Assembly (NCBI RefSeq): GCF_000015145.1
Contig: NC_008818.1
Coordinates: 540,001-572,000 of the forward strand
Source: Hyperthermus butylicus DSM 5456
GTDB taxonomy: Archaea > Thermoproteota > Thermoprotei_A > Sulfolobales > Pyrodictiaceae
Direction: 5' to 3'
Length of the DNA stretch: 32,000 bases
Below, one piece after another: positions 1 through 32,000 of this stretch (positions are counted from its first letter, which is position 1; every line of letters begins with the position of its first letter). Under the pieces are notes generated by a model, which was not told the DNA's origin, searched no databases, and saw nothing but the letters and a program-made list of their open reading frames with translations. Position numbers and translations under genes: made by a program.

Positions 1-366
1 AACTATATGAATTGCAAATACTATGCCGTCGCGTCTAGCAACTATATAGTCTACATGTGGTATGCTGGAGACCCTCACTACGCTTGCAACTACTCTTCGA
101 AGGCCGCGGAGCCTAGAGAGGACCTCTTCGACGAGACTGCCACGCTCCAGCGGTTCGGGCTGTGACTCGAAGCCCGTATAGCAGGCTATGTCACCGGAGA
201 CTAGGACTATGCCACGGGCTTCAAGCTCGTCAAGTGCCTCTCTAACCTCGCTCAGGGAGAGCCTTGCCCTAGCAGCTATCGTTGCCAGTGAAAGACAGCC
301 CCGGCCGCGCTGGCTAGACTCTCGCAGTACACGCAGCACCCTCGATGCGTGGTCCCGGCCTGGCAT
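1..366 (-). CDS. Partial CDS (first 122 codons, runs off the left edge): winged-helix/HTH-like DNA-binding protein
   Basis: My own minus-strand translation starts at the ATG (complement of 364-366). An in-frame stop lies just upstream at 370-372, and the frame is stop-free down to base 1. It reads MPGRDHASRVLRVLRESSQRGRGCLSLATIAARARLSLSEVREALDELEARGIVLVSGD..., which has a wHTH-like pattern. It is missing from the ORF track because it has no stop inside the window. A TATA-like CATAATAG (complement of 381-388) lies about 20 nt upstream. Confidence 0.5.
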   Translation of the reverse strand, partial: MPGRDHASRVLRVLRESSQRGRGCLSLATIAARARLSLSEVREALDELEARGIVLVSGDIACYTGFESQPEPLERGSLVEEVLSRLRGLRRVVASVVRVSSIPHVDYIVARRDGIVFAIHIV

Positions 367-400
367 ACACTACTACCCCGCTATTATGCCTGGAAAGTGG

Positions 401-460
401 TCAGCAATGAGGCCTCCAGTCATCGCTCCCCAAGCTCTTCACGAAGGACGCGGTCATCAT
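401..460 (-). ncRNA. Candidate C/D-box sRNA (about 60 nt)
   Basis: The minus strand reads AUGAUGA (C box, 460-454), then 12 nt, then UGAA (degenerate D', 441-438). After an 11-nt spacer comes CGAUGA (C'-like, 425-420), then 15 nt, then CUGA (D box, 404-401). Overall length and box order fit archaeal C/D sRNAs. The terminal stem is weak and the internal boxes are degenerate. Confidence 0.25.
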
Positions 461-716
461 ACCCAGGTGCTGGGTAGAGGAGCGCAGGCCCCCTCATCCA
501 GCTGGGCGTCCACAGCGCCCTGTTGGGGGCCCGGCGGCACCCGAGAGGCCCCGGCCACCTGGTATACAGTAAGTCGCAGGTTTCCGGTTTTAGTCTTGGA
601 GTGCTGGGGGCCTCTGGGGCGAGAAGACTCCGCATCCCTTGTTGCTCTACGGTTTTCGGACTCGTCTTCACCGGCCCCCAAGTAGCACTAGGATGGTGGT
701 TAGTGTAGCTATACGC

Positions 717-776
717 TTTATAGCCTAGGTAAGGCTTTTTACGCGTAGGCCTGGGTTTACGGCTTGATTGGAGGTG
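717..776 (+). promoter_or_regulatory. Putative superoperon promoter and ribosome-binding site
   Basis: TTTATA at 717-722 resembles an archaeal TATA box. A strong GGAGGTG Shine-Dalgarno lies at 770-776, 9 nt before the GTG start at 786. Confidence 0.45.
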
Positions 777-785
777 TAATGTGCA

Positions 786-1517
786 GTGTCGTTCCCGGCT
801 CCACCAGCGATGATGGGGTATGACCGTAGTACAGCGATGTTCTCTCCTGATGGCCGGCTATTCCAGGTAGAGTATGCTATGGAGGCTGCTAAGCGTGGCT
901 GGACGATGGTGGGTGTTAGGGCTCGCGACGGTGTGGTGATCGTTGCTGAGAAGAAGAAGACAAGCCCGCTAATCGATATTGAGCAGCTGGAGAAGGTCTA
1001 CATGGTTGACGAGCATATAGGAGCTGGTTTTGTAGGGTTCGGCAGTGATGGTCGCGTGTTGATAGACTATGCTAGGCAGCTAGCGATACAGTACAAGTTC
1101 ATCTATGGCGAGAAGATACCAGTTGAGTACCTTACCAGGCAGATCTGTGACCTAATGCAGCTCTACACCCAGCATGGTGGCGTGAGACCCTTCGGTGTGA
1201 CACTGCTGATAGTCGGTGTAGATGATAGTGGTCCCAAGCTATTCGTTGCAGAGCCGAGCGGCCAGTACATGAGCTATAAGGCTCATGGTCTTGGCCAGGG
1301 TGGTGGCCAGGCTATAGAGATCCTGCAGCGCGAGTACAGGGACGACATAGATGTTGAGGGCGCAATACTCCTGGGCATAAGGGCTGTAGCATCTGTAATG
1401 GAGGGTAAGCCTACGCCGGAAACCCTAGAGGTTGGTGTAGCGGATACTAGGACTGGGAGGTTTAGGAAACTGACTAAAGAGGAGCTATTAAAGTATATAG
1501 AAAAGCTTGGTGCCTAG
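786..1517 (+). CDS. psmA: Proteasome subunit alpha
   Basis: 243 aa. The N-terminus YDRSTAMFSPDGRLFQVEYAMEA is the canonical alpha-subunit signature. GTG start behind an SD. First gene of the superoperon. Confidence 0.95.
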   Translation: MSFPAPPAMMGYDRSTAMFSPDGRLFQVEYAMEAAKRGWTMVGVRARDGVVIVAEKKKTSPLIDIEQLEKVYMVDEHIGAGFVGFGSDGRVLIDYARQLAIQYKFIYGEKIPVEYLTRQICDLMQLYTQHGGVRPFGVTLLIVGVDDSGPKLFVAEPSGQYMSYKAHGLGQGGGQAIEILQREYRDDIDVEGAILLGIRAVASVMEGKPTPETLEVGVADTRTGRFRKLTKEELLKYIEKLGA

Positions 1518-1520
1518 AGA

Positions 1521-2234
1521 ATGCCGCGGAAGGGCAGGGGCGAGCACGAGCCTGTAGTTGCGAGGCTTGAGGTTGCAGGTAAGCGTTTCGAGGTTCTCGT
1601 AAACCCGGACCTTGCTTTTGAGTATAAGCAAGGGAAGCAGGTTAGCCTTGAGGACATGGTTATTAGCGACGCTGTCTACACTGATCTGCGTCGAGGCTTG
1701 AGAGCATCACCTGAACTCCTACGCAAGGTTTTCGGCACTGATGACGTGGTAAAGATTGCGGCTGAGATTGTACGTCGTGGAGAACTACAGCTCACTGCCG
1801 AGCAGAGGAGGAGGCTGATAGAGGCAAAGAAGAAACAGATTATAAGCTACATAGCCCGCAACGCCATAGACCCGAAGACCAAGCTTCCAATTCCACCCGC
1901 TAGGATAGAGGCTGCTATGGAACAGGCGGGCGTAGGTGTAGACCCGTTTAAGAGTGTAGAGGAGCAAGCCCAGCTCATAGTCAAGGCTATAAGCAGGATT
2001 ATCCCGATAAAGATTGCTAAGGCGCTTCTAAGAATAGTTGTGCCGCCCGAGTACTCGCCGAGAGTTGCTGGTGCACTGCAGAAGCTGGGGGAGGTAAAGC
2101 ATATGGACTGGAGGACTGATGGGAGCCTCGTAGCGGAGCTGGAGATACCCGCGGGGCTTCAGCAGGAGGTTATAGACAAGCTTAACAAGCTCACGCAAGG
2201 CAATGTGGATGTTAAGATTGTGAGCGTGGTGTAG
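1521..2234 (+). CDS. SBDS-family ribosome maturation protein (Sdo1 ortholog)
   Basis: 237 aa. [28 protein letters not shown] is typical of the SBDS N-terminal FYSH domain. It occupies the conserved position between psmA and rrp4. Confidence 0.9.
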
Positions 2235-2241
2235 CAGGGCC

Positions 2242-2961
2242 TTGGCCAGGATATATGTGCAGAATAGGAGCATAGTTGTGCCGGGGGATCTCCTGGCTGA
2301 GGGCGAGGATGTGGTAGTGGAGTCCATCTTTGTTGAGCGTGTAGGTCTAAAGTACTACGCTACTATAACTGGGCTTGCCAATGTACAGCAGGAGGATGGC
2401 AAGTTCAAGGTATCCATTATACCACTCGAGGGAGCCTACATACCCCGCCCAGGCGACATAGTTATAGGGCTTGTAAGGGATATAGGGCTCACTCATTGGG
2501 AGGTAGACATCGCCTCGCCCTACAAGGGCATACTCACTGTGCAGGAGGTACTAGATCGCCCCTTTAACCCCGCAACCGATAGCCTGAAGAAGTACCTCGA
2601 TGTAGGCGACTACATTGTCGCCAAGATAGTAGCTTTTGACCGCGCAAGGGATCCATTACTAACAATCAAGGGTAAGGGGCTCGGCCGCATAGTCGAGGGC
2701 TCCATTGTCGAGATTAAGCCCAGCCGTGTACCCAGGGTTATAGGTAAGAAGGGCTCAATGGTGAACATGATTATGCAGGAGACTGGCTGCGAGGTACTCG
2801 TGGGCCAGAATGGGAGGATACTAGTTAAATGCCCTAATCGGGAGCTTGAAGAGATAGTAGTACTCTCAATAAAGAAGATTGAAGCCGAGGCTCATACAAC
2901 GGGGCTCACTGAAAGGGTTAGGGAGTTCATTAGGAGGGAGAGGAGTAGGAGAGGTGTATAA
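2242..2961 (+). CDS. rrp4: Exosome complex RNA-binding subunit Rrp4 (S1 + KH domains)
   Basis: 239 aa. It has an S1-like segment (PRPGDIVIGLVRDIGLTHWEVDI) and a KH-like segment (RVIGKKGSMVNMIMQETGCEVLVGQNGRI). It sits directly upstream of rrp41/rrp42. Confidence 0.9.
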   Translation: MARIYVQNRSIVVPGDLLAEGEDVVVESIFVERVGLKYYATITGLANVQQEDGKFKVSIIPLEGAYIPRPGDIVIGLVRDIGLTHWEVDIASPYKGILTVQEVLDRPFNPATDSLKKYLDVGDYIVAKIVAFDRARDPLLTIKGKGLGRIVEGSIVEIKPSRVPRVIGKKGSMVNMIMQETGCEVLVGQNGRILVKCPNRELEEIVVLSIKKIEAEAHTTGLTERVREFIRRERSRRGV

Positions 2962-2964
2962 CCC

Positions 2965-3732
2965 ATGGCTGGCGGTGCCGGTGAGAAACCCACCCTTATA
3001 AGGTGGGAGGAGCGGGACGGCCAGAAAGTAGCTATCCGCCATGATGGTAGGCTGCCGGAGCAGCTCCGCCCCATAAGGATGGAGGTTGGTGTCCTCAGCA
3101 ATGCTGATGGCTCGGCGCTAGTAGAGTACGGAGGCACCAGGGTTATAGCAGCCGTCTATGGGCCTCGTGAAGCTCATCCCAGACATGTAGCGCTGCCAGA
3201 CCGTGCCATCATAAGGTGCCGCTACCACATGGCCCCGTTCTCGACGGCTGAAAGGAAGACGCCAGCACCGACAAGGCGCGAGGTTGAACTATCAAAGGTT
3301 ATTCGTGAGGCGTTGGAGGCTGTTGTTATCTCCGAGCTATATCCTCGCACAGCCATCGATGTCTACATGGAGGTGTTGCAGTCCGATGGCGGCACGAGGA
3401 CTGCTGCGATAACAGCTGCAAGCCTAGCGCTAGCTGATGCAGGTATAGCTATGAGGGATCTCGTTGCTGGTGTTGCAGTGGGGAAAGTTGATGGAGTCCT
3501 GGTACTCGATATAGACGAAATCGAGGATAACTATGCAGAGGCAGACATGCCGGTAGCAATGGCGCCGAGCCTGGATAAGGTTCTACTCCTACAGCTTAAC
3601 GGTGTTCTAACCCATGACGAGTTTGTAAAGGCGCTAGAGCTTGCCCGGAAGGGTATACAAGTGATCTACAACCTCCAGAAGGAGGCTCTCCGCAAGAAGT
3701 ATGTCGAGGTAAGTGTTGAGGAGGGTGCATAA
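2965..3732 (+). CDS. rrp41: Exosome complex exonuclease Rrp41 (RNase PH fold)
   Basis: 255 aa. RNase PH-like motifs are present: [34 protein letters not shown] and [21 protein letters not shown]. Confidence 0.93.
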
Positions 3733-3735
3733 GCC

Positions 3736-4722
3736 ATGAGTATCACGCCCTCATTCCAACCAGTTATTCCCAAGCTCAAGAAGCATACTATGGAGACGCT
3801 GCTCTCGCGCGGCGTTAGGCTTGACGGTAGGAAGCTGGACGAGACAAGGCCGGTAGAGATAACGCCGGGCTACATTGATAGGGCTGAGGGCTCGGCACTA
3901 GTCAAGCTCGGCCAGACAGTTGTATTAGCGGGAGTTAAGACTGATATCGTTGCCCCGTTCCCCGATACGCCTAATGAGGCTGTGCTAGTAGTTCACGCCG
4001 AGTTCGTGCCGCTGGCATCGCCAACCTTTGAGCCAGGCCCACCAGACGAGAACGCTATTGAGCTTGCAAGAGTTATTGATAGAAGTCTACGAGAAATCAA
4101 GGCTGTTGCGCTGGATAAGCTTGTATTGGAGCCGGGTAAGCATGTGTGGAGGCTCTATGTGGATCTCTACATACTAAACCATGACGGCAACCTATTTGAT
4201 GCCTCTATGCTGGCAGCAATGGCTGCACTCATGACTACACGGCTGCCAGCAGCAGTTAAGACCGAGGACGGCTACACTGTGGATAGGTCGAAGTTTACAG
4301 GCTTGGTGCCAGTGAACCATAAGGTTGTAACGGTAACGATAGCAAAGCTGAGTAATAGGCTCATAGTTGACCCGACCTATGAGGAGGAGCAGGTAGCCGA
4401 TACAAGGCTCGTAGTAGCGGTTAGCGACGATGGCAGGATTGCGGGTATACAGAAGACAGGTATGGGTGACCTCACCTACAAGGAAGTACTCACTGCGGTA
4501 GCTATAGCGCTAAACAAGGCTCAAGTCTACCTCAAAGCTCTTGAGGAGAAGGTTGTTCCCTACCGTGCAGAGCTCGAGAAGAAGCTAGCTGAGCAGGCTG
4601 CTGGGGCTACTCCTGCAGCAGCGGTACCGGCACCTGCTAGGGAGCATGAAGAAGTTGTAGAGCAGGCTGAGTCCGCTGGCGAGGAGACCGTTGAACAGAG
4701 CTACGAGGAGGAGCGGGACTAG
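3736..4722 (+). CDS. rrp42: Exosome complex subunit Rrp42 (inactive RNase PH fold) with an Ala/Glu-rich C-terminal tail
   Basis: 328 aa. RLDGRKLDETRPVEITPGYIDRAEGSALVKLGQT is Rrp42-like. The last roughly 50 aa are a low-complexity acidic tail (AAGATPAAAVPAPAREHEEVVEQAESAGEETVEQSYEEERD). Confidence 0.9.
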   Translation: MSITPSFQPVIPKLKKHTMETLLSRGVRLDGRKLDETRPVEITPGYIDRAEGSALVKLGQTVVLAGVKTDIVAPFPDTPNEAVLVVHAEFVPLASPTFEPGPPDENAIELARVIDRSLREIKAVALDKLVLEPGKHVWRLYVDLYILNHDGNLFDASMLAAMAALMTTRLPAAVKTEDGYTVDRSKFTGLVPVNHKVVTVTIAKLSNRLIVDPTYEEEQVADTRLVVAVSDDGRIAGIQKTGMGDLTYKEVLTAVAIALNKAQVYLKALEEKVVPYRAELEKKLAEQAAGATPAAAVPAPAREHEEVVEQAESAGEETVEQSYEEERD

Positions 4723-4774
4723 ACCTTCAAGGCTTATAAGTTGGCTCTCCTAGAGCCGTGGCGGGGGAACAGCG

Positions 4775-5041
4775 TTGGCCAGGCGGACGCGCGTCGTAGG
4801 CATTGCTGGCAGGTTCGGGCCGCGCTACGGTTCGACCCTTAGGAAGCGCTGGAAAGAGGTTATGGAGCGCCGCTATGCAGACCACGAGTGTCCATTCTGC
4901 GGGGTTAAGGGCCACGTCAAGAGGATAAGCGTAGGCATATGGACATGCACAAAGTGCGGAGCCGTATGGGCTGGTGCAGCCTACGTACCCAGAAGCGGGC
5001 TCAACAAGCACTTCCCGAGAGTAGTCATACGCGAAGACTAG
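4775..5041 (+). CDS. rpl37ae: 50S ribosomal protein L37Ae (eL43)
   Basis: 88 aa. It has [15 protein letters not shown] and a zinc ribbon, CPFCG...CTKCG. TTG start. Confidence 0.92.
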
Positions 5042-5137
5042 CCCCAAGCCCGACTTCTTTCCATGTAGAAAGCTCTACCCCTACCTGGTCTTACAGTGAT
5101 ATCGGCAGCTGAGCGGGGACTTCTGGACTGATGGGCT

Positions 5138-5788
5138 ATGGTGCTGGAAAAGCGTGTAACCAGCTATAGGATCCTGGTGACCACCTCTCACCGTCCAACC
5201 CAGCGTATAAGGAGCTTTGTCAAGGACTTGGCATCGGTCCTGCCAAACGCGGTTAAAATCAATCGTGGTAAGGCCACTATGCGCGATCTATACTACGAGG
5301 CAGCCAGTATTGGTGCAAACCGCGTCGTCATAGTTGCTGGATGGAAGGGTAATCCAGGCTCTATAAACGTCTACGAGCCTGTAGAGCCACCAGACATGGA
5401 GCTTAAGCTTATTGCTAGGCTTTTACTTAGAGGCGTTAGATTGTCGAGGGAGACTCCTGGAGCACAACGCTCATATGGAACTTCGAGCCTTGGCGTCTAT
5501 GTTGAATCAGGCTCCCAGGAGCTAGCAGTACTTGCTGACACACTGATACGCGCGTTTAACGCGAAGCTTATACTCGACCTTGAGAGAGCACATCGTGTCG
5601 TGGATGTTGTAGCTGTCATCTCGCCTGGCAGGGATGACTACGTGGCTGAGATAAGGTTCCTATGTACTGGTTCTGGGCGGCAGTGTGGCCCCCTACTGAG
5701 GCTCGCGGGGGTAGCGGATAATGTATCGGGTTACAGGCTGCATAGAGCTAGAGCTGCCGGAGGAGAAGGCGCTGCAGGCAGTAGCTAG
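5138..5788 (+). CDS. Brix/Imp4-domain ribosome biogenesis protein
   Basis: 216 aa. ILVTTSHRPTQRIRSFVKDLASVLPNAVKINRGKATMRDL is typical of archaeal Brix proteins. The 3' end overlaps the next gene by 68 nt. Confidence 0.8.
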   Translation: MVLEKRVTSYRILVTTSHRPTQRIRSFVKDLASVLPNAVKINRGKATMRDLYYEAASIGANRVVIVAGWKGNPGSINVYEPVEPPDMELKLIARLLLRGVRLSRETPGAQRSYGTSSLGVYVESGSQELAVLADTLIRAFNAKLILDLERAHRVVDVVAVISPGRDDYVAEIRFLCTGSGRQCGPLLRLAGVADNVSGYRLHRARAAGGEGAAGSS

Positions 5789-5975
5789 GGCTTTAGATGT
5801 CGAGGCTAGGAACCCGCCAGACCCGCGGAGAGGCCGTGTAGAGGTACGTGTTGAGCCTGGCAAACTAGTAGTCTGTTTCGAGGCACGTGACCTAGCTGCA
5901 GCACGTACATTGGCAAACACTTATCTCAGCCTAGCAGCGACAACAGTCGAGGTGGTTGCGGCTACAGGTGGGTAG
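5721..5975 (+). CDS. pcc1: KEOPS complex subunit Pcc1-like
   Basis: 84 aa. Small beta-alpha protein (IELELPEEKALQAVARALDVEARNP...VVCFEARDLAAARTLANTYLSL). It lies between Brix and prefoldin beta, as in other archaeal superoperons. Confidence 0.7.
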   Translation: MYRVTGCIELELPEEKALQAVARALDVEARNPPDPRRGRVEVRVEPGKLVVCFEARDLAAARTLANTYLSLAATTVEVVAATGG

Positions 5976-6360
5976 GGCCTTGGCGCAGCGTCTACCCCCC
6001 GAGTTGGAGAACAAGCTTGTCCGGCTACAGACGCTACAAGCACAGTACAATAAGATACTGCAGGAGAGGGCTACGGTGGAGAGCGAGATAGCCGAAACAC
6101 AGCGCGCAATAAAGCTCATCGAGGAGGCTGGTGAAAACGCACCAGTATATCGGATGGAGGCAAACGTAATGGTAAGGGTTGACCGGGCTAAGCTGCTCCA
6201 GGAGCTCAAGGACCGCCTCGAAATACTGGAGCTGAGGCTGCAGAGGCTTAAGAAGCAGGAGGAGGAGATTAGGAAACAGTTAGACACGTTAGCCAAGGAG
6301 ATAAGGGAGCTACAGACGAAGCTAGCCCTAGGCAAGCAGGCAGGCGCAGGAGCGAGCTAG
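5956..6360 (+). CDS. pfdB: Prefoldin subunit beta
   Basis: Two coiled-coil arms flank a beta hairpin (LPPELENKLVRLQTLQAQYNKI...VYRMEANVMVRV...LEILELRLQRLKKQEEEIRKQL). The true start is probably TTG at 5980 (MAQRLPPELENK), just after the pcc1 stop. Confidence 0.85.
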   Translation: MRLQVGRALAQRLPPELENKLVRLQTLQAQYNKILQERATVESEIAETQRAIKLIEEAGENAPVYRMEANVMVRVDRAKLLQELKDRLEILELRLQRLKKQEEEIRKQLDTLAKEIRELQTKLALGKQAGAGAS

Positions 6361-6407
6361 TATCTCCCCACGAGTTCCTAGGAGGATGGGTGAGCAGACA
6401 GTACGTG

Positions 6408-6413
6408 TTTTTT
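6408..6413 (+). terminator. T6 tract, candidate archaeal terminator of the superoperon transcript
   Basis: TTTTTT lies about 48 nt after the pfdB stop. Oligo-T tracts are the known archaeal termination signal. A CTTAAA TATA-like element follows at 6428-6433, about 30 nt before the next ATG. Confidence 0.4.
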
Positions 6414-6460
6414 AGCTGAGAATACCCCTTAAACCCGGGCTCTGTGTCTCCCGTTCCGTT

Positions 6461-6820
6461 ATGTGTAGGGGCCAGTCGTTGCCGAGGGTTATAGACGTCG
6501 GGCTTGGCAAGAAGCCGCTGAGCCTCGAGGAGCTAGAGGAGATACTTGGAGAGGTTGAAAGGATGCTTAGCAGGGAGCTTGAGGAGAGGCTTGGCAGGAG
6601 GCTGGAAGAGCTAGATATAGTTGTTGAGGGTGTGCTTTCGCCGGACGGTAGAAACCTCCAAATACTAATTGATGTGAGGGCTACTGGTAGGCTAATAGCG
6701 CCCCTATCCTATGACGAGGTGGTGGCTGAGGCTATTGACGCTGCAGCAAAGTGGCTCGAGCGCAGGCTACGTTCCAGACTGGCTAAGGGAGAAGGCGGAG
6801 GAGCTGCTAGAGCTAGCTGA
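6461..6820 (+). CDS. Small conserved hypothetical protein (possibly DUF3194-like)
   Basis: 119 aa. The sequence is protein-like and E/L/R-rich (LSLEELEEILGEVERMLSRELEERLGRRLEELDIVVEGVLSPDGRNLQILIDVRATG). The family assignment is from memory of superoperon neighbours only. The tail overlaps the DHH ORF. Confidence 0.45.
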   Translation: MCRGQSLPRVIDVGLGKKPLSLEELEEILGEVERMLSRELEERLGRRLEELDIVVEGVLSPDGRNLQILIDVRATGRLIAPLSYDEVVAEAIDAAAKWLERRLRSRLAKGEGGGAARAS

Positions 6821-7802
6821 GGATGCTGGCACACCTATAGTGGTTACCGGCCACAAAAACGCCGACCCTGATGCCCTCGCCGCAGCCTACGTTATCCGCA
6901 ACATTCTCCGCTCCCGTGGGCTTGACGCGAGGCTCGTACTGCCTGAGGGTCTTAGCCAACCGAGTAAAAGGGTTGCCCGCGAGATACTCGGTGTAGAGCC
7001 TGCAGATGTGGAGGATGAGCCCCCGGAAGAGTCTGCGCTAGCAGTAGTTGTTGACACGGCTTCGCCGGAGCAGCTTGGCAGGCTTGCAGAGTTTGTGCTA
7101 CAGGTAGACTTCGTAGTGATAGACCATCATGAGAGTAATAGGCTGGCGGAGAAGGCTGCCTTAGCCATAGTTGATACATCTGCTAAGGCTAACGCCGAGA
7201 TAGTATACATGATGGCTCGCCACATCTACGGAGTGAATCTCTCAAGACAGGAACTCGAAGTCCTATTGTCAGGCATAGTCTATGATACAAGGCACTTTGT
7301 CCTCTCTACAGCGCGTACACTGAGAATAGCAGCTGAACTCATGGAGGCTGGTGCCAGTCTTGAGAGGGTGCTGCGTGCCCTCCAGTCGCCGCCGATGGAG
7401 ATTGCCGAGAGGATAGCTAGGATAAAAGCTGCCAAGAGAATGCATGCGCTACGTGCTGGCGACTACATAGTGGCTGTTACAAATGTTGGAGCCTACGAGT
7501 CAAGTGTAGCCAGGGCGCTGCTCGACCTGGGTGCAGACATGGCGCTCATAGTTTCCGAGCATGGTGATGAGGTGCGAGTCATTGGGAGGGCTCGCAAGAG
7601 CATCGTGGAGAAGCTAGATGTACACTTGGGTCGAGACATAATGGAGCCGCTAGGCTCAATGTTCGGGGGAGGCGGTGGAGGACACGCGCAAGCAGCAGGG
7701 GCAACTGTTAGAGCTGATCTTGAGAGAGTATACGCCGCCCTATTAGAACTCCTAGAAAAGCTCCTAAAGAGTAAAGGGCTGGAACCACAAGCTCTAGCCT
7801 AG
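6711..7802 (+). CDS. DHH/DHHA1-family phosphoesterase (NrnA/RecJ-like)
   Basis: 363 aa. Motifs seen: VVTGHKNADPDALAAAYV (DHH motifs I-II), VVDTAS, IDHHESN (DHH) and GGGGGHAQAAGA (DHHA1). The only in-frame starts are ATG 6711 and TTG 6735, so it overlaps the upstream ORF by 86-110 nt. Confidence 0.85.
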   Translation: MTRWWLRLLTLQQSGSSAGYVPDWLREKAEELLELAEDAGTPIVVTGHKNADPDALAAAYVIRNILRSRGLDARLVLPEGLSQPSKRVAREILGVEPADVEDEPPEESALAVVVDTASPEQLGRLAEFVLQVDFVVIDHHESNRLAEKAALAIVDTSAKANAEIVYMMARHIYGVNLSRQELEVLLSGIVYDTRHFVLSTARTLRIAAELMEAGASLERVLRALQSPPMEIAERIARIKAAKRMHALRAGDYIVAVTNVGAYESSVARALLDLGADMALIVSEHGDEVRVIGRARKSIVEKLDVHLGRDIMEPLGSMFGGGGGGHAQAAGATVRADLERVYAALLELLEKLLKSKGLEPQALA

Positions 7803-7807
7803 AGGGG

Positions 7808-8218
7808 GTGTGTGGCCTGGTGGTTTCCGATCTCTCCGAGCTAGAGACCATGGTTAGATTGCTCCGGCTCCCATATCGCCGCATGGGGGACAGTGTAGTC
7901 GCGAGCTTCTCCGACGAAAAATACGGTGAGATAGGCCTCGTATACACTCTCGACCGGGATACGGGAAGCCTCCGCGTCGCGGCCCCCTTGGACGTGGAGC
8001 CTACGAGTGAGGGGTTGCGCGTAATCCTTGAGGAGAACTTCACAAGCACCACATACAAGTATGCCCTAGACTACGAGGGCTTCATAACTGTGGTGTACGA
8101 TGTTCAAGCTGACTGTGTAAGGGATGTTCGGAAGCTTAGAGAAATAACGCTCTATGTTGTTGAGGGTGCTAAGAGGATCCTGGAGAGGAGTAGGCCGGAG
8201 AAGGTGGAGGGAGGTTAG
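7808..8218 (+). CDS. Hypothetical protein
   Basis: 136 aa with balanced composition. It starts 5 nt after the DHH stop, so it is probably co-transcribed. I recognise no motif. Confidence 0.5.
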
Positions 8219-8391
8219 CCCTTCTTCATACCTATCATCGCGCGTTTCGGCCTCAGATTCTTGCTCTTACAGCGCCTACACTTCTTTGCACCTGGCGGGT
8301 TTAGCGCTCCACACTTTCTACAGACAAGCTTGTTTAGTACACGTTGGTACACAATTCTCATTGTTTCTGGGTCGCGCGCTGCAACCATGGC

Positions 8392-9549
8392 TTACCCCCC
8401 GGCTCCCCTCTCCACGGGGCCTCTTATAAGGTGCTCTCCGTGGCTTCTTTCTGGAACAACCCTCGAGCCTATAGCTGCAGCTGTGGCTGCTGCGAGGAAT
8501 GCTGCTACTGCTAGTGCGTTGTAGGTGCTTGTTTCACCTCTGAGCCTTGCGGCTGACAGAAGTACAATGCCGGCAATGCTGTAGGCTGATGATACGGCGG
8601 CGGAGCCCATGGCTTCTCCTACGAGTCTTGCGGCATACTTGTAGATGGCTACGTCGAAGAGAGGGTAAAGTGGAAGCAGCCAGACGGCCATGAAGATTGG
8701 GCCGTGGGTTGATGCTAGTAGCGGGATGTAGCCGGCATATAATATGAGCACTAGTGGGAGCACACGAGCCTCCCCAATGCGGTCTACGAGGCTGCCAGCG
8801 TAGGGCCTAACAGCGGCACCTATGAAGCCGCTCAGAGCTATGCCCAAGGCGTAGCCCAGTCTTTCCATCTCCACGCTGAGCTTAGCCATGTATATTGTGC
8901 CCACTATCTCGGTGCCCACAAAGGCCAGGCTAGCTGGTATAATGGCGACAGCAAAGTATCTCAGTCTCGTCAGTCCTTTGCCTCCCTTCCTGCTAGGCCT
9001 AGCCTGCGGCATCAAACCTAGCACTAGGTATATCGCGGCTACAATAATGCCTGAAACCACTAGCACCACGTCTGCGCCGACGTAGGCGGCGAGTATCGGT
9101 GCAGCTGCGCCGCCCAAGCTCCAACCAATTGTGCCTCCAGCAAGCACTATGCCGAGAGAGCGGGCGCTAAGCCCCGACACGGTGAGGGCGTAGCCCAGAA
9201 TCTGTGGCCCGGCGAGGCTCCAGGAGAAGCTAGCTATGAGGGCAGCAAGCCAGAGCAGTTCGGGTCTGTGGAGCCAGATACCGGTTAGCGAGAGGAACAA
9301 TCCCTCAGCAATGCCTAGGAGGAAGATAGGCCTATACCCAAGTCTTTCAGCAAGTATGGCGCCCAGAACACCCGCTATCGTAGGTATAGTCTCGGCAGCA
9401 GCAAGCATGACAAGGTACTCGCTACTCCCGCTATAAACCATCCTGGTCAGGGCGAAGTATGCACTCCACCCAGCAACGTGCAGCAGCTGTAGCCCCGCTA
9501 GCAGCAGCTCTAGTCTCATCAAGGGGCAGCACCCAGCCACTGATAACAC
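8392..9549 (-). CDS. Polytopic membrane transporter, MFS-like
   Basis: 385 aa, almost entirely hydrophobic, with about 10-12 predicted helices and short basic loops (RPSRKGGKGLTRLR in the centre). This matches MFS topology. An alternative start is at 9519. Confidence 0.65.
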   Translation of the reverse strand: MLSVAGCCPLMRLELLLAGLQLLHVAGWSAYFALTRMVYSGSSEYLVMLAAAETIPTIAGVLGAILAERLGYRPIFLLGIAEGLFLSLTGIWLHRPELLWLAALIASFSWSLAGPQILGYALTVSGLSARSLGIVLAGGTIGWSLGGAAAPILAAYVGADVVLVVSGIIVAAIYLVLGLMPQARPSRKGGKGLTRLRYFAVAIIPASLAFVGTEIVGTIYMAKLSVEMERLGYALGIALSGFIGAAVRPYAGSLVDRIGEARVLPLVLILYAGYIPLLASTHGPIFMAVWLLPLYPLFDVAIYKYAARLVGEAMGSAAVSSAYSIAGIVLLSAARLRGETSTYNALAVAAFLAAATAAAIGSRVVPERSHGEHLIRGPVERGAGG

Positions 9550-9618
9550 GGCAGGTATACAAGGTGATACAATACGGATAATATTCGTGGGCTTAGGGTT
9601 AGGGGGAGTGTGTAGCTA

Positions 9619-10854
9619 TTGGCGTGGGAGCCTCCCGTACCACGTGAACCCACAGCCGAGCCTCCAGTACCACACTTGGCTGAGGAGGAAGAGGAGCTAG
9701 AGTTTACCCCGGCGATACGTAGCCTCCTAGAGAAGAGCAGAGACATCGCGGAGGAGATAATAAAGAGGCTAATGGAGTTTCGCGAGCCTAGTGGAGGGAG
9801 CGGTGAGAGGCTCTGGGAGAAAATAGAGTCGGTTGTTATACGCGGCCAGCTAGGCTATGAGGAGCCCCTACCAGGCCTAGCAATAGATTCGACATTCCCC
9901 ATCGACGGTGGCATGGAGCTTATTGGGGGTAGGCTGGTTGCAATAGTAGCAGGCTACGTTAGCTTTGGCAGGCTCCAGGGCAGAATACTGCCGCGGCAAT
10001 CCTTTGCAAGTGTAAGGCTTGTAGATACTGAGGAGGCATTGAAAACTATCCCCTACCACGCTAAGCTCTACGAGAAGAAGCTGGCCATGAAGCTACTAAA
10101 GGCCATTGAGAACGGTGACGCGGATGCGAAGATAATACTGTTCGACGGCGAGCTTGTACCATACGCACTCCTCTTTAAGAGTCCCGAGTCAATAGGGAAG
10201 AGCCGCATATTATCAAGGCTATCGACTATAATGCAGAAGCTGCTGGAGAAGGCTAGGGAGCACCGCATAACCCTTGTAGGCGTTGTCAAGAGGAGCTACT
10301 CTAAGCTACTAGCAGTCTATACTGGGCGTAGGCTACCATTAAACGATAAGGCTGTTATGAGCCTAGTCCTAGACTACGGCGAATACGCTGTCGTGGGCAG
10401 GTTTGGCGACATCCTACCCAGGTACGCTGAGATAATTGCCCGCGAGAAGGGGGTAGACCCGAAGAAGTATAGGAGCATAGTGTCTGTAAACCTTAGCAAC
10501 TGCCCCGACTGCAGCAACATAGTCGTAGCCTTCTACAAGCCCCACACCAGGACACCTAGCCACCAAGCCGTAAGAGTCGAGGTGCTAGACTTTGGAGGTT
10601 ATGGGTTAGAGAGGATACTTTCAATGCTGAACAAGCTTACAAACCCCGGGACAGGGCTGCCATACCCTATAGACCTTGTAGACGAGTACATTAGGCTAGA
10701 AGCTAGGGTTCTCGAGCTGGTGAGAAGGAAGGTTATAGGCCATATAGCTCAGGTGCTTGATGTGGTTGGTCCGGGAGCGGTAATGCTGCTAGGCCATACT
10801 AACCCGGAGAAAAGATACATCTACGAGCCGAGGCGCAGGTTTACAGTAGGCTAA
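9619..10854 (+). CDS. nurA: NurA-domain nuclease-like protein
   Basis: 411 aa. NurA-type motifs appear in the expected order: LAIDSTFPIDGG, ILFDGELVPY, VGVVKRSYSKLL, LNDKAVMSLVLDYGEYAVVGRF, VRVEVL, GLPYPIDLVDEYIRLE. TTG start. The N-terminus is acidic and repetitive (EPPVPREPTAEPPVPHLAEEEEELE). Confidence 0.8.
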   Translation: MAWEPPVPREPTAEPPVPHLAEEEEELEFTPAIRSLLEKSRDIAEEIIKRLMEFREPSGGSGERLWEKIESVVIRGQLGYEEPLPGLAIDSTFPIDGGMELIGGRLVAIVAGYVSFGRLQGRILPRQSFASVRLVDTEEALKTIPYHAKLYEKKLAMKLLKAIENGDADAKIILFDGELVPYALLFKSPESIGKSRILSRLSTIMQKLLEKAREHRITLVGVVKRSYSKLLAVYTGRRLPLNDKAVMSLVLDYGEYAVVGRFGDILPRYAEIIAREKGVDPKKYRSIVSVNLSNCPDCSNIVVAFYKPHTRTPSHQAVRVEVLDFGGYGLERILSMLNKLTNPGTGLPYPIDLVDEYIRLEARVLELVRRKVIGHIAQVLDVVGPGAVMLLGHTNPEKRYIYEPRRRFTVG

Positions 10855-12431
10855 ATCTGTACCTCGTCAACTCGTAGCAGCATTGGGCGCCGCAGCGGAT
10901 TCATGAGGCCGGCCACGTAGAACTCTCTCCTACCCAGCATTGCAAGGCTAGCCTCCGTAACCTTGCCAAGATCCAGGTAGCCTGCTAGCTCCTGCAGGTC
11001 GCCCGTAGCCTGGAGCTTCGAGAAGAATACCGTGCCGAGATTGCTCCGGATACTCGTCTTGATATCTCTCGTTATTCTCTGGCTAGCAACGATTATGAAG
11101 AACCTCCACTTCCTCCCCTCCCTCGCTATGGTCTCCAACGCGTAGCTGGAAGCTCCACAGTGTTCGCACGCGTAGTTCTGAGCCTCATCCACGACCAGGC
11201 CGAGGTTTATCGGCTCCCGCCGCTCAGAGATGATCTCCCACACTGCAGATGCTATTGAGGCTAGTATGCCCCTCTTAACCTCAATATCCCTCTCATCACT
11301 TGCATCGAGGACCACCGCGCCAGACGACAACGCCTTCTCAACGATATCCCGAGGCTCATAACCCCTCGTCTTGAGACTGTCGAAGAGCTCTGGCGGCAAG
11401 GAGAACCGGGCTAGTAGCCTTAGCTTGGCTAGCGTTGGCGTCTTGAGGTTAAAGGCTTGGCCTACAACACCGAGTATGCCTAGGAACTCGTCGAACCCGC
11501 TAGCATTGCTGCCAGCTTGGCTGCTAGGCTGTGTTAGTCTTTTCTGCCGGTATACTGACCCGGTTGTGAGCTGCTGACACTCTGACGCGATGGCGGCTCC
11601 TCTGCCCTGTCCAGAGCTGTTGTAGCCATAGGCTGAGGCTGCATAGCACATAGCCGCGACTTCCACGGCATCCCTCTGGGTGCTCTGTAGGCTCCCCATC
11701 ATCCTTGTGACTATTGATGCTAGTATCTGGGGCTCTATCCTCACGCTACTAGCGCTTATCACTGGTATCCCGAGCTTCTTGGCTAGAGGCACATAGTCCA
11801 CACCGCTGTGGTCGAAGATTATGAGTTTATAGCCTGCACTAATTAGTTCCTGGATTAGCTTGGCTACAAGCCGGCTCTTGCCCGTACCAGTAGCTCCGAA
11901 GACACCTACGTGGTAGTTTATCCAGGCGGTGTCAAGGGGGAGTCTCCACCCGCTATACTTGTGCCTGCCCACGAACACTGGGCTGCTAACAGTGAGAAAC
12001 TCTGTGAGGGGCTCCGCGTTAGTAAGCCTAAACACCCTGCTACCCGGCGTGGGCGCATAGATATTGCTCTGGAAGCCCTGGCCAGAACTGCACAGCTTAC
12101 CGTTTAGGCATATGGCGCCGTAGATTTCCACGTATGCGTTGGTGAAAGGCATAACGGTCTCAATGCTCAATGCGTCGGGATGCTCTATGTAGATGTTGTG
12201 GATGCTCCTCCGGAGGAAGGGCTCATACCGGGTTATCCACCTAACCACACCGAGCATATAGTAGTCTTCTAGTCTGTGGTCATAGATGACTACCAGGTCC
12301 TCCTCGCGTACCTCAAGCTCACGATCCCTGCGCAGTGCTATTGGCGCGAATGCTACGCTGGCTCCACTAAGTACTATACCTACCTCCTCGCCCATCCGCG
12401 CTAGTGGTAGAGCCAAGGGGGCTCTCCACAA
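10851..12431 (-). CDS. herA: HerA/FtsK-like (DUF87) P-loop ATPase
   Basis: 526 aa. It has Walker A VGVFGATGTGKSRL, Walker B LGLVVDEAQNY and REGRKWRFFIIVASQR, plus an N-terminal barrel-like region. The likely true start is ATG at 12395 (MGEEVGIVLSG), with TATA-like CTATAT just upstream. Confidence 0.85.
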   Translation of the reverse strand: MWRAPLALPLARMGEEVGIVLSGASVAFAPIALRRDRELEVREEDLVVIYDHRLEDYYMLGVVRWITRYEPFLRRSIHNIYIEHPDALSIETVMPFTNAYVEIYGAICLNGKLCSSGQGFQSNIYAPTPGSRVFRLTNAEPLTEFLTVSSPVFVGRHKYSGWRLPLDTAWINYHVGVFGATGTGKSRLVAKLIQELISAGYKLIIFDHSGVDYVPLAKKLGIPVISASSVRIEPQILASIVTRMMGSLQSTQRDAVEVAAMCYAASAYGYNSSGQGRGAAIASECQQLTTGSVYRQKRLTQPSSQAGSNASGFDEFLGILGVVGQAFNLKTPTLAKLRLLARFSLPPELFDSLKTRGYEPRDIVEKALSSGAVVLDASDERDIEVKRGILASIASAVWEIISERREPINLGLVVDEAQNYACEHCGASSYALETIAREGRKWRFFIIVASQRITRDIKTSIRSNLGTVFFSKLQATGDLQELAGYLDLGKVTEASLAMLGRREFYVAGLMNPLRRPMLLRVDEVQI

Positions 12432-12467
12432 TATAGCCTATAGCGATAATACCTAATAACGAGAAGC

Positions 12468-13652
12468 CTAGTAGACAAAGGCCATTAACGCCTTGAGGTA
12501 GTCTAGGTGTGGCGCTGAAGGCCTTACAGGGTGGTCTGGTGGCATTCCGCGGATACCCCCTACCGGTGTGTAGCTGCGCCCGGCTCTTGCAAAGCTCTCG
12601 GCAACAATGCTTGCGAAGTCGCTGCGGGAGAGGTGTGTGCTACAGCTGCTAAGCAGTACTACACCGCCCCTCTCTACAAGGTTTATGGAGGCAGTATAGA
12701 GCCTACGGTATGCCTTTACCCCCTTCTCCCAGTCCTTGGGGTCCGGTATGAATGCTGGCGGATCGACTGCTATGGAGGTGAATCTTGTATCCTTCAGTTT
12801 CTTCAGTACGGCCCACACGTTATCAGCAATGATCTCCGCAGCGTCTGCTACCTTGTTAAGCTCTAGGTTTAGCTTTAGCAGCTCTATAGCCTTCTCGTCC
12901 TCCTCGACGAAGACAGCCCTCTCCGCGCCAGCTACGAGAGCGTGTATTCCGAAGCCACCAGTGTAGCTGAAGAGGTCCAGAACGGTGCCGTGAGCAAGTC
13001 TGCCGAAGTCTATCCGGTTCAGCCTTTGGTCCAGGAAGAACCCGGTCTTCTGTCCAAGACGGACGTCCACGTAGAACCTTGCATCCCCCTCCCGTATCAC
13101 GGTGCGAGTCTTCGTTCCGTAGCGCAGCCCCTCACGCGGCTTGAGGCCTATATCCTTCCGGGTTCTCTGCACGCTCTTCTCGTAGACCGTATTCACACCA
13201 GTGACCTCCACGACGGCTTCAACAACCGCGTCCATGTGAATATCCCAGACTATGCTGCTAGACTGTACCACCGCTACGTCGCTGTAGACGTCTACGATGA
13301 GTCCGGGGAGGTAGTCGCCGTCGCTGTGCACGAGTCTGTACCCAGCCTCGGGCCCAGCTAGGCCTAGGCGGCGCCGCGCCTCGAAAGCCCTAGAGATAAG
13401 AGTCCTAACGGCCTCTCGTGGGCTACTGTAGCTGCAGCCGCCAAGCTCTATGACGCGCAGCGCTACGGGGCCAACAGTATCGTATAGTGCGCAGCCAACA
13501 GTCTCTCCCCTTGGAGACTCGACGACCACCAGCTCGCCGGGCTCAAGCCCATGTGGAGCTTCAACCCATTTACGGTAGACCATTAATACGCCCCGGGTCA
13601 AGAGCAGCTTCAGTCCCTCACCTCTCACCCGTACCGAGCGCAAGGGCTCCAT
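12468..13652 (-). CDS. SAM-dependent rRNA (cytosine-C5) methyltransferase, RlmI-like (PUA + class I MTase)
   Basis: 394 aa. The N-terminus is PUA-like. Other motifs: GQKTGFFLDQR, the SAM motif VLDLFSYTGGFGIHA, and AVDPPAF. Confidence 0.85.
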   Translation of the reverse strand: MEPLRSVRVRGEGLKLLLTRGVLMVYRKWVEAPHGLEPGELVVVESPRGETVGCALYDTVGPVALRVIELGGCSYSSPREAVRTLISRAFEARRRLGLAGPEAGYRLVHSDGDYLPGLIVDVYSDVAVVQSSSIVWDIHMDAVVEAVVEVTGVNTVYEKSVQRTRKDIGLKPREGLRYGTKTRTVIREGDARFYVDVRLGQKTGFFLDQRLNRIDFGRLAHGTVLDLFSYTGGFGIHALVAGAERAVFVEEDEKAIELLKLNLELNKVADAAEIIADNVWAVLKKLKDTRFTSIAVDPPAFIPDPKDWEKGVKAYRRLYTASINLVERGGVVLLSSCSTHLSRSDFASIVAESFARAGRSYTPVGGIRGMPPDHPVRPSAPHLDYLKALMAFVY

Positions 13653-13667
13653 GGTGCTGGTCCCTCC

Positions 13668-14132
13668 TCACAGCAGATTCTCAGCGGCGATGAGAGGTGT
13701 CGATACTAACACTAGCGAGGCCAGGCCACCAGCGAGTAGGGATACCAGCCTCTCTTTCCTCGTAAACCCCAGTATTAGCGCTACAAGCGAGCCAGTGTAC
13801 ATTCCCGTGAATGGTAGGGGTATAGCGACAAAGGCTGCCAGCCCAAGCGCGCCGTAGCGCTCTACGAGCCCCCTATGCTTCTCTGCGAGCCTTCTAGCCC
13901 TCTCGAGGATCAACCATGCAGCTGGCATGCGTGGCCCCATTCTCTCGAGCAACACCTCTAGCTTTTCAACCAGGAGCGAGAGTGCGAGGGAGAGCATGAC
14001 GACCTCAACAACAGCAATAGCTATGGCTGGCGCTGTGCCAAGCATAGCTGCGAGTAGTAGCAACGTATAGCGCGGCTCGAAGCCAGGCGCAAGCCCCAGC
14101 ACTATGGCTGTCAAGACGCTGGTGCTGGGCAT
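13668..14132 (-). CDS. Small membrane protein (small multidrug export protein-like family)
   Basis: The hydrophobic core starts at MPSTSVLTAIVLGLAPGFEPRYTLLL... . I trimmed the 222-aa track ORF to the ATG at 14132. The upstream 68 codons look non-protein-like and would overlap the divergent glycosylase gene. Confidence 0.55.
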   Translation of the reverse strand: MPSTSVLTAIVLGLAPGFEPRYTLLLLAAMLGTAPAIAIAVVEVVMLSLALSLLVEKLEVLLERMGPRMPAAWLILERARRLAEKHRGLVERYGALGLAAFVAIPLPFTGMYTGSLVALILGFTRKERLVSLLAGGLASLVLVSTPLIAAENLL

Positions 14133-14260
14133 GATGCGTGCTACCCTACAAGGCATTCTCTGCAGGTGGTAGCCTCTTAGCCGAAACATCAGCAAGGTAA
14201 ACCGATATATTTCCTCACCAGCACACCATATGTGACAGCAAGCTGTAGGTATGGAGTGCC

Positions 14261-15211
14261 TTGACTGGGGCTGTGCGTCTAGAGGGGCCAGTTTATAGTC
14301 TCGAGCTGCGTTATGATCCGGACAGCTATAGTCCAAGGGACACCATGAGGACCTATAGTTTTGGCTGGATGTACTGGGGTGAGGATAGGGGCTACATAGA
14401 GCTGTGTAGGGGCAGCGTAGCCGAGGTATCCTGGTCAGACGCTGTTCTCTCCGTGAGAGTGTTCTCAGAGCCCGGCACGCGTTGCTGGGAGATGGCTATC
14501 AACAATATTGCGGGTATGCTGGGCGTTAACGAGGACCTGGCTGAGTACTGGAGGCTAGCGCGTGGCGACCCCCTCGTTGGCGGGCTGGCGGAGTCTATGA
14601 GAGGGCTCCGGCTGCGACAGACAAGCATCTGGTATGGCTTTCTCGTAGCAGTCTGCCAGCAGAATGTCAGCTTCCGGCAAGGCTGGAACATGCTGTACAG
14701 GCTACACCTCAACGCATCCAGGCGCCTCGTCCTCCCTAACGGTCGTGTCTACCTTGAAACTCCAAGCCCTCAGAACCTAAGCTTCGAAGTGCTACGCTCA
14801 TCCGGCCTAGGCTACCGAGCTAGGACGGTGTTGAACCTGGTAAGTGCGCGAGCATGGGAGCTAGAGTGCGGCAACCTAGAGGAGGCCCGTAGCGTATTGG
14901 GCGTTGGCAACTATACAGTGTCGCTGGTAGAGCTGCTTGCATGCCGCAACTATAGCAGTCTTCTGCTAGACCGGTGGCTTCGCAGGCTTGCAGCCGAGGC
15001 GTACAAGGTTTCGGAGCGGGAGGCTGCGAAAGCGCTAACTGAGAGGTTCGGAGAGTGGAGGGGGTTGGCGGCAATACATACAACAATAGCCTTTGATGCT
15101 GAGCCTTCGCGGCGGGCGCTTGAGAGGCTTAGAAGGGGTGAAAACAAGCCGGGACGGGTAGAGCCGTCACCCATATCGCTCTGGAAGCATACGCCTCCTG
15201 TTAGCTCTTAG
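14261..15211 (+). CDS. HhH-GPD superfamily DNA glycosylase (AlkA/Ogg-like)
   Basis: 316 aa. GFLVAVCQQNVSFRQGWNMLYRL matches the conserved helix before the HhH. LGVGNYTVSLVELL...LLLDRW matches the hairpin-helix plus catalytic Asp region. TTG start. Confidence 0.7.
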   Translation: MTGAVRLEGPVYSLELRYDPDSYSPRDTMRTYSFGWMYWGEDRGYIELCRGSVAEVSWSDAVLSVRVFSEPGTRCWEMAINNIAGMLGVNEDLAEYWRLARGDPLVGGLAESMRGLRLRQTSIWYGFLVAVCQQNVSFRQGWNMLYRLHLNASRRLVLPNGRVYLETPSPQNLSFEVLRSSGLGYRARTVLNLVSARAWELECGNLEEARSVLGVGNYTVSLVELLACRNYSSLLLDRWLRRLAAEAYKVSEREAAKALTERFGEWRGLAAIHTTIAFDAEPSRRALERLRRGENKPGRVEPSPISLWKHTPPVSS

Positions 15212-15863
15212 GCAGGAACCTAGCTAGAAGCCTGGCGAACGGCGGCAGTATCCTCGTTTGCACGTAGACCGTTGCGGGCCCAGTAACCTCTATGACGAAG
15301 CCCTCGCCGCCGAAGAGGAAGGTTTTGAGTCCACCAAACTTTCTCACAGTATACCTTGTATCGGCTGGCATAGCTACGAAGTGGTAGTTGTCGATTACTA
15401 ACCTCTCTCCAGGACCGACCTCAACCCTCTCAATACCACCATAACTGTTAACCCATACAATTCCATGCCCCTCAACCTTGAGCCAGAACAGCTCACCTTC
15501 AGCTATAAGGCCACGGAGCCCCCGAAACGATGCTGTAACCTTTAGGTCACCATAGTGTGCAAGGTAACTCGCATCCTGTATCACCCATTCACCATTAACC
15601 TCTATCGTGTCAATATCTCCCGGCAAGCTCGGTGCAAACCATACCTCCGCTCTACTCCTGGCGCGGTATCTGTTAAGGAAGAAGCTTTCACTGCCTGCCA
15701 GCTTGCGCAATAAACCCGAGGTAATGCCTCCACTCTGAGTTCTAACCTCAACATCGCCTCGGAGAAGCATCAATGCACCAGGCTCGCTCCAGACTTCCTC
15801 ACCGGGTTCAAGCTCTACCTTTAGCACAGCATAAGCAGGACGATAGTCTATACGCCATTTCAA
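15201..15863 (-). CDS. AIM24/TIGR00266-family protein (DUF124)
   Basis: 220 aa, beta-rich. YAVLKVELEPGEEVWSEPGALMLLRGDVEV and GEGFVIEVTGPATVYVQT are typical of this family. Confidence 0.8.
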   Translation of the reverse strand: MKWRIDYRPAYAVLKVELEPGEEVWSEPGALMLLRGDVEVRTQSGGITSGLLRKLAGSESFFLNRYRARSRAEVWFAPSLPGDIDTIEVNGEWVIQDASYLAHYGDLKVTASFRGLRGLIAEGELFWLKVEGHGIVWVNSYGGIERVEVGPGERLVIDNYHFVAMPADTRYTVRKFGGLKTFLFGGEGFVIEVTGPATVYVQTRILPPFARLLARFLPKS

Positions 15864-15925
15864 ACTGCAATCCCTCCAAGACTACGTATTAGGCCTCGGA
15901 CCTATACATACTAGTGGTGTAAAGT

Positions 15926-16678
15926 GTGGGAGAACCGAATGTAAAGTTTGGAGTTCCAATACTTGATAAGCTTCTCCCTCGGGGGATTCCTCGTCGCAGC
16001 CTCGTCATAATGGTTGGGGATAGCGGTACTGGGAAGTCGTTAATCACCCAGCTCATGGCAGGCAGTTTCCTACAGCGTGGCGAGAAAGTGATATACGTGT
16101 GCCTCGACGATGATCCTGAAAGCATTGTCTCCAGCATGGAGTCCCGTGGTATCGAGGCAAGACGTTATGCCCGTGAGGGCAAGCTAATACTTGTGGATGC
16201 ATATGCTTCACGTTATGGGCTTGAAACGGAGGAGTATGTAGCCGAGAAAATTAGCAGCCTAGACATACATGGTGTTTCATCCATACTAGCAAGACTTGCA
16301 GATAACAATGGGATAAGGGACTCGGGGCTGGTGATTCTAGACAGCCTGAACTCTTTCGCCTTCCGGTACGAGCCCTCAATGCTATACGACTTCTTGAACA
16401 TGCTCAGGGTTAGCCTTGCAAAGAAGAGGGGGATAACGACAGTGGCAACGTTCCATACGCCAACCCAGCTATATGCCGAGATAGCTGCCACACTAGAGCA
16501 TATGGCTGACGTGTACATAATTATACGCTACCATGAAGAAGCCCTTGAGGCTGGTGTGGCTGTTCGCGAACTACTAATCAAGAAGGCTAAGGGTGTTCCA
16601 GTAATGTTTGGCTGGGTTAAGTTCGTAATAACTGATGAAGGTATACTCGAGGCGAAAGTTAGGAAGATTGAAGGATAA
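15926..16678 (+). CDS. KaiC/RadB-like RecA-superfamily ATPase
   Basis: 250 aa. GVPILDKLLPRGIPRRSLVIMVGDSGTGKSLI (Walker A), VIYVCLDD and a Walker-B-like LVILDSLNSF. GTG start. Confidence 0.8.
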   Translation: MGEPNVKFGVPILDKLLPRGIPRRSLVIMVGDSGTGKSLITQLMAGSFLQRGEKVIYVCLDDDPESIVSSMESRGIEARRYAREGKLILVDAYASRYGLETEEYVAEKISSLDIHGVSSILARLADNNGIRDSGLVILDSLNSFAFRYEPSMLYDFLNMLRVSLAKKRGITTVATFHTPTQLYAEIAATLEHMADVYIIIRYHEEALEAGVAVRELLIKKAKGVPVMFGWVKFVITDEGILEAKVRKIEG

Positions 16679-16810
16679 CAACTCATTGCTCTTACCAGTT
16701 ACCCAACTATATTATCCCCTTGCACTATTCCCCCAGCCATCCGGTCAAGCCTCTCTGAGCATTCATCGAGTAGTACTATGTCGACAGTATCGCTGCGGTA
16801 GGCATGAAGG

Positions 16811-17941
16811 GTGCAATGTGGAATGGTTAGGAGGCTTGCAGTAAGAAAAATTCTGAGAGCACGTAGGGCTATTCGCGGAGTACTCGTAGTGGCTACCATA
16901 TCGCTAATCTTGTCCCTACTAGGCCTTGTAATGTATGTCTTCTATGTGCCGTCGGAAGTAATTCTGATGGAGGCCTTTGTATGGCTTATAGAGGCTTTAT
17001 CATTTGGTAGTCTTGCCCTAGCCTTCAAGATAGCTGCATCGAAAACAGTTACGTATCGTGCACGATACGAGCTGTTGAGGCTTGAAGCACTTGCTGCGCT
17101 GATAACGAGTGTAGTTGCTATGTTTGTCACGTCAACAATCATGTATAAGGCTGTAACAGCAGAGCACAGGGAGCCTTCACCAATAATAGTGTCGGTATAC
17201 CCTTTGGGCAGCGGTATCATGAGCTTCATACTCGAGCACAGGCTGTCAAGGATACTGCGTGGTATGCGCATTAAACTTGTAAGCGTTAGGATGATTGCTG
17301 AGAAGCTAAAGCTAGACGTAGTATTTGAGCTGGGTGGCGGCGTAGCAATAATAGCTGCAAACCTGCTAAACTCGGCACTATATGAGACTGTTGCAGCACT
17401 AGTAATGAGCGTCTATGTGCTCATGGGTCTTTATGGTATAGCTAGAGAGGCAGCAATGCATCTCCTAGGCCTTGTGCCAAAGAGCGTTCACCGCGACATG
17501 GAGGCAAAGGTTAGAGCGTTACTGCATAAGGTTACACGGTACCGTAGGATTAGAAGGCTAAAGCTGGAAAGCTACGGTACATTTAGCGAGGTGGAACTCT
17601 GGCTAGAGGCGCCATCATCAATAAGTCTTGGCGAGGCATACTATGAATCGATAAGGATAGCGCGTGAGCTAATACATAACATTCCAGAACTGTTGCGTGC
17701 ACTTGTTGTCCTTGTCCCAGAGAAAGAGGCCACAAGCCAGCTAGCAATGAGGCTTAGCGAGGAGGTGCCAAGAACGAGACTTGGTAGACGACGTCGTCAA
17801 GTCAGACTTTCCTCTTCTCGATCAGTTTCGCGATCTTTGAGAGGTAGCGTGCAGTCCTTACAGCCTCGGCAGGTACCTCGACGAGTTCAGAGCCAACAAC
17901 AACGAAGTGGCGACGGCGAATCCCAAGCTTCATCACCTTAA
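16811..17941 (+). CDS. Cation diffusion facilitator (CDF)-like membrane protein
   Basis: 376 aa with six hydrophobic helices. A C-terminal cation-efflux-type alpha/beta domain is present (VTRYRRIRRLKLESYGTFSEVELWLEAPSSISLGEAYYESIRIAREL). The last roughly 45 aa are R/S/Q-rich and lie antisense to the next gene. Confidence 0.7.
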   Translation: MQCGMVRRLAVRKILRARRAIRGVLVVATISLILSLLGLVMYVFYVPSEVILMEAFVWLIEALSFGSLALAFKIAASKTVTYRARYELLRLEALAALITSVVAMFVTSTIMYKAVTAEHREPSPIIVSVYPLGSGIMSFILEHRLSRILRGMRIKLVSVRMIAEKLKLDVVFELGGGVAIIAANLLNSALYETVAALVMSVYVLMGLYGIAREAAMHLLGLVPKSVHRDMEAKVRALLHKVTRYRRIRRLKLESYGTFSEVELWLEAPSSISLGEAYYESIRIARELIHNIPELLRALVVLVPEKEATSQLAMRLSEEVPRTRLGRRRRQVRLSSSRSVSRSLRGSVQSLQPRQVPRRVQSQQQRSGDGESQASSP

Positions 17942-18263
17942 ACACTTCTTCCACCATAAAGTGTAACTGTACACAATGCATACTGCCGTCAGTTGTGACC
18001 ACGGCAACTTCCTCGAAAGGCACCCTAGCCAGTATCCCAGCGAGTTTGAAGCCAGCCATGTTGACATGGGTCTCCTCGAGGCAAACCGTGAGCTTTGCAT
18101 ACTCGTCATCGGGAAACCTTTCAAGAACCCAGGGTTTTTCTACCTCCAAGCAGCGGCCAACAAGTAAGAGCTTACGTTTTCCACGCAGCAATCTTGATGC
18201 AACATTATTGTCCATTAGCCGTGGAAGATTGCAACATCTATCACACGCCGCTCCCGGAGACAT
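17802..18263 (-). CDS. Hypothetical Cys-containing protein
   Basis: 153 aa. It has an N-terminal CDRCC, further Cys/His residues (GRCLE, VCLEETH, MHCVQLH) and a balanced alpha/beta-like sequence. I do not recognise the family. Confidence 0.5.
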   Translation of the reverse strand: MSPGAACDRCCNLPRLMDNNVASRLLRGKRKLLLVGRCLEVEKPWVLERFPDDEYAKLTVCLEETHVNMAGFKLAGILARVPFEEVAVVTTDGSMHCVQLHFMVEEVFKVMKLGIRRRHFVVVGSELVEVPAEAVRTARYLSKIAKLIEKRKV

Positions 18264-18623
18264 GGATCACACCCCCTCAGCCTAGGGTGACATGCATAGT
18301 AGAGACCTAAAGCCGTGGAGTTACTACGTGCTTCGCTTATCTGCGTGGATGATTTACATCTAGGCAACAGTTCTTGTTCCAAAAGCCTAGTCTAGGCATC
18401 CAGGTCTCTAGACATGGTTTCCCAGTGCATGGCTCTGAGTGTTTATACATGGTGGAATTACATCCCTACACGGAACTGTTATAAACCGGTTAATTGTACA
18501 CAATCGTATATGTCCTAGGGCGAATATTATATGCTAGTCGTAACATACTGGCAAGACGTCCCAAGGCAAGGGGTTGCACCCCATTTGGAATAGAATATGT
18601 TTGATCGCTAGCACGTGTAGTGG

Positions 18624-19634
18624 GTGGCCACTATGCCGCAAGGGTCTACCTTGTGTCTGGAGGCTACTAGAGCAACACTCCTACGTCCAATCTACCCTAG
18701 GTACACAAACCGATACGGTACGCTTCACGGTGGCAGACTGGCATGGTGGATTCTCGAGTCGGGCAGTATGGCTGCCATGAAGGCGTCGAGAGGCTATGTC
18801 GTTCTTGGCGCAATAGACTACCTCTTCATTCTCAGCCCGGGCCGACTCGGAGAAAATCTAAACGTATACTCGTGGGTCATAGGCTCCACTAGACATACAC
18901 TAGACGTGCTTACCTATGCAACAGCCGAGCCGGTAGGCGGCGGCGAGGAACGCCCGGTAAGCCTCAGCATACAAACATACGTTGCCGTCGACGAGAACGT
19001 AAGGCCCCGCGAGCATGGAGTCGAGGTTAGGCCTTGTAGTCTTGAGGCTGAAGCACTGACTGAGATACATAGAGCTTGGCTCGAGGAGAGGCGAGCCCTG
19101 GTAGAAGAGAGGCATAAGATAGCATCAGATACTTCAAGGTTGACAGTTCCCTACCACATAGAGTCGTATCAGATCGTAGGCCCAGACTCGACCTTCTCTC
19201 TACACAACGTGCTTGACGCCTCCAAGCTCTTCTACACTATCGACCAAATAGCGGCAATAGCAGCGATAAAGGCGGCCAGGGCCCCTGTGGTTACAGCCAG
19301 CTTTGACGCGGCGGTATTCGCGTCTCCAGCCCGTGTAGGTAACATACTGCGCCTTGAGGCGGGCGTAACCGGTGTAGGAAGAACAAGCATCGAGGTGCTA
19401 GTGAAAGTAGTCGCAGATGATCCTGTTGCTGAAAGAAGCGCTACCGTAGCTAAGCTGTACACTGTACTCGTTTCAGTAGGGCCAGACGGTAGGCCGAGCC
19501 CTCCACCCGTCAAGCCCGTGGTCCCGGAGGAGCTACAGAAAGGCTTCATGGAGAGGAAGAGGGTGAGAGAAGAGAAGAGGAGAAAGGTTAGAGAAATAAT
19601 AGAAGCGTTGAAGTCAATGCTCTACCTTGTCTAG
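18624..19634 (+). CDS. Acyl-CoA thioesterase with two hot-dog (4HBT) domains
   Basis: 336 aa with two repeats of the hot-dog pattern (NRYGTLHGGRLAWWILESGSMAA...; LHNVLDASKLFYTIDQIAAIAAIKA...VTASFDAAVFASPARVGNILRLEAGVTGVGRTSIEV). The real start may be ATG 18633. Confidence 0.85.
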   Translation: MATMPQGSTLCLEATRATLLRPIYPRYTNRYGTLHGGRLAWWILESGSMAAMKASRGYVVLGAIDYLFILSPGRLGENLNVYSWVIGSTRHTLDVLTYATAEPVGGGEERPVSLSIQTYVAVDENVRPREHGVEVRPCSLEAEALTEIHRAWLEERRALVEERHKIASDTSRLTVPYHIESYQIVGPDSTFSLHNVLDASKLFYTIDQIAAIAAIKAARAPVVTASFDAAVFASPARVGNILRLEAGVTGVGRTSIEVLVKVVADDPVAERSATVAKLYTVLVSVGPDGRPSPPPVKPVVPEELQKGFMERKRVREEKRRKVREIIEALKSMLYLV

Positions 19635-19646
19635 TAGCTGTAAACA

Positions 19647-19678
19647 CGTCGCCAAAAGACATGGCGGCTACATCTTTT
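19647..19678 (+). terminator. Hairpin plus T5 tract between convergent genes
   Basis: GTCGCC (19647-19652) pairs with GGCGGC (19662-19667), with one G-U pair. TTTTT follows at 19674-19678, about 40 nt after the thioesterase stop. Confidence 0.35.
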
Positions 19679-19748
19679 TACCAACGTGGTGGGCGTCCAG
19701 GGTTAAGGCGGTAACTTGAAAGAACAGTTACGGGCAAGGTCTCCGGAA

Positions 19749-20783
19749 CTAGCGGCTCCAACGGTTCATAGCTTCTAGAGCCATGCGCCTAGCTGCCTCG
19801 GGTAGGCTTCTCAGTCTTTCCTCACTAAGCTTCAGAATCCCGAGCTCTAAGCGTAGCTGGCAGGCACGGCATATCGGGTGGGCCGAGGGCTCGCCACAAA
19901 TGGCGCATGTGTAGGGTCCCTCCTCCTCATCCCCTGTCTTAACCCTTCCAGCCTCCTCAAGGATCCTTATGGCGGTCTGGAGGCTGCGAAGCAGCGAGTA
20001 CTTTACACCAGGTGATCTCTCCTCAAGCTCGTTTAACATTCTCCGGATATACCAGCGTACACTTAGCCTCGCATATGGACACTCCTCGAAGCCCGTGTAA
20101 AGCCCGTTGATTACAGCGTAGATAGTTGTTTCCTTCTCAAGTACTTCGTAGAATGGCTTAACCTTCCGGACAAACCTGGGATGCGTACCCGGCCCCGAGA
20201 TTGGGCCGAGCCTCGCAATTTTGTCCCAGTCGTTGTTAAACACGTTCATCAGGTAGGTTTGCACTAAGTCGTCGAGATTGTGTGCTGTAGCTACAACGGT
20301 AGCACCCATCTCTCTTGCAGTCTTGTTCATAAGATAGCGGCGGAACACGCCACAGTACGTGCATGGAAGATATGGAAGCCCCCGCTCCTTGCCAATCTTA
20401 ACTATCTCATCCAGGGTGTAGCCAAACTCGTCCCGGAACCGTGCAATCCTATACTCAACGCCGTGCTCCTCCACGAACCGTAGGAACCGCTCAATTGTGT
20501 ACTCGCGGTATCCGCGGATACCCTCGTCAACTAGGAGTGCTGCAACCCTCCAGCCAGGCACACGCTTTGAGAGGCGGAGCAGATAGTGGAGCAACGACAT
20601 AGAATCCTTGCCGCCCGACACTGCAACAACAATCTTCTCCTCGGGGCCAAACAGCTTGTAGCGCCGGAGGGTCCTCCGGACCTTCCTGTCAAAGTACTCT
20701 AGGAAGTGCTTCTCGCAGAAAGCCATCCCGGAAGCACGGGACACATAGATCGCGGGCCTCCCGCAGATAGCGCACCTAGCCAC
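19749..20783 (-). CDS. ttuA: TtuA/Ncs6-family tRNA 2-thiolation PP-loop ATPase
   Basis: 344 aa. It has an N-terminal zinc finger (CAICGRPAIY...CEKHF), the PP-loop VAVSGGKDS, Fe-S-type cysteines (PCTYCGVFRR, ECPYA) and a C-terminal zinc finger (CAICGEPSAHPICRAC). The GTG start overlaps the upstream stop. Confidence 0.85.
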   Translation of the reverse strand: MARCAICGRPAIYVSRASGMAFCEKHFLEYFDRKVRRTLRRYKLFGPEEKIVVAVSGGKDSMSLLHYLLRLSKRVPGWRVAALLVDEGIRGYREYTIERFLRFVEEHGVEYRIARFRDEFGYTLDEIVKIGKERGLPYLPCTYCGVFRRYLMNKTAREMGATVVATAHNLDDLVQTYLMNVFNNDWDKIARLGPISGPGTHPRFVRKVKPFYEVLEKETTIYAVINGLYTGFEECPYARLSVRWYIRRMLNELEERSPGVKYSLLRSLQTAIRILEEAGRVKTGDEEEGPYTCAICGEPSAHPICRACQLRLELGILKLSEERLRSLPEAARRMALEAMNRWSR

Positions 20784-21018
20784 CCGACACCACCGGGTAC
20801 AGTATCAGCTCGTCTCCATCAGCTACAGGCTCATCCTCAGCTACAACTCTTCCCCCTTTAACAACCACGTACTCTGTAGAGAGAAGCCCTGCTTCGCGAA
20901 GCACGTCAGCAACCCTGGCACCTTCGGCGACTTCAACCTCTCTAACACCGTTGCCGAGTATGTTAAGCCTAACACGCGGCAATACAGCTCCCCTCCGCCG
21001 CAGTGTACGGTGTAGCAT
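20776..21018 (-). CDS. ThiS/MoaD-fold ubiquitin-like sulfur carrier (TtuB/SAMP-like), C-terminal Gly-Gly
   Basis: 80 aa ending ...GDELILYPVVSGG, then stop. It has a beta-grasp-like pattern (VRLNILGNGVREVEVAEGARVADVL). It overlaps the ttuA start by 8 nt (GTGGCTAG). Confidence 0.7.
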   Translation of the reverse strand: MLHRTLRRRGAVLPRVRLNILGNGVREVEVAEGARVADVLREAGLLSTEYVVVKGGRVVAEDEPVADGDELILYPVVSGG

Positions 21019-21786
21019 CTAATCTGCTTCCTGGCAGGTCTCCTTGTGGCGAGGGATGGGGATAGGGATGCAGGGGGTAAAACAGCGGTATGCGTGTACA
21101 TAGCCTTAGGTTATCCACAGCTCGGTATGCCGATAGGACATGGCTAAAGTATTTGCTGTGATATAGAGGCCTATCGGTGCAGGTGCGAGTTCTCCACAAG
21201 CCCTCGGTGGGCTCTACGAGTTTCCCTAGAACCAGGCTACCACAGGCCCAACTCTCCCACGGAATACGAGCACAAGCCTATCAGGCATAGTAGCATTAGT
21301 ATTCTTACTTATCTCCAATCACATCTGTTACAGTGGCACCCCTGGCTTCAACTGAGACAAGACTAGGCTCTTGACCAACACGTAGAGCGTACCAGGGCTA
21401 TACAGTGTGTACAGAATCTAGGTCTCCTTCATCATAGGTTATGGGGTAAGCAGTGATATATAGTTGTGACATAACTATGACGTAGAAGAATATTTAGCCA
21501 TAATAGGCGCTAAATACGCCCAAGTATGTGGAGTAGACTAAGGAGATGTTTTATCTCCCATGATAACCTATCAGTGTTAAACCTGGACGAACAGCCAGAT
21601 ACAAACTATAACCGTCAAGCTAGGCTCTAGGTGTAAACTACCTGGCTGTGATGACCGCCTGAGCCTTCCGACATCCATAGCAAGGTGGGTGGGGAGCCCT
21701 TGCACTCACTGAGCCATCACCAGTCCACTAGCAGCATCCTGAAAATGGCGCATATCATGTTCTTCTTCTAGTCAAGTGCTTCCAAG

Positions 21787-22170
21787 CTACTCTAGCTCCT
21801 GGCCACATCTTGGCATTTTGCCTACGTGGCGTGGTGCTACTGCGAGATAAGCATTCCCGCGGTGGATGTGGATTATGCGGGCCTGGTATACTATCCTTAG
21901 CCCGTACGCATTGTAGGTGAAGTATATGGTGTGTCCGCATTGTGCAACTTCAGAGCCGAGTCTCCTAAGATAGGCGGTTAGATCCCAGTAGAGGAGATGG
22001 CGTGGCACCCTGAGAACCAGGAGTTCATACTCGACGCGTAGGACCACATCGCCTCCAGCCATGTAGGCGTATGCTTCCATATCGTCAAATCCTAGTCTGA
22101 GGGCTTCGAGCAGCTCGGAGGGGTTTACAGCTCCATACCCCCCTCTACCCGTAATCCTCTCCTCGGCCAA
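21787..22170 (-). CDS. Hypothetical protein
   Basis: 127 aa, TTG start, downstream of gatA on the same strand with a TATA-like GATATAGG about 50 nt upstream. No recognisable motif. Confidence 0.4.
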   Translation of the reverse strand: MAEERITGRGGYGAVNPSELLEALRLGFDDMEAYAYMAGGDVVLRVEYELLVLRVPRHLLYWDLTAYLRRLGSEVAQCGHTIYFTYNAYGLRIVYQARIIHIHRGNAYLAVAPRHVGKMPRCGQELE

Positions 22171-22282
22171 GGCTTGGGCACCGTGCCGGGGCCTGTTTGG
22201 GCTCTCGGGCCCATATTCCCACGCTGTGCCCCCTATATCAGAGTTTTTCGGTGTAAAATGCCTAGGCGGGCTCTTGGCCCTG

Positions 22283-23776
22283 CTAGGTGGCAGGCTCGGC
22301 TACAAGGTTATGGAGCCCGGATAGCCTCTCGAGGGCTGCGAGGCCCTGGATGAGTGTTTGTTCGGCGAGGGGCCGAGCCATGAGCTGTACCCCTAGCGGC
22401 ACCCCATCCACGTAGCCAACAGGTGCTGTGCCAGCCGGTATGCCAGCTAGGTTTGCGGTAACTGTTGCAAGGTCTAACGCATACATCTTTGCAGGATCCT
22501 CCACTACCTCGCCGAGCCTAGGGGGCGGTGTAACGACGGCTGGTGCTAGGAGTAGGTCATGTGCCTGGAGGAGCTGTAGTAGTCTCCTGCGCACCAGTGC
22601 CCGTAGTTTGAGTGCGCGGACATAGTATTGGTCCTTGTAGCCGCTGCTAAGCATCCATGCGCCAAGCATTATGCGGAGCTTGACCTCCCTGCCAAAGTAC
22701 TTGCCGCGTATCCTCGAGTAGTATTGGTTCCAGCTCTCCCACGGCTCTGGAGGCTCCTTAGGTCCGTAACGTACCCCGTCGTATCTTGCAAGGTTGCTGC
22801 TTGCTTCAGCCATTGCTACCACGTAGTATGCGGGGAGGCTGTACTCTAGCACCTCTCTTCCAAGTCTCACGGGCTCAACAACAGCTTCGGCCTCGCCCAG
22901 CAGCTCGGCAGCCCTCTCAACAAGTTTCTTCACAGACTCGTCAACACCTTCATGCTCTAGGAACTCCTCCACGACTCCAACCCTTAGCCCCCGTAGCCCC
23001 TCACCGTAGCCCTTCTCAACCGCCCCCAGTAGCTCAACCTTCTCGACTGGCAGGCTCGTAGAGTCCCTCGGGTCAAACCCTGCTATCGTCTCCAGTAGCA
23101 AAGCCAAATCCCTAACGTTACGGGCCATGGGGCCTATCTGCTCTAGGCTATCAGCGTAGGCCACGAGTCCGTAGCGGGATACGAGCCCGTAGGTCGGCTT
23201 AACACCGTAGAGCCCTGTCCATGCGCATGGCATCCTTATGCTGCCGCCCGTGTCGCTGCCAAGACCCAGCGTCGCCATGCCAGCAGCGAGCGCAGCGGCC
23301 GTCCCGCTGCTGCTCCCACCAGGCACACGATCCAGGCTCCACGGGTTCCTTGTTGCCCCATAGGCGCTGTTCTCGCCAGTAGACCCCATCGCAAACTCAT
23401 CCATGTTAGTCTTGCCGATGATTACTGCGCCAGCAGCACGCAGCCTGGAGACGACAGTAGCGTCGTAGGGTGCCACATACTTCTCCAGCATTCTTGAACC
23501 GCATGTCACGGGTAAGCCCTCAACATGGATGTTATCCTTGACAGCAACCAGCACACCAGCTAGGGGAAGCTTCTCCCCCCGCCGAGCCTTCTCCACAGCC
23601 TTCCTAGCTTCAGCCTCTACCAGCTCCCGAGGCCTAAGAGTAATGTACGCGTTAATCTTATCCTCGAGCTTTTCAATCCTCTCGTAGATAGAGCCAACAT
23701 AATCCTCGACAGACACATCGCCGGAGACTAGTAGGCTGGTAATCCTCCATGCAGGCTCGGCGTAGAGCCGCTCCAA
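22283..23776 (-). CDS. gatA: Glutamyl/aspartyl-tRNA amidotransferase subunit A (amidase signature family)
   Basis: 497 aa. Amidase signature GGSSSGTAAALAAGMATLGLGSDTGGSIRMP, plus KDNIHVEGLPVTCGS. TTG start with a TATTTTAT TATA box about 55 nt upstream. Confidence 0.93.
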   Translation of the reverse strand: MERLYAEPAWRITSLLVSGDVSVEDYVGSIYERIEKLEDKINAYITLRPRELVEAEARKAVEKARRGEKLPLAGVLVAVKDNIHVEGLPVTCGSRMLEKYVAPYDATVVSRLRAAGAVIIGKTNMDEFAMGSTGENSAYGATRNPWSLDRVPGGSSSGTAAALAAGMATLGLGSDTGGSIRMPCAWTGLYGVKPTYGLVSRYGLVAYADSLEQIGPMARNVRDLALLLETIAGFDPRDSTSLPVEKVELLGAVEKGYGEGLRGLRVGVVEEFLEHEGVDESVKKLVERAAELLGEAEAVVEPVRLGREVLEYSLPAYYVVAMAEASSNLARYDGVRYGPKEPPEPWESWNQYYSRIRGKYFGREVKLRIMLGAWMLSSGYKDQYYVRALKLRALVRRRLLQLLQAHDLLLAPAVVTPPPRLGEVVEDPAKMYALDLATVTANLAGIPAGTAPVGYVDGVPLGVQLMARPLAEQTLIQGLAALERLSGLHNLVAEPAT

Positions 23777-24551
23777 ACCCTACACACCGCCAGCCACTAC
23801 AGCCAGGAGCCCCAGGGTAGGGTTTGCCCGCATAAAATACTGTCCAAAACAATCACAGGAGGAGAGGTGGCATGTACACGTGAAGATAAAAGAGGCCTAG
23901 TTCTAGGGTGTAATCGAACACTTAGAATATGCTCCCAAGCTCTCCAAGACCTTCAAGTAGTTCTGTCCAGGTCCTCTTTACCTACCACATGCTAGCCTCG
24001 TCCTCTAACGTACTGATGTCGCCCAGGGGTGCGCTTGCAATAACAGCTTCTACCAATCTTCTCATTATCTTGTCGCTCTTGATCCTCGGTAGCTTCTTCA
24101 CTAATAATGCTCTCTACGGTACAGCTATAGGGCTGGGCACCTAGTGGGCCGTTCTTCCTGAATCTATTCCTCGGTTCAGTGCTTAGCTAGTACCCCTCGC
24201 GTAGGACCACTACGGCTAATGGTACATCGTCATTAATCGGGTCATGAACTTTTCACCACGACGGTCTTGGCGACAGCGGGTGGGAGGTCATGGCGTGCTC
24301 TATCCCGGCGGCACCGATACAGTGTTCTGCAATGTTCAACGCTCCGTCGCCGTGGCTTAGGATCTAGAAGTAGTCGTCATCATCTTTTATAGCGTAGTCG
24401 GCAAGTTAATAGATTCATTTGCCTCTCTCGAGCTCGCTAAACCCCGCCCAGTAGGTTTGGCCTGGAAGTTGATCCATAGGACTACTCAAGGATGTCTAGC
24501 GGCTCTGTGTAGCCATTTACCCATCAATGCTGTGTTCCCGGCTCTTATCGC

Positions 24552-24752
24552 ATGTTTTGCCCGGTTCTCCGCTTGGTGCTGGCTGTTGTTTATTTTATTG
24601 TCCTTAGTTGTTTGTGGCTAATAGACTGGTGTGTAGGGTTGCCTGTGCGTTGGGCTAGGATTCTAGCTGTGGTGGCTGGTCTCGCCCTGTTGGCTTTGGC
24701 AATTGGCCTCCACGTTTATGCTTGGTTTTCAGCGTGCGGTGGTGAGTGTTAG
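24552..24752 (+). CDS. Possible small two-helix membrane protein
   Basis: 66 aa, very hydrophobic (LRLVLAVVYFIVLSCLWLIDW...ILAVVAGLALLALAIGLHVYAWF). It is embedded in strongly G+T-skewed DNA within an otherwise decayed region. No homology is recognisable. Confidence 0.3.
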   Translation: MFCPVLRLVLAVVYFIVLSCLWLIDWCVGLPVRWARILAVVAGLALLALAIGLHVYAWFSACGGEC

Positions 24753-24899
24753 TGGCAGACCATTACATGGGTTTGAGCGCCGCACCATGGTGTCTATTGT
24801 TGTTCCAGGCAGGCCTTTACCCATGTTGGAGCCGAGGGCTGTAATGCTGGCGACTATCCTCGTCTGCCTCTTGAAGCATAGTCTCTGTGGGGTAGCCTA

Positions 24900-25520
24900 G
24901 CACTATGAGAGGGACATGCCTTTGGGTCTTCCTCTTCGAACTGTTTCACTATCTCGAAGAGCTTGCCGGTAACTATGCGGCTATCTCGCCTTCCTCAAGC
25001 ATGTGTAGCAATACGACCTCGGTACTTGAGTGCTCTGCTATCGTGAACGCGTAGCTGGTAACCATTTCTAGGCGGGGTAGAAGGTTGTGCAACAAGTATT
25101 TGGGCCTTTTAGTGGATCGTAGAGTGCCACAATATGCCTTCGCTGGCCCAATAACCATTACCGGGTGATCAGCAATATGTATCGCCTCCTCAGCCATACC
25201 ACCTGGCAATAGGTAGCTAACCAGATCCCGTCACGAGAATCTGAAAACCTAAGTTCCTATTATGGTGTAGTCTGCTGTAATCTCCTAGCAGCCTCGATAA
25301 TAGCTTTGGCGAGATCTTAAGTGGACAGGATCCAGTACATAAACCCGGAGCCAGCCTTGCCGGTTCGGGTGTCCTTCTCCAACTGTCTATAGGTGTTCTC
25401 GCGTAGCTTCCCCTAAGCTCTCTAGCCACAGCCTCATAGCGTCTGTTGAGGGACATCACCTATCTCGCTCAGCGCTATCGCGTGGGGCAGGCTGAGCCCC
25501 TCAGCGCCGAGTCGCTCGAG
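24900..25520 (-). pseudogene. Probable decayed gene(s): protein-like fragments broken by stops and frameshifts
   Basis: My minus-strand translation gives several fragments. One is HTH-like, LERLGAEGLSLPHAIALSEIGDVPQQTL (25520-25434). The 80-aa and 78-aa track ORFs follow, then VTGKLFEIVKQFEEEDPK. Each is in a different frame and is cut off by a stop. The original family is not identifiable. Confidence 0.3.
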
Positions 25521-25827
25521 TTAGGGCAACTACTTGGCCATGATGTTACTCGTGTTTGGTAAGTCATGCGCTGCAAGCGCATAGGTAAGCTCCAGGCCTT
25601 TCAACTTAACAACCATACTGGACCACTGTAGGCAAACCAGTAGTTATAATCAACCATCGCCGGATAAATACTGTGCAACCCTCGGGGCTCCGGGAGTCCG
25701 CTTATGCGAACACCGATACGGTGCTATTGCAAACGGTGTCTCCATGCAATGTTCCGGTATGTGGTCCCCGTACGTGGGGCTTTGTCCCTGTGAGGCTTGC
25801 CCAGAGGTCTTGCCCCCTCTGGGTTTT

Positions 25828-27096
25828 ATGCCGTATCTTCCAGCACTTGAAGCATGCGTATTGGGGGTTCTGGTGGAGGATATTCTGGAGGAGATATTTG
25901 AGCGTGTTGTGAAGTCGCGTATCTTCCGGAACAGGGACATACTGAGCCCCGACTATATACCCGATAGGCTGCCCCACCGTGAGAACGAGATACGCAAGGT
26001 TGCCAGTGTTCTGGCTCAGGCGTTGAAGGGTAGTAAGCCCAGCAACCTATTCATCTACGGGCTCACGGGGACGGGGAAGACAGCGGTAACCCTCTACGTG
26101 TTGCGGAGGCTTGAGGCTAAGGCTAGGCAGCTTGGTGTTCCCGTGAGATTCTCCTACGTGAACACCAGGCAGAGGGATACACCGTACAAGGTGCTGGCGG
26201 ACATAGCCTCCTCGATAGGCGTCCGTGTCCCGTTCACCGGGCTTTCAACTGCAGAGGTCTACGCTAGGATTGTCCGGGGATTGTCGAGGATGCAGGGTGT
26301 GCTCATCGTTGTGCTTGACGAGGTTGACTGGCTTGTCCGCCGTAGGGGCGACGACCTACTATACAAGCTGACGAGGATAGGCTATGAGTTGCCGCCTGGG
26401 GCCGCGAAGGTCTCAATAGTCGGGATAACGAACGATGTCCGGTTCGTAGAGTTGCTCGATGCACGTGTCCGGAGTAGCCTCGGGGAGGAGGAGATAGTGT
26501 TCCCGCCCTATAACGCTGAGCAGCTACGTGACATACTGTGGGAGAGAGCTAGGGAGGCCTTTCAGCCGGGCGCCGTAGACGACTCCGTGATATCCTACTG
26601 CGCAGCGCTGGCAGCTAGGGAGCATGGTGATGCACGCCGGGCCCTGGACCTCTTGAGGGTTGCGGGTGAGGTTGCTGAGAGGGAGAATGCCGATAAAGTC
26701 ACCATTGAGCATGTAAAGAAGGCTTGGAGCCAGCTTGAGAGGGATAGAGTGTTAGAGGTTGTCTCGACGCTGCCACTCCATGCCCGTCTAGTGCTCCTAG
26801 CTGCCATTGCGAGCGGTGCTGCGAACGGGTACACTACTACCGGCGAGCTATACGCGGCCTACCGGGAGCTGGCTTCAGCCGTGGGAGTGGAGAGCGTTAC
26901 ACAGCGGAGAGTTAGCGATATCATCAACGAGCTGGATATGCTAGGCATTCTCTCGGCAAGGGTTGTAAGCAGAGGCCGCTACGGCAAGACAAGAATCATA
27001 ACGCTTGCGGCTGACCGTGACACTGTACTGGAGGCGTTGAGGAGGGATTCAAGGCTTAGCGAGCTGGTTGAAAACTTACAAAACCCTAGAGGTTAG
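25828..27096 (+). CDS. cdc6: Orc1/Cdc6 replication initiator (AAA+ plus C-terminal winged helix)
   Basis: N-terminal SPDYIPDRLPHRENEI, Walker A GLTGTGKT, Walker B VVLDEVD, lid GDARRALDLLRVAG and a wH domain (TTGELYAAYRELASAVG...RRVSDIINELDMLGILSARVVSRGRYGKTR). The track ORF starts at 25744, but its first roughly 28 codons are Cys/Pro-rich and unlike Cdc6. ATG 25828, TTG 25861 or GTG 25873 are more likely starts. Confidence 0.93.
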   Translation: MPYLPALEACVLGVLVEDILEEIFERVVKSRIFRNRDILSPDYIPDRLPHRENEIRKVASVLAQALKGSKPSNLFIYGLTGTGKTAVTLYVLRRLEAKARQLGVPVRFSYVNTRQRDTPYKVLADIASSIGVRVPFTGLSTAEVYARIVRGLSRMQGVLIVVLDEVDWLVRRRGDDLLYKLTRIGYELPPGAAKVSIVGITNDVRFVELLDARVRSSLGEEEIVFPPYNAEQLRDILWERAREAFQPGAVDDSVISYCAALAAREHGDARRALDLLRVAGEVAERENADKVTIEHVKKAWSQLERDRVLEVVSTLPLHARLVLLAAIASGAANGYTTTGELYAAYRELASAVGVESVTQRRVSDIINELDMLGILSARVVSRGRYGKTRIITLAADRDTVLEALRRDSRLSELVENLQNPRG

Positions 27097-27863
27097 TGTG
27101 TAAGCCTCTGCAGCGCCTCCCCAAGGAGTGTCAGGCTCGGTATAGCTGCTAGCCTGGCCTCGGGCATGTAGACTGGCTCCCTGAGGCTCCGGTTAACCCA
27201 GACAGCCATCATGCCTGCCGAGAGAGCACCAGCAACATCCTCCGTTAGCTCGTCGCCGACATGGACAGCCTCTCCAGGATCTACATCCGCCTCCTTGCAC
27301 AGCTGGAGAAACGCTCTACGATCGGGCTTGTAGAGCCCAATCTCGTCTGCATAGAGCTGGAAGTCTATGAAGTGTTCAAGCCTGGCCTTCTCCAGCAATA
27401 GCCTTGTATAGCTGCCGGGCCAGAACAACACGTTGCCCAGAACAGCAACCTTCCCAGCAATCCTTGCAGCTGTTTCGAGAGCCTGGAGGGCTTCCGGGTA
27501 AACTATCTCCTCCACATGCTCTATAGCCCGTAGCAGTCCGATAGCGATGCCCCGCCGGACACGATCCAGCGGAGCATCAAGTGCCACAGCAAGCATTTCT
27601 TGAGACTCTAGCAGCGGATTGCCACCCTCACCCCTAAGCCTTGCCCTTTTAGCCTCTGCACGAGCCCTCTCAAAGGCTGTCCTCACAGCGCTAAGAGGCT
27701 TCCCAGTAGCCTCCGACAAGCCCTCAACAATAAATCCAGCAATTGCCTCAAAGCGTAGTAGCGTATTCCACACATCAAACGATACAAGCCTAATACCCGC
27801 CAAGGCCCTATCCAGCCCCCATAATCTAGCCAGGGGCTGGGAGAATACGAGGCTATCTCCCAT
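27093..27863 (-). CDS. HAD-superfamily hydrolase
   Basis: 256 aa. Motif I VSFDVWNTLL and motif IV VHVGDELTEDVAGALSAGM. Its stop interlocks with the cdc6 stop (TTAG at 27093-27096). Confidence 0.85.
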   Translation of the reverse strand: MGDSLVFSQPLARLWGLDRALAGIRLVSFDVWNTLLRFEAIAGFIVEGLSEATGKPLSAVRTAFERARAEAKRARLRGEGGNPLLESQEMLAVALDAPLDRVRRGIAIGLLRAIEHVEEIVYPEALQALETAARIAGKVAVLGNVLFWPGSYTRLLLEKARLEHFIDFQLYADEIGLYKPDRRAFLQLCKEADVDPGEAVHVGDELTEDVAGALSAGMMAVWVNRSLREPVYMPEARLAAIPSLTLLGEALQRLTH

Positions 27864-28060
27864 AGCTGATTACCAAGATAAGCTCTGTAAGCCTATGCAC
27901 CGTGGGATGTGTTAGGCCTAGAAACTGATTGCGTGAACGACAGCCTTGTAGCCATACACACAGCGCTATGATGTTTGATACTGAATTAATACTATTTTAT
28001 GCCCTATAGTATCTGTATGGCAACCTGCATCTCGCTCCATGATTTACACGACGTGGTGAT

Positions 28061-28570
28061 ATGGAGTTGGAGATTAGGCTTCAGCCTATTGGTGTGGTTC
28101 GTGTTGATGCTAGTGACGAGGAGGTGAAGAAGGCTTTACATGGCGTTGAAGGGGTTATAGAGGTTTTCCCGGAGTATGAGGCAGGGCTGAATGGTATTGA
28201 AGGGTTTTCCCACATAATAGTTATAGCGTACCTACACAAAGTCACGGATGAGCAGAGGAGTGTCCTCCGGGTGCGACACCGTAGGCTTGAAAGGCTAGGT
28301 GTCGACCTTACCGGTATACCTGAGGTTGGCGTCTTCTGCACAGACTCGCCGCACCGGCCCAACCCTATAGCATTGAGTATAGTCGAACTAGTCGAGAGGA
28401 AGGGTAGGTTCCTAAGGGTACGAGGTCTAGACCTCTTCGATGGTACACCTGTATTGGACATTAAGGGATACGATAGGACGAGGTGTATTAGGGAGATTAG
28501 GGTTCCCTGGTGGCTTGAAGAGCTCGAGAAAAGGGTTGGACGAGTACTGGGTGAGCCAAGCTTTCTCTGA
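28061..28570 (+). CDS. trmO: TrmO/TsaA-family tRNA methyltransferase (YaeB-like)
   Basis: 169 aa. Matches include LQPIGVVRVD, GIEGFSHIIVIAYLH, RPNPIALSIVELV and LDLFDGTPVLDIKGY. Confidence 0.85.
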   Translation: MELEIRLQPIGVVRVDASDEEVKKALHGVEGVIEVFPEYEAGLNGIEGFSHIIVIAYLHKVTDEQRSVLRVRHRRLERLGVDLTGIPEVGVFCTDSPHRPNPIALSIVELVERKGRFLRVRGLDLFDGTPVLDIKGYDRTRCIREIRVPWWLEELEKRVGRVLGEPSFL

Positions 28571-29165
28571 AGAATGGTTTGCCGGATGCAACTTTGCAAT
28601 GCAACCCCCATGGCTGTAATGAATCCAGGTTGGCACCCGGATCCCTACCCGGTGCCTAGCTACAACAAGTGTTGAGCTCGAACAGCGAGTTTATGAAGAA
28701 GCCTATTGTGCTGTCAAAAATAGGAGCCTATCTTTCTCCACTCCTACCCACTCCATTCTAGGAACCAAGAGATCAAACCATTCCAGCTGATGTAGATATC
28801 CAAGCATCTAGGCTATCGGTTATTATACCACCTATCATTATGAGCATGAATGTTGTAGGCAAACCTGTTTGAAGTGTGGAGTCTTGGGATCTAGCGTGTA
28901 TACAGCCATAGCCAGGAAGGTAATCATCATCATAAGCTTCGTATAGAATAGTTGTTCCCTGGATTCCATCTCATGGATCTTAATAACTGTGTTGTTGGAT
29001 GGGTGTCCGTTGACGTAGACAGGGAATCGCTGTAAACAGGACAAGCCACATAGATAGTGCAGTAGCTAAGCCCAGGTGGCTCAATACTTCTCCCTTGCAA
29101 GTCGATTTCATGCGTAGGGTGCAGCATTCCTGATTGGATGGGTGCACCTAGGCGTTTAAGACAAG

Positions 29166-29220
29166 TGTTCTGTGCAACTGCACAAAACTATATGAGGCCC
29201 TTCTGTGCAGTTGCACAGAA
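29166..29220. promoter_or_regulatory. Promoter bracketed by two 20-bp palindromic operators
   Basis: Site B is TTCTGTGCA-GT-TGCACAGAA (29200-29219), a perfect 9-bp-arm palindrome. Site A is TTCTGTGCA-AC-TGCACAAAA (29167-29186), with one arm mismatch. 29166-29183 is the exact reverse complement of 29203-29220. The centres are 33 bp apart. An A-rich BRE-like stretch plus CTATATGA (29181-29194) lies between them. The ATG is at 29234. Confidence 0.6.
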
Positions 29221-29233
29221 CTAGTGGGAAGCT

Positions 29234-29479
29234 ATGGTGTGGTGGGGTCCCCGGCTAGGCTGGGGCCGTGGTTGGTGCTGGTGGTGGCGGGGTCCATGGC
29301 CAGGTAAGGGGCCGTTTAGCCATCTGCCGCCATGGCTGCGGCCTGGCTGGTTAATGGGCTGGTGGTGGCGCTGGCTAGCAGCCTGGCCAATGCCGTGGCT
29401 CTACTACAGCTACTACGGCTACTGGCAGTCAGCATCCTGGCCACACAGCTACCCCGTGTACCCCTGGCCCTGGTGGTAG
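29234..29479 (+). CDS. Trp-rich low-complexity small protein (ORF A)
   Basis: 81 aa with 21 Trp by my count: MVWWGPRLGWGRGWCWWWRGPWPGKGPF...YPWPWW. The ATG is 14 nt after operator B. It shares the GWGRG motif with ORF C using different codons. The frame is uncertain because the locus is open in several frames. Confidence 0.4.
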   Translation: MVWWGPRLGWGRGWCWWWRGPWPGKGPFSHLPPWLRPGWLMGWWWRWLAAWPMPWLYYSYYGYWQSASWPHSYPVYPWPWW

Positions 29480-29482
29480 GCC

Positions 29483-29716
29483 ATGATCTCTCAGCTATAC
29501 CCTCCATATATGCCACTGCCATGCTGGCCACCAGCACTGCTTGCGCCGCCATACCCATACCCCTATGATCCAGCAGCGCTGCTCTACGCTGCTAGCTGCA
29601 TGCTGGTAGCACCATACTACTACGCAGCAGTAATAGAGGCGTATAGGGCGGTAATCGATGCCTGGAGGAGGGCCCTGGAGACACTTGCAGCGGGGTTGGG
29701 GCAGAGGCAAGGGTAG
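29483..29716 (+). CDS. Pro/Tyr-rich small protein with a C-terminal helix (ORF B)
   Basis: 77 aa: LYPPYMPLPCWPP...APPYPYPYDP, then AAVIEAYRAVIDAWRRALETLAAGL. It starts with stop-GCC-ATG spacing after ORF A, the same spacing used in the exosome operon. It shares the PYPY motif with ORF C. Confidence 0.4.
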   Translation: MISQLYPPYMPLPCWPPALLAPPYPYPYDPAALLYAASCMLVAPYYYAAVIEAYRAVIDAWRRALETLAAGLGQRQG

Positions 29717-30146
29717 AGGAGGCGGTGGAGCCCCCTGGTGGGTCCAAGAGGGTTTAGCCGAACACTTACAGCCCCCAAGCCATGGTAGGGGATGGGGGAG
29801 AGGTTCGGGAGCCATGTTTGGCTACTGGTATAGGTGGATGAGGCGGCTTGTGTACTACGCGCCACCACCCCCGCCGCCCCCACCGCTACCGCTGCAGCAA
29901 CAGCAGAGCCAGCAGCAACAATACCCCTACCAGTACCCTCCATACCCATACTATCCGCCGATACCACCATACCCGTACTATATGCCACCAATCCCACAGA
30001 GTCCCGAGGAAGAGCTGGAGATGCTAGAGGAGTACAAGAAGATGTTAGAGGAGGACCTCAAGGAGCTACAGGAGGAGCTGAAAAGCGTCGAGGAACGAAT
30101 ACGGGAGCTAAGAGAGATAATTAGGCATAGAAGCAGCAAAGCATAG
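29658..30146 (+). CDS. Gly/Arg/Trp- and Pro/Tyr/Gln-rich protein with a C-terminal coiled coil (DUF5320-like architecture)
   Basis: 162 aa: MPGGGPWRHLQRGWGRGKGRGGGGAPWW...GRGWGRGSG...PPPPPPPPLPLQQQQSQQQQYPYQYPPYPYYPPIPPYPYYMPPIP, then SPEEELEMLEEYKKMLEEDLKELQEELKSVEERIRELREI. The coiled-coil tail is clearly protein-like. The family resemblance is from memory. Confidence 0.6.
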   Translation: MPGGGPWRHLQRGWGRGKGRGGGGAPWWVQEGLAEHLQPPSHGRGWGRGSGAMFGYWYRWMRRLVYYAPPPPPPPPLPLQQQQSQQQQYPYQYPPYPYYPPIPPYPYYMPPIPQSPEEELEMLEEYKKMLEEDLKELQEELKSVEERIRELREIIRHRSSKA

Positions 30147-30171
30147 CATAAGGAAACGCTTAACTATAGTA

Positions 30172-30176
30172 TTTTT
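30172..30176 (+). terminator. T5 tract after the aromatic-rich operon
   Basis: TTTTT lies about 26 nt after the ORF C stop (30144-30146). Confidence 0.35.
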
Positions 30177-30684
30177 CGCTCGTGTAATCCTAGTAACAAT
30201 GCAAGCTCGTCCCTTCTATATCAGCCCGGCTATCCCAACCCTAACCCATATCTTCGTATCTTCTTACCAAGTGTTCTACATTCTCTATATCATCTGTTGT
30301 ATGTTCCCCATGGGCCATCCCTCGTAGAAGAGCATGGTTGTGGTAAGCTAGGAGATTGGTGTAGGAGGGTCGGAAAAGAGCTTGTGGCTGCAGCTCCTGG
30401 CTTGGGCTGAATGTGATAGTGGTTGAGGTTGACGGGAGTGTGAGGCTTGCTGGGGCATTGCGATGCCAGGGGATATAGTCAGTGTTGATGGTATGGTGAC
30501 ATAGTCCCTAGAGCCGGGGCTGCCGTTGTCTCGGCAGCCTTGGCGATCTTCCTGACTCTCTAGACCTTCGGGCAACAGTTTGTGCTTGTAGGTATAAGTT
30601 TCGTGGATGTATTGTGTGCCTTCGGTTTCTGTCGCCAAGCTTATCTTATACGGTTGATGTGTACAGGGCTGCATGGGTGCTTAG

Positions 30685-31983
30685 ATGGTCTCGGAGGCAC
30701 TGTCGCTACTGGTATTCCTAGCAACTATTGTCGCGATAAATGCCAGGATTATCGATGAAACGGTTGTCGCTCTAGTCGGGCTTACAGCGATGGTCGTGCT
30801 GGCGGGTTATCGGCCGGATGACGCCTTTCACGCTGTGGACTGGAATGTTATAATGATACTGCTCGGTATGTGGATGATAACAGCCTACCTTAACCGTGCA
30901 GGGTTTTCGGAGGCTGTAGTACGTTTCGTCTCTAGGAGGGTTAGGGACTACCGTCTATTCCTGGTATATCTCATGCTCATAGCTGGCTTTATATCGATGT
31001 TCGTCGATAATGTGCTTGTAATCCTCCTCCTAGGCTCAATGGTCATAGAGGCTGCTCGGAGGAATGGGGCGAACATAGGCCTAGCGGTACTCATGATAGG
31101 GTTCTCTGCGAACTTCATGGGTACAGCCTTGTTGATGGGTGATTTGCCGCCTCAGCTTCTCCACAGTGTGGCAGGTGCAGAATTCCTAGACTTCATATGG
31201 AGCCGTGGCAAGCCTAGCAGCTTCCCACTACTCACGATTACATTCCTCGCTGTAACTGGGTTGATGTACTTCCTCTTCATAAGGCGTGAACCTTCGATGC
31301 TCCAGCTGCCAGAGACTAGTAGCAGTGGAGTGGGGGCTGATCGGAGGCTTCTAAACATCTCGGTATTCTTCTTCGCGGCAACCGTAGCCGCTATGGCTCT
31401 AAGGCCCTTGCTCGGCGTGCCCCTGGGCTTCATAACCATTGCTGGTGCCTCGCTGCTAGCACTAACTGTTGAGGTTTGGAGACGGCTAGGAGGCAGAGTA
31501 CCGTCCTTTGAGGAGATTATCGGCGATGTGGAGTGGCGTGCGCTAATGTTCTACGCGCTCCTATTCAGCCTCGTAGGCGGGCTCGAGGAGTCCGGTGTGC
31601 TGCGGCGAGCTGCCGAGCACCTACAACCCTACGTTCAGGCCGGCGGCGTAGCCGCCTATACGGTGTTCTACTGGGTCACCGGGCTTCTATCAACGATGAT
31701 TGAGCATGATGCTCTTCTTCTCACATTCCTCTACATAGTCCGTAATGCTGCAAACCTCGCGGGGGTCGATGCGTGGCCCCTCTACTGGGCCATGGCGTGG
31801 GCTGCAACTCTAGGCAGCAACGCGACGATAGTAGCAGCCCCAGCACTATACGTTGCAGTAACCATGGCCGAGAAGGCGGGCCACAGAATATCACCCAGAG
31901 AGTTCCTACGCTACTCCCTCACATACGCTACAGCCTCGCTAGTCATACACTACCTCCTAACACTACCGCTCTGGGGCACCTAG
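30685..31983 (+). CDS. ArsB/NhaD-superfamily anion/ion permease
   Basis: 432 aa, polytopic. The N-terminal pattern (LLVFLATIVAINARIIDETVVALVGLTAMVVLAGY...VDWNVIMILLGMWMI) and the C-terminal half (LGSNATIVAAPALYVAV) are typical of ArsB/NhaD/CitMHS-type permeases. Confidence 0.8.
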   Translation: MVSEALSLLVFLATIVAINARIIDETVVALVGLTAMVVLAGYRPDDAFHAVDWNVIMILLGMWMITAYLNRAGFSEAVVRFVSRRVRDYRLFLVYLMLIAGFISMFVDNVLVILLLGSMVIEAARRNGANIGLAVLMIGFSANFMGTALLMGDLPPQLLHSVAGAEFLDFIWSRGKPSSFPLLTITFLAVTGLMYFLFIRREPSMLQLPETSSSGVGADRRLLNISVFFFAATVAAMALRPLLGVPLGFITIAGASLLALTVEVWRRLGGRVPSFEEIIGDVEWRALMFYALLFSLVGGLEESGVLRRAAEHLQPYVQAGGVAAYTVFYWVTGLLSTMIEHDALLLTFLYIVRNAANLAGVDAWPLYWAMAWAATLGSNATIVAAPALYVAVTMAEKAGHRISPREFLRYSLTYATASLVIHYLLTLPLWGT

Positions 31984-32000
31984 AGGCAGACACGAAGGGC

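Follow-up and report, generated by a model that had tools for sequence, protein, structure and literature searches.

Three consecutive small genes of Hyperthermus butylicus, here called A, B and C, make up one compact operon, and their reading frames, as judged from their conservation in many thermophilic archaea, are real: the order A–B–C recurs in at least 15 other archaeal genomes (counted at species level). A can be recognized as the N-terminal half of the DUF5320 family (PF17253) in the form of a stand-alone protein, C as a carrier of the coiled coil of that family, and B as a member of a separate conserved family for which there is no Pfam model. We tentatively suggest that the trio may bind or organise inorganic iron–sulfur material, as a counterpart of the tail of the storage protein IssA. 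Below, the window means the whole 32 kb stretch of H. butylicus DNA that was analysed; the features of the locus are listed in Table 1.

Table 1. Features of the A–B–C locus of H. butylicus, in window positions
Feature	Position	Strand	Remarks
Operator 1, perfect palindrome TGTGCAACTGCACA	29171..29184		Directly 5' of the TATA-like box
TATA-like box AACTATATGA	29186..29195	+	About 40 nt 5' of the ATG of A; putative promoter element
Operator 2, perfect palindrome TGTGCAGTTGCACA	29204..29217		Between TATA box and start codon; 17 nt before the ATG
ORF A	29234-29479	+	81 aa; stand-alone relative of the DUF5320 N-domain
A–B junction, TGG TGG TAG GCC	29471..29482	+	Trp-Trp-stop of A
ORF B	29483-29716	+	77 aa; RefSeq WP_048061416, 'hypothetical protein'
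ORF C	29658-30146	+	162 aa in its putative long form; Pfam DUF5320, 27.4 bits (cutoff 27)
Oligo-T run TTTTT	30172..30176	+	26 nt 3' of the stop codon of C; possible terminator

The three proteins and their relation to DUF5320

An earlier note on this DNA had described A as a protein of 81 residues with 21 Trp plus Gly, Arg and Pro, and this was reproduced: there are 21 Trp (26%), 13 Pro (16%), 10 Gly (12%) and six Arg or Lys residues, together with one Cys and no acidic residue. Direct reading of the sequence likewise bears out that GWGRG occurs three times with differing codons. The 21 in-frame TGG codons of A compare with 2.56 ± 1.52 in shuffles of the same DNA, the highest count among 20,000 shuffles being 10, and each of its two other frames contains two. 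The six frames of the window yield 189 open stretches with a length of 60 aa or more, and among these A ranks first both in Trp content (26%, against 10% for the runner-up) and in aromatic content (36% against 21%). TRF, run over the DNA, detected no substantial tandem repeat (top score 39).

Homologues of A (P0005-7) are readily found: A-like ORFs are present in 19 of 22 related loci, and a profile search retrieves at least 765 proteins, which are annotated as 'hypothetical proteins' and belong to a family without a name. The core of A, WPGKGPFSHLPPWLRPGW (encoded at 29297-29350), is invariant in this family, its 18 residues having the consensus WPGxGPFSxLPPWxRPGW, and a tail of Trp, Tyr and Pro comes after it. 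Within the core, entropy amounts to 0.15, 0.14 and 1.02 at codon positions 1, 2 and 3, respectively, codon differences are synonymous in 1335 cases and non-synonymous in 303, and the frame of A is the only one that is open across all 20 loci. Thus, the earlier proposal of three real frames in one compact unit is upheld by the conservation of the trio and by the concentration of changes in the A core at third positions, and the caveat then attached to the frame assignment is settled for A, B and C by codon entropy and by the openness of the frames in relatives.

A-like proteins from several archaeal orders contain 14–26% Trp and 35–44% aromatic residues, along with 5–10 Arg or Lys and no acidic residues; that such a composition is selected across orders is highly unusual. 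No amino acid is rarer or costlier than tryptophan, and its retention at these levels under purifying selection suggests a chemistry that needs indole rings. The AF2 model of A alone is of low confidence or disordered (mean pLDDT 58) and thus too poor for a fold search. An exact look-up in approximately 15 billion predicted proteins found B and both flanking genes but neither A nor C.

ORF C lies in frame +1 and overlaps the final 59 nt of B. It opens with MPGGGPW..GWGRGKGRGGGG and GRGWGRGSG, and the P8 run, Gln run (QQQQSQQQQ), PYPYY repeats and E/K/L helix previously described over its 162 residues were found again. The start that is conserved in the family of C-like genes is Met53, at 29814 (giving 110 aa), and not that at 29658; AF2 assigns pLDDT below 50 to residues 1–51, compared with 91–98 for residues 116–161. 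The rest of the protein consists of a W/R-rich helix (residues 52–67), a poly-Pro, Gln and Pro-Tyr linker, and the conserved helix PEEELEMLEEYKKMLEEDLKELQEELKSVEERIRELRE (residues 116–161; 30003-30140). An exhaustive search identified 53 relatives that share this helix, which is 58–79% identical across orders (a seven-sequence alignment being among the comparisons). PDB sequence searches returned generic coiled coils only, and C as a lone query against a word-indexed protein database gave no match, an absence that is uninformative, since ORF B did not find itself either.

DUF5320 is a family of unknown function from anaerobic archaea and bacteria. The earlier note had proposed it for this locus, and the call stands for C by its score and for A by way of fused homologues. 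Against PF17253 (cutoff 27), full-length C scores 27.4 bits, C from Met53 23.5 and a C-like orthologue 24.8; residues 105–143 of C align to profile positions 62–98, and the heptad helix of the family, (E/D)ELxxLExxxxxLExxLxxIxxRIxEL, is present. A, B and their orthologues have no match in a Pfam scan. The A-like profile retrieves proteins annotated PF17253 in which the N-domain and the coiled coil are fused (e.g. P0134 and P0142), and bathyarchaeial relatives have the same arrangement and annotation. In DUF5320 proteins with both halves, the N-terminal part, WPGRGPFS.LPPW.RPGW..GRGAC, is the same domain as A, and relatives keep company with DUF134, NifX-like and ParA/Mrp genes. In H. butylicus, by contrast, the N-domain and the helix are not joined in one polypeptide but are the products of separate genes with a third family, B, between them; A has an additional Trp/Tyr/Pro tail of 40–50 residues, with which it reaches its Trp content, and C an additional W/R helix and poly-Pro/Gln linker. 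A literature search yielded no paper on PF17253, found DUF5320 only in passing, and located the core motifs in no paper.

B is A/P/L/Y-rich, and the earlier description of it (77 aa, Pro/Tyr-rich, then an amphipathic helix) could be repeated. In detail, a Pro/Tyr-rich N-terminus is followed by an uncharged segment of approximately 20 residues, LLYAASCMLVAPYYYAAVI, which is aromatic/Met-rich in the B family, and by the amphipathic helix EAYRAVIDAWRRALETL. In 15 related loci a B-like ORF separates the A and C genes; B has no match in Pfam or NCBIfam.

Operators, transcription signals and gene neighbourhood

Two perfect matches to the palindrome TGTGCA-NN-TGCACA bracket the TATA-like box upstream of A, and these are the only perfect matches in the window. 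In most related loci the motif also precedes the A-like gene, and the TATA-like box aligns there with TTTATAT or TTTAAAT at an equal position relative to the operator; an operator 3' of the TATA box is seen in L007, L011-L014, L016, L018-L022, L024, L025, L027 and L028. Sites with no or one mismatch number 14 in 258 kb, compared with approximately 0.6 expected, and every one of them precedes a DUF5320-type, NifX-like or DUF134 gene. At the other end of the operon, oligo-T runs serve as archaeal terminators, and the one behind C would possibly part the operon from the SLC13/CitMHS permease gene at 30685, 540 nt downstream of the trio.

A dimeric regulator binding to the palindromes may gate transcription. 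The best candidate would be a DUF134 helix-turn-helix protein, encoded elsewhere in the H. butylicus genome, although the case for it is circumstantial, Lrp/AsnC-type and DtxR-type genes being also recurrent near the module.

The flanking genes, TrmO (WP_048061415) and the SLC13 permease (WP_011821776), are exact matches to their database entries. It had been noted that no neighbouring gene explains the function of the trio; this holds within the window, which has no DUF134, NifX-like (PF02579) or MinD-ferredoxin gene, but in relatives the trio lies within or beside clusters of these genes. Any functional linkage for H. butylicus is therefore borrowed from other genomes. DUF134 adjoins the module in 12 of the 22 loci, NifX-like PF02579 genes occur in eight (nine if L003, a type-2 DUF5320 locus that was fetched separately, is included), MinD-type ATPases with two ferredoxin motifs in five, MoeA in four and DtxR in three. 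In L027, L028, L015 and L020, A, B and C stand in an operon-like, same-strand string with a NifX-like gene and two MinD-ferredoxin genes, and a DUF134/NifX-like/MinD-Mrp neighbourhood was also found for P0005 and P0007. The resemblance extends to the neighbouring proteins themselves. NifX-like neighbours carry tails of the IssA kind described below (e.g. MGYGWGRGQGKGRGRGRGG...PPPPP), the DUF134 regulators of these loci have W/R/G tails similar to A, and the DUF5320 helix forms the C-terminus of some NifX-like proteins (L003 749-1555; L026 3429-3998). These links join DUF5320, DUF134 and the unnamed family of A, none of which has a described function, into one regulated module.

Two other associations were considered and rejected. 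A radical SAM gene, as would accompany a RiPP precursor, is near only three of the 22 loci, and the permease, which lacks an operator, is conserved beside the module in none of them. Scanning the window for Rfam families and tRNA genes gave no hit.

Candidate functions of the trio

H. butylicus is a hyperthermophile that reduces elemental sulfur, as does the host of IssA. IssA (PF2025, Q8TZG9) is the thioferrate iron–sulfur storage protein of Pyrococcus furiosus; it has a tail that is first proline-rich and then cationic, aromatic and glycine-rich, with Trp, Gly and Arg conserved in a repeating pattern, which contains the sole Cys of the protein, is predicted to be unstructured, has a pI of about 10.7, and has been proposed to wrap anionic thioferrate (PMC5524996). 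A is like this tail in composition, in its single Cys and in its disorder, a comparison made with the description in the paper and not by alignment, and it is much the richer of the two in Trp. A covalent bond joins the tail of IssA to an IPR003731 (NifX-like) domain, the part that has been shown to bind Fe and S, whereas A, B and C have no match to PF02579 or IPR003731. The second system of interest is the ORP cluster of Desulfovibrio, in which the NifX-like Orp8 and the MinD-ferredoxin proteins Orp3 and Orp4 form a metal-cluster complex (PMC6345978). The protein types of D. vulgaris Orp8, Orp3 and Orp4 are matched in the four one-string loci, but the H. butylicus locus has neither the ATPase nor the NifX-like genes, the bacterial cluster uses sigma-54 and an enhancer-binding protein instead of a palindromic operator by a TATA box, and no DUF5320-type, A-like or B-like subunit of the ORP complex is mentioned (PMC6345978). 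Among relatives of the neighbours of the module, only two systems are characterized, namely thioferrate storage by IssA and the metal-cluster complex of the ORP proteins.

Our preferred reading, which is held tentatively, follows from these comparisons. A, B and C could correspond, as proteins in their own right, to the tail of IssA, which is cationic, has a single Cys and is rich in Trp, Gly, Arg and Pro. Charge and aromatic stacking would let A wrap a thioferrate-like, anionic polymer of iron sulfide or related metal-sulfide anions, and C would oligomerise via its helix and link the assembly with partners of the NifX/IssA-like and MinD-ferredoxin (ORP-type) kinds. Among the roles that the earlier note suggested, gene context favours metal binding. 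The Trp/Arg-rich composition also fits binding to a membrane interface or to nucleic acid. It should be noted, as a point against iron–sulfur binding, that the GRGAC of the family is replaced in H. butylicus A by GWWWR, without Cys at the family position, and that the A-like protein of L017 has no Cys at all.

A bolder version, which we regard as rather doubtful, is that A, B and C make up a new protein class, one that 'wraps' an inorganic polymer in trans. Inside hyperthermophilic archaea, these small, intrinsically disordered Trp/Arg-based proteins would serve thioferrate-like iron-sulfide (or thiometalate) as template, coat or solubilising agent; they would be held together by a coiled-coil docking helix, the same as that on NifX/IssA-like proteins; and a DUF134 regulator would sense the same material through its own W/R tail and switch the operon. 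If true, this would provide a function for DUF5320, DUF134 and their widespread cluster in anaerobes. Iron–sulfur storage and traffic in strict anaerobes would become approachable via three proteins, one operator and one candidate regulator.

Alternatively, the three proteins might belong to an ORP-type ATPase complex of NifX-like and MinD-ferredoxin proteins, in which they would serve as scaffold or adaptor and bind no mineral themselves. The helix of C would dock partner helices, and the aromatic and Arg regions would self-associate in a condensate or polar cluster that concentrates the iron–sulfur machinery. Evidence for this includes the identity of the C helix across orders, which is more than a generic coiled coil needs, the occurrence of that helix on NifX-like proteins, the fusion of two different helices in single proteins (P0013, P0024 and P0039), the one-string arrangement with MinD-ferredoxin pairs, and the location of MrpORP at the cell pole together with the complexing of ORP proteins (PMC6345978). 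The H. butylicus trio has no such partners nearby, however, and a scaffold leaves unexplained both the lack of acidic residues in A and its match in composition to an anion-binding tail. We consider this alternative unlikely.

A membrane role seems less likely again. In this view A, with its Trp and Arg, would occupy the membrane interface together with the W/R helix of C, and the uncharged segment of B would insert, so as to anchor or remodel the membrane or to serve the adjacent permease. The best 19-residue windows have Wimley-White octanol values of -8 to -16 kcal/mol for B and -9 to -19 kcal/mol for A, the segment of H. butylicus B has a mean Kyte-Doolittle hydropathy of 1.58, the permease gene is close by, and Orp3 and Orp4 are reported to have MinD-like membrane-binding helices (PMC6345978). 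Yet there is no signal peptide, Kyte-Doolittle values for B are only 0.3-1.0 in most relatives, a conserved Pro stands in the middle of the segment, and the permease, as described above, is neither a conserved neighbour nor under an operator.

The trio also has a likeness to indolicidin, tritrpticin and the RGG box (WPMPW, PWPWW and GWGRG/GRG), which is compositional only: the first two are 13-residue secreted peptides and the last is found in eukaryotic RNA-binding domains, none is homologous to the trio, and the absence of a signal peptide and the genomic context set the trio apart from them. Binding of nucleic acid in the RGG manner, or a stress-induced condensate unrelated to metals, would be in keeping with the GWGRG/GRG repeats, positive charge and predicted disorder of A and with the similar tails of the DUF134 regulators. 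We hold either to be improbable, since the recurrent neighbours are metal-cluster proteins and not RNA or DNA enzymes, and a core of 18 invariant residues points to a particular fold or partner and not to generic RGG behaviour.

Gene boundaries within the trio

A and B share one reading frame, with TAG-GCC-ATG between them. The Trp-Trp-stop codons of A spell GGTGG, a Shine-Dalgarno-like sequence 5-10 nt 5' of the ATG of B, and ...tggtggtga/tag... also precedes B in L008, L009, L013, L014, L022, L023, L024 and L027. Because the end of A would in this way form the ribosome-binding site of B, translation of the two may be coupled. In relatives, the gap from A to B ranges from -34 to +25 nt, every one of the three stop codons is used, and the two genes stand in each of the three possible frame relations. 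The junction is thus an ordinary gene boundary, and read-through or a pseudogene at the in-frame TAG was rejected.

A decayed or mis-framed locus, in which a DUF5320-like gene was broken by a nonsense TAG (A/B) and a +1 frameshift (B/C), or in which another frame (such as 29332-29568) or an ORF of the reverse strand encodes the actual product, could be argued from the single TAG, the 59-nt overlap, the existence of homologues as single polypeptides, the openness of other frames at high GC and the lack of A and C amongst called genes in the protein collection, but is largely refuted and very improbable: 20 genomes agree in the position of the stop of A (after ...PWW), the gap between A and B varies as described, GGTGA-type ribosome-binding sites precede separate start codons in the B-like and C-like genes, and the alternative frames are broken in most relatives and have no family matches.

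The earlier suggestion of a duplicated module with one copy split in two was not supported. The N-terminal 52 aa of C show no significant similarity to A (-6.3 bits, with 274 of 2000 shuffles scoring equally well), a comparison of A with C-like proteins gave nothing, and the idea that B diverged from the coiled coil of C obtains a probability of only 25% in hhalign. The division into A, B and C is ancient and conserved across orders, and hence not a local event.

Reading frames and gene boundaries

The three tiny aromatic-rich genes, ORFs A, B and C, very probably constitute a real, conserved and regulated operon related to DUF5320 (PF17253), a family with an N-terminal Gly/Arg-rich domain and a C-terminal coiled-coil helix. 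Their coordinates and compositions, re-read from the sequence, agree with the earlier note, which had missed that ORFs A and B share one frame, with TAG-GCC-ATG as sole separator, and that ORF C, in the +1 frame, overlaps ORF B by 59 nt. The Trp excess of ORF A is specific to its frame: there are 21 in-frame TGG codons, compared with two in each of the other frames and 2.6 ± 1.5 (maximum 10) in 20,000 shuffles of its DNA. No meaningful tandem DNA repeat was found as its source. ORF B is WP_048061416, a 'hypothetical protein'; ORFs A and C are absent from a 15-billion-protein collection, whichever start was tried.

That all three frames are genuine, as had been proposed, is borne out by homologues, by the trio in other genomes and by third-position variation. 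Across an 18-codon core of A, positional entropy is 0.15, 0.14 and 1.02 at codon positions 1, 2 and 3, with 1335 synonymous versus 303 non-synonymous codon differences. The A frame is the only one open in 20 of 20 loci, alternative frames being broken in most relatives; the competing ORF at 29332-29568 and the reverse-strand ORFs of the window gave zero family matches. Depending on the locus, the A stop and the B start lie -34 to +25 nt apart, and each of the three possible frame relations and stop codons is represented, which excludes conserved read-through and a pseudogene; the in-frame TAG is an ordinary gene boundary. The final codons of ORF A (TGG TGG stop) contain GGTGG, a Shine-Dalgarno-like element that in most loci lies 5-10 nt 5' of the B ATG; GGTGA-type elements are found before A and C as well. 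The position of GGTGG suggests that A and B may be translationally coupled, and partly explains the kept WW end of A.

Coordinates of the trio, its operators and other genes
Feature	Positions	Strand	Remarks
ORF A	29234-29479	+	81 aa; 21 Trp (26%), 13 Pro, 10 Gly, zero Asp/Glu
ORF B	29483-29716	+	77 aa; Ala/Pro/Leu/Tyr-rich, then helix
ORF C	29658-30146	+	162 aa; GWGRG motifs, P8, Gln run, PYPYY, helical tail
Operator 1	29171-29184		perfect palindrome TGTGCAACTGCACA, 5' of TATA-like box, upstream of ORF A
Operator 2	29204-29217		perfect palindrome TGTGCAGTTGCACA, 3' of TATA-like box, upstream of ORF A
TrmO gene	28061-28570		flanks trio; exact match WP_048061415
SLC13/CitMHS permease gene	30685-31983		flanks trio; exact match WP_011821776
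Orc1/Cdc6 replication-initiator gene	25744-27096		NCBIfam PRK00411 family, 493 bits
NurA nuclease, HerA/DUF87 ATPase	9619-12431	+, -	convergent
KaiC-like ATPase gene	15926-16678
CDF cation-efflux protein gene	16811-17941
MoeA gene, locus L012	6444-7694		directly 3' of C-like gene
MoeA gene, locus L016	6240-7484		directly 3' of C-like gene
MoeA gene, locus L019	6606-7862		directly 3' of C-like gene
MoeA gene, locus L021	6617-7864		directly 3' of C-like gene

Homologues and the relation to DUF5320

A search with A plus B returned three archaeal proteins (P0005-7), one bearing PF17253, which share GPWPG(R/K)GPFSHLPPWxRPGWL with ORF A, followed in them by a Pro/Tyr stretch and a coiled coil. With ORF C as query, exhaustive HMMER searching gave 53 small proteins (40-230 aa), aligning from about residue 53 of ORF C, in which MxWWxRRWRR precedes a Pro/Tyr/Gln-rich stretch and SPEEELxMLEEYKKxLEEELKxLxEELKxVExRIxELK. 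When the C-like alignment was scanned against one genome per species, 22 loci were obtained, all from metagenome-assembled archaea (Desulfurococcales, Thermofilaceae, Thermoproteales, and bins labelled Thaumarchaeota, Baldrarchaeota and Hadarchaeota); A-like and B-like ORFs were detected there by profile searches of six-frame translations. In 19 loci the C-like gene has an A-like ORF immediately 5' of it, and in 15 a B-like ORF stands between the two; in L011 and L020, A and B are oriented divergently to C. A-like proteins (72-101 aa; 14-26% Trp, 35-44% aromatic, one Cys; 19 of 20 without an acidic residue) have an invariant WPGxGPFSxLPPWxRPGW, then FGRGAC, and end in ...PWW. B-like proteins (59-81 aa) are aromatic/Met-rich, with the consensus MYWWY..PPY..DP.., some 20 uncharged aromatic/Met residues including PYYY, and E.YR..LDAWRKA.E. 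In the closely related genomes of L012 (5716-6336) and L016 (5132-6132), the A and C genes are near-identical; L016 has B, whereas in L012 C follows A directly, so B is dispensable, or lost, in some lineages.

The A-like profile matched at least 765 proteins, nearly all named ones being 'hypothetical protein', from Desulfurococcales, Thermofilum, Geothermarchaeota, Methanomethylicota, Nezhaarchaeales and Bathyarchaeia. Bathyarchaeial members, such as P0134 and P0142 (88 aa), have the A-type N-domain joined straight to a coiled coil and are annotated DUF5320. Against PF17253 (cutoff 27), full-length ORF C reaches 27.4 bits, via its helix, and 23.5 bits from Met53; neither A-like nor B-like proteins gave a Pfam or NCBIfam match, and for B as a candidate diverged helix half the hhalign probability is 25%. 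The fused Bathyarchaeial proteins and the ORF C helix score together identify A with the N-terminal and C with the C-terminal half of DUF5320, which in Thermoproteota are separate, elaborated genes. The DUF5320 architecture suggested earlier is supported for the helix of C and, via the fused proteins, for A. The extra N-terminal 52 residues of C, peculiar to H. butylicus and predicted to be disordered, show no significant similarity to the A domain (-6.3 bits, equalled in 274 of 2000 shuffles); plausible ribosome-binding sites precede both candidate starts (29658 and Met53).

Four homologues (P0013, P0024, P0026, P0039) each combine two differing DUF5320-type helices, arranged in tandem with either one first (PEEELxMLExY and TPEQERxMLEQQAxALExQIEAIKKRLEEL), which hints that the two types may pair mutually. 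NifX-like (PF02579) proteins of other archaeal lineages (L003, 749-1555; L026, 3429-3998) also end in such a helix, e.g. EIQMLENQKKLIEEQLKAVEERIKELK; the helix thus behaves as a portable module common to small proteins and cofactor-binding domains.

The operator and neighbouring genes

Apart from the two palindromes upstream of ORF A, the window has no perfect match to the motif, and in nearly all loci the A-like genes have it directly before and/or after their TATA box. The 258 kb of DNA fetched contain 14 sites with at most one mismatch, where about 0.6 would be expected; each of these precedes DUF5320-type genes (including the fused type, L003 and L026), a NifX-like gene (L012) or a DUF134/C-like intergenic region (L025). 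Archaeal repressor sites classically lie between TATA box and start codon, and by analogy we infer that a repressor-type mechanism may operate here.

The commonest neighbour is a DUF134 helix-turn-helix protein (12 of 22 loci; cluster c0: L008, L011, L012, L017-L021, L023-L025, L027), followed by NifX-like proteins (eight loci, nine with the separately fetched L003), MinD-type ATPase pairs with two 4Fe-4S motifs (five), MoeA (four), Lrp/AsnC-type regulators (three, four with L003), DtxR-type iron repressors (three) and radical SAM proteins (three). In L019, L021 and L024 the operator is TGAGC..GCTCA and the DUF134 recognition region PRSTLWRI, not SRGTLWR, a suggestive but thin covariation; half-sites of the TGAGC kind are found elsewhere too. 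There is no DUF134 gene within the 32-kb window. The DUF134 proteins start with a Trp/Arg/Gly tail, PWRWRWGRRGRGRPPKPR, resembling those of A, C and the NifX-like neighbours, whose N-terminal tails include MGYGWGRGQGKGRGRGRGG...PPPPP; it could be a common ligand- or partner-binding element.

Possible function and the surrounding window

The one characterised protein of NifX-like domain plus tail design, IssA of Pyrococcus furiosus, binds Fe and S through the NifX-like domain; in its tail of 70 residues a proline-rich stretch gives way to a cationic, aromatic, glycine-rich one, and this tail, with conserved Trp, Gly and Arg and the protein's sole Cys, is the proposed wrapper of anionic thioferrate (PMC5524996). 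ORF A matches that tail in composition as described there, not by alignment, and differs in lacking a globular domain; hence the proposal that A, B and C would supply IssA-like tails in trans, the C helix serving in oligomerisation and docking. Drawn from composition and gene linkage, this is tentative, and no gene backing it was found in the H. butylicus window. Besides the four loci where it directly follows the C-like gene, MoeA, the molybdopterin molybdenum/tungsten transferase, is encoded at 1-806 of L002, near the fused DUF5320 gene; a Mo/W-sulfide link instead of an iron link is possible.

In L027, L028, L015 and L020 the small genes form one string with a NifX-like gene and a MinD-ferredoxin pair, and proteins of these types belong to the ORP complex of Desulfovibrio (PMC6345978). 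That A, B and C are purely a scaffold for ORP-type ATPases is unlikely. Membrane association, to which the B segment would point, seems less likely still, and nucleic-acid binding of RGG-like kind, or a metal-unrelated stress condensate, is improbable. The IssA-tail parallel, the three-gene module, the operator and the split-DUF5320 reading are apparently undescribed so far: the families are in databases as unnamed hypotheticals, a literature search found no paper naming PF17253, treating DUF5320 beyond passing mention or containing the core motifs, and a structure search found no related solved structure.

In the 560 nt between TrmO and the operator (28612-29170), the only ORFs are short ones of 55-68 aa on the reverse strand, all absent from the protein collection; in the original GenBank record the number ABM80457 falls between TrmO and the permease. 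A 176-aa reverse-strand ORF (28081-28611) wholly overlapping the TrmO gene is most likely a shadow ORF from composition. The Orc1/Cdc6 gene lies 2.1 kb upstream of the trio; the ~2 kb before it (23777-25743), without an ORF of at least 100 aa, could be a replication origin, and a quick search for a crenarchaeal ORB-like motif and repeats gave nothing convincing. Also encoded are NurA, HerA/DUF87, KaiC-like and CDF proteins, an AIM24 protein, a TtuA-like PP-loop enzyme and an amidase, which have no relation to the trio.
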